Below, piece by piece: positions 1 through 64,000 of a stretch of DNA of 64,000 nt. The DNA lies in the NCBI GenBank assembly GCA_965249725.1, contig CBDFMQ010000002.1, positions 2,208,001 to 2,272,000 on the forward strand, read 5' to 3'. The stretch's first letter is position 1; the number at the start of each line of letters is the position of its first letter. Source of the stretch: Longimicrobiales bacterium. GTDB lineage: Bacteria; Gemmatimonadota; Gemmatimonadetes; Longimicrobiales; Gaopeijiaceae. Below the pieces are notes generated by a model, which saw only the letters and a program-made list of their open reading frames with translations, had not been told where the DNA came from and did no database searches. Both the position numbers and the translations under genes were made by a program.

Positions 1-2
1 TG

Positions 3-527
3 GTCTGGGGTCCGGGCGATACGTCCATCCTGCCCCGTCTGGTCCAGCGCGCCAGGAGGGGCCAGCTGCGTCGCATCGAAGGCCCAGCCAAACGTACCGG
101 ACACACGTACATCGACGACGCCGTACAAGCGCATCTGCTCGCCGCTGGCAGACTCCTCTCCGGTGGGGAGGCCGCCTCCCGCATCAGTGGGCGGCCCTAC
201 TTCATCACCGCCGGGGAGCCGGTCGAGATCTGGACATTCCTGAACGGTCTGTTGGCTGCAGCCGAGGTGCCACCCGTCGAGAAGCGTGTCTCGTTCCGCG
301 CCGCCATGGCGGCGGGGTGGGCGTTCGAGAAGCTGCACGCCCTCGCCGGTGGCAAGGGCGACCCTCGCATGACCCGGTGGATCGTCAGGGAACTCACGAC
401 TTCGCACTGGTTCGATATCAGTGCGGCTCGGAGGGATCTGGGGTACGAGCCCAAGGTGACGATGGAAGAAGGCATGCGCCGGCTCGCGGAGTGGGTGGCC
501 GCTCAGGGAGGAGTGCCGGGTGCCTGA
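3..527 (+). CDS. NAD-dependent epimerase/3-beta-HSD family protein (OleD-like), 5' truncated by window
   Basis: Frame open from base 3: VWGPGDTSILPRL...TYIDDAVQAHLLAA...GRPYFIT...SHWFDISAARRDLGYEP, typical of the extended-SDR/3-beta-HSD C-terminal half. Confidence 0.8.
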   Translation, partial: VWGPGDTSILPRLVQRARRGQLRRIEGPAKRTGHTYIDDAVQAHLLAAGRLLSGGEAASRISGRPYFITAGEPVEIWTFLNGLLAAAEVPPVEKRVSFRAAMAAGWAFEKLHALAGGKGDPRMTRWIVRELTTSHWFDISAARRDLGYEPKVTMEEGMRRLAEWVAAQGGVPGA

Positions 528-1260
528 GCGTGGAGGACCCACCGGGCGTTGGAGAGCCGCCTCAGAGTGGACGCCTCCCGGCATGGATGTCATCGACATC
601 TGGCGGTTGGACCTGACTGTGCTTGACGAGGACTGGGACCTCCTGAGCCCCGACGAGACCGAGCGCGCGCGCCGAATCGTCGTGGCGGACAAGAGTGGCC
701 AGAAGGCGTCGAGCCGCGCGCATCTCCGGCGAATCCTCTCTCGCTACACGGACATCGATCCGGCGGGCCTCCAATTCGAGTACGGGGAGCACGGCAAGCC
801 CGCTCTCTCCGAACACTCCAATCCGAGCTTCAACCTGTCTCACTCTGAGACGGTCGGGCTCGTCGCGGTGACGGCGGATCTTCGCATCGGAATCGACGTG
901 GAGCACAGACGCGACGGTCGAGACTTCTCGGGTCTGGCCCACCGCTTCTTCTCGACGGACGAGAGCGCGGAGTTCGAGAGGCTCTCGGAGGCGGATTGGC
1001 CTGAGGCCTTCTACCGGGCATGGACCCGTAAGGAAGCCTACCTCAAGGCGTTAGGCACGGGTCTGAGCTTCCCGTCGAACGGGTTCAGCATCGACTTCGC
1101 GGCGGGAGGACCGGGCCGGGTAGTGAGCACCGACATGCCGGCGGACGACCCGTCTGTTTGGCGGTTCGCCGACATCGAACTCGGTGCTCACTACGCTGGC
1201 GCCCTTTGCTTCGAAGGACCGGACCGTCCGATCCGGTGGTGGGAGATCCGAACGCGCTAG
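520..1260 (+). CDS. Sfp-type 4'-phosphopantetheinyl transferase
   Basis: HGKP, FNLSHS, IGIDVE and WTRKEAYLKALGTG motifs. Confidence 0.92.
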   Translation: MPERGGPTGRWRAASEWTPPGMDVIDIWRLDLTVLDEDWDLLSPDETERARRIVVADKSGQKASSRAHLRRILSRYTDIDPAGLQFEYGEHGKPALSEHSNPSFNLSHSETVGLVAVTADLRIGIDVEHRRDGRDFSGLAHRFFSTDESAEFERLSEADWPEAFYRAWTRKEAYLKALGTGLSFPSNGFSIDFAAGGPGRVVSTDMPADDPSVWRFADIELGAHYAGALCFEGPDRPIRWWEIRTR

Positions 1261-2165
1261 CCGGCCAGCGGCTGCATGTTCGATACGTCCCACTTGATCT
1301 TCCAGCTACCGTCCTCGCCCTGCTCGCAAAGGAGGAGGAACGAACCCGCCGCGACGGGATCCCCTCCGTCGGCTGCCTCCAGCAGGAACCAACCACCGTC
1401 CAGGGCCCACCCCTCTCCGAGCTCGATCGTGGCGACGTCATGAATGGTGACTTGAACGCCGGGATTCGCCTCGAAGAGCGCTTCGAAACTAGCCGTGACC
1501 GCGTCGCGACCGACCTTGATCGCTTCATCTGCACTGGCCACCGTCGCGTCCTCCGCGTAATACCCCGCGGCTACCGATGCATGGCCCATGTTGAAGTGTG
1601 TAGCGAGCCCACCCAACATGTCGGTCATCGTGCCCTCATCCTCGGGCGGATCCTCGCCATCCCCCACCACATACGCCCACCCCTCGGGCCGGGGCGAGTC
1701 ATAGTTGGTGACCACAGCGTCGATCTTCCAATCACCGGACTCTTTGGTGAACGAGGTCAGGTATGAGCCCGAGACCGCCATCTGCTCACCGTCGGGCGTC
1801 GCAGTCTCAATCGCGTAGGAGCCCAGGGCAACCGCCCGGCCTTCGAAGACCATCATCTCTTCACCCATGAGCGTAATGGTCGGGGTTCCTTCCATCTGAG
1901 CCTCGAGGGCAGCCGCGTTGGCCTCGAGTCCCATGTGGACCCCGCCGTCGGCGCTCAAAGTGACGGCGTCGTCGGTGTAGTACTCGGCCACGACGGACGC
2001 GTGGTGCATGTTGTAGTGCTGCGCCCAGCTGTCGCGAAGCTCGGTCAGCGCTTGCTCGTCAGCGGACATCGCATCTGCGGGCGCGTCCGCGGCCGTCTCA
2101 TCCCCGTAGCCGCAGGTGATGAGCAGCAGGGTGAGCAGTACGGTGGTCAATGAGCGGGTCTTCAT
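1257..2165 (-). CDS. Lipoprotein with two NTF2-like (DUF4440/SnoaL-type) domains
   Basis: Start MKTRSL with lipobox-like LITC; two repeats of HYNMxHASV..YY..DA...WKI. Confidence 0.75.
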   Translation of the reverse strand: MKTRSLTTVLLTLLLITCGYGDETAADAPADAMSADEQALTELRDSWAQHYNMHHASVVAEYYTDDAVTLSADGGVHMGLEANAAALEAQMEGTPTITLMGEEMMVFEGRAVALGSYAIETATPDGEQMAVSGSYLTSFTKESGDWKIDAVVTNYDSPRPEGWAYVVGDGEDPPEDEGTMTDMLGGLATHFNMGHASVAAGYYAEDATVASADEAIKVGRDAVTASFEALFEANPGVQVTIHDVATIELGEGWALDGGWFLLEAADGGDPVAAGSFLLLCEQGEDGSWKIKWDVSNMQPLAG

Positions 2166-2274
2166 GGGCGTACCTCCAGCGGATAGGGCGCGGTTAAACC
2201 GCGGACACGTAGAGTGGGGCCTCTGTTGAAGCCCGTCAAACACTTCGGCGCACTCCGGACCTCGAGGCGAACCT

Positions 2275-3237
2275 TCAGACCTCGACAGCCAACTCCCCGT
2301 CGAGGATGACGGCTCGCCCATCGAACCACACCGACGGACTTCGGATGATGGCATCGAAGTGGGTCTTGGCCTGCACCTGGCCACCCAGATTGGCGGAGGT
2401 GCCGATGCCCATGTGAATCGTCCCGTTCACCCCTTCGTCGTTGAGCATCTCACCGGTGAACTCGGTGCAGAGCGGATTCAGGCCGATGGCGAACTGGGCG
2501 ACGTTGTAGACCGCCGGGTCATCCTGCCGCGCCAGGAGCTCACGCAGAAACGTGGCTTGGTCCCCACCCTCGATCGACCGCACCACACCATCCGAGACGT
2601 CGAAGACGACCGGCTCATCGATCACTCCCACTCCGTAGTACGGAATGCTCCCGTCCACCACCAACCGGCCCTGCGTGGTCCCCTCCAGAGGCGACGTGTT
2701 GGCCTCGATGTTCGGAACCGCCGTGAAGCCCGGCGCCTGGACGATGCAGGAATGGCTGTTCCCCGCTCTTCCAGCCGTCGAGAAGCTCAGCTCCGTTCCG
2801 GCCGGACCCGTGACCCGCACGTGCTCTGAATCGGTGAGAGCCTCGGCCAGGTGATCGCAGAGCGGCTTGCGAGCCCGAAAGTCCGCGAACAGGCCACCCT
2901 CGCGCATCTGCCGCTCCGTGAAGGCGCTCATCGAGACCACGCGAGCTCCTTCCGAGATGGCCTCCCGCGTGGCCCGTGTGTGAGCCAGCGAGTGGGTCAC
3001 CACCAGGAAGATGACATCCGCCCCCGCCATGGCCTCCGCCACAGAGGGGATGGGCTCCTCGTTGTCGATACTCCTGGGAGGAGATACGACGATGTCGGCC
3101 GAACCACCGACGGCGGCCGCCTCGTCCCGTACGGCCCTAGCGATTTCCACGCGTTCCTGGTCGGTGACGATCACCACCCGCTCCCGGGGCCGCACCCCGG
3201 CACACATGCCCACCAAGACAGCGGCACCTTCCCTCAT
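2275..3237 (-). CDS. Aminopeptidase (M29/aminopeptidase T-like), paralog 1
   Basis: GTELSFS..GR, VPNIEAN, VAQFAIGLNP, DEGVNGTIHMGIG, THFD. Confidence 0.82.
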   Translation of the reverse strand: MREGAAVLVGMCAGVRPRERVVIVTDQERVEIARAVRDEAAAVGGSADIVVSPPRSIDNEEPIPSVAEAMAGADVIFLVVTHSLAHTRATREAISEGARVVSMSAFTERQMREGGLFADFRARKPLCDHLAEALTDSEHVRVTGPAGTELSFSTAGRAGNSHSCIVQAPGFTAVPNIEANTSPLEGTTQGRLVVDGSIPYYGVGVIDEPVVFDVSDGVVRSIEGGDQATFLRELLARQDDPAVYNVAQFAIGLNPLCTEFTGEMLNDEGVNGTIHMGIGTSANLGGQVQAKTHFDAIIRSPSVWFDGRAVILDGELAVEV

Positions 3238-3253
3238 AGCCGCGGCGGGTGAC

Positions 3254-4219
3254 TCAAACCAGGATCTCCTTGTCGCGCTGGATGGCCACCCCGTCCACCT
3301 CGATCGTCGGCGCCCACATCAGCAAGTCGTAGTGGGTCGGAGCCATGATCTCTCCACCGAGTGTGAAGCTGGTGCCGATGCCGATGTGGATGGTCCCCAA
3401 CACGCCTTCGTCGTCGAGCATCGCACCCGTCAGCCGGGCGTTCGGATTCAGTCCTACTCCGAGCTCCGCCACGTTGAAGCAATGCGGGTCATTGTGGGAC
3501 TCGAGGTCGGCTCTGAGCAGGTCCGCCTGAGCTCCCCCGGTCATCTCGCGGATGTAGCCCTCGGTGATCTCGCAGACGACCGGCTCGTCCAAGACCCCGA
3601 TGCCGAGGTACGGAACGCTCGCGTCGGCGATGAGCCGACCCTCGGCGCTCCCCGTCACGGGGACGACGTTGACCTCGATATCCGGCACGGGCGCCAACTG
3701 CCCGGGGTCCGGGATGTTCGTCAGTACGTTTGCCGTGCGCCCCTCGATCGAAAAAGTGAGGTCTGTCCCCTTCGGCGAGGTGAGGCGGACCGACGTGCCG
3801 TCGGTGAACGCTGCTCCGATCCGTCGACAGACATCGACCTGCGCCTCGAAGTCCGTTTCGAGGAGCGCAGGGCACTCGAGCATGTCATCGGTATAGGCCG
3901 TCATCAGAATCGCACGGGCACCCGTCTCCAGGGCCGCCCTCATTGCTCGCGTGTGCGTGATGGAGAAGCGCACGGGCGAGAAGATCACATTCGCCTCGCG
4001 CATCGCGGCCGCCACCGGCGCCGGGGGCTCCTGTCCATCGTGCTCCCGCATGGGCATCACACACGTCGTGACCTCTGCACCCACTTCCCGGGCCTCGATG
4101 ATGACCAACTCCGCGATGTCCCGCATGGTGTAGTCCGTGACGACCACCACTCGGTCTCCGGGGCTCACACGTCCGTTTACGTGAACCAGTTTCTGGGCGC
4201 CGGCATTGCCTGAAGTCAT
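3254..4219 (-). CDS. Aminopeptidase (M29/aminopeptidase T-like), paralog 2
   Basis: Start MTSGNAG overlaps the transporter stop (ATGA); VAELGVGLNP, DEGVLGTIHIGIG, THYD. Confidence 0.85.
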   Translation of the reverse strand: MTSGNAGAQKLVHVNGRVSPGDRVVVVTDYTMRDIAELVIIEAREVGAEVTTCVMPMREHDGQEPPAPVAAAMREANVIFSPVRFSITHTRAMRAALETGARAILMTAYTDDMLECPALLETDFEAQVDVCRRIGAAFTDGTSVRLTSPKGTDLTFSIEGRTANVLTNIPDPGQLAPVPDIEVNVVPVTGSAEGRLIADASVPYLGIGVLDEPVVCEITEGYIREMTGGAQADLLRADLESHNDPHCFNVAELGVGLNPNARLTGAMLDDEGVLGTIHIGIGTSFTLGGEIMAPTHYDLLMWAPTIEVDGVAIQRDKEILV

Positions 4220-5442
4220 GTCGTGTTCTCGATGGTTGGCACGGCCGAACCGCCGTGTGCGGGGCCGTGAAAGTGATCCATGAAGATGGCCGTGAAGCCG
4301 TCCCCGGTGCAGTTGGTGGCGGTGCGGAGCATATCGGGGACACCGCTCGACAGCGCGATCCAGGTCGCGACGAACTCGCTTTGAAGCGGCTCCTGCAGAC
4401 CCAACATGGAGGCGAACAGAGTCGCACTCCAGAGGGAGGTGCCCATTCCGGCCGGCAGGCCCGGAGCAGCGATCGTAAAGAGCACCACGGCGGGCCAGGC
4501 AGCCAACAACAACGTCCAACTGACGGGCACGCCGAACACGTAGGAGAGGACGAAGGGGGCGTAGGCCACATAAGCCAATGCGCTCGCGTCCAGGTTCATC
4601 ACCGCCCCGAACGGCAGCACGAAATCCGCCACCTCGTCGCTCACGCCATACTGCTTCGCATTGGTCAGGTTCACGGGAAGCGTCACGAGTGATGACGACG
4701 TACCAGCGGCGAACACGGCCGTGGGGAGGTAGTAGGTCTTCAAGACCCTCCCGATGGGCTGCTTCGCGAGCACCCGTAGCACGAAGAAGACATAGAACGC
4801 CCACCATCCCAGACAGAGCAGCGCCGTGTAGCCCGTCATGAGCAAGTAGTTCGTGACACCGAGTCGAGCACCGAACCGGACGCCCACCGAAATGCCGAGG
4901 AGGAAGATGAACGGGATGAGGACCAGCCCGATACGCGGACCCGCCGCACCGATCCGAGCTTCCACGACCGCGAGCTTGCGGTAGAGGGGATCCCACTTGG
5001 CGCCGACCAACCCGGTCAGCACGGCACCCCCGATGGCGAGCAGCGGAATCGAAGCGCCACCCTCACCCAGAGACGCCAGCATTCTCCTAGCCTCCGTCCA
5101 TCCCGTGCCCGGACCACCCCTTATGGGCATATCGAAGATCAGAGACGAGATGATCAGCCCGAACAGTCCGGCCAGGATGGACGTCAGCAGGTACCAAGCC
5201 ACGACGGACCCGGCCAGGCGTCCCGCCCGTCCCCGCCGCACTAGACCCGCGATGGCCGGGCTGAGGGCGGCGAATATGAGGACCGGCACAAGCCGGATGA
5301 CCCATCTAATAAGAACGATGATCGCACCCGAGACCGGAGCGAGCGGACCGGGGAAGATTCCACCGAGGGCGATGCCCGTGACGAGCACCACCAGCATCCA
5401 GACATAGCCGGGAACGGCCGCGAGCTTCTTCAAACGCGTCAC
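4216..5442 (-). CDS. Dicarboxylate/amino acid:cation symporter (DAACS) family
   Basis: Multiple TM segments; FAAGTSSS..TLP, LPFGAVMNLDA, DMLRTATNCTGD; GTG start inferred. Confidence 0.88.
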   Translation of the reverse strand: MTRLKKLAAVPGYVWMLVVLVTGIALGGIFPGPLAPVSGAIIVLIRWVIRLVPVLIFAALSPAIAGLVRRGRAGRLAGSVVAWYLLTSILAGLFGLIISSLIFDMPIRGGPGTGWTEARRMLASLGEGGASIPLLAIGGAVLTGLVGAKWDPLYRKLAVVEARIGAAGPRIGLVLIPFIFLLGISVGVRFGARLGVTNYLLMTGYTALLCLGWWAFYVFFVLRVLAKQPIGRVLKTYYLPTAVFAAGTSSSLVTLPVNLTNAKQYGVSDEVADFVLPFGAVMNLDASALAYVAYAPFVLSYVFGVPVSWTLLLAAWPAVVLFTIAAPGLPAGMGTSLWSATLFASMLGLQEPLQSEFVATWIALSSGVPDMLRTATNCTGDGFTAIFMDHFHGPAHGGSAVPTIENTT

Positions 5443-5452
5443 CCGACAGCCC

Positions 5453-5896
5453 TCATCTGCGTTGGATGGCGTTGTCCATGTCCGCGGCGATAAGCCAACG
5501 GCCGGACGAGTCCTGTCGCAAGGCCAGGAGGAACTTGCCCTGGTCCGGCGCCTCACCGTAGGCGTAGAGCCCCACGATGTAGCCCACTCCACCCCCGGTT
5601 CCGTAAGCCAGGGCCTTCAGCACCAAGTCCCCACTCGGATCGTCATACCGACCACGGATGGCCGGTCGTCCCCGCGCCGGGCGCCGTTCATTCGAGAGCA
5701 CGAACCCGTCCTCCATGAAGAGCTCAGCCAGGCCGTCGCCGTCGCCCGCCTCCCAACGCGCCTCGTAGTCCCGCAGTACACGGTCGAGTTCCGTCGGGAG
5801 CGTGATGTATGGAATCGTCTCCCCCAGTTCGCCGTCCTGTGCCCCCAGCGACCCCGAGAGCGAGAAAGTCAGCAACACCAGCACCGAGAATCTCAT
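5453..5896 (-). CDS. Secreted NTF2-like (DUF4440) protein
   Basis: Signal peptide; LAELFMEDG...GRPAIR...GKFLLALR...GRWLIAADMDN. Confidence 0.75.
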   Translation of the reverse strand: MRFSVLVLLTFSLSGSLGAQDGELGETIPYITLPTELDRVLRDYEARWEAGDGDGLAELFMEDGFVLSNERRPARGRPAIRGRYDDPSGDLVLKALAYGTGGGVGYIVGLYAYGEAPDQGKFLLALRQDSSGRWLIAADMDNAIQRR

Positions 5897-5921
5897 GTTC
5901 GCCTCCCCTCCCCTCAGACCA

Positions 5922-7178
5922 CTAGTTCGTCAGTCGATTGTACTTCCGAAGCACCTCACGAAGCCGGTCGTGCGGCAACGCGTGGACCGTTACGTCGTTC
6001 GCACCGGTCATGGTCTCCGCCGCGATCAGCGCATTGATGACCGCCTCCTCCGTCGCCTCCACCGTAGCCGCGAACAAGGGATTCAGATCACGGTTGGTCA
6101 GCATCTCGAGGCCGTTGGGGCTCTCCATCTCGGACGCGGACTCGAGATTGGCCGTGGAAAACGCGATGAAGATATCGCCCGAACCGTTTCCGGATGTACT
6201 GCCGTTGCGGGCCAATCCCAGGGAGATCCGCCTCGCCACCCGCTTCAGCTGATGGGGAAGGATCGGCGCGTCGGTCGCGACCACGACGATGATGGAGCCC
6301 TCACGGTCGGAGGCATCGGCACCGTCCTCGAGAGCACCCTGCCCCGCATCGGGCCGCTCGGGCAAGAGGTCGGGAATCTCCACACCGACCGGCACGCCAG
6401 CGACGCGGAACGGAGCCCGGCTGCCGTAGTTGCACTGTACGAGGACACCCAACGTGTAGGTTGCCCCGTCGTACTCGACCAACCTGGACGATGTGCCGAT
6501 CCCACCCTTGAAGCGGTGACATATCATCCCGGTCCCGCCACCCACGTTGCCGTCCACGACGGGTCCGCCCGCCGCATCGTCGATCGCCGCGAGCGCGTCC
6601 TCCACCGCCACATGCTGGCCGTAGGTGTCGTTCAGGGTGCCGTCCCAGGTCTCCGCGACCACGGGGAGCGAGGCCAGCCACCGGCCAGGCCCTCCTTCAC
6701 CACCGAACACCTTGTCGACCCCCCACTGGATCACGGCGTGATGCACGATGCCGACACTGAGGGTGTTGGTGATCATCACCGGACCCTCGAGGATTCCCGA
6801 GTCCTGAACCCACGTGGTCCCGGTCATCTCGCCGTCGCCGTTGAGCGAGAACCACGCGGCGAATACCGGATCGGGCGAAGCCGTGCCCCGTGGGAAGACC
6901 GCCGTGACGCCCGTCCGCACCGGACCCTCCCCGATCACCCTCGGGTCGCTCCCACGGATGACCGTAGCATGCCCGACTTCCACCCCGGCCACATCCGTAA
7001 TGGCGTTGAGCGATCCCGGTGAGCCCTCGAACGGAATCCCGAGGTCGCGAGCTCTCGGCTTCTGGGCCGAAACAGGCGCCGCGAGCGAAATCAGGACTGT
7101 GAGTGACACGGCCAGCATCGGCAGTGTGGGCCTCCGCCCTGCACCGCTACGGCTGGACGGGCTGTTCGGACTCGGCAT
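5922..7178 (-). CDS. dmpA: P1/S58 family peptidase (DmpA-like aminopeptidase)
   Basis: RARDLGI, NAITDVAGVEVGH, ETWDGTLND, GNVGGGTGM, EGSIIVVVATDAP, GSGDIFIAFST. Confidence 0.9.
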   Translation of the reverse strand: MPSPNSPSSRSGAGRRPTLPMLAVSLTVLISLAAPVSAQKPRARDLGIPFEGSPGSLNAITDVAGVEVGHATVIRGSDPRVIGEGPVRTGVTAVFPRGTASPDPVFAAWFSLNGDGEMTGTTWVQDSGILEGPVMITNTLSVGIVHHAVIQWGVDKVFGGEGGPGRWLASLPVVAETWDGTLNDTYGQHVAVEDALAAIDDAAGGPVVDGNVGGGTGMICHRFKGGIGTSSRLVEYDGATYTLGVLVQCNYGSRAPFRVAGVPVGVEIPDLLPERPDAGQGALEDGADASDREGSIIVVVATDAPILPHQLKRVARRISLGLARNGSTSGNGSGDIFIAFSTANLESASEMESPNGLEMLTNRDLNPLFAATVEATEEAVINALIAAETMTGANDVTVHALPHDRLREVLRKYNRLTN

Positions 7179-7339
7179 GGTGGATCCTCCGGTGTGACTC
7201 GGTGGCGGTTACGGCGGCGTCTCGAAATGAGCGATCACGCAGCCCCACTGCAAGGAGACCCCGTCCCTGAAGGAACGGGGTCTCACTGTAAGACTGTGCT
7301 CGGTCGACCTGGGTCGACCTCTTGAGCCTGGGGTCAGCC

Positions 7340-7804
7340 TTAGCGGTGGCCGTCCGGAGGCGGCGTCTGCCAGAGCACGTTGATGATCATCCATCGTCCG
7401 TCGATCTCCACCAGGTGCATGAGGTCGACACCCCAGACCGCCGTCAGCTTGGCCGATGCCGTCTTGTTCATCACGTCGAGGATCTCGACTTCCTTCAAGG
7501 CGGTCTTGGCGTCGACTTCGCCCGAGGCATTCCAACCACCGGCCAACTCGACCAACTCGTCGAACGTCATCGGAGCCGACTGATAGTTCTCTCCGTCACG
7601 ACTCATGTAGCCGATCTTGCGAAGCGTGGGGTGGACGCTCCTCCGGATCCGATCCGGTTGGACCTCATAGATGCCCTCCACGTAGTCCAATACCGCGGCC
7701 ATGACGCCCTCGTCATGGGACATCTGCGCGTCGAGCCGCGCCGCCGCGAACGTGAACACGACTGCCAACGAAGCGCCGATCAGAATCGCTCGCTGTAACT
7801 TCAT
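7340..7804 (-). CDS. Secreted NTF2-like (lumazine-binding type) protein
   Basis: Start MKLQRA with signal peptide; AVLDYVEG...ASAKL..WGVDLMHL...WMIINVLW. Confidence 0.75.
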   Translation of the reverse strand: MKLQRAILIGASLAVVFTFAAARLDAQMSHDEGVMAAVLDYVEGIYEVQPDRIRRSVHPTLRKIGYMSRDGENYQSAPMTFDELVELAGGWNASGEVDAKTALKEVEILDVMNKTASAKLTAVWGVDLMHLVEIDGRWMIINVLWQTPPPDGHR

Positions 7805-7892
7805 GAGGTCTCCTCCTCCACCCGGATTGATGTTCCCAGCTTCACCGAAGCTCCTTCTTACCTCGACGACCTTCATTCGGTCCCGGCCGTGA

Positions 7893-9012
7893 CTACGGCG
7901 TTGCTCCTGCCATCGTTGCACCCGCGGCCTCCACCAGCTCGATGGCGAGCCGATCGAGGTCCTCGATCATAAAAGCACGCGTGTCTCCGAACGGGTGCGG
8001 TTCCTCCAGAATCGTCACGCCCTCCTGCTGCAGTCGGGCAAACCACTCGTCCAGGTCCTCGACCGTGAAGGCCACGTGGTCGTACACCTGCCCCCGTGAC
8101 GGAACGAGCGGCTGGTCGGTGCCACAACGCACGCCGACACATTGGCGGGGATAGGCCGACATGCTCCCGTTCGCGAATCGCCACGGTGCCTTGAGGCCCC
8201 CGGATCGTCCCGACGGACTCCAGAGACGGCCAACTCGGCTCTGCTGTCTCGACCCCGCATGGGTCGTAGAGAGGTCGACGCGACTCTGCCCCGGATTCGT
8301 CTCGCAGGGGCGGCAGGTCCATCCCCAGGTGCTCCACGTACCAGTTGGCGGCACAGAGCGGCTGCTCATGGTAGAAGTGCACGTGCGCGAAGGAATCGAG
8401 TGTGTTCGGCCCTCCCGAGATCTCGAACAGCGCGCCGTCCGGCCCGAGCACGTAGCTGAACCCGCCGTCCTGCGGTCCGGCCGCCTCGGCCTCGGCAATC
8501 TGTGCTTCCGTGCGGATTCCTGCGTACGGGGCGAGTCCCGAACGCCACACTCCTTGGTCGTCGGTGGAGGACGTGAAGAGGGGCAGATGATCTATGCCGA
8601 CGGCGGCCAACCGCTCCCGCACGTCGGTCGTATTGGTGTTGGCTCCGATGTGCCAGAAGGCGCTCTGAGCCTCGGCCCGATCCAAGTCCTCCCAATAGGC
8701 TCCCGGAGGGGGCGTATCCACTCGATTGAAGAGGACGTACATGTCGCCCTCCACGGCGGGGTATCCTGCGACCTCGGTCCTCGAGGCCTCAGGCCAGACC
8801 TTGAGATACCACTCGATCGCCGCGTCAGGGTCCACCGAGTTGAGCATCACGTGATGCAGGCTCGGCATCGAAGAGACAGACGTGGCCTCGGCCGATGCAC
8901 CTGAACCATCCGGCACCTCGCCGGGGGAACATGATCCCGAAACAGCCACCGATCCGGCCACGATCAACGCCGCAGCCTGGAGGCCGCGGCGCCCTCCTCG
9001 AACGTTCTTCAT
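7893..9012 (-). CDS. VOC/glyoxalase family exported protein with a frameshift near 8181
   Basis: LHHVMLNSVDPDAAIEWY and FAHVHFY in one frame; YDHVAFTVEDLD...IELVE in another; removing one G in GTG-G-CGA joins them. Confidence 0.75.
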
Positions 9013-9156
9013 CTTCCCGTTCCCCCGTCAGCAGGAACGTCCATGATCTCACCAGGCTCGGCGACCGTCAAACCCGACTTCCTCCTTGCGGCGTCGGCTG
9101 TCAGATCGTACCGATCGGGCAGTTCGGGCCCCTTTTCCCAAGCTGGATCGTCAACG

Positions 9157-10260
9157 ATGCACAACGCCCTGCGCGGCTCCCCGCAACGTCATCCCTTACT
9201 CACCGTGCTCGCGTGCACGGCGGTGATTACCTGGACTCCCCTTCCGAGCTCTGCTCAGGAGGCCTCCTCCGACTCTCTGCCCACGGTCGTCGTGCTCTCA
9301 ACCGGTGGAACGATCGCCAGCGTCTACGACCCGGAGCGCGGCGGATTCGCCCCCGCCCTGAGTGGCGAGGACCTGATTTCGGCCGTTCCGGGGATCGACG
9401 ATGTCGCCCAACTGGAGGTGGAGCAGATCGCTAACATCGCAAGCACCGACATGACGCCTGCGATCTGGCTCGAGATCTCGCGCCGGTCCGAGGCCTTGTT
9501 GGCCCGCCCCGACGTGGCGGGGGTCATCGTGACCCACGGCACGGACACCCTCGAGGAGACGGCCTTCTTCCTCGACCTCACGGTCAACAGCACCAAACCC
9601 GTGATCCTCGTGGGAGCACAGCGAGCGGCGTCGGAGCCGGACAGCGACGGGCCCAGGAACTTGGGCGATGCGGTCCGTGTGGCCGTGTCGGAGGCCGCCC
9701 TCGGGATGGGCACCTTGGTCGTGATGAATGGAGAGATCAACGCGGCCAGGGAAGTCACCAAGACCCACACCATGCGCGTTGAGACGTTCAGATCCCTCGA
9801 ATATGGCCGACTCGGAACCGTCGACCCCGACGGTGTTCGTTTCTACCGAGCTCCGCTGAGACGGCAGTCCGTTCCCCTCGCAGCCAACGCCGATTTGGGG
9901 CGAGTCGAGATCGTATCGACGTACGCCGGAGCCGACGGTCGCGTGGTGCGCGGGATCATGGCCATGGGTGGTCTCGACGGTCTGATCGTCGAAGCCGCGG
10001 GCGTGGGCAACCTGGCCGGCGCATTGTTCGAGGCGCTCGTCGAGGTACGGGATGCGGGGATCCCGGTCGTCGTCAGCACCCGGGTCACCACGGGGCGCAC
10101 ACTCCCGCTCTACGCCGGCAAGGGGAGCGGCGTGAGCCTTAGTGAGATCGGATGCATCTTCGCGGACAATCTCAGTCCCCAGAAAGCGCGCGTGCTCTTG
10201 TTGGCGGCCCTGGCCGCATCATCCGGCGACGAGGAGCTGGAAGCGTATTTCGCGCGCTGA
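9157..10260 (+). CDS. Type II (periplasmic) L-asparaginase
   Basis: STGGTIAS, THGTDTLEETAF, GAQR and SPQKAR motifs; signal peptide. Confidence 0.92.
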   Translation: MHNALRGSPQRHPLLTVLACTAVITWTPLPSSAQEASSDSLPTVVVLSTGGTIASVYDPERGGFAPALSGEDLISAVPGIDDVAQLEVEQIANIASTDMTPAIWLEISRRSEALLARPDVAGVIVTHGTDTLEETAFFLDLTVNSTKPVILVGAQRAASEPDSDGPRNLGDAVRVAVSEAALGMGTLVVMNGEINAAREVTKTHTMRVETFRSLEYGRLGTVDPDGVRFYRAPLRRQSVPLAANADLGRVEIVSTYAGADGRVVRGIMAMGGLDGLIVEAAGVGNLAGALFEALVEVRDAGIPVVVSTRVTTGRTLPLYAGKGSGVSLSEIGCIFADNLSPQKARVLLLAALAASSGDEELEAYFAR

Positions 10261-10407
10261 CCCCCTTCACACGGGCATGGTCAGCCCGTAGAAGCGACCT
10301 TGGACGCAGGTGTGGATTCACCAGGAAGGACATGCCCCGACAGTAGCCTCATGTCCCGAGCGGAGCCACGGGCACACTCGGGTTCCAACCATCCTCCGTT
10401 TTAGGCC

Positions 10408-10460
10408 GTCTAGTGTTGTAGACGGTCTACCATTGTAGGCGATCTACAATTACTGTAGAC
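10408..10460. promoter_or_regulatory. Three tandem inverted repeats (TCTA..TAGA type), candidate PadR operators
   Basis: GTCTA-gtgttg-TAGAC, GTCTAC-catt-GTAGGC and TCTACA-attac-TGTAGA directly upstream of padR. Confidence 0.6.
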
Positions 10461-10502
10461 GCCCCACAGTCGCAGACAGACAGCGGAGAATCGGCCGAAC
10501 CA

Positions 10503-10835
10503 ATGACAGACTCGAAGAGGGACCTTCTGCAAGGCACGCTCGACCTGTTGATCCTCAAGACGCTGGCGACGGAATCCCTTCACGGCTGGGGGGTGGCGAA
10601 GCGGATTCAGCAGGCGTCGGGGGACGTACTGCGCATCAACCAGGGGTCCCTCTACCCCGCCCTGTATCGACTCAAGGAGAAGGGGCTCGTCCGAGCCCGC
10701 TGGGGAGAGTCGACCGACGGACGTCGAGTGAAGCTCTACTCGCTCACGGCGGCCGGAGAGAAGCGGTTCAAGACGGCCAGCCAGGACTGGAGATCCGCCT
10801 CGACCGCGGTAAACGACGTACTGGCGATGACCTAG
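10503..10835 (+). CDS. padR: PadR family transcriptional regulator
   Basis: LLQGTLDLLILKTL...HGWGV...GSLYPALYRL...YSLT. Confidence 0.93.
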   Translation: MTDSKRDLLQGTLDLLILKTLATESLHGWGVAKRIQQASGDVLRINQGSLYPALYRLKEKGLVRARWGESTDGRRVKLYSLTAAGEKRFKTASQDWRSASTAVNDVLAMT

Positions 10836-10845
10836 GGAGGCGATC

Positions 10846-13524
10846 GTGGATTGGATGTGGAGATGGGTGATGAAGGTGCGCGACCTGTTCTTCGGTCGTC
10901 GTTGGGATCGCGAAGTGGAACAGGAGATGGCGTTCCACATCGAGATGGACATCAAGGAGCGCGTCCGCCGAGGGACGGACCCTGCTGAGGCACGCCGCAC
11001 CGCGCTCGTAGCGTTCGGCGGCGCGGAGCGCTTCCATCAGCAAGCCCGCGAAGGCCGATGGGGAAACACGGCGGACACATTGCTCCAAGACGTTCGGTAC
11101 GCCGTCCGGGGACTGATCAAGAACCCCGGCTTCGCGCTCGCGGCAATTTTGACGCTGGCCCTCGGCATTGGCGCCAACACGGCCATGTTCAGCGTCGTAA
11201 ACACGGTGCTTCTGCAGCCCCTTCCCTACGCCGACGCGGACGAGGTCGTGCGAATCCAGAACAGCTGGGCGGGCTCTCCCAAGGCCTCGATCTCACCGGC
11301 CGAGTTCTTGGACTTCGAGCAGCGACTCGAGGGCTTCTCGGCCATGGGTGTCTACTCGTTCGGCGCGGTCAACGTCACGGGCGACGGAGAACCCGTACGG
11401 ATCTCTGCGGCCTTCCTATCGTCCGGGGTCTTCCCCGCCCTGGGCGCGACCGCAGCCATCGGGCGTGTCTTCAACCGGGACGAGGACCTCGCGGACGCGC
11501 CTCTCCTGATGATCAGTAGCGGTTTCTGGAGGGACCGGTTCGCCGGCGCGCCCGACGTGATCGGGCGTACGCTCAACTGGAACGATCACGAATACGAGAT
11601 CATCGGGGTCATGCGCCCGGATTTCCGCCTGCCCGAGCTCCTCACCTCGACCACGCCCGTGCAACTCTACGTGCCGGCGGGAATCACACCGGCCACCGTC
11701 ACCAGTCGCGGCAATCACTACCTGAACGGCGTCGCTCGAAGGGCCCCTGATGTGAGCCAGATCAGGGCCGCCCGGGCCGTGCAGGAGTTGGCGGCCACCA
11801 TGGTGCAGGATTACCCCGACGCCTACCCCGTGGACATGCAGTTCACGGCAACGGCCGTTCCGCTGGCCCAGGACGTCACGGGCGACGTGCGTTCACTGCT
11901 CTGGATCCTCTTCGGATCGGTAGGCTTCGTGCTGCTCATCGTAGGAGCCAACGTGGCCAACCTGCTGATCGCTCGAGCCGACGGAAGGGAGAGGGAGTTC
12001 TCGCTTCGCATGGCACTCGGAGCGAACCGCACGCGTATCACGGCCCAACTGGCCGTGGAGAGCATGGTCCTGGCGGTCGTCGGCGGCCTCCTGGGGATCG
12101 TCCTGGCGGTAGCCTCGATGGACGTGCTGGCCTCCCTGGAGGCCACGAACCTGCCTCGTCTAGGCGAAATCCGCCTGGATCGACGCGTACTCGGCTTCGG
12201 CATCGCCGTATCCCTGGCCACCGGGCTGCTCTTCGGATTGGTCCCGGGTCTTCAGGTTTCCCCTTCCCGCCTGGCTGACTCCCTCCGCGAGGGCGGGCGT
12301 TCGGCGACGGGTACGCGCCGGAGTCAGCGACTGCGGCAACTGCTCATCGGAGGCGAGATCGCGTTCGCGGTGGTCCTCCTTTCGGGCGCCGGGCTGCTCA
12401 CCCGCAGTTTCGTGGAGCTCATGGGGGTCGATCCGGGATACCGGAGCGATCAGGTACTCACGACACGGATCACGCTGCCGACCTCCCGATACCGCAGCGA
12501 CGAGGAGCGGAGGACGTTCTTCAGAGAGTTCGTGACCCGGCTGTCGGAGATGCCGGGTGTCCAGGCCGCCGCCGGCGTATCGAACCTGCCGCTAGCCACC
12601 AGCCTCGGCGACCTCAATTTCCGAATCGAGAATCGAGAGATTCCCGAGGGTGCCGTTTCGCCACGCGGCGATTGGCAGATCGTCACGCCCGGCTACTTCG
12701 ATGCCATGGGCATGACGCTGCTCGACGGGCGCGCTATCGACGCACGAGACAACGCCGCCACTCCGGGTGCCGTCGTCGTGAGTGAATCGCTGGCTCGACT
12801 GCACTGGCCGGACAGGCAAGCACTGGGCAAGCGTTTCGTACTGGGCGGTCAGGCGGGTCCCGGCACCGTCACGATCGTCGGGATCGTACGCGATGTCCGA
12901 CATAGCGGCCTCGACGCGTCCCTAATGCCCCAGATGTACCTCGCTCACGAGCAGTTCACGTTCTGGAACGGAGGGAGCGCCGCGGAGGCCCTCTCGATCG
13001 TCGTACGCTCCGGCGCCCCTACCGGAGAGCTACGCACATCAGTCCAGGGCCTGGCACGCTCCATGGATCCGCAACTTCCGCTTTCCACGTTCCGCTCGAT
13101 GGACGAGGTGCGTGCCGCCTCGGTCGCCCAGCCGCGACTGTTGATGATCCTGTTAGGCGGCTTCTCGGTGCTCGCATTGATACTCGCGGCCGTGGGCACC
13201 TACGGCGTCATCGCTTACATGGCGGGAAAGCGCACCGCCGAGTTCGGGGTCCGTCTGGCCCTCGGAGCCCGGCCCGGACAGGTCTCGAGCCTGGTGCTCG
13301 GCGAGGCGCTCCGTCTGGGGGCCGCCGGGATCACGGTAGGCATCCTGGCCACTGTGGCCCTCACTCGAGTCATGGAGGGGCTCCTGTACGGAGTCAGTGC
13401 CCGGGACCCCATCACGCTTCTGGGGGCCGCGGCGATTCTCGGTGCGACAGGCCTCCTGGCGGCTTACCTGCCGGCGGCGCGGGCAACGCGGGTGGATCCG
13501 GTCGAGTCGCTCCGCGCCGACTGA
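10846..13524 (+). CDS. Duplicated MacB/FtsX-type ABC permease (ADOP-like)
   Basis: PGFALAAILTLALGIGANTAMFS, two MacB_PCD/FtsX halves, PAARATRVDPVESLR end. Confidence 0.92.
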   Translation: MDWMWRWVMKVRDLFFGRRWDREVEQEMAFHIEMDIKERVRRGTDPAEARRTALVAFGGAERFHQQAREGRWGNTADTLLQDVRYAVRGLIKNPGFALAAILTLALGIGANTAMFSVVNTVLLQPLPYADADEVVRIQNSWAGSPKASISPAEFLDFEQRLEGFSAMGVYSFGAVNVTGDGEPVRISAAFLSSGVFPALGATAAIGRVFNRDEDLADAPLLMISSGFWRDRFAGAPDVIGRTLNWNDHEYEIIGVMRPDFRLPELLTSTTPVQLYVPAGITPATVTSRGNHYLNGVARRAPDVSQIRAARAVQELAATMVQDYPDAYPVDMQFTATAVPLAQDVTGDVRSLLWILFGSVGFVLLIVGANVANLLIARADGREREFSLRMALGANRTRITAQLAVESMVLAVVGGLLGIVLAVASMDVLASLEATNLPRLGEIRLDRRVLGFGIAVSLATGLLFGLVPGLQVSPSRLADSLREGGRSATGTRRSQRLRQLLIGGEIAFAVVLLSGAGLLTRSFVELMGVDPGYRSDQVLTTRITLPTSRYRSDEERRTFFREFVTRLSEMPGVQAAAGVSNLPLATSLGDLNFRIENREIPEGAVSPRGDWQIVTPGYFDAMGMTLLDGRAIDARDNAATPGAVVVSESLARLHWPDRQALGKRFVLGGQAGPGTVTIVGIVRDVRHSGLDASLMPQMYLAHEQFTFWNGGSAAEALSIVVRSGAPTGELRTSVQGLARSMDPQLPLSTFRSMDEVRAASVAQPRLLMILLGGFSVLALILAAVGTYGVIAYMAGKRTAEFGVRLALGARPGQVSSLVLGEALRLGAAGITVGILATVALTRVMEGLLYGVSARDPITLLGAAAILGATGLLAAYLPAARATRVDPVESLRAD

Positions 13525-13599
13525 GGCACCGGGAAGCCACCCGGGAGCGACGGTCGTCAGACCCGTGCACGGGGCCCGTGGATCCCATATTCTGACAGG

Positions 13600-14291
13600 A
13601 TGAAGACCCCTGTGATCTACCGACTGCGACCGGCACGCGTCGCGATGGTCCTCGGACTCATCCTCGCGGTGCTGGTCGTCGTCCATGTCATCGCCATGCA
13701 GATCATCTTCAACGACGATCTGGCCTTCACCGACCAGTGGGGACTGGAGTACTGGCACTTCTCCATCTTGGATCTGGACGAAGAGGCGAGCTTCGGCACC
13801 TGGTATAGCGCGGTGATCCTCCTGGTGGCGGGTCGTCTGCTCCTCGCACGGGCACGAATGCTCCGCGACGATTCAGACAAGTGGCACCCGTGGTGGCTCC
13901 TTCTGGGGATCGGCTTCCACATCCTGTCCATCGACGAGGTCGTCGGCATGCATGAGCTCCTGAACACGCTCATGGAGGACGCCCCGTGGACGGTGGTGGG
14001 GTTCTGGATCGTGGGGCTCGTCGGTCTGTCTTACATCCCGTTTCTCTGGCAGTACCGGTGGCGGCCGGCCTCTTCCTCCTGGCCGGAGCCATCTACGCCG
14101 GCGGAGCGGTGGGCGTGGAGCACTGGACGGGCGCCGACGTCAACTCGCTCCACTACAACATGTGGACCACGCTGGAAGAGGGCATGGAGATGGCAGGCGT
14201 GGTCGTCTTCATCTACGCGCTATTGGACTTCATGCCAGGGAGTGGGGACGGCGGGGGAAGCCTTCGCCTCGAGCTGAGCAGCGACGTCTAA
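13600..14291 (+). CDS. Multi-pass membrane protein with a frameshift near 14064
   Basis: LDEEASFGTWYS and LSIDEVVGMHE in one frame; GAVGVE and LEEGMEMAG in the overlapping frame. Confidence 0.65.
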
Positions 14292-14308
14292 CGGAGCCCC
14301 GCGACGCA

Positions 14309-15238
14309 TCACAGCTCCAGCTCCCAGGTCTCCTCCATCATGTCTCCACCGAAGCTGGAGTGGGGCTGCTGGTGCACCAGCTTGAAACCCAGATCAGAGT
14401 AGATCCGTCGGGCGGCGCGCAGAACGTCGTAGGTCCACAGAGTGAGGCGGTGGTACCCTGCCTGCTGCGCGAACCGGATGCACTCCTCCACCAGTCGGCG
14501 TCCGATCCCCAACCCTCGTGCCTCCGGCCCCACGAGAAGCATCCGTAGCCTGGCAACCTCGTCGGACTCTCTGACGCAGAAGACGGACCCGACGTTCTGA
14601 CCGTCCTTCTCCGCAATCCAACACCGCTCCCGAGCAGGGTCTTGATTCTGTACGAAGCTCGCGACGACCTCGGCCGTCAGTCCTTCGAACCAGTCCTCCC
14701 AACCGAACTCGTTCACGTAGAGGATGCCGTGCTGACGGACGACCCAACCCATGTCTCCCGGGCAAGGCGGGCGAAGCAGGTAGGCCGCGGCTGGCTGAGC
14801 TCCCCCACCGAGCAGCGTCACGATCGTATCCATGGCGTCGACGAGCCTTCGTCGGTCCTGGTCCACGAGGGGGCCCACCAGTTGGGCCACCGAGGCCTGG
14901 GCGATCTGGTCCAGCTCACTGCGCGCGGAGCGACCGGCCGCCGTCAGTGCCAGCAGCGTGCTGCGGCGATCTTCCATCGAGGGCCGCTTCTCCACTGTTC
15001 CGTCCCCGTGTAGACGGGCCAGCATCCGACTCATGTGTCCAGCACCGATACCGAGGGCCTTTCTCAGGGCCGTCGCCGTCGTCGGTTCGGAGAGTGCCAA
15101 CTCGACGATGATGCGTGCCTCGGCTTGGGAGAATCGACCGTCCGGCGCCCCATGCTCGAGCGCTCGCGTACGATCACCATAGAAGCGATGGAACCGACGG
15201 ACGGCATCGATCGTTCGGGACATATCGGTCTCAGTCAT
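14309..15238 (-). CDS. Bifunctional MarR HTH / GNAT acetyltransferase
   Basis: VRRFHRFY, EDRRSTLLALT, PGDMGWVVRQHG, LLVGPEARGLGIG, LWTYDVLRAARRIY. Confidence 0.9.
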   Translation of the reverse strand: MTETDMSRTIDAVRRFHRFYGDRTRALEHGAPDGRFSQAEARIIVELALSEPTTATALRKALGIGAGHMSRMLARLHGDGTVEKRPSMEDRRSTLLALTAAGRSARSELDQIAQASVAQLVGPLVDQDRRRLVDAMDTIVTLLGGGAQPAAAYLLRPPCPGDMGWVVRQHGILYVNEFGWEDWFEGLTAEVVASFVQNQDPARERCWIAEKDGQNVGSVFCVRESDEVARLRMLLVGPEARGLGIGRRLVEECIRFAQQAGYHRLTLWTYDVLRAARRIYSDLGFKLVHQQPHSSFGGDMMEETWELEL

Positions 15239-15292
15239 GCTCGAGCTCCGACGGTGTGAGAGGACCACGCTACTGAGGATATCGGTGATGTC

Positions 15293-15328
15293 ATTGCCTG
15301 CGTCAACTATATAGTTGCCGTAGACAAC
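15293..15328. promoter_or_regulatory. Tandem (A/G)TTG-N7-CAAC boxes around the perfect palindrome CAACTATATAGTTG; candidate MarR operator
   Basis: ATTG-cctgcgt-CAAC (15293-15307) and GTTG-ccgtaga-CAAC (15314-15328) in the divergent intergenic region. Confidence 0.6.
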
Positions 15329-15450
15329 CATAGAAAAAATGTCCTTGGTGCGCTGCCGGGGCTGGCCGGGGCGATCTCTCCCCCGTACGATCGGTACGTA
15401 TTCCGGGTGGGTGGTGGTGGTGAGGGCGGATTCCGAAAGTTGGAGATTGA

Positions 15451-16071
15451 ATGGGCAAGCAACCCCTCGCACTGCTCCTCGTGCTGGCCGGCGCTGCCGT
15501 ATCGGCAGCGTGTGACGCCATGCCACGGGAGCGGGTCATGATGGGACCACACGACGGACTCGATCTTCCGGCCGTGGATACGGGACGCGTGGCAGTCGGA
15601 GACGTGGCTCCGAACTTCTCGGCTGTGACCTACGACGGGCCGGTCGTCACCCTCTCGGACTATCGAGCCGACAAGAACGTCGTTCTCGTCTTCTACCGCG
15701 GCCACTGGTGACCATGGTGCGCCGGTCAGCTCGGGAAGCTGAGAGAACTGCTAACGCCGGAACAGTTGGACGGCACCGAGATTCTCGCTGTCTCCGTGGA
15801 TGACCACGAGAAGCAGCAGATGATGATCGACCGTGTCGCGAAAGACGACGGCATACTCATCGAGTTTCAACTGCTCTCGGATCCGGAGCACCGCATCATC
15901 GACCGGTACGGGTTGTTCAATCCCGACGAAGCGAAGATGAGGCCGGTGCCCCACCCCACTGTGTTTGTCCTCGACCGTGAGGGCGTCGTGCAGTGGAAGT
16001 CCATTGAGATCGACTACCGTGTACGCCCCACCAACGAGGACATCCTCGGCGCGTTGTCGGCTCTGGACTGA
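15451..16071 (+). CDS. AhpC/TSA peroxiredoxin-like lipoprotein, candidate selenoprotein (UxxC; Sec codon 15709-15711)
   Basis: Two in-frame ORFs joined by TGA give VLVFYRGHW-U-PWC...ILAVSVD...LLSDP...PTVFVLDREG. Confidence 0.9.
15726..15742 (+). promoter_or_regulatory. Candidate bacterial SECIS hairpin
   Basis: TCAGCT-CGGGA-AGCTGA, 14 nt after the in-frame TGA. Confidence 0.65.
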
Positions 16072-16124
16072 TCCCGGCTAGCCGCCCGATCCGGGAACAC
16101 TGGCCCAAACGGAGAGGAATCTGC

Positions 16125-17894
16125 ATGAAGCCGGCGATCCTGTTGATCGGCTGCGCCTTGGTCGGGGCCGTCCCGGCCACGTCACAGACGCCGACCGCGG
16201 TTGCGGAGGGGGTGGCCGTGCTTTCGGCCACAGGAGACGTAGCCGCTCCGGGTCCGAACGCCGGATGGGTGGAGTTGGACGGCTATCTGATTCTGATAGA
16301 CGCAGACCCTGACGCCGTCGCACCCTCGACGATCGACGTCGCTCTCCGCTCGACAGGAAAACCCGTGCGATTCGTCGCCCGCACCTTGGGCGGCCCGGAC
16401 GGTCCCGTCTTACGCCTTCCGTCGGGCGCCACGCTCGAATCCGGCGGACGTCGAGTGGAGCTTCACCCCATCGACGGGGGGGCGGGGATCGACCTCGCCG
16501 TCTACGTGCGCGACACCGGCACCCTGTTCGCAGGTGATCTGGTCGGGAGGGGCCGCGGGTCGAATCCGCTTCCGATCGACGCCTGGATCCGATCCCTGCG
16601 CCGTCTAGAAGGCCTTCGTCCCCGTGCGGTGGTTCCCGGACGGGGTCGGGTGGAGGGCCCGGAGGTGCTCGAGACGACGCGCACGGCCCTAGAGAATATC
16701 AAGGGACAAATTGCAGAGGCGATGGCCACCGGGAGAAGCCGGGCACAGGTGATGAGCGCGATGCGACCGGGTGATCTCCGGGTCCTTCCGGACGGTACGG
16801 TTGATGCGGTCTACGACGAACTGACCGGTATCCGGCCCGCCACAGCCTTCGTTGAAGGGCTCGGGCTGCGAGAGGGCCCCTCCCCCACCGCCGCCTCTCC
16901 CGGCTGGACCCGACCCACCAAGGTGGTGGTCGCCGACTTCTGGCCGGGCCGCACCGAACAACTCGCCTTGGTCGCACCCGGCGTGAACGTAGTCGTGGCA
17001 GCCACCCCCGCCGAGGCCGCCGAAGTCGGGCGCGACGCAGATGCCATCCTGGGATGGCTCACGCCCGAGATCTTCAATGGCTCGCGGAACTTGCGATGGG
17101 TCCAACTCAACGCCGCCGGTGTGGAGAGCTATGTCACCATCCCCGGCTTCGCGGAGAGTGACGTGGTCCTGTCCAATGCCCAGCGGATCTTCGGTCCGGG
17201 AGGCGCGGAGCACGTCCTGGGCATGGTGCTGGCGCTGAGCCGCCGACTCCACACTGCCCTGACCTTGCAACAGCAGCGCCGGTGGGACATCACTCCCCTC
17301 ACCGGTCCCACGCCCTACGAGGGAGCCGGCAGCGAGCTGCTCGAGCTTCGGGGCCGAACGCTTCTGGTCGTGGGGTTGGGGGGGATCGGTACTGAAGTGG
17401 CGCGTGTGGCGAGCGGCATCGGCATGAGGGTCATCGCCACGCGCGGGAGCAGCCGTAACGGACCATCCTTCGTGGATTACGTGGGGCTGTCTTCCGAACT
17501 CCTGGACCTGACACCCGAGGCCGACGTGATCGTAAACGCCGTCCCGCTCACAGCGGTCACGGAGAGGATGTTCGACGATGCGTTCTTCGCCGCGACCAAA
17601 CCCACGGCGTTCTTCGTCAACATCGGGCGGGGCCGCACGGTAGACACCGACGCCCTCGTGCGAGCTCTTCGTGAGGGGCGAATCGCCGGGGCAGGCCTCG
17701 ACGTGACCGAGCCAGAGCCGCTCCCGGTCGACCACGAGCTATGGGGCATGCCCAACGTTCTCATCACACCTCATCTGGGTGGGGACGGCGATGGGCATAT
17801 GGAGCGCATGTGGCTGCTGTTTCGCGAGAACCTCCGACGCTTCGTGAACGGGGAGCCTCTCCTCGCGGTCGTCGACAAACGCCGCGGGTATTAG
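16125..17894 (+). CDS. Signal-peptide protein: degenerate MBL-fold domain fused to a D-2-hydroxyacid dehydrogenase
   Basis: TLFAGDLV and VVPGRG (MBL-like), then VVGLGGIG, VNIGRG, GAGLDVTEPEPLP, ITPH. Confidence 0.8.
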   Translation: MKPAILLIGCALVGAVPATSQTPTAVAEGVAVLSATGDVAAPGPNAGWVELDGYLILIDADPDAVAPSTIDVALRSTGKPVRFVARTLGGPDGPVLRLPSGATLESGGRRVELHPIDGGAGIDLAVYVRDTGTLFAGDLVGRGRGSNPLPIDAWIRSLRRLEGLRPRAVVPGRGRVEGPEVLETTRTALENIKGQIAEAMATGRSRAQVMSAMRPGDLRVLPDGTVDAVYDELTGIRPATAFVEGLGLREGPSPTAASPGWTRPTKVVVADFWPGRTEQLALVAPGVNVVVAATPAEAAEVGRDADAILGWLTPEIFNGSRNLRWVQLNAAGVESYVTIPGFAESDVVLSNAQRIFGPGGAEHVLGMVLALSRRLHTALTLQQQRRWDITPLTGPTPYEGAGSELLELRGRTLLVVGLGGIGTEVARVASGIGMRVIATRGSSRNGPSFVDYVGLSSELLDLTPEADVIVNAVPLTAVTERMFDDAFFAATKPTAFFVNIGRGRTVDTDALVRALREGRIAGAGLDVTEPEPLPVDHELWGMPNVLITPHLGGDGDGHMERMWLLFRENLRRFVNGEPLLAVVDKRRGY

Positions 17895-17946
17895 GCGGGT
17901 ACTGAGTAGGAGTCCCAAAGGGATGGACGTTGAACCAGGAGGGTGG

Positions 17947-18534
17947 ATGAACCGGATCGCTGTATTTCTCACCGTGGGACTGGCACTGGCCGGACCCGAC
18001 TCGCTCAGAGCCCAGAGCGTCGATCTCTCGGACCCGCTGGCCACGGCGGTGCTGCCGCTGCCCCAAGATCTCAGAGAAGGCGCCACGATCATCGACCAGA
18101 CCGCTGAGTCGATTCTCAGACGTGGCAGCAACGGCTTCACCTGCCTCGCCGATGTTCCACACGACGACCGCCTCAGCCTCCAATGTCATCCGTCGGCCGT
18201 CGAGCCCTATATGCGCCGTGGGAGAGAGCTCTCCTCCGAGGGGATTCGCGGCAGCGAGCAACGCTCCGTTTTGGCCGCCGAAGTACGCACCGGACGACTG
18301 TACCTGCCGACGGGGGCCATGCTTCGCCTCATCTCCGGCCCCATCAACGTCGAAGTCGGCGTTCCGGACTCAGTGCGCGTCTGGTCCGAATTCCTGTTCC
18401 CCTTCGGCACCACCACGGAACTGGGAATCCCTGCTACGGATCAGGGCCTCGACCCTTGGATGATGCGGCCGGGGGACGTGGGTGCCCACGTGATGGTGCG
18501 GTATCGCTCAGTGCCGTGGAGCGAGATTCACTGA
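17947..18534 (+). CDS. Secreted hypothetical protein
   Basis: Signal peptide; AVLPLP..LREGAT...GSNGFTC, PWMM.PG...AHVM. Confidence 0.65.
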   Translation: MNRIAVFLTVGLALAGPDSLRAQSVDLSDPLATAVLPLPQDLREGATIIDQTAESILRRGSNGFTCLADVPHDDRLSLQCHPSAVEPYMRRGRELSSEGIRGSEQRSVLAAEVRTGRLYLPTGAMLRLISGPINVEVGVPDSVRVWSEFLFPFGTTTELGIPATDQGLDPWMMRPGDVGAHVMVRYRSVPWSEIH

Positions 18535-19132
18535 TCGCGCCCCAACACGGTCCAGGCGCGTTGCGATCAGGGCCGCGGGTTTCATGGCGTATCTCCTTTT
18601 GATACGTGGCTCGCACGCCCCGGCTCACGAGGTGCGTGAGGCTAGCGTGGAGCCGCTTCATCATCTGAATCTGCCCCGCGTGATACGTGTCATGCAGGAC
18701 GATGCCCGTCAGAAGGTCGCCGTACGTGTACTGACTCTGCTCGCGGCACGCGTCATCCAGGCGGGACGGATCGAAGCTCTGCATCGTCTCACGCATGATG
18801 TCGTGGTATTCACGCACGAGAGCCCGGTCCTTCTTCCAAGCCTCCGCAGTAATCTCTTCCGGAGGGTCCGGAAAGTCGGAGGGAGATCGCGGGAATCCAC
18901 CGTGGGGCGCTCCAGTCACCCTACGCCACACGGCATAGTTCCAGTACGCAACGTGCAGGGTCAGATTCCAGATGCTGTGCCGGTCCGGTGCAGGCTTCCA
19001 CGCCGCCGCCTCCGGTTTCACTCCGCGGAGCGCTCCGATCACGGTTGCCCCACCGTGCCAAAGCCTCGTTCCCGGCGGGGGCTCGAAGAGCCCGAGCGTC
19101 ATATCGAGTCTACGGTCTTCCACGGGTGCCAT
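18434..19132 (-). CDS. DinB family protein (C-terminus runs on abnormally into the neighbouring gene)
   Basis: WHGG, RHSIWNLTLHVAYW, HDTYHAGQI; the tail after about 18640 looks non-native. Confidence 0.78.
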   Translation of the reverse strand: MAPVEDRRLDMTLGLFEPPPGTRLWHGGATVIGALRGVKPEAAAWKPAPDRHSIWNLTLHVAYWNYAVWRRVTGAPHGGFPRSPSDFPDPPEEITAEAWKKDRALVREYHDIMRETMQSFDPSRLDDACREQSQYTYGDLLTGIVLHDTYHAGQIQMMKRLHASLTHLVSRGVRATYQKEIRHETRGPDRNAPGPCWGAISESRSTALSDTAPSRGHPRPPAASSKGRGPDP

Positions 19133-19158
19133 CGCCTTCTCGGTGTCCCCTCGCGACC

Positions 19159-19734
19159 CTAGGCGTCGCTCGCATGCTTGGCTACCAACCTACGAACACT
19201 CGTCATGTTGCGCGTGGTGTTGGGAACCTTGCCGGTTGCCTTCGACACACCGGGCCCAAACAGCGGCGACTCACTGAGCTTGCCTCGTATGAGCCAATAG
19301 ACCTCACGGCCGTAGAACTGAAAGTCGTCTGTCGCGCTGCTCAGATCGCTGAACCGGTCCCGCATCTGGGCGTCGGGAGGGGCATGCAAGAACATCACAT
19401 ACAGTGAGTCCTCATCGCCCCGGCCCCACGGCGCGACCGGTTCGCGTTCGGCGACCGCCGCTAGCTCCGAGGGAGACCGAACGAAGGTCGCGACCTCATA
19501 GCCCAGCTGCTGATGGAGATGGGCCTCGATGTCTCGCTCCAGCGCGTCGGCATCCGTCGACGGCGCGCTGAAGATCACGTTGCCGCTGGCGATGAACGTG
19601 GCAACGTCCGAGAAACCGAGCTCTCCGAAGAGTTCTCGGAGCCGGTCCATCTTGACTCTGTGGCCTCCGACGTTGATCCCACGGAGGAGGGCGACATAGC
19701 GCTGCACGTCGTTCAGATCGCCTTCGCTAGACAC
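19159..19734 (-). CDS. DUF1697 domain protein
   Basis: YVALLRGINVGG...V.TFIASGNVIF...TTRN. Confidence 0.9.
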   Translation of the reverse strand: MSSEGDLNDVQRYVALLRGINVGGHRVKMDRLRELFGELGFSDVATFIASGNVIFSAPSTDADALERDIEAHLHQQLGYEVATFVRSPSELAAVAEREPVAPWGRGDEDSLYVMFLHAPPDAQMRDRFSDLSSATDDFQFYGREVYWLIRGKLSESPLFGPGVSKATGKVPNTTRNMTSVRRLVAKHASDA

Positions 19735-19864
19735 AATCGATGGCCGCGACCAACAGGACGGCGGCCGTCACGAGATTCACTGCCAGATCACGCATACGCA
19801 TTGGTGAGCCTCCTGTCGGTTGTTGATTGAACTCATCGATCGGTGGTGCCGCACGCAACAGCCC

Positions 19865-21007
19865 TCAACGCACGGCGAACTTCTGTACGCGCCGGCCCGT
19901 CGACGCCTCGCCTACATAGATATTGCCGTGGGAATCGACGCTCATGCCGTGGGGGCGCAGGAACTGGCCCACCTGGCGGCCGCCTCTGCCGAAGTCACCC
20001 ACCACCTCCATGTCCGCCCGCCGAATGATCCAGACCTTGTGGTTCGTACCGTCCGCCAGATAGAGCCACTCCTGCTGCGCATCGGGCGAAAATCCGATCA
20101 CGAAGGCCGACCCAGACGCACGCGTGAGCGGTGCGATGATCGTCTCATTCAGGTAAGTGCCGTCCTGCTCGAACACCTGGATGCGGTTCCCCCTCCGGTC
20201 CGCGACGTAGATCAAGCCGTCGTTCGATCCGATGAGCCCATGCACCGTTGAGAATTCGCGGGGCGGCGGTCCGTTCGGATCGCGATCCCCGAAGTCGTAA
20301 TCGTCGTCGGGCGCCTCGCCGTACGCTCCCCAGTGGCGGAGGTAGTTGCCGGTGTCGCCTTCGAAGACCACCACCCGGCGATTCCGGTAGCCGTCGGCGA
20401 CGTACACCTCATTGGTCTCCGGGTCCACCCAGATACCAGCCGGTCCTCCGAGGAGATCAGGATCGTTGCTCCCCGAATTCACGTCGTACTCACCCAGGGT
20501 CATCACCAGCTCACCCGTACGCGTGAACTTCATGACCCGGTGGTGCCGATAGGTACCGACCCAGACGAAGTCGTTGTGATCGACGAACAACCCGTGCGCG
20601 TTCCTGGGGAACTCCGAGACGTCCTGCGTGGCCGGATCTCCCCATCCCTGCACGACGTTCCCTGATGCGTCGAACTCGATTACGACGGGGGCAGGCACGC
20701 AGCAAGTCCCCAGAGGCGGGTCCTGCACGGCGGACGTCTCTTCCGGCGTGAGCGTCTCCGGGAGGTGCGTCACCCAAACATGGTCCGAAGCGTCGACAAA
20801 GACGGCGGTCACGGCTCCCATGATCCACTTGTCAGGCATCTTCCGGGGCCAAGAGGGGTCGACCTCGAAGGTCGGCACAGCCCCGTCGGTGGCGGAGGCC
20901 ATGGCGCCCGCATCCCCCGACTCCGAACCACACGCCCCGAGCGCCGGCAGGATCGCCAGCAGCAATAGGACCGCGAAGGCGGGCGGGGCGTCAGGAAATC
21001 TCTTCAC
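19865..21007 (-). CDS. NHL-repeat six-bladed beta-propeller lipoprotein (PAL-like)
   Basis: GGAGGAG RBS before GTG; lipobox LGAC; YVADGYRNRRV, IYVADRRGNRIQVF, GQFLRPHG. Confidence 0.85.
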   Translation of the reverse strand: MKRFPDAPPAFAVLLLLAILPALGACGSESGDAGAMASATDGAVPTFEVDPSWPRKMPDKWIMGAVTAVFVDASDHVWVTHLPETLTPEETSAVQDPPLGTCCVPAPVVIEFDASGNVVQGWGDPATQDVSEFPRNAHGLFVDHNDFVWVGTYRHHRVMKFTRTGELVMTLGEYDVNSGSNDPDLLGGPAGIWVDPETNEVYVADGYRNRRVVVFEGDTGNYLRHWGAYGEAPDDDYDFGDRDPNGPPPREFSTVHGLIGSNDGLIYVADRRGNRIQVFEQDGTYLNETIIAPLTRASGSAFVIGFSPDAQQEWLYLADGTNHKVWIIRRADMEVVGDFGRGGRQVGQFLRPHGMSVDSHGNIYVGEASTGRRVQKFAVR

Positions 21008-21056
21008 TTCTCCTCCAGCGTGGCCCAGCACTGCGCCGGGCCTGACGGGTGACGGC

Positions 21057-21848
21057 CTACGCTTGCTCCGCCTTCTCGGCCGTCATCAGGACGGCCTTCA
21101 CTCCGTAGGCTTCGGCGGAGTTCTGTGTCGATTGCTTCCGGAACCGGAAGCGGGGAACCACCGCCGACTTTACGCGGCTGAACCCGGACTCTTCCAAGAG
21201 CCTGAACATCTCTCCTTCCAGGAGAGCGCCTCCGATTCAGGCAGCCCAGAGTTTGGGGTCGTTGACGATGTCCTGTGAGAGCTGTTTACCGCTGACGATG
21301 TCCGTTATGGAGATGCGCCCTCCGGGTCGCAGAACCCGGAACATCTCCTCCATCACCCGGCGCTTTCGAAACGACAAGTTGATGACCCCGTTGGAGATGA
21401 CCACGTCCACCGAGGCTTCGGGCAGTGGGATTTCCTCCATCCGACCTTCGTGGCACTCCATCTCCGAACCGGTGGCCGCGACATGAGCCTCGGCCTTCCG
21501 GCACATGGAGGGATTGAGATCGATACCGATCACCTTGCCCGTGGGCCCGACGCCCCAGGACGAGATGATGGAGTCGAGTCCGGCGCCGCTCCCCAGGTCC
21601 AGGACTGTCTCGCCTGGCTGGAGGTTGCTGCGAAGATGTGGGTTGCCGACTCCGGCGAAGGAGTCGACGGCTCCGGGGGGAGCCTGGTCGAGCCAGGCAG
21701 CGGGGTAGTCGAAGAGCTCGGCCGCTTGCCGGCCGTGAAAGAAATGGAACTCGCCTTCCGGATTGTCCGCCACATCCTGGTACATGCGGACGATCTCGTC
21801 CTTCAGGAATCCCTCGAGTGAGGCTTGGGCTTCGGCAGCGTCTGACAT
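21057..21848 (-). CDS. ArsM-like SAM-dependent methyltransferase, candidate selenoprotein (Sec codon 21237-21239)
   Basis: VLDLGSGAGLD, VLRPGGR; readthrough gives LWAA-U-IGGAL and 59 more codons to TAG at 21057-21059. Confidence 0.88.
21210..21226 (-). promoter_or_regulatory. Candidate bacterial SECIS hairpin
   Basis: CTCTCCT-GGA-AGGAGAG on the minus strand, 10 nt after the in-frame TGA. Confidence 0.7.
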
Positions 21849-22045
21849 GGCGGTCCCTACAGGTCTAGAGCGGGCAATGGTGCACGCCACCCTACAATTC
21901 GGCCTGCCCGGGAGCAAGCTGCCAGCGCACGGGCCCATCTGTGCTCGCGGCGCCCACTGCGTCGATGCACTGGCGCTTGGAGTATCAGACGGCCGATCTT
22001 CTCCGCAGTCCCCGTGAGTAGGCACTCGACTTCACAGACAGTGAC

Positions 22046-23269
22046 ATGGCACGAGATCAGGACAAGCGACTAGCGGACAAGCGACTAGCGGACAAGCGAC
22101 TGGCGGACAAGCGACTGGCGGACAAGCGAAACGACGAGCAAGCGGACGCGACCGTACTGGCGCAGGCCGGCCATTCGTTCGATGAAGCGACGGGTGCGCT
22201 GGTCCCGCCGCTCTACATGTCGACCACGTTCGGTCGCGATTCCGACAACGAGCTGATCGGAGATTACCTCTACTCACGCTACCAGAATCCTACCGTGGAG
22301 CATGCGGAGGGGCTTCTGGCCGGGCTCGACGGGGGCGCGGACGCCATGCTGTTCGCTTCCGGACTGGCCGCGGTTGCCGCCGTTTTCGAGACCGTCGAGA
22401 GCGGAGGGCGTGTGGTCGCGCCCACCATCATGTATCACGGTGCCCAGGACTGGCTCTACCGGATCGAGAGTCGCCGGGGGATCGGCCTGACCCTGTTCGA
22501 CGCCACGGACCCCGACGCGCTCTCCCGGGCTCTGCAAGACGGCGAGACCTCGATCGTCTGGATCGAAACGCCCGTCAATCCGACGTGGGACGTCATCGAC
22601 ATCCGGGCCGCAGCGGATCTCGCGCACGCCGCGGGGGCGATCTTGGCCGTCGATAGCACCGTCGCGTCGCCCATTACGACACGAGCGCTCGAGCTCGGTG
22701 CCGATCTCGTGTTCCACTCGGCCACGAAATACATGAACGGGCATTCGGACATCTTGGCGGGAGTCCTCATCACGCCCGAGGTGAACGAACTGTGGGAAGA
22801 GCTCCAGCTGATCCGGAAACTCAGTGGTGGAGTGTTGGGCGCACACGACGCCTGGATGCTCATCCGCGGCCTACGTACGCTGCCCCTGCGCTTCGAGCGC
22901 GCCTCGACGAGCGCACTCGCGATCGCCCGTCATCTCGAGGGACACCCCAATCTGGAGGCCGTGCTCTACCCCGGGCTCGAGAGCCACCCCGGCCACGAAG
23001 TGGCCCGGCGCCAAATGACGAACGGATACGGCGCCCTCATGTCGATCCTGGTGAAGGGCGGCGCCGAAGAGGCCCTGGCCCTGACCGGCCGCCTGCGTGT
23101 CTTCCTGCGCGCGACTTCGCTCGGCGGCGTGGAGAGTCTCGTGGAGCATCGGGCCTCTGTGGAGGGTCCTCACAGTCAGGTGCCGCCCAACCTGGTACGG
23201 CTCTCGATCGGCATCGAGGACCCGGCAGACCTGATCGCGGACCTGGACCGGGCGTTGTCCGGGGACTAA
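22046..23269 (+). CDS. Cys/Met metabolism PLP-dependent enzyme (cystathionine gamma-synthase/lyase family)
   Basis: YSRYQNPT, FASGLAA, ETPVNP, HSATKYMNGHSD, ATSLGGVESL, RLSIGIE. Confidence 0.92.
   Translation: MARDQDKRLADKRLADKRLADKRLADKRNDEQADATVLAQAGHSFDEATGALVPPLYMSTTFGRDSDNELIGDYLYSRYQNPTVEHAEGLLAGLDGGADAMLFASGLAAVAAVFETVESGGRVVAPTIMYHGAQDWLYRIESRRGIGLTLFDATDPDALSRALQDGETSIVWIETPVNPTWDVIDIRAAADLAHAAGAILAVDSTVASPITTRALELGADLVFHSATKYMNGHSDILAGVLITPEVNELWEELQLIRKLSGGVLGAHDAWMLIRGLRTLPLRFERASTSALAIARHLEGHPNLEAVLYPGLESHPGHEVARRQMTNGYGALMSILVKGGAEEALALTGRLRVFLRATSLGGVESLVEHRASVEGPHSQVPPNLVRLSIGIEDPADLIADLDRALSGD
22061..22129 (+). repeat. 15-nt coding tandem repeat (GACAAGCGACTRGCG x4.6) encoding DKRLA
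   Basis: Units start at 22061, 22076, 22091 and 22106, with a partial unit at 22121. Confidence 0.95.
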
Positions 23270-23270
23270 C

Positions 23271-23483
23271 TCAGGGCGCTCGCCAGACGGCCCTTCCCCC
23301 GACCATCACGAATCGCACGGCTTGCAGCGCTTCGATCTCCTGGGTGGGGTCGCCCTCTACCGCGATGATGTCGGCCAACCAGCCGACGCCGATGGTGCTC
23401 GGCGCTTGCGCGACGAGATTGGACGGGGGAAGGATGACAGCAAACGCTAAGAGTGCGGTGATCCACGAGATACATATGCGCAT
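23271..23483 (-). pseudogene. Internally deleted amidohydrolase remnant
   Basis: Signal peptide joined directly to the C-terminal motif TIGVGWLADIIAVEGDP...VRFVMVGG; the TIM-barrel core is missing. Confidence 0.7.
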
Positions 23484-23609
23484 TGGTACCTGTTGCCCTG
23501 AGAATGTCTCGTCCGGAATCGGGGGATAGCGGTCTATCCCCCCAAGCCCGGACAGCCATCCACGATAATACGTTGAGACGGCAAAGGGGCAGTGGGGGAG
23601 CCCTATCCC

Positions 23610-24837
23610 TCAGCGTATCGTCACCGGCACCGTTGCGTCTGCCCCACCCAGCGTGATGATGCAGATCGGACCTGTCGTTCCGGTGCATGGCCCGCCCCAC
23701 GTCAGACGATCATCAGGTGGAGCGGGGATCACACTGAGCGTGACCCCTGCGCCGATCGCGAAGGGAGCACTGGCGGAGGTACACTGCGGGCCGCAACTGA
23801 TCCGCGGAGGTTGGGGCGCGATCGCTGCGAATACGCCGGTTTCCGCACCGGGCCCCGCGGCCTGCCTCGACACGCTCACCGTCAGCGATACGGTCCCGGC
23901 AAACTGTCCATCGACGGTCCGGTCTCGGTTCATCGTAATCTGGCAGGTCGTGCTCGACTCCCCCGCGCAGGCCTCGCCCCACCCACCAAACGTGAATCCG
24001 TCGAGCGCCCCGGCGGTCAGGGTCACCGATTCGGTCAAGTCCCGAGTTGTGTGTAAAAGTGAGAGGAAGCTCCGATTCACCACCATCGACCACTGCTGAG
24101 CACGCGCCCGGACAGTCGATCCCGTGGCTAATAGCCGTCACCGACCCACCGGTGTTGACGGTGACCGTCAGATCGTGCACGGTGGTAAACGTGGCCGTCA
24201 CCGCACGCACGCCCGCAACCGCGAGTGCGCACGTTGCGGATTCCCGGAACTCACAGTCCCCACTCCATCCACCGAACCGCGACCCGAAGCTTGGCGTCGC
24301 GCGGAGCACCACGGGTCTCCCGCCCCGGTGCACTTCACACCGGACACCCTCGTCGGCAGCACAGCCCTGAATCGGACTGGCGGACGACGCCACATTCCCG
24401 CTGCCCGTCCCGGCCCTGCTGATCTCGAGCGTCCCGGTCGCGTCCACGGGGGCAACCGAGAATCCCGCATAGACGGTGTCGTGCTGGCCCGTGGTCATGT
24501 AGAACCGGCAGGTCTCGCCAGTCTCGTCGTCGCACTGTTGTGCCCAACCGCCGAACGAGCTGTTGCCGAGCGCGCTCGCCCTCATGTGCAGAGCGCCTCC
24601 TGGAACGCTCTCGCGCTCGTGTGTCAGTGTCACGCACGTGCTCGGACACTCGAGGTCTATTTCGGGCACGGTGACGGCTCCGCTGCCTTTACCAACCTTG
24701 ATGAGAGTGAGTGCAGGCCCTCCGTGGTCACAAGCCGTCAGGGGCAACAAGGCCAGGAAGAGGGTAAGGGTTGTCCGCCTGACTGCAACATGAGGCGAAC
24801 GCGTTTCTGATGGGGGGGCTCCAGTGCGCACGTCCAC
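23610..24837 (-). CDS. Lipoprotein with divergent InlB B-repeat-like domains, frameshifted near 24050-24086
   Basis: Lipobox LTAC; repeated GxGSGxV...C...F.GW.G.C...C...V.A.F units continuing in a second frame. Confidence 0.7.
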
Positions 24838-25071
24838 GGTGATTCTCCCTCCGAACAACGACGGGTAACTCCCACTCCCGATCCGCACCCAAAGCTTGGT
24901 AATGATATGGATCGGAGCCCGAAAGGGTGTCAAGGATTGCGATCCTCCCTCATGCGAGATCCTTCAAGTGTCACCCCTCCCGGGGCCCGTTGTCCTCAGG
25001 GATTCGCTCCTCCGGGCGACACGCTCAGAGCGCGCCGGACCGTCCCTGCCTTCTCCGACGACACGACCACG

Positions 25072-25093
25072 ACGGATAGGCGATCCAAACGCG
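25072..25093 (-). mobile_element. oriIS-like end of an IS91/ISCR-type element (copy 1)
   Basis: Minus strand CGCGTTTGGATCGCCTATCCGT, about 190 nt downstream of the transposase C-terminus; resembles recalled ISCR oriIS ends (G.G.TTG...CCTAT.C); exact copy at 44294. Confidence 0.6.
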
Positions 25094-25282
25094 CTTTTTG
25101 AGTCCGGCACCCTGCTTGAGCGAGGCGAGATCCTCCCCTTGCAAGGCTGACCTCAGGCTAAGATGAACGCTCGTCGTCCGGCCATGCAAGGATCGGACGA
25201 TCGGATGCGTGGATGGGCAGGAGATGGTGAACGGATCCGACCCCGCGTGGGGGACGGCAGGTCCGTGGTCCGTCGGGCAGGT

Positions 25283-25574
25283 CACAGTCGGGTAGGGACT
25301 GATCGAATTCGAATTCCGGAATGGGTTCCGGATCGGTGGGGTCGAATTCGTCGGTCTGATCGAACGCGAACAGGCCCTGGGGTGGCGCCCGAGCGGGAGA
25401 CAGTGGAGGGGGTCGGGTGGGGAGATCGAGATAGGACAGAATGGAGCGAACGGGAACGGGATCGGTGACGAAGGCGATGATGCTCATCGAAGCACCGCAA
25501 GACGGGCAGACGAGAGGCAGCACGTCGTAGATACGCGCGATGAGGGAGGCCCAGCGCGAGACCAGTGACGAGCG
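25283..25574 (-). mobile_element. IS91-family transposase, C-terminal fragment
   Basis: RWASLIARIYDVLPLVCPSCGASMSIIAFVTDP...ILSYLDLP...PARAPP. Confidence 0.85.
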
Positions 25575-25615
25575 GCCCTGAGGGCGACTCCTGTTCAGGC
25601 GAGCATCCGAGCGTC

Positions 25616-26553
25616 TCAGTTGATGACCATCGTGACGTTCTGGAACCACGCCTCAGGCTCATGGAGGCCCACGGGCGTGGCGCCCATCCGTTCGGATGCC
25701 ATCCGTTGATGTCGGCGCCCCGCGGCTGGCGATCCGAGCCTTGCTCGATGAAGTCACCGTCGTTCAGGTGCCAACCCGGCATGTGCTCGAGCCACTCATG
25801 CGGCGGGATGCGTCCCATGCGGGGCCGTGCCGTCGGCGGCCCCGCGATCGTGCCATACCCCCAACCTACCAGCGACAGCTCGCCCTGGTATCTGGACGGA
25901 TCTCCACCGGTCGCGCCGAAGGCGTCGAAGAAGAGGAGCAGCGGGCCGTCGAGCCGGGGCGCCAGGCTGCTCCCCGTGGGATTGGCCACGATAACACCGA
26001 CCCCCTGAAGCTGCACGAAATGATGGGGGAGCGTCGTGTACCCGGCGGCCCCGACATCGGACCAGCTTCGGATGCCCCCGTACCGTAGGAGCACCGCACG
26101 CTGTGCCGCGATCAGGTCCGGCTCGGCACCCCCCGGGCAGCCGACCTGGAAGGCCTCCCCCCGCGGAGACCGACGCGCCTCGTTGCCGCTCGGCCCGACG
26201 ACGCTCCACTCCTGGAGGATTACGCGCCCGTGCTCGAAGCGGTCGTCTGCGGTTCGTGCGGTCCACACCTGTGGATCGCTCCCACTCCGCGTCGCCGAGA
26301 TCACGTTCGTCGGTGAGTCCCCGGCGAACCCCCGCGGCATCTGCCAACTGTAGCGCACATCGACGGAATACCCGGCGCCGAGCGCCGTGTCGCCCTGGGA
26401 GATACGTGCCCGGAACTGGTAGAGACCGGACACGACCTCCATCCCCGTCGATGCGTTGATTCGAAGCGGGTTCGCGTTGCCCCACGTACCTGGGCACGCC
26501 GCGAAAACGAACATCGAGGCCAGCGAGGCGAGAGCGCCGAATCGAGGCGTCAC
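25616..26553 (-). CDS. Hypothetical lipoprotein, 3' end probably disrupted
   Basis: Strong GGAGGAGG RBS before GTG and lipobox FAAC; the called ORF runs on through the IS91 remnant, so its true end is uncertain. Confidence 0.5.
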
Positions 26554-26781
26554 GGTGCTTACCTCCTCCGTTCTTGGACAAGGGGGGGCAGACCGAGCGT
26601 ACGGCTGCAGGCCACGGCTGGCGAACCGCTGCTCGACTTGGACAGGCTTCTCGACGGGGCGTACTCTGTCTGACAGTACGTGCAGATCACGTCGCAGCTC
26701 TTCGGCCTACTCTGGTTCGGGCTCTGGTGAAGCGCGCGTGGAGTGATCGGCCGCGGGTCGCCCGGCGGAGGGGGCCGCATC

Positions 26782-26925
26782 ATGACGCCCCTCGCCCTCA
26801 CCCTCATGCTGACCAGCATGGGTCTGGTTACGGCCCTCGAGATCTACTGCCTGTGGGGACTGCTGTCGCCGATGCGGGACCCAGCCTCCGGTGAGCCCGG
26901 CAAGACCCACGAGGAGACCGAGTAG
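26782..26925 (+). CDS. Small single-TM protein
   Basis: GGAGG RBS; MTPLALTLMLTSMGLVTALEIYCLWGLL hydrophobic stretch. Confidence 0.4.
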   Translation: MTPLALTLMLTSMGLVTALEIYCLWGLLSPMRDPASGEPGKTHEETE

Positions 26926-26974
26926 GGCCTGTACCGATAGGCGTCAGCACAGAGCACCCCCTCGAGAACAACTT

Positions 26975-27676
26975 TCAGGTCTCCGTATTGTAGATCCGGA
27001 CCTCGCGCACCACGGCAGCAGGAGACAGCCGGAGCAGGAAGACCACTGCCTCGGCCACGTCGGCGGGGCGTATCATCTTCGGGCGCTCGGGGTCGTCCCC
27101 GTGCATCCTTGTGTCGACCTTGCCTGGGCAGACCGAGGAGACGCTCACGCCGAAGCGGGCCGCCGCCTCCCGGAGACTGTCGGAGAGCGCGATCAAGCCG
27201 CCCTTGGACGCGCAGTAGGCGCCGAATCCTTTTTGTCCTTCCCTTCCACCTAACGAGGCGATGTTGACGATCGCACCGCGACGGGCTTTGCGCATGAGCA
27301 GGAGACCGTGACGGGCAACGAGGGCCGGGCCAATCAGATTGACCCGGAGCATCTCTTCGAAGTGGGCCTGATCGGCCTTCACCAACAGCCGCGGCTCGCA
27401 GATGCCGGCCGCATTGACGAGGACGTCGAGATCGTCGTAAGCGTCGCGAAATCCGTCGAACAGGCTCGCGATCGATTTCTCGTCGGCCAGGTCGCAGAGA
27501 AAACCGCGAGCGTCCACCCCGGACTCGCGCAGCTCGCGGATGACATCTTCAAGCCGCTCCTCGGTCCGGCCGGTGATCGCCACCCGATACTCAAGCTGCC
27601 CGAGCCTGGACGCAACCGCCCGCCCTATGTCCCCTGAGCCTCCGACGACGAACGCTACCTGAGGCCTCTCGCTCAT
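26975..27676 (-). CDS. SDR family oxidoreductase
   Basis: GGSGDIG, VNAAG, NIAS, YCASK. Confidence 0.92.
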   Translation of the reverse strand: MSERPQVAFVVGGSGDIGRAVASRLGQLEYRVAITGRTEERLEDVIRELRESGVDARGFLCDLADEKSIASLFDGFRDAYDDLDVLVNAAGICEPRLLVKADQAHFEEMLRVNLIGPALVARHGLLLMRKARRGAIVNIASLGGREGQKGFGAYCASKGGLIALSDSLREAAARFGVSVSSVCPGKVDTRMHGDDPERPKMIRPADVAEAVVFLLRLSPAAVVREVRIYNTET

Positions 27677-29250
27677 GACTCGGCTAACGACACAAGCTCT
27701 CGCCGCAGTACTTTGCCCGTCGCGTTGCGCGGGATCTGATCGAGGATTGTGATGCGGCGTGGGACGGCGCAGGCAGGGAGTCGGTCGAGGCAGCGCCTGT
27801 GCAGGGTCGTGACGTCGACGTCGCTGGGCGATTCCGCGACGACGAAGACATTGACGACCTGCCCTTTTCGAGGATCCGGCACTCCGACGGCGGCGGCCTC
27901 GCTCACGGAGGGGTCGGACAGCAGCACTTCCTCAATCTGAAACGGGTAGAACTTCTCTCCGGCGATGTTGATCTGGTCATCGACGCGGTCGAGCAGGTAG
28001 AGGTAGCCGGGCTCGTCCATGTAGCCGATGTCCCCCGTGCGCAGCCAGCTCCCATAGAAGCGCTGCGCGTCGATCTCCGGCGCCTCGAAGTAGCTTGAGA
28101 TCACGTTGGGCCCCCGCGCACAGACCTCGCCCCTTTCGCCCGTCGGCACGTCGTGTCCGTCGGCATCAGCGATCCGGATACTGACCCCGGGATGCACCCG
28201 GCCTACCGATGCCTCGCGATCCGCAATATCGGTCTCCCCCTGGCACGTCAGCGCAGAACTGGTCTCGGTCATCCCGTAGCAATTATAGCGGGCAGCGTCC
28301 GGGAAGTGTTCACCTAGTGAACGGATCACCGACGGCGGAGTCGGTGCCGCACCGTAGATGATCGTGTCGAGGCTCGACAAGTCGTATCGGTTGGCCCAAT
28401 GCTCTGATGCGAGCTGCCGCATGAAGGCCGGGGTGCCCATGAGCGCCGTCGCCCGGTGGCGCTCGATCGCTTCGGTGACCGCATGGATCGAGAGACGAGT
28501 TTGTACAACGGTCGCGCCGAGCCGGCGGTGGGCACCGAGAACCAACGGGTTGTACACCACGTGGAAGAACGGCGCGGCCATCAGGCTGATCGTCTGCTCG
28601 TCGAACGACCAGCGTTCCGCCCATGCGTCGACCCCGAACATGACCTGCGCCTGGCTCAGGAGTACGCCCTTCGGAATACCCGTCGTACCCGACGTGAAAA
28701 ACAGAAGCGCCGGATCAGCGGCGGAGCTTTCATCCGTCGCGGCGAGCGGCGGTACCTGATGGAGTGCGGCCACACGCAGGTCCACCGACTGTACGGCTCG
28801 ACGCGACCCGAGGGCGCTGCCGTTCTCGTTCACTACGACGAGCGTCACCGCTTGCTCTGCGGGCTGGTCGAGGTCGGGGAGTGCCGCGATCAGCGACTCG
28901 GTTCCGATCAAGCAGACCGCGGCAGATTTCTGCAGTATGTAGCTTACGAGATGACCGCCGATGTGTGCGTTGATCGGTACGATCACTGCCCCGAGAAGCG
29001 CCAGTGCATAATGGGCCGTCACGAAGGTTTCCCCATTCGGGAGCAGCAGCGCGACCCGGTCGCCCCGGCCCACACCGCCGTCGGCGAGATACGAGGCCAT
29101 GCGACGGGATCGGTCGGCAATCTCTCGGAAGCTCAGGACCTGGTCGTCGACGTAGAGGCCCGGACGATCTCCGGCCTCGCGTTCGGCTTCCAGAAGTATC
29201 GATGCGATCGTGCCGTCCGGTCGGCTCCCGGTGCGCTGCATGATGGACAC
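27673..29250 (-). CDS. Acyl-CoA synthetase / AMP-binding ligase
   Basis: FTSGTTGIPKG, YGMTET, TGDIG, GVPDPRKG, TGKVLR. Confidence 0.92.
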   Translation of the reverse strand: MSIMQRTGSRPDGTIASILLEAEREAGDRPGLYVDDQVLSFREIADRSRRMASYLADGGVGRGDRVALLLPNGETFVTAHYALALLGAVIVPINAHIGGHLVSYILQKSAAVCLIGTESLIAALPDLDQPAEQAVTLVVVNENGSALGSRRAVQSVDLRVAALHQVPPLAATDESSAADPALLFFTSGTTGIPKGVLLSQAQVMFGVDAWAERWSFDEQTISLMAAPFFHVVYNPLVLGAHRRLGATVVQTRLSIHAVTEAIERHRATALMGTPAFMRQLASEHWANRYDLSSLDTIIYGAAPTPPSVIRSLGEHFPDAARYNCYGMTETSSALTCQGETDIADREASVGRVHPGVSIRIADADGHDVPTGERGEVCARGPNVISSYFEAPEIDAQRFYGSWLRTGDIGYMDEPGYLYLLDRVDDQINIAGEKFYPFQIEEVLLSDPSVSEAAAVGVPDPRKGQVVNVFVVAESPSDVDVTTLHRRCLDRLPACAVPRRITILDQIPRNATGKVLRRELVSLAES

Positions 29251-29333
29251 CTACCCGCTAGCCGTTGAAATCGGTGAACCGCGTGCTCGGGACACGGGAG
29301 GGCGCGCTTCCATGCGTCGACCGCACTCGGGTG

Positions 29334-29813
29334 TCAGCTAGTCCTGAGGGGGATCTGGACAACCTTGGGCGGATAACATACGGATGTGCGGTCGTTGCAG
29401 ATCTGATACCGGAGACTTGCTGATGTCTCCGACGTGCCCACCGGAGCGGGCACCAAACGAAATCGGAATTCGGTGCGACCCCGCAGGACCTGTGCCCGGA
29501 AGTCCTCGTCCCGCACGCCAGCCGGTCTGGACAGTTCTTCAATTCTGACCCCCGCCTCTTCGAGCGCAGGGAACGAAAAGGTGAACGGAATCAAGAACCC
29601 ATCGTCCCCCTTGTCGAGGTAGCCGTGATGATTCGGCGGGACCTCAACCCGGATGCTGAACGTGACCCCATCGGTGTCTGTCGAGAAGCTGCCGGGCACG
29701 ACCCCGGCAACGATGACGGGGACCTGGCCCCTGGCCCGCGACTGCGCGGCGACCGACCAAGGTACACCTACCAACAGCATGGATAGCTGAAGAATCGCTA
29801 ATCGTGCCGTCAT
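29334..29813 (-). CDS. Secreted DsbD N-terminal (alpha)-like domain protein
   Basis: Signal peptide; HHGY motif and C-terminal YQICNDRTSVCYPP Cys pair. Confidence 0.75.
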   Translation of the reverse strand: MTARLAILQLSMLLVGVPWSVAAQSRARGQVPVIVAGVVPGSFSTDTDGVTFSIRVEVPPNHHGYLDKGDDGFLIPFTFSFPALEEAGVRIEELSRPAGVRDEDFRAQVLRGRTEFRFRLVPAPVGTSETSASLRYQICNDRTSVCYPPKVVQIPLRTS

Positions 29814-29847
29814 GCCACGCACCTCCCTACCGATTGCGATGTCTCCG

Positions 29848-32800
29848 TCACCGGCTCCCCGCGATTCGATCCAAAAGGCCACGAATCTCGGAGATCGACG
29901 GGGGACCCCAACGGGCGAGTAGCACCTCGCCGTTCGCGTCCGTGACGATAGCGGCCGGCACTCCGTCCAGCCGGAGCTCGTCGAGCGCCGCATTCTTGAC
30001 GGCATTGATTTGGGTTGAACTGAGGTCCCGCAGGATCTCGTATGGCGGGTTGTTCATCTCCGCCCAGGCCTGGAAAGCGTCGGAAGTCTCCTCTTCGTCA
30101 TACGGAATGCCGTAGATCGCGAGGTCCTCGCTGCCGAACGTGGTCCGCAGCAGGTTGAGACTCGGGAGTTCCTCGAGACACGGGACGCACCACGTGGCCA
30201 TGGTCGTGTAGAGGATCAGTTGTCCAGGCGTTCCCCGGCGCGCATCCAGGATCCTTCCTGCGGGCGGGCGGACGTCCCGGGCCGAGCGGCGCCGGGGCAT
30301 CTGAGTTGAGGGATGATAGGGAGTCAGCACGAACGGTGCACCGGTGGGGGAGAGGGCCGGGTCCTCGTACGCGGTGACAAGGGTTCCGACGGGAACGGCG
30401 GTCGTGTCCCACGTCTCCCCGGAGGGCCATCGGACTCCAGGTGGTCCGCACGGTCTGACTCACCGATCCCTATGCGCATCGTGGGGGAGTTCTGGGCCGC
30501 AAGGCCTTCGCCGGCCCGGTGCTCCCGAAGCAGGGTGCGGCCGCCCAACTCGACGAGAACGCGGGCTCCGTATCCATCGCGAGCACTCCACTGGTCGTTG
30601 GAGCTGGCGACGCGATTGCCACCTTCGAAGCGCAAGGCCACGATTCCGGCACGATCACCTTCACCGTCTCCGATCTGGTTCCGGTAGAGCTGGAGTAGGG
30701 GGGCGTTGGCGTTCACTACCGCCAGGTCCTGCCAACCGTCGCGGTCGAAGTCGAGGACCGCGAACGCTCGGCCGTCCGCCGGATGATCCAGGCCGGAAAC
30801 CCCGGACACGTCGACGTAATCCTCGCCCCCTTGATTCAGAAATACGTGATTGCGTTCGTGTCCGCTGAAGGAGGCACCGCTGGCAAGTCGGTCGATCCCC
30901 CGCGCACCCACAAGGAACAGTTGCGGTGATTCCTCACCGTCCGTGCGTGCAACTGCACGCCAGAAATCTGTTCATATGTCAATCGGAAGCTCAACGGCCG
31001 ACGGGGCGGTGTAATAGCCGCTGAGCGCGTACAGGTCCAGATCAGTGTCATTGTCCAGATCGACGAACTGGCTTCCCCACCCCCATCCGGCCGCCTCGAC
31101 CAGCAGTCCAGGTCGCTCGAGGCTGGAGACCCGTTCGAACCTGCCGGGTGTGTTCCGGAACAGGGTGTTTCCGCGAGCCATGGAGGCCAACCTGGGATCC
31201 AGTTCGCCTAGTTGTTCCGTTATGCGAAGTCCTGCCTTGCTGTACATGTTCGTGACATAGAGGTCCTGGCGCCCGTCCCCGTCGAAATCTCCCCAGGATG
31301 CTCCCATGCCGAACCCGATATCGGAGGTTCCGGTAGCCTCGGTTATGTCGGTAAAGCGACCATGGCTCTCGTTGCGAAACAAGTTGTTAGGCGCCCAGTC
31401 ATTGACGACGTACACGTCCATATCGCCGTCGTCGTCGTAGTCGGCCCAGGTTGCCTGGTAGGAATTCTTGAACAGCCGTAACTCACCGACTTCTGCCGGT
31501 GCGAATCGGCCGCCGCCTAGATTCCTCAGCACGACGTTCGGTGGGCCAAAACGGTTCAGGACGACGTGGTGCTCTGAAGTTTCACGCAAGCGGATCAACT
31601 CTTCCGCATCACCAGACGGGAGATAGGAGGCCCATTTCCGGCTGGGCTCGTCAGTCGTGAGGCCCGCCGCATAGGTGGACACGTACAGGTCCAAGAGCCC
31701 GTCGTTATCATAATCCACGGCGGAAACTGCTGATGCAAATGCTGGCAGTGGTCCGTCGACCAGCTCATCGGACCGGTCGACGAACCGGCCCCGCTCGTTC
31801 ACCAGGTAGACGCTGGGGCGTAAGGTTCGTCCCAGGAACGCATCGACATCACCGTCATTGTCGAAATCGGCAAAAAGCGCTGAGGACGTGTGATCGGCGA
31901 TATCGAGGCCAACGGTCTCCGAGATCTCCTCGAATGTTCCATCTCCGTTGTTCTGGAAGAAGAGGTTGCGGCCCCAACGAGCCATGACGTAGATATCGTC
32001 GAATCCGTCTTGGTTGAGGTCCGTCACCGCGATTCCGGGATGACGATCGAAGGCTGGAATTTGGAAGAAGGGATGAGGCGGAGCGAAGCCCTCCACGCGC
32101 AAGAGCATGTTGAGTACGTGCTCTTCGTGGATCGAGCGTCGCGCACGGACGAGGGCCTTCGGAGCCAATACCTGATCGAGAACATCAGAAAAGAGCGGTC
32201 GACGCACCGACATGGTTTCTAGTCCCTCATTGTGCCAACCCACGATCTTCCAAGTCGGATCCGCTCCTTCTTCCAACGCCGGCTCCGGAGTCCAGGTGAC
32301 CTTCTGATGGCCGCGGATCCAGGACCGGCCGCCCCCCATACGTGCCAGCGCCTCGAAACCGATGTCCGTCTCCAGGAGCCCCGATCCATCGTCCAGCAGG
32401 GCGCCTCGAATCACATAGAACTTTGCGTGCTCAAAAAAGACGACGACGTCCAAGAGTGGCCGCCAAAGGGCGACGTCCTGACGAGCCACCGGTCCGGGAG
32501 ATCGAGGGTTGGCGCGGAATCCCGCCTCGACCGCGCCGAACCGGAGGTCCTGGGGGCTCCCGACGACGCGGATGTCGCGAACGGTGACCGAGTCACCAAA
32601 AGACTGACGGGCAGATGGATCTGGAAGCTGGAGATTCAAGACCGAGTGGGATAGGCGTCTTAGCTCCGGCCCCAACGCCACGATCGCTTCCTCCGCAGCT
32701 TCCATCTCAGTCCAAGAGGCACTGGGGACTGCCAGGAGGCTTCCCCAAGCACCCCATACCACGACGAAGCCCACCGCGATCGATGCGGTGGCCTGGATGG

Positions 32801-33041
32801 TGGAACCCGACCGGCGGGTGCTTCGCGTGGCGATGACCCAGAGGCCGGTAACGACGCACACCACCTGGAACGCCACGATCGCGGTCAAAAAGAGGATCGA
32901 GTCGACGCTCTGATCGCGGGCCAGAAGGCGCCCGACAGACCACTTGTTTACGGCCACCGCAGCTAGGACAAGAAGGACGCCGAGGCGGAGTGTCCAAAAA
33001 TGGTGACCCTGCGGGACCTCGTTTGCCGGTTCGCTCTTCAT
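29848..33041 (-). CDS. Membrane-anchored FG-GAP repeat + ASPIC/UnbV + TlpA-like thioredoxin fusion; candidate selenoprotein (TGA 30972-30974) with a 1-nt frameshift near 30434
   Basis: DxDxDG repeats; the TGA is in frame with the next ORF (PIDI-U-TDFWRAVA...SFSGHERN); ASPIC motif GARV...AQNS...GIG; adding one G restores LEVRWPSG and runs into ATWCVPC. Confidence 0.75.
30945..30960 (-). promoter_or_regulatory. Candidate bacterial SECIS hairpin
   Basis: GCGTGC-AGTT-GCACGC on the minus strand, 11 nt after the in-frame TGA. Confidence 0.65.
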
Positions 33042-33174
33042 CTGTTCAGCTTACGGGTTGGTCTACCCGGAGAGAAGTCGAATCAACTGCCTTCCCTGGC
33101 AAAGATCTGTCGGCGTCGCTCTGGCGCAAGGTCCGCGCCTGGTAGCCGGTTACAGCGCGAGCAGGGGAACGCCC

Positions 33175-33261
33175 CTGGACAGGTATATCGGACTGGACGT
33201 GCGTGCGTCAAGCTGCACGCTGGCGGTGGTAGGGCCGAGCGGCAAACGTCTGGGCACGCAC
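33175..33261 (+). mobile_element. IS110-family transposase N-terminal remnant
   Basis: (L)DRYIGLDVRASSCTLAVVGPSGKRLG, the first strand of the DEDD RuvC-like domain; CTG at the start position after a purine-rich RBS. Confidence 0.7.
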
Positions 33262-33618
33262 GGGTTACAGGGGAAAGCATCCATTGAAATGCTGGGCTGG
33301 GCGGTGTGGCCCGAGTCCCCAGGGATAGGCTATGCGCCCCTGGAGAGCCGAACGAAGCGATGGGCCACAGAGCCCCAGATAGAAGGATGGTTCCCGCTCC
33401 CGAGCGGAGAACGCCACGGCTGTGAAGGACTTTCGGACTGCGATGCGGAGCCGACCAGCGCACCCACCCCCGAGTCGTCGAACACTGGCAATTCAAAGCA
33501 AGCGGACGCCTGCGGCAAAAAGATGGACCGACGGCGTGTGGTGGGCGTGTGTATTGACCTCTGGCCCCGTGATGTCGGTCAGGGGGGGCCACACTTCACG
33601 GGAGGTCGCCCCTCTCCC

Positions 33619-34515
33619 TCACCCGTCACGCTCCGACAGGCGAGGAGCCCACTCGCCGGCCTTGAATGTCTCATGAACACTATTCCAATATTGGTCAATA
33701 TCAACATGTTTCCTTCCTGTTAGTATTAATTGCAGCCTCACATCTTTCTTGAAAATCAAAAATTCCCTGGTCACATCACATGATCGTGTCCAGTATCTTA
33801 TGATCTTTTTCGCAAATTCCCGCACCAACCTGACACGTGACGTTGTCTTAGCCCGATTCATCGTCCAATGATCCAACAATTCCAGTTTTAGTGAACGCAT
33901 TGTAGTAGAAAGTCCCTTTCTATTAAAAAATGCACATGAAGTTGGCTCATACGGGCTCTCTTCAACCGGGCAGTATAGAAAGTCCTTATTCTTGTAGGTT
34001 GGACCTACAAGCATTCCGCTTTCAATCAACAGAATACCCTTGTCGGATAAACAATCGGTCACCTTCTTCAATCCCCAGAAAGGATATCTAAGATGATATA
34101 ATACACCGAAACACAAGATTACGTCGAATAGTCCAAATTTGTCAGGAGTTAAGTCATATAGATTCAACTCATGCATTTGTACTTTAGATCCGAATAATGG
34201 AATCAAGAATTCGTCGGCTCCTTTAGATATATCATTATCAAGCCCAATGACTTCCGTCGCGCCTCTCCTTTCAGCCTCAAATGAAAAAAGACCATCACGA
34301 CACCCTATGTCGAGCACTTTCTTGTCTTGAAAATCTATGTTGTCCATAGATTTCAGGATAAAATCCCACATAACCTTAAATTGTGGAACACCAGATTTGG
34401 TGTATACACCATCCGCTACTTGTATGGTGTGATACCACGTATATTTGTCAGTGATACCTTGCAATGTTTCCGCTTGTTTGAGTGTGTCGCTATCTATGTC
34501 GTTGTCTTCTACCAC
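33619..34515 (-). CDS. Class I SAM-dependent methyltransferase (CmoB/DUF1698-like), AT-rich
   Basis: AAGGAGG RBS; WYHTI, VLDIGCRDGLFSF, FDVILCFGVLYHLRYP; visibly lower GC than the flanks. Confidence 0.85.
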   Translation of the reverse strand: MVEDNDIDSDTLKQAETLQGITDKYTWYHTIQVADGVYTKSGVPQFKVMWDFILKSMDNIDFQDKKVLDIGCRDGLFSFEAERRGATEVIGLDNDISKGADEFLIPLFGSKVQMHELNLYDLTPDKFGLFDVILCFGVLYHLRYPFWGLKKVTDCLSDKGILLIESGMLVGPTYKNKDFLYCPVEESPYEPTSCAFFNRKGLSTTMRSLKLELLDHWTMNRAKTTSRVRLVREFAKKIIRYWTRSCDVTREFLIFKKDVRLQLILTGRKHVDIDQYWNSVHETFKAGEWAPRLSERDG

Positions 34516-34683
34516 GACAATGCCTCCTTCATGCGTTGCGGGGGGTATCATGGGTGCGCTCACGCGGAACAACATCGCGTCGGACACCATGAACGTGCCG
34601 GCAAATCAATGAACGCTAGTACGGAACACCCCTCGACCCCAACATAGACACGCCAACGACGCCCGAGTAACACCACGGTAACG

Positions 34684-37600
34684 TTGTCTGTGACCGTGAC
34701 TCTAGGGGCACTCGTCATGCCCCTCCTCCTTCCGCAGTCTGCTTCGGCCCAGCAGGTCTCAACCCGCCGAACGGGGTCGATCGAGGTCCGGCTCGCGACA
34801 GCCAGCCGACAGGCCCAGCAGGTGGCCAACGCCGGGGCGGCGAAGGGCGCGCGTGCGATCGAAACCCTCCGTGAGTTAGCCAAGTTGCGGCAGACTCAGC
34901 CACAACTGGCGGCGGCACTGAACGGCGCGGGGTATTCGCCAGAGGACGTGCTGACCGCCCTGAGGGCGGAGTTCCGACCCAGACTCACGGCGCTGGTCAC
35001 GTGGACTGCGGAAGGCGGATACCTGAGTGATCCTCATCGGGCCGAGACTCTGGGACAGCTCTACGGCATGGCGATTCAGGCGAATCAGGTCGAGGATATC
35101 CTCTCCGGACTCGTCGAAGTCGGTGGCGCCACGACCTTCGAGCTGACCACGGCGGACACTCGTCTGACTTCCAACGCCAGCAATGATCGACGGGAGAGCC
35201 TCCGGCAGTTGAGGGATGCGGTCAGAAACGACGAAGCGTTGGCGGTCGCCGTTACGAGCACCGCTCGGTGGACGGCCAACCGGACCGCTGAGACGTGGTT
35301 GGGCATCGGGGCGACGCTGGAGACTGTGGCGTCGACCACCTATCGGGCCGCCGGCCAGAACGCGTGGCGGACGTATTCGGCGATCGTACAAGAGAACGAC
35401 GATCCGACCGCTACGACCAACGCCATGAGTAGCGGCCTCTCGATCGACGCGGCGGTCGTTTTCGCTGAGGCGGTCGCTGCAAACGCCTCGAATCAGCAGC
35501 TCACTGATCTTCTCGGGCTGGCTGCTCTGTCTCCTGAAGACGGCGCCCACCTCGTGGCGCTCCAGGGGGCGGGACTCCGTGCACAGGTCCAGCTGCTGGA
35601 GTACGCTTATGCGAACTCTCAGGGGGCGTGGGAAACATGGGCGGACTGGTACGTCCTGGTGCGCAGCCTCGGGGCCGAAGCTGATGAGGCCATCGATGTC
35701 GTGAACGAGGAGATCGCCTCGGCTGACCCGGCCGAAATTCTTGCGGCGGTTCGTGACAGTGATGGGGTCCAGGTGGTGGCTGCTGTAGTCGCGAGGGTCG
35801 TCGCCATGCTCGATCCGGTGGCCGCGATCATGCCGGTGATCCTCGTGGTCTACAACGTTGTCGATTTTCCGTCGGAGTTTTTCCAGGTTTTGGCAGCGTC
35901 CGGCTGGGACGCCACTGACCTCGTCGACGCTAGTGCCCTGTTCCAGGGTCTGCTGGAAACGGAGAGTGCCTCAATGCTGACCCAGACTGCATCGGTGGCC
36001 GGCCTCAGCAACGCGACCCAGAACGCGGGGATGCCGGCTGGGGTCCTACTCGCAGCCGTGTATCTCGAGAGCGCTTCCGGAGATGCGAACACCGCGCTGG
36101 GTTTGTTCGCATCACACATCGAAGGAGCGATGGCACAAACGATTCCGGTCGTCATCGACTTTCTCGCGAACGTCATTGGTCTCGACCAGATCGTCGACGC
36201 CCTCAGGAACGGGGTCGGGCTAGACCCGGCGCAGACGGCCAGCGCGCTCTTGGCGTCGTCTGTCGACGTGGTGGATGGCTTCAATGCCCTCCTCGATGAA
36301 CAGGGGGTCGCCAACCTCGACGACATCCTCACGTTCGGCAGGACCGTCGACTATCCCCCGGTCCCGGTGCTGACCGCCGCTCATGCTCGTTTCGGCCTCG
36401 GCCCGGTCGAATATTCGTTCGGCATGAGGGACGCGTTCTGGCCAACGCCCGACATCATCGAGGCCGTCTCGGTTGTGTCCCAGATGCCCGAGAGCTGGGT
36501 GCAGGGGCTGTTCGAGGAGATCACCATGACCCCCGCGGCCCTCTACGATCAGGCCCGTCAACAGGGCCAGAACGCGTTGGCGGCCGTCGAGTGGATGCTG
36601 GGCCAGGTCGAGGCGACCGCGACCCAGGTCATCGAGATTGTCATAGTCTACGGCGATGGTGATGTGCCGGTACTGGCCGACATCGCTGTCGGGCCGCTGG
36701 GGCTGACGGCCGAGACCACGGTCGAGGCGATCCAGCACCGGATCGTGGACATGCAGGATCAATACACCCAGACTCTCGTCTTTGGCTTGGTCTATTCAGT
36801 CTCCAATAGGGTGTTGGGCATGATGCAAGCGTTGTTCGACACGCAGCAGAAGCTCATGGCTGCCGGTGGGGAACCAGTCCACGTGCTTGGTGGAGCACGT
36901 TCGAACGGCATCACGTCCACCCAAGCCGTCGCGGCGCTAGTACAGAACGGCCATGCCGTCGCCGAGGCTGTCCCGTGGATGATCGAAGCCTACGGGTGGA
37001 CCGACCCGATGGAGGCCATGGGGGATCTCGTCGGAGGAGGGTATGAGGCTGGGGCTGCGATTCCCCGGGTCGTGGGCAGTTTCTTGGCTCAGATGAGCCT
37101 GGATGTCGCGGAAGAGATGTTCAATGAATACACCGACAACTTCGAGATCTACCTCCAGGCCTACCTTTCCGCCGTAGGCGGGATGGACTATCCGACCCTG
37201 GCATCGGGCATGATCCAGTGGGGCGCTACGCCCCTCGACATTCTCAATGCGGCGTGGGCGTTCGGAATGTCTTCAGAGGACTGGATCGAGTGGGCCGTCC
37301 TCTCTCAATATGCTCAGTTCATCGCCGCCGCGGCCGGGAACAGGGAGGTGCTAGTGGAGTCGGCTGAGGGTGCCGAAGACACGATGGTGGCGCGCGCCCT
37401 GGTTGTCGGCGCTTCGGCACAACAGGCCTGGGACCTCGCGATGGCTCTAGGGGCGACCCCAATCGCGACACTCCGAGTCGCCCTCCAGACGGTTGGAGAC
37501 GGATTCTTCAGCTTCGTGGACAACGTCGAACAGCACGTCCTGCCGATCGGACTCGGTCCGGTGCTTGCGATGATGAACAGCGCCGGTGCATCGGACGACG

Positions 37601-37980
37601 ACTTGGTTCAAATGGCCACAACTGTGTTCAACCCAAGTCTCTCGAACATGGCGGTTGGACTGAATCCCTACCTGTCCGGCGTCGAGCTTGTCGAGACCCT
37701 GATGGCGTCGGCGCGGGGCGCGGGTAGTTCGACACAGCAGGTGTACACCCAGACCGTGGCGGCACTGCTCGCGACCGACCGGACGGTGGACCAGGCATCT
37801 CTCGACATTCAGACCTTGATGATCCAAGAGCAGATGGTCGAGTCGGAGTTAGACGAAGCCGCGAGGTCGCTCAGCGAAGCCGGAATGGTCTTCCAGTCTG
37901 TCGTGAACTTCGTGGTGGGGGCTTCATCGATGGCCGCGACGGAGGCGGTGGCATTCCTGGTGGGACTGGGGATCAGCTGA
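34684..37980 (+). CDS. Large secreted alpha-helical repeat protein of unknown function
   Basis: 1098-aa ORF, signal peptide ending ASA-QQ, acidic, Ala/Val-rich, no Cys; recurring short G-x-x-x-x-(E/Q/D)-x-x-x-A helical units. Confidence 0.7.
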   Translation: MSVTVTLGALVMPLLLPQSASAQQVSTRRTGSIEVRLATASRQAQQVANAGAAKGARAIETLRELAKLRQTQPQLAAALNGAGYSPEDVLTALRAEFRPRLTALVTWTAEGGYLSDPHRAETLGQLYGMAIQANQVEDILSGLVEVGGATTFELTTADTRLTSNASNDRRESLRQLRDAVRNDEALAVAVTSTARWTANRTAETWLGIGATLETVASTTYRAAGQNAWRTYSAIVQENDDPTATTNAMSSGLSIDAAVVFAEAVAANASNQQLTDLLGLAALSPEDGAHLVALQGAGLRAQVQLLEYAYANSQGAWETWADWYVLVRSLGAEADEAIDVVNEEIASADPAEILAAVRDSDGVQVVAAVVARVVAMLDPVAAIMPVILVVYNVVDFPSEFFQVLAASGWDATDLVDASALFQGLLETESASMLTQTASVAGLSNATQNAGMPAGVLLAAVYLESASGDANTALGLFASHIEGAMAQTIPVVIDFLANVIGLDQIVDALRNGVGLDPAQTASALLASSVDVVDGFNALLDEQGVANLDDILTFGRTVDYPPVPVLTAAHARFGLGPVEYSFGMRDAFWPTPDIIEAVSVVSQMPESWVQGLFEEITMTPAALYDQARQQGQNALAAVEWMLGQVEATATQVIEIVIVYGDGDVPVLADIAVGPLGLTAETTVEAIQHRIVDMQDQYTQTLVFGLVYSVSNRVLGMMQALFDTQQKLMAAGGEPVHVLGGARSNGITSTQAVAALVQNGHAVAEAVPWMIEAYGWTDPMEAMGDLVGGGYEAGAAIPRVVGSFLAQMSLDVAEEMFNEYTDNFEIYLQAYLSAVGGMDYPTLASGMIQWGATPLDILNAAWAFGMSSEDWIEWAVLSQYAQFIAAAAGNREVLVESAEGAEDTMVARALVVGASAQQAWDLAMALGATPIATLRVALQTVGDGFFSFVDNVEQHVLPIGLGPVLAMMNSAGASDDDLVQMATTVFNPSLSNMAVGLNPYLSGVELVETLMASARGAGSSTQQVYTQTVAALLATDRTVDQASLDIQTLMIQEQMVESELDEAARSLSEAGMVFQSVVNFVVGASSMAATEAVAFLVGLGIS

Positions 37981-38029
37981 CGCACAGGGCTCTTCAGGGT
38001 CGCATGGCGTGGGAGAGGACCCTTCCGAT

Positions 38030-38155
38030 CCTCGCGAGCGCGATGACCTGATACCTAAACTTGGCATTGGGAGCCAGGACCCCGTGATAGCGGTGGCGGT
38101 GAATGCGTGGAGGGTGAATGAGTAGGGCGAGTCGCTCGAGGAATTCGAGGGGAGT
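38030..38155 (-). mobile_element. IS91-family transposase, catalytic-region fragment
   Basis: TPLEFLERLALLIHPPRIHRHRYHGVLAPNAKFR. Confidence 0.85.
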
Positions 38156-38347
38156 GGTGGAGTCGTTCTTCATTCCGTTCGCCTTTCCTTGAACCGCGTG
38201 GGGCAGCCTAATCACAGATTTCTCTTGCGTCCCGGAAGTGTGCCGAGCATGGTAGACGTTCCTGATAGACCCGCCTCTTCCCAGGAGCTTTCGATGGGAG
38301 TCTCCCAACTTCGGCATGGCCCACTGTCGGGTTAGACAGGTGGTCGG

Positions 38348-39799
38348 TTGGGGTTGCTGGGAGTCGTCCTTTCGCTCCTCGCGCCTGTGCCGCTTGCCGC
38401 GCAGACCGCGCCCGCAGTCAGCGAGGCTCGCGTGGTGCTCCAGGCATCGGGCGACGAGCATACGATCGGTCTCCGGGGCCAGGGGCTCGACGCCTTCACC
38501 GAGGTCCGGATCGTCCCCGTCGACGGGCGGACCCGGCCCGACGGGATCAAGGCGGCGCTCGGTGCGCTCCAGCGAGATACGCGATCCCTGAGCTTCTCCA
38601 CCAGTCCCGGAGCCCCAGCGGGCGACTTTACGGTCCAACTCGTGACCAGCCGAGGCGACGCGGTCAAGATCGATTTCACACTGACCGTAGACGCCGTGGA
38701 TGCGCCACCCGAGGTTGCAGACATCGCCGCTCCGCGGTCGGTAGAGGCTGGCCAGAGACTCCGACTCAGCGTGACCGCTCTCGACGATCAGGCGTTGTCC
38801 GAGTTGAGGGTGGAGTGGGTCGGCGGGAGCACGGTAGTGCGCCTTCGCGGTGAGACGAAGGAGATCGGAGAGGTGGTCGTCGAAGGCCTCGCATCGGGGT
38901 CGCAGAGTCTCGAGGTCGTAGCGGTGGACCGCGCGGGCAACCTGAGCGACCCGGTGGCGGTGACCGTGATGGTCATGGCCGATCAGCCGCCAACGGTGGT
39001 CTCCGTCGACTCCCCGTCTGAGGTGACCGTGGGCGAAGATCTCACCGTGAGCGTGAGCGCCGACGACGACCTGGGGCTGGCCACCGTCCAGTTGGTGTGG
39101 GTGGGGGGCAGTGCCACCGCACCGGCCGCCGGGACAAGCGACACGGCGACCCTGGCGATCTCGGGGCTGTCCGCCGGCGTGCACGAGATGGTCGTGACCG
39201 CTGTAGACGCGGCCGGGAACACCAGCGACCCCATCACGGTCACGGTCGAATCTCTCGAGGTCGTCGCCCCCACCCTCGCCGGTCTGTCACTCTCGGGGGC
39301 CACGGTGGAGAGGACCCAGGCCTTCAGCGGGACCGTCACGCTCGATGTCCCCGCTCCCACAGACGTGACTGTCGCTCTTTCAGCGACGCCCCTCGTCACG
39401 GTGCCGAGCTCCGTTACGGTCATGGCCGGGGCACGGTCGGCTACGTTCGACGGTGTCGCCGGACCGGACGCGGGCGGCGCGGCCGTCACCGCGTCCTACG
39501 GGGACGACCAGCAGCAGGCGATCGTGGAGGTGCTCGCCACGACGCCGGCGTACGACCCCGTGGTCGTGCCGGCCGGGCTGTTCCAGTTCACGCTCGATCC
39601 GATAGTCGAGGCGGCATCGTTTGACCCCGTGGTCGTGCCGGCTGGGGTCTTCCAGTTCACGCTCGATCCGATAGTCGAGGCGGCATCGTTCGACCCGATC
39701 GTGATCCCCGTGGGCACCTTTCAGTTCACGCTCGATCCCAACGTCCCCGGAGGTGGTGATAGGCCGGACCAGCCGGACTACGACGGAGCGAACCCATGA
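38348..39799 (+). CDS. Secreted Ig-like (Big) domain protein with C-terminal 23-aa repeats
   Basis: Signal peptide; repeated V.A.DD..L..V.....G...V.AVD.AGN.SDP units; a better start at 38294 is blocked by TAG at 38333. Confidence 0.75.
   Translation: MGLLGVVLSLLAPVPLAAQTAPAVSEARVVLQASGDEHTIGLRGQGLDAFTEVRIVPVDGRTRPDGIKAALGALQRDTRSLSFSTSPGAPAGDFTVQLVTSRGDAVKIDFTLTVDAVDAPPEVADIAAPRSVEAGQRLRLSVTALDDQALSELRVEWVGGSTVVRLRGETKEIGEVVVEGLASGSQSLEVVAVDRAGNLSDPVAVTVMVMADQPPTVVSVDSPSEVTVGEDLTVSVSADDDLGLATVQLVWVGGSATAPAAGTSDTATLAISGLSAGVHEMVVTAVDAAGNTSDPITVTVESLEVVAPTLAGLSLSGATVERTQAFSGTVTLDVPAPTDVTVALSATPLVTVPSSVTVMAGARSATFDGVAGPDAGGAAVTASYGDDQQQAIVEVLATTPAYDPVVVPAGLFQFTLDPIVEAASFDPVVVPAGVFQFTLDPIVEAASFDPIVIPVGTFQFTLDPNVPGGGDRPDQPDYDGANP
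39554..39739 (+). repeat. 69-nt coding tandem repeat x2.7 (DPVVVPAGxFQFTLDPIVEAASF)
   Basis: Units start at 39554, 39623 and 39692. Confidence 0.9.
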
Positions 39800-39860
39800 G
39801 GAGGGCCCCTTGAGGCGGATTCAGCGCACGAGACGAAGCTATGAGCCGGGAGAGGCAGCC

Positions 39861-40454
39861 ATGAAATGGAACAAGAAGATGATCCGATCCACGGTTCTCA
39901 GCCCGTTGGCGGTCGCGGCACTGGTCGCCCTGCTTCCTGCGGGTGCGAGCGCGGTGCAGGGGTATTGCTTTGTGGATATGGGTGATTGTGACGAGGCTTA
40001 CGCGGTAATCACGCTGGCGGGTGGCCTCCAGTTGAACCTCTCCCCAATCGAGCACCCCCAAGACGGGCAGCAGACGCTGGAGGTGAGCGCGATAACGGTC
40101 CAGTGCTGGATCTGCCTTGCAGGCACGTGTGATTCGAACGGCGATGTCGGGCCGGCGGTTCAGACCATCGACCTCAACGAGGATGATCCCAGCCAATTTA
40201 CGGTATGGTTCGGCAATAGTAACTATGACAACGCTGCTCTTCCCGTGTCGCCCGGGAACTACAACAGCTACTACTGCGGGATGGCCGTATCCGGTACGGG
40301 GTCCTTGGGTGGGATCTTCCCGCTGGTCGAGCCGAGCTATGCCATTCCAATGGAGTGGGGCACCGAACGGCATGGGAGAGCCCTAGACGGAACACAACTC
40401 GTGACGGTCCTCGAGGGGTCCCTCGCGGTACCGGGGCGGCTCGAAGACGAGTGA
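39861..40454 (+). CDS. Secreted Cys-containing hypothetical protein
   Basis: MKWNKK start, signal peptide ending ASA, six Cys including CWIC. Confidence 0.65.
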   Translation: MKWNKKMIRSTVLSPLAVAALVALLPAGASAVQGYCFVDMGDCDEAYAVITLAGGLQLNLSPIEHPQDGQQTLEVSAITVQCWICLAGTCDSNGDVGPAVQTIDLNEDDPSQFTVWFGNSNYDNAALPVSPGNYNSYYCGMAVSGTGSLGGIFPLVEPSYAIPMEWGTERHGRALDGTQLVTVLEGSLAVPGRLEDE

Positions 40455-40470
40455 GGCCGCGGCGCAAGAT

Positions 40471-42597
40471 GTGGGCGCCGGCCCGAAGCACTCCGTGAAT
40501 CCGGTTTCGCACGGCCCCCTCCTCGTTGGCTCCGTCTCGAGGCTCACGGGTCGATTGGTCCCCGTCTGTTCCGTCCTTCTGATCTCGGCCTCGGCATTGT
40601 CCGCCCAAGACCTTACCGTCCGGACCAACCTCCCGTCCCAGGGTTTCCACGCGAGTGACGCTCCCATCGAGCTCACCTTCAGCCGCGTGCTCGATCCCGA
40701 AACCGAGAGCGTGGCAGTGTTCATAGGCGCGACCGACTTCACAGGGCTCTTCCGGCCGTCCGGCTCCGGCTTGCTCTTTACACCCAGGCTCGTCGAGCTA
40801 CCGTCTGGGAACAGCCCGTTCACCGTCTACCTCATCGACGCCACCGGCGTCTGGAACGAGATCGCGTCCGAGACGCTGAGGGTCGAAGGCGCTTTGGGCT
40901 TCCAGTCCCGGGACGTCACGCCCAAGGTGGACGTCTCGTTCAAGAGCCAGCCCTGGGAAGGGAAGGAACCCGATCCCGGTACCGATATTCCCGTGACAGG
41001 GGACGTGGAGACCAAGATCAGCTTCCAGGCCGAGCAGGTCCACTCAGGATTCACAGTTGGCTTCAACTCGCTCTTCCTGGGCTTCAACCACCAGGAGAAT
41101 GCGCTACGCTTCCGTGAAAAGAGCGGGGACGCCTCCAAGATCGACCTCTCGAGCTATGACCTGAAGTACGGATCCGAGAAACTCGACGTGTCGGTGGGTC
41201 ATGTCAGGACTGGCAATCAGCGCTACCTCATCAGCGGATTCGGCGCGCGTGGAGCCACCGCCACCCTGAAGCCCGTGTCCCGGGTCGAGGCGCAGGTGGC
41301 GGTGACGAACGGAAGCAGCATCGTGGGCTTCGACAACCTGGTCGGCCTGAACGACTCCGATCACCGCATGCTCAACGCGAGCTTGGGGGTGGAGGCACTC
41401 AAGACGCCGGGCCAGCTGCGGATGGAGTTCTCCTATCTCGACGCGTCGAAGCTGCCCCAGAACAACTTCAATCAGGGAGCGGTGAACGACGCCGAGAGGA
41501 GCGAAGGCTTCGGCTTCAATTTCAAGGCCAATGCGTTGGGGCGGCGCCTGCGCCTCGACGGGGGATTCTCGCGAAGCCGATTCGACAATCCCGACGATCC
41601 CACGCTGACTCAGGGCCAGGCCGTCGTAGCCGTGAGGGAGGAGACCAAGAACGCGCGCTACCTGAATGCCAACCTCGACGTCCTCAAGGGCGTGAAGCTG
41701 GGCGGGAGCAAGACGGCGCGGCTCTCGGTGGGGTACAAGCATCAGCGGGTCGATCCGCTCTACAAGAGCGTTGGGGCTTCGGCGCGGGCCGACCAGATCC
41801 AGAACCAGTACGACGTGAAGGCCGACGTGGCGGGGGTGGCGATCCAGGCCACGTTCTCCGACGCCAACGACAACCTGGACGAGCTCGCTTCCGTGTTGAA
41901 ATCGAATACCGAGCGGACGGGGCTCAACATCGGCGTGCCGCTCCCCAACATCTTCCGTGGCAAAGCCGGTGTGACGTGGCTACCCGCCCTGCAGTACCGC
42001 ATGCAGCGCACCCACCAGTTCGGCGAGGAGATTCCCGTCGACGGCGGGTTCAGCGCCGGGCACGTGCCCGATCAGCTGAGCACCAATCACACCGCCTCGG
42101 CCGGGTGGCGCTGGAGCAAGGTCAACTTCAGCTACCAGTTGAACTTCTCGAAGCAGGACAACCGTCAGGAGGGACGCGAAGACGCCGACCTCAACAACGC
42201 CAAGAGCGGGTTCTCCCTCGGCGTGAATCCCACGCGCAAGCTCTCGGTTACGCTCGACCTCGGCTTCGAGGAGGCGGAGAACCTCCAGCGCGACGAGATC
42301 GACAACACGCGCAGGTTCGGTGCCCGCGTCAACTGGAAGCCGATCCCGCGCTCGACCCTGGGAATCCAGTTCTCCGACACGTTCAAGGACGACCAGGCCG
42401 CCACGAAGGAACAGAGCGACAAACGTATCAACGTCAACTGGAGCGGCGCCGTACCCCGTACGGAGCGCTACAACGGTCAATACTTCATCCGTTACGCCCG
42501 CAACGTCTCGGAGCGTATGGACGTGACACGGAACACCGACGATCGCCGGGAGAACTGGACGATCAATACGGGCTTCAGCTTCAGCTTCGGGGGGTGA
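40471..42597 (+). CDS. Putative outer-membrane beta-barrel protein
   Basis: Signal peptide; alternating amphipathic strands; ends WTINTGFSFSFGG. Confidence 0.72.
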   Translation: MGAGPKHSVNPVSHGPLLVGSVSRLTGRLVPVCSVLLISASALSAQDLTVRTNLPSQGFHASDAPIELTFSRVLDPETESVAVFIGATDFTGLFRPSGSGLLFTPRLVELPSGNSPFTVYLIDATGVWNEIASETLRVEGALGFQSRDVTPKVDVSFKSQPWEGKEPDPGTDIPVTGDVETKISFQAEQVHSGFTVGFNSLFLGFNHQENALRFREKSGDASKIDLSSYDLKYGSEKLDVSVGHVRTGNQRYLISGFGARGATATLKPVSRVEAQVAVTNGSSIVGFDNLVGLNDSDHRMLNASLGVEALKTPGQLRMEFSYLDASKLPQNNFNQGAVNDAERSEGFGFNFKANALGRRLRLDGGFSRSRFDNPDDPTLTQGQAVVAVREETKNARYLNANLDVLKGVKLGGSKTARLSVGYKHQRVDPLYKSVGASARADQIQNQYDVKADVAGVAIQATFSDANDNLDELASVLKSNTERTGLNIGVPLPNIFRGKAGVTWLPALQYRMQRTHQFGEEIPVDGGFSAGHVPDQLSTNHTASAGWRWSKVNFSYQLNFSKQDNRQEGREDADLNNAKSGFSLGVNPTRKLSVTLDLGFEEAENLQRDEIDNTRRFGARVNWKPIPRSTLGIQFSDTFKDDQAATKEQSDKRINVNWSGAVPRTERYNGQYFIRYARNVSERMDVTRNTDDRRENWTINTGFSFSFGG

Positions 42598-42602
42598 TAG
42601 AC

Positions 42603-43910
42603 ATGCTCTCGAGGCTGTTTTGGAATCAGACAATGCGAAACCGAGTCACGACAACCGCGCTCGCTCTGGCCGTTGCCTTCGGCACCGCGGTACAGCCGGT
42701 TCACGGCCAGGTCTCCCGCAACCCGACCGGAGTGAACGTGAACGCCCAGGGAGCCACCACCGTCTTCCTGACCTTCGGCAATCTCGACGGATATGTTCCC
42801 GACGAGGCCATCTGGTGCGGGGAGCTGATCTCGGCGGCGCCGGATATCGGGAATCGGTGCGACCCGACGACGATCTTCGGCAGCCTACCGCTTCGCTTCG
42901 ACCTCTCGACCACCAGTGGCGACGACGGGTTTACGGACATCATGTCGATCCCACCCTCGGTGGCCAGGCGCGCGTACCAGGCGGCTGTGGACGGCGCGTC
43001 GTCGGCGTTCTTCTACGTCCGCCGCTTCATCGATCCGACAGGGGCCGGGCCCGACCAGTACGTCACCGTGACGTGCCGCCTTTCAGGTGGCGGCGCACGC
43101 GTCCCGTTCTCGCTCCTCGACGTTCAGGTGGACTTCGCGAGCCAAGAGGAAGTGCTGGTGGTCGACGCGGAGGAGGAGCTCCCACCCCTTTCAGCCAAGA
43201 TCGTCTACAACGGGACCGGCCGTCTGGTCGGGCGCTGGGAAGTGGTGTTCCCCGGTGAAGATCCCCCCACGGCCAACGACCTCCTCACCGAGGCGACGCT
43301 GCCAGAGGAGCTTCGGGGGACCCAGAAGCTCCACACGGAGCTCTCAAGGTTCAACATCTTCCTGCCACCGGTAGGTGAGTACACTCTCGAGGGTCCGCCC
43401 ATCGAGTCGATTCCGAACGAGCTGGGGGGGTTCTACCAGATCCTCCTCCGTATAGAGGCGTCGGACGACAAGGAAGGCGACTCCGATCTGGCCTCCGCGG
43501 GAGCGGGTGACGGGCTGGTGCACAGCGGAGCGGTGGCCGGATTCCCCATGCCGATCCTCCGTTACTTCGTCGGGAACGCGCTGGCGATCACGCGCCCCGA
43601 CCCCGAGACAGGATTCGGGCTTCTCGAGCCCATGCTCAACACCCTCCTCGACCGGGATCTGGATCTGGAGTTCAGTTGGTTGGAGCACGTCACGGCGGTT
43701 CTCTATCGCCTCGAGGTGACCACGATGAGGGGCGCGGGGGTTTTGTCGGCCCTTACGGAGCGGGGGGCCACGAGCTACTCGGCACCGGGGTGGCTCGCCG
43801 ACCGGGCAGGAGACGGGGGCTTGCTCTGGAGGGTCGTGGCCCTGGATGGGACCGGGCAAGTGATCGGGCTCACGAGTTGGCGCGGCCATCGTTGGCAGGT
43901 GCCGAACTGA
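42603..43910 (+). CDS. Secreted hypothetical protein with a C-terminal FN3/Ig-like module
   Basis: Signal peptide; FSW...YRLEV...WRVVA pattern at the C-terminus. Confidence 0.7.
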   Translation: MLSRLFWNQTMRNRVTTTALALAVAFGTAVQPVHGQVSRNPTGVNVNAQGATTVFLTFGNLDGYVPDEAIWCGELISAAPDIGNRCDPTTIFGSLPLRFDLSTTSGDDGFTDIMSIPPSVARRAYQAAVDGASSAFFYVRRFIDPTGAGPDQYVTVTCRLSGGGARVPFSLLDVQVDFASQEEVLVVDAEEELPPLSAKIVYNGTGRLVGRWEVVFPGEDPPTANDLLTEATLPEELRGTQKLHTELSRFNIFLPPVGEYTLEGPPIESIPNELGGFYQILLRIEASDDKEGDSDLASAGAGDGLVHSGAVAGFPMPILRYFVGNALAITRPDPETGFGLLEPMLNTLLDRDLDLEFSWLEHVTAVLYRLEVTTMRGAGVLSALTERGATSYSAPGWLADRAGDGGLLWRVVALDGTGQVIGLTSWRGHRWQVPN

Positions 43911-44293
43911 CGTGGTGAGCAACCGCAGCACGCATAATCGAGGAGCAGTGCGCAGCACAGAATCCCACTCGTCGGTCGGGAGCGGCCACACACGCGAGGC
44001 GGGTTCTTCGTCGGCTTTGGGGGTGGCTGGCGCTCCGTCGGTTGCTCCCAACGTGATGAGCGAGCGGCATGCCAGAGTGGCTATCTCGCGCGATAAGGAA
44101 GGTCCAGTGGCTCATGTAATCTTCCATTGTCGGCAAGGTGATCCCCATGGGGGAGGCAGCGATCACTCCACCGCCACCCGCTCGACGTTCCCACGATGAA
44201 AACGGCTAGGATGGACGCCCCCTACGAGGGAGTTGAAGCATTTCCCGCTCATCGTCTTCTCGGGGCCACGGGAGGGAACGTGCTCTGCTTGGT

Positions 44294-44315
44294 ACGGATA
44301 GGCGATCCAAACGCG
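44294..44315 (-). mobile_element. oriIS-like motif (copy 2), no adjacent transposase
   Basis: Exact 22-nt match ACGGATAGGCGATCCAAACGCG to 25072-25093. Confidence 0.55.
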
Positions 44316-44345
44316 GCAGCACGTCGGGAGGCAAGAGCAATCCCC

Positions 44346-45317
44346 TCAGCAGGCCACACGCCGCCTCCGCTGATCCGGCACCGCGAGGCGGCGTAGATAC
44401 CGGGCGACTTCTCGCATCCCGTCGACCCCCAGTCGAGCGCCCAGCGTCCGGTTGTAGTTCGTGGTACCGTTTACGTCATACGTGTAGCGATGTCCGTCGA
44501 CGTCCTCCACGAATTCGATCCCGGCGATCTCGATTCCCTCCTCGCTACACAGTTCGATGTACTTCCGAACCAGAGGATCATCTGCGGTAACCGGAGATGG
44601 GCTGAACAGGCCGCTCTCTCCCACCTCGATCCCATCTTGCTCTGAGGGCATAGGGTTGCAGGCATCCGAGGGGCACAGCTCGAAGCCTCCAGCCGTGGAA
44701 CTCCGCATGGCAAACAAGAACCGACCGGCGACAATCTCCACCCTCGTTATGAACGGCTCGGGGGCGCTGATGTACTGCTGGAGGATCATTCGAGCGCCGG
44801 GCCCGGCATCGAAGCCTTCGCCATCGAGGTGATCTTCGAGTTCACTCGCGTTCTGGAAGAGCTGAATGCCCAAGCCCTTCCCCCCTTGGTCGTGCTTGGT
44901 AATGAAGGGTCCGCCGAAAGTGCCTGCCGCCGCGAGGAGGTGATCCCTGCCCACAGCGAGCACCGTACGAGGCGTTCTGATCCCCTGCCGCCGCAGAGCG
45001 AGGTCCTGCCGTAGCTTGCTCATCTCGAGCTCGAAGGCACAGAGCCCGTTGACTACTCGACGTCCGTGCGACTCCAGCCAGTACAAGAGCTGACGGGCCA
45101 GGTCCACGGCGTGGATGTGGCCGCGCGTGTGTGAGGACGGGCTGATGCGATTGATCCAGATGCCGTCGGGCGGGGTCGAAGACGGGTCGATACTGCCCTC
45201 GTTGACATGAACGAGGCGGGTCCGAAAGCCCTCGCTCTCGAGTGCCTCTCGCAGAGGGGGAATCCAGGCGGGATTCTCGTACAGAACGTGGACCGTCGGT
45301 AGAAGGGAACTGACCAT
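44346..45317 (-). CDS. ATP-grasp ligase (RimK/glutathione synthetase-like)
   Basis: INRISPSSHTRGH, EMSK, ITKHDQGGKGLGI, QQYI, FELCPSDAC, GIEF, YDVNGTTNYN. Confidence 0.87.
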   Translation of the reverse strand: MVSSLLPTVHVLYENPAWIPPLREALESEGFRTRLVHVNEGSIDPSSTPPDGIWINRISPSSHTRGHIHAVDLARQLLYWLESHGRRVVNGLCAFELEMSKLRQDLALRRQGIRTPRTVLAVGRDHLLAAAGTFGGPFITKHDQGGKGLGIQLFQNASELEDHLDGEGFDAGPGARMILQQYISAPEPFITRVEIVAGRFLFAMRSSTAGGFELCPSDACNPMPSEQDGIEVGESGLFSPSPVTADDPLVRKYIELCSEEGIEIAGIEFVEDVDGHRYTYDVNGTTNYNRTLGARLGVDGMREVARYLRRLAVPDQRRRRVAC

Positions 45318-45360
45318 GCTGTTCTCTCGGCTTGAAGGAAGGTCAGACCCGGCGGCGCCT

Positions 45361-45401
45361 AAACGACAACAAGCCACCCGGGTCGGCTGACCGGGGCGGC
45401 T
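45361..45401 (-). terminator. Intrinsic terminator / attenuator hairpin upstream of the ATP-grasp gene
   Basis: AGCCGCCC-C-GGTC-(AGCC)-GACC-C-GGGTGGCT followed by TGTTGTCGTTT on the minus strand. Confidence 0.7.
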
Positions 45402-45433
45402 CGGAAGCGGCTTCGAGTTTCGAACTCAGCGCA

Positions 45434-45532
45434 TCAACGCACCCAGGTCCACGCAGTACACGAACAACAACACATACAGGTGCATTGGGCTCGGCCAGCG
45501 TGGAGGGATTGGATGTCGATTGCGCGATTCAT
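45434..45532 (-). CDS. Cys-rich leader peptide (32 aa, MNRAIDIQSLHAGRAQCTCMCCCSCTAWTWVR)
   Basis: Manual translation; 6 Cys in 9 codons, 5 of them TGT; precedes the terminator and the ATP-grasp gene. Confidence 0.8.
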   Translation of the reverse strand: MNRAIDIQSLHAGRAQCTCMCCCSCTAWTWVR

Positions 45533-45577
45533 GACGAAAACATGTACGAATCAGGGCTGGGGAGCAACGCTCAGCAT

Positions 45578-48076
45578 CTAGTCGTCGCGCAGCGCGGTCA
45601 CAGGATCCACGGCCATCGCCCGCCGGGCCGGCACATAGATAGCGACCAAGCTGACGGCCATCAGAATGGCCGGGATCCCCACAAACGTGACCGGGTCGGT
45701 CGCCGTGACACCGACCAGAAGGCTCGCCACCAACCGGGTCAGAACGAACGAGGCCGCGAGGCCTGCCGTGACGCCGAGCAGGGCAACGGCCATGCCCTGT
45801 TTCAGCACGAGCCTCACGACATCTCCCTCGCTCGCACCGAACGCGATGCGAACACCGATCTCCCGTGTGCGCTGACGTACCGAGTAGGAAATCACGCCGT
45901 AGAGGCCTAGGGACGCCAGGACGAGGGCCAGCACGGCGAACACGCCGATGAGCGTAAGAGTGAATCGCGTCTGCGCCATCGCATCATCCACGTAGTCGTC
46001 CATGAAGCGTACGTTCGCCACGGGCACGTCGGGGTCCATGGCGTTGATTTCCCTCCGGACGAGCGGAAGGATCTCCGTGGGATTTACGGATCCACGAAGC
46101 GTCACGGTCATTGGCAGGAATGGCTGAAACCGATAGGGGAAATAGACCGTCTCGCGTCCCTCGGCGGCTAGACTCTCCGCTCGCACGTTGCCGACCACAC
46201 CGACCACGCGCACCCTCGTCTGTTCCATGCCGAACACCTCGACGGAGAAACGGTCCAGGACGATCTGCTGGCCGATTGGATCCTCATCGGGCCAGAGACG
46301 GTTCGCGAGCTTCTGATCCACGACCGCCACTTCCAGAGCGTCCTGCTCGTTGTCGGCGACCAGCAGGGTTCGGCCAGCCAATAGCGGGATCTTCATGGCA
46401 TCGATATATCCCGGCATGACCGCTCGGTAGTCCGCCACGTTGCTGCTGTACTGCTCCGGGGTGACGTCGTCGCGACCATAGGGGCCTACCGAGTACTGGT
46501 CTCCGCCTGCCAATGGGAGCGGCGCGACACCACCCACCTCCTCCACCGCCGGTAGGCTCTCCAGCCTTAGCCTTAGCCGATTGACGAAATCCCCGCGCAC
46601 ATCGGGCATTGGATACTTGAACATCGGAATAGGGACCGAGAAGGTGACGACGTTCTCCGACTCGAATCCCGGTTCCACCCGCTGGAGCTCGGCGAAGCTG
46701 CGGAACATCAGCCCAGCCCCGATCAGCAACACCACCGAGATGCCCACCTCGGAAATCACCAGAGCCGTGCGAAGCTTGTTCCCGCGGATGCCGCCCGCCT
46801 CGCTGCCCCTCTCCTTGAGGGCATCAGCAAGGTTCGTACTGGCCGCGCGAAGAGCCGGTGCAGCGCCAAAGACGAGCGCCGAGAAGACCGTGGCCCCGGC
46901 GGTGAAAAGCAACACGGTTCCGTCGATCGTCACGCTCTCGATACGAGGCAGGTTTCCCGGCCGCATGGCCACCAGAACACGGATGCCCCACCACGCGAGG
47001 AGCAGGCCCAGCAGGGCCCCGGCCGTGGCGAGCACGCCACTCTCCGTCATCATCTGGCGAATGATCCTCCCGCGCCCGCCGCCCATCGCAGCACGCACGG
47101 CAATCTCGCGGCCCCGGGAGGCCGCACGCACCAGCAGGAGGTTCGCCACATTGCTGCACGCGATGAGCAACACGAAGCCCACGGCGCTCAGCAAGGCGAG
47201 CAGCACAGGCCGCGCGTGGTCCACCACGTCTCGATGCATCGAGTTCAACACGATCTGCATGTTCGCGTTGGCGTGCTCTTGATACTGTTCTCGCAACCTC
47301 AACGCCAGCGCGTCCATCTCCTCCTGCGCGCGCTCCAGGGTGACGCCCTTCTTCAGGCGCGTCACCACCGTGAGCCACTGGGTGTCGCGGGAAAAGTCCT
47401 CCGCCATGTTGCTGGGGATGACGCGCCACGTATCGATGTTCGTGGGCATGCCGGCATCCGCCGGCAGATAGATGCGGAAGTCGGGAGGAAGGACCCCAAC
47501 GACCACGGATCCAAGACCGTCCATCTGGATGGTTCTGCCAAGGACGCCCGGGTCGCTGCCGAAGCGTCTTTGCCAGAGCCCGTGGCTCAGGATGACGACC
47601 CCGGGCGGCGGGGTCGCGGTGGGATCCATGTAGTCCTCGAAGTTGACCGGGGCCTCATCCTTCACCTCGAAATCGCGGCCGAGCATCGGCGCCACCCCGA
47701 GGATCTGGAAGAGGTCGGGCGTCACCCATGCACTCATGACCTCTTCGGCAGGTCCCTCGCCCGTGAGGGAGCCGGCAAGCGCGATCGCACCCGCAAAGCC
47801 CACGAACGATGTCGTCTCCCTTCGGTAGTCATAGAAGTCGGGACCCGATACCAGAGCCCGTGGGACGTCGGTGGCGAGCAGGCGGTTCCAGACCAGCACC
47901 AGCTCCTCTGGCTGCGAATAAGGGAGCGGCCTGAAGAGCACGGCGTTGGCCACGCTGAAGATGGCCACGTTGGAGCCGATACCGAGCCCGAGAGTGAGCA
48001 AGATCGCCGCCGTGAATCCCGGTCGCTTATAGAAGGAGCGTAGTGCGTACCGAATGTCTTCGAGTAGCAGCGTCAT
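45578..48076 (-). CDS. Duplicated MacB/FtsX-type ABC permease (ADOP-like)
   Basis: PGFTAAILLTLGLGIGSN...LLIACSNVANLLL...PARRAMAVDP. Confidence 0.92.
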   Translation of the reverse strand: MTLLLEDIRYALRSFYKRPGFTAAILLTLGLGIGSNVAIFSVANAVLFRPLPYSQPEELVLVWNRLLATDVPRALVSGPDFYDYRRETTSFVGFAGAIALAGSLTGEGPAEEVMSAWVTPDLFQILGVAPMLGRDFEVKDEAPVNFEDYMDPTATPPPGVVILSHGLWQRRFGSDPGVLGRTIQMDGLGSVVVGVLPPDFRIYLPADAGMPTNIDTWRVIPSNMAEDFSRDTQWLTVVTRLKKGVTLERAQEEMDALALRLREQYQEHANANMQIVLNSMHRDVVDHARPVLLALLSAVGFVLLIACSNVANLLLVRAASRGREIAVRAAMGGGRGRIIRQMMTESGVLATAGALLGLLLAWWGIRVLVAMRPGNLPRIESVTIDGTVLLFTAGATVFSALVFGAAPALRAASTNLADALKERGSEAGGIRGNKLRTALVISEVGISVVLLIGAGLMFRSFAELQRVEPGFESENVVTFSVPIPMFKYPMPDVRGDFVNRLRLRLESLPAVEEVGGVAPLPLAGGDQYSVGPYGRDDVTPEQYSSNVADYRAVMPGYIDAMKIPLLAGRTLLVADNEQDALEVAVVDQKLANRLWPDEDPIGQQIVLDRFSVEVFGMEQTRVRVVGVVGNVRAESLAAEGRETVYFPYRFQPFLPMTVTLRGSVNPTEILPLVRREINAMDPDVPVANVRFMDDYVDDAMAQTRFTLTLIGVFAVLALVLASLGLYGVISYSVRQRTREIGVRIAFGASEGDVVRLVLKQGMAVALLGVTAGLAASFVLTRLVASLLVGVTATDPVTFVGIPAILMAVSLVAIYVPARRAMAVDPVTALRDD

Positions 48077-48204
48077 GACTTCCCATCCCCGGCCCTGGCG
48101 GGACCTTCAACGACAAAGGTGACAGCATCGGGAAGATGTACCGAACAAATCCCGAATCGACAATTGTACTGCGTGTGAACCCAAACCACAATATCATCCC
48201 CTGC

Positions 48205-48657
48205 ATGCTCCGACCCTCACACCCCTTCCCCAAGTACGCAGCCCTCGTCGTCGCCTCCGCCCTACTCCTGACGTCGTGCACCGAGGGGGACGGATCTGAC
48301 GATGAGGAGCTACCAGGATCTCGGGCGAGCGCTGCCAGCGGGCCCGTTGTCGGCCATGTGGATACGGTACGCGTGACCCTCGACGAGTATTCAATCGGAA
48401 TACCACAGGTGCTTCCCCCCGGGGAGACGGTGCTGCGACTGGAGAGTCAGGGCTTCGAGGAGCACAATCTCCTATTCGTACTGACCGACTCAGACTCCGT
48501 TGTGTGGCAGACCGAACGCCGACTGAGCCCGTACGAGAAGCGCACGGTGACCGTGGACTTGGTGCCTGGCGACTACACCGTGGTGTGTGACTTCTCCGGG
48601 CATGAGGGCCGCGGGATGTTCACGAAGCTGGTGGTGAAGCCCGACTCGCTTCCATAG
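48205..48657 (+). CDS. Cupredoxin-fold lipoprotein (type 1 Cu-like site)
   Basis: Lipobox LTSC; HN and C-x4-H-x4-M (CDFSGHEGRGM). Confidence 0.78.
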   Translation: MLRPSHPFPKYAALVVASALLLTSCTEGDGSDDEELPGSRASAASGPVVGHVDTVRVTLDEYSIGIPQVLPPGETVLRLESQGFEEHNLLFVLTDSDSVVWQTERRLSPYEKRTVTVDLVPGDYTVVCDFSGHEGRGMFTKLVVKPDSLP

Positions 48658-48730
48658 CATCCACCGTGGGTGGGTTTGGGGGGGGTGGGTGGCCTGTTTC
48701 GGCCGCGGGGCCAGCCCGGCGTGCGGACCT

Positions 48731-49774
48731 CTACCTTCGTACGAGCGTCGCGTCCCGTATGGCCTCCCGGACCTGGCTCGTCATTCCCGCCGCACCGATC
48801 GCCAGCCACAGGCCCTCGACGAGCTGCCCGTCGACCAGTCCCGCCGTGCGGGTGGACAGACCTTCGGCGGCCCGGAAAGCGTCCACCGCCTCCACCAGAT
48901 CGGCCGTATAGCTCTGCGCGGCGCCGTCCAGCGCGATTTCGTCCACCTCGGGCCGGTACTGGCCAATCGCATGGAGCATCACACGGAGTTGCCACACGTC
49001 GTTACCCGCGAATCGCCGGAGTTCTCGATAGCCCAAGGTCTGCGAGATGGAGTTCCACACCCTTCGGAGTTCGGCGACCGGCCTGGGGTGCTCACACACG
49101 TTGATGTCCGTCGTGACCTGGTCCGGTCGTCGCGAATTGCCGGGACGCGGATCCGCCACCACAACGGCCGCCGACTGCAGACGCCCGGATCGGCTGTCAC
49201 CACCCAGCGCCTGGCCGGCTGCCAAAGCCTCGATCAAGCGATCCGAAAGGTGTCGGCCTGAACCCTCGGTGGCCTCGAAGCTCCGAGCGACGACCTCGAC
49301 CACCTCCGGACCTACGAGGATGTTGCCTTGCGTCACGTAGTTCGGTCCGTCACGGTGTCCCGCCCAGTAGCTGGGACCCGTTCCGGTGTGTTGGGCTCGA
49401 GAGCCGTCCAGCGAGATGACTCCCACCTGCCGTCGGGCTGATCCTGTGTCGGCGGCCACCGCTCGGGCCAACGCGGCGTCGGCACTCATACCGTCCTCGA
49501 TCATGTCCAGGAGCTCGTTCCCGTACGCCACCCTCGTGCTGGCCTGAGTCGCCACGGCGCCGACACCGGCCCGCACCCAGGGGACTCCGTTCCCCACGCA
49601 CGGAACGCGGGTGGTGACCGCCACGCCAGACTCGCCCGTCTCAGGATCGATCGCGGCGATCGAGAACGTGGCGAAGTAGAGGTCGGGACCCCACTCGACC
49701 GGCTCCTGCGCGGCGGCAGAGCCTGCTGCAAGGAGTCCGAACAGCAGGATCGGGCAAGGCGAGCTACGGAACAT
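48731..49774 (-). CDS. DUF1028 (Ntn-hydrolase-like) protein with a C-terminal peptidoglycan-binding-like domain
   Basis: TFSIAAIDP, GVGAVATQA, QGNIL, GGDSR...QSAA; AVDAFRAAEGL...GLVD. Confidence 0.85.
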   Translation of the reverse strand: MFRSSPCPILLFGLLAAGSAAAQEPVEWGPDLYFATFSIAAIDPETGESGVAVTTRVPCVGNGVPWVRAGVGAVATQASTRVAYGNELLDMIEDGMSADAALARAVAADTGSARRQVGVISLDGSRAQHTGTGPSYWAGHRDGPNYVTQGNILVGPEVVEVVARSFEATEGSGRHLSDRLIEALAAGQALGGDSRSGRLQSAAVVVADPRPGNSRRPDQVTTDINVCEHPRPVAELRRVWNSISQTLGYRELRRFAGNDVWQLRVMLHAIGQYRPEVDEIALDGAAQSYTADLVEAVDAFRAAEGLSTRTAGLVDGQLVEGLWLAIGAAGMTSQVREAIRDATLVRR

Positions 49775-49975
49775 GGCATCCCCCTCAGTGGCTTCCGGCC
49801 GCCGATACGCAGAGACGACCGGCGTCGAGATCGTGGACAACTTCTCGGGACCGTGGGCGGAACGCCAGGGCCCCGCGGGCGTCCGACACGGGAGTGAGAA
49901 GACCGTTCAAAGCCCAGACGCAATGCGGGGTCCCACCTCCTGAGGAGGCAGGACCCTCTGAGTCGCTCCTCCCAG

Positions 49976-52654
49976 CTAGTCGACCTTGAGAACCTTGATC
50001 GGATCGACCCGCGTCGCTCGAATCGCGGGCACCATGCTCGCGGCCAGGGCTGCAGCTGCCATGACGCCGGCCGTCAGGAGGAACGTGACGGGGTCGGCGG
50101 CTCGAACACCGAACAACAGGCCCTCCATGAGTCGTGTCGCCGCCAGAGCCCCAATCGCCCCCAACACGATTCCTAAGATGGCTAGCCGCAGGCTCCAGCG
50201 CAGGACGAGGCCGTGGATCGAACTCCCGCCGGCCCCGAGAGCGATACGAATGCCCATTTCGCGGAGTCTGGTGCTAACGGTGTACGAGACCACCCCATAC
50301 AGCCCTACCACGGACAGCAGAAGCGCAACTACGGCGAAGCCGGTCAGGAGTGTGGTCGTGAAGCGATCCGTGGCGAGCGACTGCCCGACCCAGTCGTTCA
50401 TGGGCTGAAGCCGAGCCACGGCCATGGACGGGTCGATCGCCGCCACCTCACGCCGGACGGCACCCATGATCGAGGCGGGCTCGATCGCGGTTCGCACGAC
50501 GGTGAACATGCGGCCGGACGAGACCTGGTAGAACGGCACATACATGGCGTTCCGACTCTCGGCTCGGATCCCGAAGTTCTTAATGTCACCGACAACGCCC
50601 ACGATCTCCCGCCAGATGGGGTCCGCGGGGTTGCTCACGTTGATTCGCTTGCCTACCGCTTCTCCACCGTAGAAGTCGTCGGCCAGAGTCTGGTTGACGA
50701 TGACGATCTGTGGCTGATCGTCGGTATCGACGACGCTGAACTCACGCCCGGCCACGACCTCCAGACCCATGGCATCGAAATAGTCCGGCGTGATGCGTCG
50801 GAACCAGACGGCGTTCTCCTGCCCCGGCTCCGGTATGGGATCCCCCTCGACGTAAAACGTCACATCGCCGTCTTGTCCCGCCAGCGGCAGGTTCGTGATG
50901 GAGCCTACGGCCTCCACGCCCGGGATCGCTGCGAGCCGTTCCTCGAGGGGACGCATGAAGGTGTACCGCGACGCAGCGTCCGGATATCGGACCCCCGGCA
51001 TCTGGGTTTGCAGCGTCAGCACTCCGTCGGGCTCGAAGCCGAGGTCCACGTTCTGCAGATTCTGAAAGCTGCGGATGAGTAGACCGGCGCCCACCAGCAG
51101 AACTAGGGCAAGCGCGACCTGTCCCGTCACCAGGGAGTTCCTCATGCGACCCGACCGGAATCCAGACGCGCCCCTCCCTCCTTCGCGCAGCGTCGTGGCA
51201 GGATCAGCACGCGAAGCACGCAAGGCAGGAAATGCACCGAAGAACAGCCCCGCCAACGCCGTGGCCACTGCCGCAAACGCGAGGATTCTCCCATCGACCG
51301 CGACCTCGTCGATGCGAGGGGTCCCCGCCGGTGCCAGCCCGACGAGTGCGTCGGTGCCGACAAACGCGAGGCCGACGCCGATCACTCCGCCTAGAACCGC
51401 CATCAGGAGACTCTCGGTGAGGAGCTGGTTCAGGATGCGCCTGCGCCCAGCCCCGATGGCCACTCTCACCGCGAGTTCACTGCTTCGAGCGGCACCACGA
51501 GCCAGCAGCAGGTTGGCGACGTTCACGCAGGCGATCAGAAGCACGAGGCCGACCGCTCCCAACAGGACCCACAGCGCCGAGCTGGCCTGATGCACCAGAT
51601 CGAAACGCAGCGGATAGACGTTGTAGCCGACCCCGGTGTTCGCGTCGGGATACTCCTCCTCGAGCCGACTTCCGAGCTCGGTGGCTTGAGAGCGAGCGAG
51701 TTCCAGGGTCGCCGCTGATGCCAGACGTCCGACCGAGCGGAGGAACGCGGAACCACGCCCGCCCCCGTTGCTCCTGTCGAATTGCATCAAAGTCCAAACG
51801 TCGGTCCCGAGGAACGACGGTGGGCTGAAACTCGCAGGCATGACGCCGACGACCGTGAATGGGCGGCCGCCGAGCAGCACGTCCGACCCGACCACGGAGG
51901 GATCCCCTCCAAAGGCTCGCTTCCAGAATCCATCGCTCAGCAGTGCCACGGCCGGGCCATCCGGTTCATCCTCCTCCGGAAGGAAGCCTCGGCCCATGGC
52001 CGGAGCCACGGCAAACACCTCGGAGAACATCCCGTAGCTGAACATCGCGCCACTCAGCTGCTCGGCGTCGCCGGCGCCCGTCAGTGTGGGACCCCACCCC
52101 ATGAACGTCGACGCGGCGCCGACGGCGGTCACCTCGTCTCTGAAGTCAGCGAAGTTCGGCCATGACAGCCACTCGCGTCGCAGGTCGGGAAGGACTACGT
52201 CGCGTCGCGTGTAGTCCGCCCAGATCATCACGAGCTCATCAGGCTGCTCATACGCCAGGGGACGTAGCAAAATGCCGTCGACGACGCTGAAGATCGCCGT
52301 TGTGGAGCCGATACCCAACGCAATCGTGAGCATCGCGACTACACTGAACACCGGATTTCGGAGAAGTTGACGCGCCGCAAAGCCCACGTCTCTCCCGACG
52401 TTGTCGATCAGGTCACTCTTCCCCGCCGCTCTCGCCTTCTTCTTCATCATCTCCTCCACGTCTTCACGAACCTTCTCGATATCGCCGAACCGACGCTGCG
52501 CCGCCTCCCGTGCGTCCGGAGGTGGCATTCCTTCCGACTCGTACCGCTCGGAACGCATCTCCAGGTGGAACTGAAGCTCCTCATCGACCTCCTGGCGGAT
52601 GCCGTCCTTTTTGAACGGGAGTCGGAAGAAGCGGCGACGGGGGCGCTCGCTCAC
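49976..52654 (-). CDS. Duplicated MacB/FtsX-type ABC permease (ADOP-like)
   Basis: EVDEELQFHLE N-terminal prefix; LLIACVNVANLLLAR; RATRVDP; overlaps the padR stop. Confidence 0.92.
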   Translation of the reverse strand: MSERPRRRFFRLPFKKDGIRQEVDEELQFHLEMRSERYESEGMPPPDAREAAQRRFGDIEKVREDVEEMMKKKARAAGKSDLIDNVGRDVGFAARQLLRNPVFSVVAMLTIALGIGSTTAIFSVVDGILLRPLAYEQPDELVMIWADYTRRDVVLPDLRREWLSWPNFADFRDEVTAVGAASTFMGWGPTLTGAGDAEQLSGAMFSYGMFSEVFAVAPAMGRGFLPEEDEPDGPAVALLSDGFWKRAFGGDPSVVGSDVLLGGRPFTVVGVMPASFSPPSFLGTDVWTLMQFDRSNGGGRGSAFLRSVGRLASAATLELARSQATELGSRLEEEYPDANTGVGYNVYPLRFDLVHQASSALWVLLGAVGLVLLIACVNVANLLLARGAARSSELAVRVAIGAGRRRILNQLLTESLLMAVLGGVIGVGLAFVGTDALVGLAPAGTPRIDEVAVDGRILAFAAVATALAGLFFGAFPALRASRADPATTLREGGRGASGFRSGRMRNSLVTGQVALALVLLVGAGLLIRSFQNLQNVDLGFEPDGVLTLQTQMPGVRYPDAASRYTFMRPLEERLAAIPGVEAVGSITNLPLAGQDGDVTFYVEGDPIPEPGQENAVWFRRITPDYFDAMGLEVVAGREFSVVDTDDQPQIVIVNQTLADDFYGGEAVGKRINVSNPADPIWREIVGVVGDIKNFGIRAESRNAMYVPFYQVSSGRMFTVVRTAIEPASIMGAVRREVAAIDPSMAVARLQPMNDWVGQSLATDRFTTTLLTGFAVVALLLSVVGLYGVVSYTVSTRLREMGIRIALGAGGSSIHGLVLRWSLRLAILGIVLGAIGALAATRLMEGLLFGVRAADPVTFLLTAGVMAAAALAASMVPAIRATRVDPIKVLKVD

Positions 52655-53010
52655 CGGGAGGGAGCCTCCATTGCCAGAGCCCTGCCCACGGCAGCCGTGA
52701 AGCGACTCCACGAATCGGCCTCGCGCTCGAGGTGCCGGGAGCCGTCACGGGTCCGCTCGTAGTACTTGGCCCGACGGTTGTTCTGGGACAGACCCCACTC
52801 CGACTCGATCCAGCCTTTCGCTTCGAGGCGGTGAAGAGCGGGATACAGAGTGCCCTCCTCCATGAGGAGCGTCTCGTCCGTGACGGTCTCGATCCACTCA
52901 CTGATCCCGTAACCGTGCTTCGGCTCCCAGGTCAGCGCTTTCAGGATGAGTAGGTCCAACGTTGCGCGTACCAGATTCGGGTTCTGTGTCATCTTCGGGC
53001 TCTCTGCCAT
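52651..53010 (-). CDS. padR: PadR family transcriptional regulator
   Basis: TLDLLILKAL...HGYGI...GTLYPALHRLE...NNRRAKYY. Confidence 0.93.
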   Translation of the reverse strand: MAESPKMTQNPNLVRATLDLLILKALTWEPKHGYGISEWIETVTDETLLMEEGTLYPALHRLEAKGWIESEWGLSQNNRRAKYYERTRDGSRHLEREADSWSRFTAAVGRALAMEAPSR

Positions 53011-53017
53011 CGGTCTC

Positions 53018-53070
53018 CCCTTGTGTGGCCAGGGAAGAAGGTAGGGCCCGACCCCTAGGGAGACAAGGGG
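53018..53070. promoter_or_regulatory. Candidate PadR operators
   Basis: CCCTTG-tgtgg-CCAGGG and CCCCTAG-ggaga-CAAGGGG imperfect inverted repeats upstream of padR. Confidence 0.5.
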
Positions 53071-53240
53071 GCTGCAGGCCCTCCCTCCCGAGCTCGCAGC
53101 GCGACCTCGGTTGCGTATCCCCCGACCGCGGAATAAGACAGAGGCTGTGATTCGTCCTGATGCCACGCCCTCCTCGTGGACCTCGTGATGCCGCCTCTAC
53201 AGGAAGCCGACGCGCCGGTCCTCAAATGGAACGCTTAGGG

Positions 53241-54956
53241 ATGCAGACTGCCGAGACTGAGGCAACGTTGGGTCGCTGGATGGATGCGTTCTTCGCGTCC
53301 TACTACAGCCGACGCCCGGTCAATGCCACGTTCATCGGGGTCCATGATTGGGATCACGAGCTCCCCGACTACTCCGAGGACGGTGCGGGGGACACCATGG
53401 CGGACCTCGAGAACCTCCTGGCCAGGTCGGTGCGGATCGACGTGGACACGCTCTCGACCCATGAGCGCCTCGACCTCCGTCTGGCCCGTGGCTTTCTCGA
53501 GACCCAGATCTGGGAAATGGGCTCGGCCCACTTCCATCGGGGGAATCCCAGTCTGTATACCGGCGAGGCCGTGTTCTCCGTGCTGTCTCTCTTCCTCACC
53601 GACTTCGCCCCTTTAGCAGACCGAGTCGAAGCCGCGACGGAGCGGATGCAGGCCATCGGAGGCCTGCTGGATCAGGCCAAGGAGAACGTACGATCGGCCC
53701 CCCTGGATTGGACCGAGCAGGCCCTTGCGGAGTGCACCGGAGCCATCGCTTTCCTGACCGGAGGCGTCGAGGCCCTATGCGCCATGGCACCGATCGAGAC
53801 TCCGAGCTTCATTGCGGCGGCGGAGACCGCGGCGAGCGCGTTTCGGAAGTATCAGTCTCACCTCGACGGCGAGCTGCGGCACAACCCCTCGGCCACATGT
53901 GCCTGTGGGGAAGAGGCCCTCGACCTGTACGTCCGCAAGGGGCACTTCCTCAACCTCGATGTCGATGCCTTCGTCGAGTACGCCGAGTCGGAGATCACCG
54001 CAGCACGGACCTACCTGGACGAGCATGCAGGGGACTTCGGCTCGCCCACCACCGATGGCGCGCTCGCGCAGTTGAGCGACGCGCATCCGACGACCGACGA
54101 GTATTACGGACGATATCAAGAGATCTGGGATGCGACCCGCATCAGGGCCGAGGAGCAATCGCTGGTGACCTGGCCCGACTTTCCGATTCGGTATGTGCCC
54201 CGTCCGATCTGGTCTCGCGAAGCGGCCCCTCACCTCTACTTCCTCCACTACCGATCTCCGGCGGCCTTCAACCGGCCCCTGATTCACGACTACCTCGTAC
54301 TCCCCATCGACGGGGCCATGTCTCCAGAGGAGCAGGAGAAGCGGCTTCGGGCGACCAACGACAGCGTGATCAAGTCGAACCACGTGATCCATCACGGCAG
54401 CATCGGACACCATATTCAGAATTGGCACGCGTACCGGGCGGAGTCACGCATCGGCCGCGTCGCATCAGTCGACTGTGCGACGCGCATCGCGATGTTCTGT
54501 GGCGGTACGATGGCCGAGGGGTGGGCGACCTACGCGACCGACCTGATGGCCGAGTTCGGCGGATTGACCCCACTCGAGGAGTACGCACAGCGCCCGGGAC
54601 GCGCCCGGATGTGTGCCCGGGCGGTGGTCGACATCCGGATGCACCAGGGTCGCTTCAGCCTCGATGAAGGAGCCGAGTATTACGAACGCCGTGCGCTGTT
54701 GAACTCGGGGGCGGCCAGGTCTGAGGCTGTGAAGAACAGCATGTTCCCGGGAGCCGCCATCATGTACCTGGCCGGCAACGACGCGATCCACCAGCTCCGC
54801 GCGGAGATGACCCGACTGAGGGGAGACGACTTCGACTTGCGGGCCTTCCACGACGAGTTCCTAATCTACGGCTCGATCCCGGTGTCGCTGATCAGCGCGG
54901 ACATGAAGGCGAAGGCCGGCTTCGAAGCGACCAGCCAGAGTGAGAAGCATGAGTGA
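53241..54956 (+). CDS. DUF885 family protein
   Basis: P..ATFIGVHDWD..LPD, GHHIQ, AEGWATY, YLAG...I...FHD...GSIP. Confidence 0.85.
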   Translation: MQTAETEATLGRWMDAFFASYYSRRPVNATFIGVHDWDHELPDYSEDGAGDTMADLENLLARSVRIDVDTLSTHERLDLRLARGFLETQIWEMGSAHFHRGNPSLYTGEAVFSVLSLFLTDFAPLADRVEAATERMQAIGGLLDQAKENVRSAPLDWTEQALAECTGAIAFLTGGVEALCAMAPIETPSFIAAAETAASAFRKYQSHLDGELRHNPSATCACGEEALDLYVRKGHFLNLDVDAFVEYAESEITAARTYLDEHAGDFGSPTTDGALAQLSDAHPTTDEYYGRYQEIWDATRIRAEEQSLVTWPDFPIRYVPRPIWSREAAPHLYFLHYRSPAAFNRPLIHDYLVLPIDGAMSPEEQEKRLRATNDSVIKSNHVIHHGSIGHHIQNWHAYRAESRIGRVASVDCATRIAMFCGGTMAEGWATYATDLMAEFGGLTPLEEYAQRPGRARMCARAVVDIRMHQGRFSLDEGAEYYERRALLNSGAARSEAVKNSMFPGAAIMYLAGNDAIHQLRAEMTRLRGDDFDLRAFHDEFLIYGSIPVSLISADMKAKAGFEATSQSEKHE

Positions 54957-56124
54957 AAAACTACGTGTCGCAGTGATCGGCGCCGGCCGCTGGTCGACCA
55001 TGTCTCACCTTCCCGGGTTCCAACGCTCTCCCCTGTGTGACCTCGTGACGATTTGCGATCTCGACCGGGAACTCGCCGAGGCCAGAGCCGGCCAATTCGA
55101 GGCCCAGGAGGTCGAGACGGACTACCAAGAGGTCCTGGCCCGAAGCGACATCGACGTGGTGGACATCGTCACTCGTGGAGAGCACGAAGACCTGGTGTTC
55201 GAGGTGCTCGAGGCGGGAAAGCACTGCCTTGTGGAGAAACCCGTGTGCCACCGTTATCAAGACGTATGGCGGGCCCATGAGCTCGCCGAGTCGAAGGGGT
55301 TGAAGACCAAGGTCGGGCTCACCTTCAGGTTCGCTCCGTCAATGTTGTACATGTTCGACCTGATCCAGGAGGGGTTCATCGGTCGGCCGTTCATCTTCAA
55401 CGGCTACGAGCAGAACTCGCAGTGGCTCGATCCGGACAATCCGATCGACAAGCGCATCCACAAGACCAAGCCCGTCGATGAGCCTCCCAGTGGAGAGGAC
55501 CCGACGCGAGAGGGGATCACGGTCTCGTCTCTCGAGGGGTACGGCGCGCCGATCATCGACATCGGGCTGGAGTGTATCGACAGCGACCTGTCACGGGTGT
55601 CCGGCATTCTGTCGAACATGGTCCCTGAGCGCCGCCGCACGAACCTCGACACGGAGCGCGAGCCGATCAACGTCGACGACGCCGACATGTTCATGGCGGA
55701 GGCGGAGAGCGGAGCCATCTTCTCCATTCAGTCCAGCTACGTGACGGTCGGCAACTACCCAGGGATCGAGGCCCGGGTGTATGGGTCGGAGGGAGCCATT
55801 CATGTGCGGCTCGTCGAGGAGTTCGGTGTGATCGAAATCATCCACACGGCGAAGCCGGACGCTGTGGAATTCGTGCAGCAGGAGATTCCCGAGCGGTACT
55901 TCCCTCCCGGACGGCAGCCCGACGATTGGTGGGGGACGGCGTTCTACGGCAACCTCGTCCACAGCTTCCTCGAGGAGATCATCGACCCGAGCAAGAAGAA
56001 CACAGCCAACTTCGCTCAGAGCGCTCGGGTCCAGGAAATCATCAACGCCGTCACGCTCTCCCACCGGGGGCGACGATGGGTAGACCTGCCGCTGGAGAGC
56101 GAGACAGGTAGCGGTCGTCCATGA
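54949..56124 (+). CDS. Gfo/Idh/MocA family oxidoreductase
   Basis: VAVIGAG, AGKHCLVEKP, VDDA. Confidence 0.88.
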   Translation: MSEKLRVAVIGAGRWSTMSHLPGFQRSPLCDLVTICDLDRELAEARAGQFEAQEVETDYQEVLARSDIDVVDIVTRGEHEDLVFEVLEAGKHCLVEKPVCHRYQDVWRAHELAESKGLKTKVGLTFRFAPSMLYMFDLIQEGFIGRPFIFNGYEQNSQWLDPDNPIDKRIHKTKPVDEPPSGEDPTREGITVSSLEGYGAPIIDIGLECIDSDLSRVSGILSNMVPERRRTNLDTEREPINVDDADMFMAEAESGAIFSIQSSYVTVGNYPGIEARVYGSEGAIHVRLVEEFGVIEIIHTAKPDAVEFVQQEIPERYFPPGRQPDDWWGTAFYGNLVHSFLEEIIDPSKKNTANFAQSARVQEIINAVTLSHRGRRWVDLPLESETGSGRP

Positions 56125-56148
56125 TCGTCCTCCGTTCTAGCTCACCAC

Positions 56149-56610
56149 CTACTCGAGTGCCTCCAACAATTGGGACCGCGCTTGCTCTTCGGTGAAAACG
56201 AAGGGCTCGAGAAAGGAGCGCAGGTCCTCGGGCAACGGCTTCGGCCTCATCGTCGAGCGATCCGTGGCACACAAGATCTCGTGGCCAATCGCCGCGAGTT
56301 GCTTCGCACCGAGGTGCAGGACGTCGAAGTTCAAGCGCAACGAAGTCGTTCCGAATTTCGCCACATAGGCCGCGACCCGGAGTTGGTCGTCCAGGCGCGC
56401 CGGATACTTGAAGTCGCACTCCAGATGAACCCGAGGCAGCCACACGTCGAAGCGGTCGAAAACCTCACCGTATGAAAGGCCCGCGGATCGAAACATCTCT
56501 GTCTCCGCGATCTCGAAGAAGCGCACGTAGGCGCCATAGAAGATGATGCCTGCGTGGTCCACATCGGACCACCGAACGTACTCGTCTATCGTGAAGAGTT
56601 TCGTAGTCAT
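56149..56610 (-). CDS. Acyl-CoA thioesterase (4HBT/YbgC hotdog fold)
   Basis: VRWSDVDHAGIIFYGAYVRFFE, PARLDD. Confidence 0.88.
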   Translation of the reverse strand: MTTKLFTIDEYVRWSDVDHAGIIFYGAYVRFFEIAETEMFRSAGLSYGEVFDRFDVWLPRVHLECDFKYPARLDDQLRVAAYVAKFGTTSLRLNFDVLHLGAKQLAAIGHEILCATDRSTMRPKPLPEDLRSFLEPFVFTEEQARSQLLEALE

Positions 56611-56668
56611 GCCGGAACGTAGAGGGCATGGAGCGGTACGACCACCGCCCGATACCTGGAGGCTCCAC

Positions 56669-57679
56669 TTGACGCACGACCCTTCCTCCGCGGTCCCCAT
56701 TGTCGACGTCGGTCCGCTGGTGACCGGGCTGGGCGATCCGTCGGCGGTCGCCGACGCGATCGGGCTGGCATGCCGGGAAAGCGGCTTCTTCTACGTGGTC
56801 GGACACGGGGTCGGCGAGGACCTCCAAGGTCGGCTCGAGACGCTCAGTCACGCCTTCTTCGCCCAAAGCCTCGACGCGAAGCTCGAGATTCGCATGGCCC
56901 TCGCGGGCAAAGCGGGGCGGGGGTACTTCCCGGTCGGTGACGAGTTGACGTCCGGCAGGCCCGACATCAAGGAGGGGCTGTACTTCGGATCGGAGCTGGG
57001 CGAAGACGACGCGAGGGTACGAGCGGGCCTCCCACTGCACGGACCGAACCTCTTCCCCGCCGAGATTCCGGGCTTCGGTGACACCATTCTGGAGTACATG
57101 GCGGCCCTCACGGATCTCGGGCACGCTCTCATGCGGGGTGTGGCCCTCAGCCTCGGACTGGAGCCCGGCTACTTCCGCGACCGCTACATGGCCGACCCCC
57201 TCACCCTGTTCCGCATCTTCCACTACCCACCCGTCACGCTGGACCCCGACGCCGAGGAACAGTGGGGGGTCGGTGAACACACCGACTATGGGGTCCTCAC
57301 CATCCTGCGGCAGGACAACGTGGGAGGGCTCCAGGTGAAGACCGAGGGACGGTGGATCGATGCTCCCCCAGTGCCCGACTCGTTCGTCTGCAACATCGGG
57401 GACATGCTGGACCGCCTGACCCGCGGCCTGTACCGATCGAATCCGCACCGTGTGCAAAACGTCTCCGGACGAAACCGGCTCTCGTTCCCCTTCTTCTTCG
57501 ATCCGGGGTTCGAGGCGCGGGTCGAACCCGTCGACCTCAGTGGGGTCGCAGTGCCCGCGGACGACAAGCAGGAGCGCTGGGACCAGGCCAGCGCACACGA
57601 GTTCGAAGGCACCTACGGGGATTATGTGCTGAGCAAGGTCTCGAAGGTGTTCCCGGAGCTGCGACGCGAGGTGATGTAG
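56669..57679 (+). CDS. Isopenicillin N synthase-family 2OG-Fe(II) oxygenase
   Basis: ACRESGFFYVVGHG, HTDYG, NIGDML, HRV, RLS. Confidence 0.92.
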   Translation: MTHDPSSAVPIVDVGPLVTGLGDPSAVADAIGLACRESGFFYVVGHGVGEDLQGRLETLSHAFFAQSLDAKLEIRMALAGKAGRGYFPVGDELTSGRPDIKEGLYFGSELGEDDARVRAGLPLHGPNLFPAEIPGFGDTILEYMAALTDLGHALMRGVALSLGLEPGYFRDRYMADPLTLFRIFHYPPVTLDPDAEEQWGVGEHTDYGVLTILRQDNVGGLQVKTEGRWIDAPPVPDSFVCNIGDMLDRLTRGLYRSNPHRVQNVSGRNRLSFPFFFDPGFEARVEPVDLSGVAVPADDKQERWDQASAHEFEGTYGDYVLSKVSKVFPELRREVM

Positions 57680-57772
57680 AAAGAGCCGGCTCGCGCGCTT
57701 CGCTTGTTCTCCACATGTTTGTCGCGCAGAGGAATCCCGTTCCGTTGGATGGCACTGTGTGAGCCTGTCGCA

Positions 57773-60061
57773 ATGAGCCCCATACGCAAACTCCTTACCG
57801 AAGCGCACCGTCGGGGCCTGCTGCGTGTGTTGGGGATCTTCGTAGGCGGGGGCTGGGGTGTGCTCCAGGTCCTCGATCTCTTCATCGAGCGAGGTTTCGT
57901 GCCCGAGTGGGTCTTTGAGGGGGCGCTCCTCGCGCTGGTCCTTGGGCTGCCGGTCGTTCTGACGACGGCGTTCGTCCAAGGGGGCCGAAGAGCCGCCGAG
58001 GCGGCAGAGGGCGAGAGAGCAGAACCGTCGGACGCCGAGCACGGGCTCGACGTAGCGGACTTCTTCACATGGAATCGGGCGATCCTCGGTGGGGTGCTCT
58101 CGTTCGCCCTTCTCGGCGTCGCGGCGTCGGGCTACATGGTCATGCGCGTCACCGGGATCGGGGCACCTGCGACCCTAGCGGCGCAGGGCGTTTTTGAGGT
58201 CGGAAGTCGTGTCGTGCTCGCGGACTTCGAGAGCTCGGCCGGTGACGTCGCCCCCGGTGACCTCGTGACCGAGGCGCTTCGTATCGATCTGGAGCAGTCG
58301 ACGGCCCTCACGCTGGTTGAATCGAGCGAAATCTCCTCAACGTTAGAGCGCATGCTGCGTGAGTCGGGGGAGTCCATGACGGAGGAAGTCGCCCTCGAGG
58401 TCGCGATACGTACAGGCGCGGCTGCGGTCATCAGTGGAGAAATCGGCCGACTCGGCGCCGCCTTCGTCCTCACCGCCCGGATCCTGGAAGCGGAATCGGG
58501 TGACGGGTTGGCTTCCTTTCGCGTCACTGCAAGCGATGCCGACGACCTGATCGGCGCGATCGACGACCTCTCAGCGAAAGTGCGGAGCAAGGTCGGCGAG
58601 TCTTTGCGGTCGGTCGCGACGACCGAGCCTCTGACGCGGGTAACGACCACCTCACTCGAGGCGCTTCGAAAGCACACGGCTGCCGTTCACAACGTCGGAC
58701 GTGGAGCGATATCGCCCTCCACCGCCCAGCAGCTACTGTTGGATGCCGTCCGTCTCGACTCGACGTTCGCGGCCGCATACCGCCCACTCTCCGTGATCAT
58801 TCGCAACTACGGTGGTGACCGAGAACTGGCGCAGACCGCTGCCGAAGCCGCCTTCCGTCATCGGGAGCGTCTTCCTGAGCGGGAACGGCTCATCGTCGAG
58901 GCCAGCTATCACACGTTCAGCTCTGGAGATGAAGGCAGGGCGATCCGGGCCTATCGGGCGCTCTTGGCTCTCGATTCGACTGACGCAACGGCCGCCGGAA
59001 ACCTCTCGGACGCGCTCATGTACGCCGGGCAGTACGAGGAGTCGGTTCGCGTCCTACACCGGACCCCCAACTGGGAGAACCAGCCCTACACGTGGAATCT
59101 CACCACGTCGCTTGTCGCGTTGAACCGCCTGGATGAGGTGCTGGCCGCGCGCGATACGGCAGAGACCGCCCAACCGAACAACCCCTATAGTGCAGCGACC
59201 AGGACGCTGGCCCTCGCGATGTCGGGCGAGGTGGAGGCCGCTCGGACCGCGATCGAGGGTTCCCCGGAGGCGTCGGATCCGGGTGACCTCTGGCGCTCCT
59301 ACGTGAGGGGGGTGATCCATGTCCTCTCGGGCGAGTTGAGGAGCTGGGATCGGGGCGCCCAGCTCCGCGACGCGATCTACGTCGACGCTCAGGACTCCTC
59401 CGGTCGCCTGCACTACGGCTTGGCCGGGCCCTGGGTCACGGCTTGGGTGCGCGGAGACCCTACCCGAGCCGCACGTGAGTTGGAGGCTCATCTCGCGCGG
59501 ATGGACCTCCCCTCCCTGTCCCCGTTCAATCGCAACTACCCGCAGATCGGTCTGACGTACGCGATGCTGGCGGACGAGACCGCGGCGAGAGAGATGCTCG
59601 ACCTCTACCATGTGGAGGCCGCATCTATTGCCGATCCCGCCTCCAGGAGTCGCGTGCAGATCGCTGAGGCTCTCCTGAGTGTCCAAGCGCGCGGAGCCGC
59701 TGGTCTCGTCGATCTCGAGGCGGCGGTCCGATCAGACCGCTGCGCGCGCTGCCGAGATTTCTATCTCGGACACGGCTATGAGCTCACCGATCGAACCGAG
59801 CAGGCCATCGACGCCTACGAGCGCTACCTCGCCTTCCCGTTCTACGACGGGGACACCTACGTGACACACCTGTTCACGTCTGCCGTGCATGAGCGGCTTG
59901 GCCGCCTGTACGAAGAGGCCGGGAATGCTGAGCAGGCCAGTGAGCACTATCTGCGCTTCGCCGAGCTGTGGGCCAACGCGGACCCGGACCTCCAGCCACG
60001 CGTGCGTCAGGCTGCTGAGCGAGCTGCGGCCCTTCAGCCGCCCGCTCGGCGGACCAACTAG
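57773..60061 (+). CDS. Membrane-anchored TPR-repeat protein
   Basis: N-terminal TM helices, VTTTSLEALR, DSTFAAAY, ELWANADPDLQPRV. Confidence 0.75.
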   Translation: MSPIRKLLTEAHRRGLLRVLGIFVGGGWGVLQVLDLFIERGFVPEWVFEGALLALVLGLPVVLTTAFVQGGRRAAEAAEGERAEPSDAEHGLDVADFFTWNRAILGGVLSFALLGVAASGYMVMRVTGIGAPATLAAQGVFEVGSRVVLADFESSAGDVAPGDLVTEALRIDLEQSTALTLVESSEISSTLERMLRESGESMTEEVALEVAIRTGAAAVISGEIGRLGAAFVLTARILEAESGDGLASFRVTASDADDLIGAIDDLSAKVRSKVGESLRSVATTEPLTRVTTTSLEALRKHTAAVHNVGRGAISPSTAQQLLLDAVRLDSTFAAAYRPLSVIIRNYGGDRELAQTAAEAAFRHRERLPERERLIVEASYHTFSSGDEGRAIRAYRALLALDSTDATAAGNLSDALMYAGQYEESVRVLHRTPNWENQPYTWNLTTSLVALNRLDEVLAARDTAETAQPNNPYSAATRTLALAMSGEVEAARTAIEGSPEASDPGDLWRSYVRGVIHVLSGELRSWDRGAQLRDAIYVDAQDSSGRLHYGLAGPWVTAWVRGDPTRAARELEAHLARMDLPSLSPFNRNYPQIGLTYAMLADETAAREMLDLYHVEAASIADPASRSRVQIAEALLSVQARGAAGLVDLEAAVRSDRCARCRDFYLGHGYELTDRTEQAIDAYERYLAFPFYDGDTYVTHLFTSAVHERLGRLYEEAGNAEQASEHYLRFAELWANADPDLQPRVRQAAERAAALQPPARRTN

Positions 60062-61398
60062 AACGCCCACCAAAGACGGAGTCCGACGCGTCGCTCGTCC
60101 CCGTCGTCCGCCTCGGCCTGAACTTGCTGGTAGGCAGACAGCAACAGCCCGGCGTTCCGCACCACTCGATACCCCAACGACCCTTCGTAGCGGTATACGT
60201 CGTGGTCCCAATCAGCCGTGCCGCCCGGCAGGGGTGAGGCAGGACCCAGCCCGTCATCGATGGCCCGGAAGTCGATCAGGCCACCGCGCACGGCAGCGAA
60301 GAAGCCGGCCGCCAAGTCCCGCTGCACCTCCAGGTTGATGCTGACCTCCATGGGCCTGCCCACGACGTTCGGCACCTCCCAACGGTCGACAAGCGCCTCC
60401 ACGCGTACCACCGTCGGTCCGCGCTCGAGGCTGATATCCGCGGAGAACAACTCCTGATCGAACTCCCGGCGTCCTGGCGCTTCGGTACCGAGGGGGGAAC
60501 CTGGAGGCGGCCGGATCGTACCGTCGATGATGTCCTCCATCCACGGACCTCGATTGTACGCGATGCCGATTTCCAGCGACGCGGACGGTCTCATGCGCGC
60601 ACCCACGACCCATGAGGGGCGCTCGAACCGACTCCATTTAAACCTCCAGGACTTGGGCCCGCTCGACGGCGCACTGTTCATGGCGGCGGCACGGAGATCG
60701 AGGGGACCGAGCCTGCCGAACACCATCGCGCCCCACTGGTACGGTACCTCCCACACGGGCGGTGACCCGGGACGGTCGACATCCTCCGGTGCATCTTTCC
60801 AGTACAAGAAGTCCGGAGCGTCCATGGGCGCCCGCCAACGATTCATCACGGATCGGTATTCATAGGCGAGCGGCGGCCCGATGAAGTAGTCGACCGTCGA
60901 GAGGTGCCACGTCGGGTACGCACCAAAGGGTGTTGCGAAGCGGCCGGCCTGAATGCCCACGGCCGCTGAGCCGCTCACGAGCCTCACAAAGGCCTGCTTG
61001 ATTTCAGACCGCGGCGAGCCGTCCACCGCATCCGAACCACCGTCGCTCCGGAGCTCTAAGAGCGAATAGAGGTGATCGCCGAGGAACAGATCCGCGAAGA
61101 TCCGCAGCCGGTGTGTACCAAGCGCGTCCTCGGCTCGACGAAGCTGTCTCGCGACGTTGACATGACAGGTCTCACAATCCGTGTTTGAAGGCGTGGCCCC
61201 CCATGCGCGGGTGATGTGCATTGCCTCTAGATCAAGTTGGCCAGACACGGAGACCTGAAAGCCGCCAGAGCTCGAGATGTACTCGGCGCCGAGGGCGGGG
61301 AACTCGGGGAGCTGCGCGGTGGCCCCCGAGGAGAGCCCTGCGCCCGCGACCAGCCCCACACTAAGCGCCGAGGGAATGCGGGTCAGCCACCCCCTCAA
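60058..61398 (-). CDS. Putative outer-membrane beta-barrel with a CxxCH motif
   Basis: Signal peptide, QAGRFATPFG, C-terminal LWWAF; CETCH at 61162-61176; start uncertain. Confidence 0.65.
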   Translation of the reverse strand: MRGWLTRIPSALSVGLVAGAGLSSGATAQLPEFPALGAEYISSSGGFQVSVSGQLDLEAMHITRAWGATPSNTDCETCHVNVARQLRRAEDALGTHRLRIFADLFLGDHLYSLLELRSDGGSDAVDGSPRSEIKQAFVRLVSGSAAVGIQAGRFATPFGAYPTWHLSTVDYFIGPPLAYEYRSVMNRWRAPMDAPDFLYWKDAPEDVDRPGSPPVWEVPYQWGAMVFGRLGPLDLRAAAMNSAPSSGPKSWRFKWSRFERPSWVVGARMRPSASLEIGIAYNRGPWMEDIIDGTIRPPPGSPLGTEAPGRREFDQELFSADISLERGPTVVRVEALVDRWEVPNVVGRPMEVSINLEVQRDLAAGFFAAVRGGLIDFRAIDDGLGPASPLPGGTADWDHDVYRYEGSLGYRVVRNAGLLLSAYQQVQAEADDGDERRVGLRLWWAF

Positions 61399-61556
61399 GG
61401 GAAGTTCGTCCCGGCCGCTCGTAGGCCGTCTGGACCGGTGTATTTCTGGGCTTGCGCTATAGACGGGAGCACGAACAACGCGATGAGAATAGAAACGACG
61501 GAACGTTGCATGATGACCTCTGGAGTCGAGATGGATCAGGTAACGGGGTCTTGGAG

Positions 61557-62297
61557 TCAGTGGCTGAGAATCTTGCCGACGAACTCCTGGCACCGCGCCG
61601 TCTGAGGGTTGTTGAAGATCCGGTCCGCGGAGCCTTCCTCGATCACCTTGCCTCGATCCATCATGACGACCTTCGTGGAGATCTCACGAACCAATCCCAT
61701 CTCGTGAGAGACGATCAGCATGGTCATCCCGTCGGCGGCCAAGATGCGGATCGCGTCGAGCACCTCACTGACCAGCTCAGGATCGAGCGCCGACGTCACC
61801 TCGTCCAGAAGTAGGATGTCCGGCTTGAGCGCCAGGGCCCGAGCGATCGCCACCCGTTGCTGCTGGCCGCCTGACAGCTCGTCAGGATACGCGTGCAGCT
61901 TGTCGCCGAGACCCACCTTCTGGAGAAGAGCGGTCGCTTCCTCCTCGACCTCGCGGGCATTGCGCTTGCGTATCTTGACCGGTGCGACTGTCACATTGCG
62001 CAGTGCGTCCATGTTCTGAAACAGGTTGTATTGCTGAAAGACGATGGCCAGCCGCTCCCGGAGCGCCTTCACGCTCTTCTTGTTCCCGTAATCGATCTTC
62101 TCTCCGTCCAGTATCACCGCGCCGGACTTCGGCACCAGGAGCCCCATGAGGCTCCTCAACAACGAGCTTTTCCCCGAGCCCGAAGGGCCGATCACGCTGA
62201 CGATCTCTCCCTTCCCGACCTGAATGCTGACTTCGTCGAGTACCAGATTCTTCCCGTCGTAGCTCGCAGTGAGGCGGTCGATTTCTAGGTGGTGCAT
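61557..62297 (-). CDS. Polar amino acid ABC transporter ATP-binding protein
   Basis: GPSGSGKS, LSGGQQQRVAIARAL, DEVTSALDPE, HEM. Confidence 0.95.
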   Translation of the reverse strand: MHHLEIDRLTASYDGKNLVLDEVSIQVGKGEIVSVIGPSGSGKSSLLRSLMGLLVPKSGAVILDGEKIDYGNKKSVKALRERLAIVFQQYNLFQNMDALRNVTVAPVKIRKRNAREVEEEATALLQKVGLGDKLHAYPDELSGGQQQRVAIARALALKPDILLLDEVTSALDPELVSEVLDAIRILAADGMTMLIVSHEMGLVREISTKVVMMDRGKVIEEGSADRIFNNPQTARCQEFVGKILSH

Positions 62298-63211
62298 GGG
62301 ACGGAGATCCGGAACAGCTCTCCGGGATTGGTCGAGTTCATCGTGCGGATCTCCCCTTCACTGAAACCGGCGCTCTCCAAGAGCAACATGTACTCCCGAA
62401 ACGCCTCGACCGGCGGCGGCAGCAGGAAGATACCCGCGTCGCTCGAGACAATGGCCCCTTCGGGGGTCGCGGCCCGAATCCTCGGAGCCATCTCGTCGAT
62501 GGTCATGCCCTTCGCTCGGTGCTTTTCCTTGTCCACGTGGGTCAAGCCCACCTGCGTCGCATGCGTCAGGACGAAGAACGAAAATTCGGCATACGCACCG
62601 GCGGCGACGATGGCCTTAATCTCATCTTCGGCGTAGCGTGCCGCATGGGTCCGCAGTCGCTTGAGTCCTCTCCGCTGCCCTTCCTCGACCAACGCGACGG
62701 CTTCGTGCCCGGCGACATGACCGCAGTCGAAGACCGCATCTGCCTCGGCGACCAGATCCATGATCTCCAGCACCACGTCCGGCACCTTGCCCGACTTCGG
62801 CACCGAGAAGGTCGTCTCGAGGAATCCAGGACTTCGGCCCTCACGCTCGGCGACATGCCGCGTGTGATGGGTTGGCAGCGAGACGAAGCGAGCGCCCGGT
62901 CCCGGTCCGTACCCGTATGCCAATGCCGTGCGTGCGGCCTCGACCGTGACCCCGCCAGCCATCGGCTGCATGATGATCCCCCCGAACACCTCGACGCCCA
63001 AGGACCCGAGTTCGGCCATGGCCAGCGCGGCAAGGCCTGAGCTGTTGCCGAAGTTGTCCATCAGGCCGATGGCACGAATGCCGGCGTCTGCCGCTTGTCG
63101 TGTCGCCTCGAACACGTTGATCGACCGGCCGTTGATGTGCGGGCAGACATGGGTATGGCAGTCGATCGCACCTCGTAGATACTGCATCCCGGGACTCGTC
63201 GATGTCGTCAT
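62285..63211 (-). CDS. Metal-dependent TIM-barrel hydrolase (DUF6282-like)
   Basis: AIDCHTH, CGH, TH, SSDAG, NP. Confidence 0.75.
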   Translation of the reverse strand: MTTSTSPGMQYLRGAIDCHTHVCPHINGRSINVFEATRQAADAGIRAIGLMDNFGNSSGLAALAMAELGSLGVEVFGGIIMQPMAGGVTVEAARTALAYGYGPGPGARFVSLPTHHTRHVAEREGRSPGFLETTFSVPKSGKVPDVVLEIMDLVAEADAVFDCGHVAGHEAVALVEEGQRRGLKRLRTHAARYAEDEIKAIVAAGAYAEFSFFVLTHATQVGLTHVDKEKHRAKGMTIDEMAPRIRAATPEGAIVSSDAGIFLLPPPVEAFREYMLLLESAGFSEGEIRTMNSTNPGELFRISVPCTT

Positions 63212-63242
63212 TTTTCACGTCGGTTGGAGTGGTTGGTCGCTG

Positions 63243-63986
63243 TCATGCAGCACCGGCCTCGGGAAGCAGCGCGTGGGGCGGCGGTGGGTCGCCCGACTTC
63301 CAGCCACGAGGCCGCTCCAGCTTCTTCTCGAGCCTTCGTGCGTAGAGGTTGAGCGGGTAGCAGATGAGGAAATATAGAACGAGCAGTGACCCGAAGCTCA
63401 GGACGGGCGAGAACCCCTTCTGGTTCAGGACCTTCGCGGCGTAGGTCAACTCGAAAACGGAGATTTGCGAGGCGATCGACGTCGACTTGATGAGGCCGAC
63501 CGTGAAGCTCAGTGCTGGCGGCAGAATGACCTTCCACGACTGCGGCAACGCCCAGAGTCTGAGGCTCATGACGCCGCCCATGTTCATGGATTCCGACGCG
63601 TCCCACTGACTCTCGGGTAATGACTCGAGCCCAGCGCGTATGATCTCCGCTGAAAAGGCCGCTGCGGCCAGCGCAACCGTGGTCGCCGTGACGGTGAACA
63701 TGGAGACGCTGAGACCGACTACCTCAAAGGCGAAAAAGACCACCATCAGCTTTACCAGGAAGGGAACCCGCCGGAACGTCTCGCTAAACCCGACGGACAG
63801 GACGCGCGCGGGCAACAAGTCAACCACATGGCGGTTACGAATGAAGGCAAGCAGCGAGCCAACGGAGTACCCGATGACGCAGCCGACGATCGACAGGGCC
63901 ACGGTCGCGCCAAAGGCCTTGGCCAGAAACGCCATATTTGAATACGACAGGAAAAGTGGCAGCTGCTCCAGGAGGGACCCACCCAT
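63243..63986 (-). CDS. Polar amino acid ABC transporter permease
   Basis: FRRVP, AEIIRAG, LPQ...ILPP, IKSTS, YFLICYP. Confidence 0.92.
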   Translation of the reverse strand: MGGSLLEQLPLFLSYSNMAFLAKAFGATVALSIVGCVIGYSVGSLLAFIRNRHVVDLLPARVLSVGFSETFRRVPFLVKLMVVFFAFEVVGLSVSMFTVTATTVALAAAAFSAEIIRAGLESLPESQWDASESMNMGGVMSLRLWALPQSWKVILPPALSFTVGLIKSTSIASQISVFELTYAAKVLNQKGFSPVLSFGSLLVLYFLICYPLNLYARRLEKKLERPRGWKSGDPPPPHALLPEAGAA

Positions 63987-64000
63987 CAGACGAGCCTCGC

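Follow-up and report, generated by a model that had tools for sequence, protein, structure and literature searches.

An in-frame TGA almost certainly read as a selenocysteine codon in a propeller-TlpA fusion gene of a Longimicrobiales bacterium

Comparative genomics indicates that an in-frame TGA on the minus strand of a Longimicrobiales contig is almost certainly a selenocysteine (Sec) codon. It lies in a window of 64,000 nucleotides, the whole stretch of DNA analysed, and the intact gene encodes, in order, a membrane anchor, an NTF2-like domain, a CRTAC1-like propeller with the Sec, an ASPIC/UnbV domain and a TlpA domain. We read the locus as a Sec-bearing envelope fusion served by a redox relay and present here as a locally decayed allele, and we give this whole account a probability of roughly 55%.

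The gene was called as separate open reading frames (Table 1). The TGA is in frame with the next one (...PIDI-stop-TDFWRAVAR...SFSGHERN), and the hairpin GCGTGC-AGTT-GCACGC starts 11 nt past it; both observations of the sequence-only reading were confirmed. The frame after the TGA runs for 215 codons to a stop at 30324, and the WCVPC thioredoxin domain lies in a different frame, open from about 30434 to 29848. Adding one base at about 30434 gives a single reading frame of 1064 codons. Independent tests supported the Sec recoding, the proposal that three open reading frames form one gene, the fusion architecture in relatives and the DsbD-alpha partner. Databases list both halves of the gene as separate proteins, with 30 entries, the window's own protein included, terminating exactly at the TGA point, and NCBIfam holds no family covering the read-through protein.

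Table 1. Features of the locus, in window positions
Feature	Position	Strand	Details
Secreted stand-alone DsbD-alpha-like protein, 159 aa	29334..29813	-	PF11412; C139 and C146 (29376-29399)
TlpA/ResA-type thioredoxin domain, WCVPC, fused in relatives	29848..30230	-	CxxC 30178-30189
Short 4-nt tandem repeat	30257..30272	.	4 nt missing in runs X3 and X11
ASPIC/UnbV domain, interrupted by frameshift in the window allele	30320..30647	-	profile positions 1-47 of 68 only
One-base frameshift of the window allele	30434..30435	.	base in runs X3, X4 and X11; absent from X1
FG-GAP beta-propeller, CRTAC1-like	30675..32195	-	9etn CRTAC1, Z 40.2, rmsd 2.3, 458 aligned
Bacterial SECIS-like hairpin	30940..30964	-	core stem 30945-30960; loop AGTT at +18 to +21
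Predicted Sec690, in-frame TGA, first residue of predicted helix	30972..30974	-	helix 628-637 in homolog model
5' gene part, 689 codons, called as separate ORF	30972..33041	-	ends at predicted Sec TGA
NTF2/SnoaL-like domain, about residues 110-282	32196..32714	-	no Pfam match; bounds via alignment offset
N-terminal anchor with hydrophobic segments at about residues 13-40 (a weak one), 49-67 and 87-105	32727..33005	-	hydropathy 1.65, 2.52, 1.93

We compared the codon at the aligned site across 131 locus rows from four phyla, a few of which are the same gene entered twice and in which related genomes are not independent, and found TGA in 99, Cys in 7 and TAA or TAG in none. The first set of 97 rows contributed 73 TGA and 6 TGC, and the second set of 34 rows contributed 26 TGA and 1 TGT, with no TAA or TAG in either. 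SelA was present in all 67 TGA genome handles, and every TGA-bearing genome tested has Sec machinery. Among Acidobacteriota TGA genomes, 22 of 23 had SelA; the exception, G935, carries selB, tRNA-Sec and a TGA-containing selD, and was therefore rejected as a counter-example and counted as a Sec user. Another candidate, G882, was rejected because there the TGA serves as the ordinary stop codon in a distant gene of the UnbV class, and G447 is a further possible counter-example whose junction was not recovered. Three genomes lacked any SelA match and had none of selB, selC and selD above cut-off; at the site they carry Cys (G359 and G496, TGC) or Ala (G953, GCA). The window's own genome has selA, selB, selD and tRNA-Sec. 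SelA is widespread regardless, being over cut-off in 239/301, 146/201 and 120/151 genomes of three samples.

The conserved Trp motif downstream needs readthrough, since an in-frame start ahead of the Trp occurs in only 2 of the 73 TGA rows. The hairpin has a folding energy of -15.0 kcal/mol (z -1.89 against synonymous recoding) and lies within the limits of the bSECIS consensus model (PMC13188914 Fig. 2A). A SECIS-type hairpin follows 67/71 TGAs versus 3/15 sense codons, and a GGTC loop is kept in lineages whose downstream peptides differ. The hairpin shows weak covariation, limited to 1 pair with 4 cells in which both sides changed. The GT of the hairpin loop overlaps a Val codon.

At the site itself, the residues of 59 cluster representatives that span it include Ser (13), Glu (13), Asp (8), Asn (7), Ala (5) and Cys (5). 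One protein search found Cys in none of 87 database proteins spanning the site, and the doubt on Sec that this raised was dropped after Cys proteins and TGC loci turned up. Since the residue in most sense-codon homologs is Ser, Glu, Asp, Asn or Ala and not Cys, the family as a whole is not established as a redox enzyme.

We then assessed the domain architecture. The sequence-only reading had listed the anchor, propeller, ASPIC/UnbV and TlpA domains, all of which stood as a fusion in relatives, and it had missed an NTF2/SnoaL-like domain of about 170 aa between anchor and propeller. An Arg-rich loop precedes the third hydrophobic segment of the anchor, and by the positive-inside rule, a guide to membrane topology, the anchor would be oriented N-in, C-out. 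The NTF2-like domain of the G011 homolog was modelled with a pLDDT of 90.4; a structure search with it returned NTF2-like or similar folds in 50/50 listed rows, including LinA and a scytalone-dehydratase-like protein (best VIA Z 12.2, rmsd 3.5-3.6, 134-140 aligned), and Foldseek gave no match for the N-terminal domain at E <= 0.001. Pfam matches covered FG-GAP, UnbV_ASPIC (cut at the frameshift), AhpC-TSA/Redoxin and DsbD_N. For the thioredoxin domain, PF00578 was over cut-off and the NCBIfam TlpA and ResA equivalog matches were below it, so the domain is called TlpA-like only. A full-length homolog was modelled with pLDDT 89.9 and pTM 0.90. Like murine CRTAC1 (PDB 9ETN), the family has an FG-GAP propeller followed by ASPIC/UnbV; it differs in adding the NTF2-like domain, helical loop insertions with the Sec, and TlpA. 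The Sec falls in an inserted loop ahead of the last propeller blades, which is unaligned to CRTAC1 by sequence and probably sits on the propeller top, the ligand-binding face.

The next gene had been described as a secreted DsbD-N-like protein with a C-x6-C pair, and this held: it matches Pfam DsbD_N, carries C139 and C146, and is the only PF11412 match in the genome. The Cys pair is conserved among homologs, and in 13 of 16 Longimicrobiales-type genomes such a homolog is the gene immediately downstream, usually overlapping by 4 nt. The gene was not found beside the ten loci L066-L075 (one at a contig edge) or at L049, and the partner is conserved only in Longimicrobiales-type loci. The CxxC of the TlpA domain was present in 48/52 long TGA genes versus 0/5 long sense genes, in 23/23 TGA versus 0/4 sense genes of the 34-row set, and in 4/32 Glu/Asp-type proteins. 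In the analysis that supplied the long-gene counts, a fused TlpA is missing from 18 TGA genes and from every one of the 6 TGC genes. Joint loss of Sec and CxxC appears in three phyla, an occurrence that is the whole basis for treating the losses as independent. In a complex model of the G011 TlpA domain with the window DsbD-alpha, the score was 0.63 (best control 0.01), passing a mark reached by 116/157 solved pairs and 2/215 mismatched pairs; runs shared at least 91% of contacts and the partner pLDDT was at least 85. The first Cys of TlpA contacts C146 in this cross-species pair, a contact that fits either electron direction. DsbD-alpha/thioredoxin complexes have already been solved, and the score may echo them. 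Elsewhere in the genome are three stand-alone DsbD_TM/CcdA matches in ORFs of about 250 aa. The DsbD-alpha protein is the likely electron donor in the Longimicrobiales-type lineage.

The missing base near 30434 was examined in four read sets. Run X1 matched the window letter for letter at a depth of 13.8, without the base; X1 may be the source, and it is the one run covered of its sample's four. The base was present in X3, X4 and X11, from other studies. An added base does restore the frame, as had been proposed; an assembly error is unsupported since the X1 reads match the window, and the missing base is probably a real strain allele. X3 and X11 have a 4-nt loss at 30260 that brings in a stop near 30218, ahead of the CxxC, so the TlpA tail has been lost independently in a second allele of the same species. 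The full fusion is encoded in one of the four read sets (X4), and three are frameshifted. As the frameshift removes the TlpA tail, the window copy is probably impaired and the gene decaying in the source strain.

We propose the following mechanism. SelB bound to the in-frame hairpin would insert Sec at the UGA, and the product would be a membrane-anchored, extracytoplasmic selenoprotein. The selenolate would react with a substrate bound to the propeller; the CxxC of the fused TlpA would then re-reduce the Sec, and the co-translated DsbD-alpha protein would re-reduce TlpA, with electrons presumably drawn from cytoplasmic thioredoxin and passed on by a CcdA-type membrane protein and a further periplasmic thioredoxin. 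As the gene follows susC/susD in many relatives (susC/susD context at 12/26 loci), the substrate may be a molecule that is imported. The relay from DsbD-alpha through TlpA to Sec, in the direction drawn, is about an even bet: the co-loss of CxxC and Sec, the gene coupling and the complex model make it plausible, and its direction and TlpA-to-Sec step are conjectural.

Three other explanations were weighed. That the TGA truly ends translation in a split gene, or is decoded without SelB as Trp, Cys or some other residue, is hardly credible: separate storage of the halves and the minority of Cys homologs would suit it, but neither TAA nor TAG occurs at the site, 71/73 rows lack a start before the conserved Trp, a stop would fall within the propeller fold, TGA occurs only where Sec machinery was found, and the hairpin is specific to TGA genes. 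A stronger contender, though still on the unlikely side, is that Sec is inserted as a redox switch or as a metal- or ligand-binding residue on a Ca-binding adhesin-like or substrate-binding propeller, with TlpA merely keeping it reduced. That the site accepts Ser, Glu, Asp, Asn or Ala in the majority of sense homologs fits this, the acidic and hydroxyl substitutes suiting a metal ligand or helix cap, as do the susC/susD context and the nearest structure, CRTAC1, which carries no enzyme label; retention of Sec with a dedicated SECIS across four phyla, and loss of CxxC with Sec in three lineages, suggest turnover instead.

Electron flow might also be reversed or branched, with TlpA acting like DsbD-gamma (CcdA to TlpA to DsbD-alpha to other envelope clients) and Sec served separately. 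DsbD offers a precedent, its alpha domain being reduced by the thioredoxin-fold gamma domain, and the modelled contact and the three DsbD_TM/CcdA matches beside a single DsbD_N match are compatible with such flow. We consider it improbable, as the CxxC tracks the Sec codon and not the DsbD-alpha gene, which was found in one lineage only. Within the preferred account, a bolder and doubtful version is an envelope selenoenzyme class on a CRTAC1/integrin-like propeller, in which a helix-capping selenolate, above the propeller face and beside an NTF2-like pocket, would attack a small molecule brought in by the adjacent SusC/SusD pair and be recycled by a private DsbD-alpha to TlpA route. Candidate chemistry would be reductive dehalogenation or sulfur-bond cleavage. 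If this were true, the ASPIC/UnbV family would gain a catalytic site, with a possible tie to the halogen chemistry to which enediyne-cluster UnbV homologs are linked. Those homologs differ in context from the window gene, which has an acyl-CoA ligase and an SDR downstream and a methyltransferase upstream, and from the susC/susD setting of its relatives. None of the window's three neighbours was found in 27 related loci. The family occurs in at least 43/201 Planctomycetota and at least 23/151 Acidobacteriota sample genomes, often in several copies; 1/301 genomes of a Verrucomicrobiota sample matched, and viral contigs gave no match.

The locus resembles known systems in part. As in other bacterial SelB/SECIS selenoproteins, there is a conserved UGA, a bSECIS within limits, selA/selB/selC/selD and a minority of Cys homologs, which are rare here. 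The DsbD_N domain with a C-terminal Cys pair, the WCxxC thioredoxin and the modelled Cys-Cys contact recall the DsbD-alpha/TlpA-ResA-CcmG relay; the window alpha differs in being stand-alone and secreted with C-x6-C (C-x5-C in E. coli DsbD-alpha), and the thioredoxin in being fused to a Sec propeller. Unlike three-domain DsbD/ScsB, the 159-aa ORF is not fused to a beta or gamma domain. A Sec located outside a thioredoxin fold, as the sequence-only reading proposed here, is in itself nothing unusual, being known in FdhA, SelD and ArsM (PMC13188914 Table 1). A 2016 supplement (Kim 2016, PMC4807772, Table S9) lists four planctomycete genes of propeller/ASPIC type as Sec candidates; they are split ASPIC/UnbV and FG-GAP pairs with an in-frame UGA at the junction, and SECIS was called in 3/4. 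Compared by description only, they likely share the window's Sec site, and they differ in that the paper states the homologous residue to be Gly and Table S9 gives no TlpA/DsbD link. The main text of PMC4807772 does not contain ASPIC or UnbV, nor does that of the review PMC13188914 contain ASPIC, UnbV, FG-GAP, CRTAC, VCBS or propeller. Our literature search returned no paper joining ASPIC/UnbV with selenocysteine, no relevant FG-GAP and SECIS paper and no enediyne E4/UnbV paper. New relative to the 2016 list are the DsbD-alpha partner, the NTF2 domain, the susC/susD context and the allelic decay.

Screens for Cys/TGA pairs, with a limitation stated in PMC12013277, would be defeated here because Cys homologs are rare, and the low Cys frequency shows how such screens can miss whole families. 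These findings point to a large, widespread and barely documented selenoprotein family, unnamed in the 2026 catalogue and stored as two halves in databases. On a bacterial CRTAC1-type propeller, the predicted Sec singles out one residue as the likely site of function, so that the role of the family can be tested directly.

The 689-codon ORF terminates at a TGA, and reading on in that frame gives 215 further codons, including TDFWR and SFSGHERN; the hairpin GCGTGC-AGTT-GCACGC starts eleven nt 3' of the TGA. The in-frame TGA and hairpin, from which the sequence-only reading had built one selenoprotein fusion gene, are both present where it placed them. Pfam searches placed FG-GAP repeats both before and after the TGA and gave a truncated UnbV_ASPIC match, an AhpC-TSA/Redoxin domain with WCVPC in a different frame, and a DsbD_N match in the next gene. 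The gene is single-copy in its own genome (4.16 Mb, 3 contigs, 95.8% complete), and the titles of close relatives are Longimicrobiales/Gemmatimonadota. An AlphaFold2 model of an intact copy from the relative G011 (C in place of U; 115 rows) reached pLDDT 89.9 and pTM 0.90; its propeller and ASPIC domain resemble murine CRTAC1 (Z 40.2), and an NTF2-like domain (Z 12.2) separates the anchor from the propeller. In this model, Sec is predicted to open helix 628-637, within the loop after an FG-GAP strand, and two more blades bear similar helical insertions; from FG-GAP topology, we assume that such insertions would cap the top face of the propeller. Apart from the anchor, the intact window protein has no Cys-like residues other than Sec and the CxxC. 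Comparison shows this architecture.

Coordinates of the studied gene and of other features (window positions unless a handle is given; G000, own genome; G011, relative with intact copies)
Feature	Location	Strand	Description
Sec-gene ORF	33041-30975	-
In-frame TGA	30972-30974	-
Frameshift site	after 30434
Short repeat	30260		4 nt absent in some read sets
Early frame stop	near 30218
Transposase fragment	33058-34590		Presumably IS110-like; no Pfam match; next comes a SAM methyltransferase gene of low GC (GC3 0.45)
Prx-like/AhpC-TSA gene	15451-16071	+	Exported; in-frame TGA in UxxC motif (U87); known selenoprotein type that gene callers split
Arsenite-methyltransferase-like gene	~21058-22025	-	Frame passes TGA 21237-21239, UxxG motif; probably the window's second known-type selenoprotein
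Peptide tandem repeat	22046-22140	+	5-residue unit repeated about five times where a PLP-dependent gene begins; we take this gene to be cystathionine-lyase-like
AhpC-TSA gene with TGA	G000:C1:708966-710813		Adjoins thioredoxin-like and CcdA/DsbD_TM genes; candidate electron entry point
tRNA cluster	G000:C3:1903222-1910701		20 densely clustered tRNA genes, including three consecutive Pro(CGG) calls
Tandem Sec-gene paralogs	G011 L029:5794-17211		Three paralogs with differing N-termini; one DsbD-alpha gene among them
Sec-less CRTAC1-family gene	G011 L029		On the strand opposite to the paralogs

We compared four read sets from four studies over all contigs at the frameshift sites. The base that the sequence-only reading had supposed missing is present as an extra base in X3, X4 and X11; X1, possibly the window's source, is identical to the window and lacks it. 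In X3 and X11, 4 nt of the short repeat are missing as well, and the frame stops ahead of the CxxC. The species therefore holds one intact and two distinct TlpA-less alleles; the window allele is predicted to end at residue 905 with the final ASPIC strands replaced, and is probably broken. Of the 26 loci L049-L074, 12 carry co-oriented susC/susD upstream (11 are close kin, the other is at 32-38% identity); no such pair is found upstream of the gene in the window. True decay under relaxed selection is the likely explanation of the frameshift, and it fits both the upstream transposase fragment and the lost susC/susD context. The fragment and the low-GC3 methyltransferase suggest a recent insertion upstream of the Sec gene.

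All three tandem copies in G011 carry TGA at the site, with the frame unbroken through to WCVPC. Among 97 locus rows spanning the site, 73 have TGA, 6 TGC and none TAA or TAG. Where the anchor Trp is present (85 rows), the codons are 66 TGA, 6 TGC, 4 GAG, 3 GAC, 2 GCG, 1 AAG and 3 gaps. Another 34 rows (an Acidobacteriota sample and one Verrucomicrobiota genome) gave 26 TGA, 1 TGT and again no TAA or TAG. In these rows a few genes are counted twice, and inspection was confined to roughly one to three matches in each genome. TGA dominates the proposed tabulation against Cys, with 7 Cys-codon rows. Cys homologs exist and are rare: 59 spanning representatives include 13 with Ser, 13 with Glu, 8 with Asp, 7 with Asn, 5 with Ala and 5 with Cys, and none of 87 database proteins spanning the site has Cys.

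That the TGA is a true stop, or is read through without Sec, is very improbable. An internal start upstream of the conserved Trp is absent in 71/73 TGA rows. Hairpin conservation, which the sequence-only reading had proposed to tabulate, goes with the TGA: a loop positioned at +15 to +22 whose first two bases include G occurs downstream in 67/71 TGA genes versus 3/15 sense genes, and in 23/26 versus 2/8 of the further Acidobacteriota/Verrucomicrobiota rows. Mean folding z against synonymous recoding was -1.30 versus 0.01 (p 5e-5). Loop bases G19 and T20 are each conserved in 63/64 rows, and a GGTC loop at +22 persists in lineages whose downstream peptides are unrelated; covariation taken alone is weak. 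Comparison of these sequences shows a recoding signal. Five Planctomycetota TGA genes (L109, L110, L113, L119, L122) have lost the anchor Trp and diverged downstream while keeping the GGTC-loop hairpin at +22, and are natural test cases for SECIS rules. The window hairpin lies within all four consensus limits quoted in a 2026 review (PMC13188914).

Sec machinery likewise accompanies the TGA. The own genome has selA, selB, selD (itself TGA-containing) and tRNA-Sec; a SelA match occurs in 67/67 genomes with a TGA gene and in 22/23 Acidobacteriota TGA genomes, the remaining one having selB, tRNA-Sec and selD. For Planctomycetota TGA genomes (43/43), the naive p of 3e-7 is overstated because SelA backgrounds are high (239/301, 146/201 and 120/151 genomes over the cut-off). 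More telling are three genomes with none of the four Sec genes over the cut-off, G359 and G496 (both TGC) and G953 (GCA).

A CxxC is present in 48/52 long TGA genes versus 0/5 long sense genes, in 23/23 versus 0/4 of the further Acidobacteriota/Verrucomicrobiota rows, and in 4/32 Glu/Asp-type proteins; CxxC is lost alongside Sec in three phyla, in counts that ignore kinship. This co-loss and the gene coupling are both shown by comparison. The fused TlpA is absent from 18 TGA and 6 TGC genes, which count against an obligatory relay, and a non-catalytic switch or metal site at Sec is a less favoured but tangible alternative. The proposed DsbD-alpha partner held in part: a homolog follows the gene in 13/16 Longimicrobiales-type genomes, mostly with a 4-nt overlap (in the other three it is, respectively, partial, truncated by the end of a contig, and missing), and was not found at loci L066-L075. 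In the own genome, DsbD_TM/CcdA gave three stand-alone matches and DsbD_N gave none beyond this one. When G011 TlpA was modelled in complex with the window DsbD-alpha, the score was 0.63 (best control 0.01), above a mark passed by 116/157 solved pairs and 2/215 mismatched pairs; contact agreement was at least 91% and partner pLDDT at least 85, and the attacking Cys is predicted to touch C146. Since pairs of this kind are textbook cases, the pass may reflect likeness only. Reversed electron flow is improbable.

Table S9 of Kim et al. 2016 (PMC4807772) lists four ASPIC/UnbV FG-GAP Sec candidates, all from two planctomycetes, and gives the homologous residue as Gly. The main text and first third of section 7 of the 2026 review, and the searched text of the deep-Sep paper (PMC12013277), do not name the family; its absence from print is not fully established. 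These findings indicate that the window gene is a real selenoprotein gene of an uncatalogued family with a lineage-specific DsbD-alpha partner. The protein would sit in the cell envelope, where Sec would act as a nucleophile on the propeller face, TlpA would recycle it, DsbD-alpha would donate the electrons, and the substrate may be an imported molecule.
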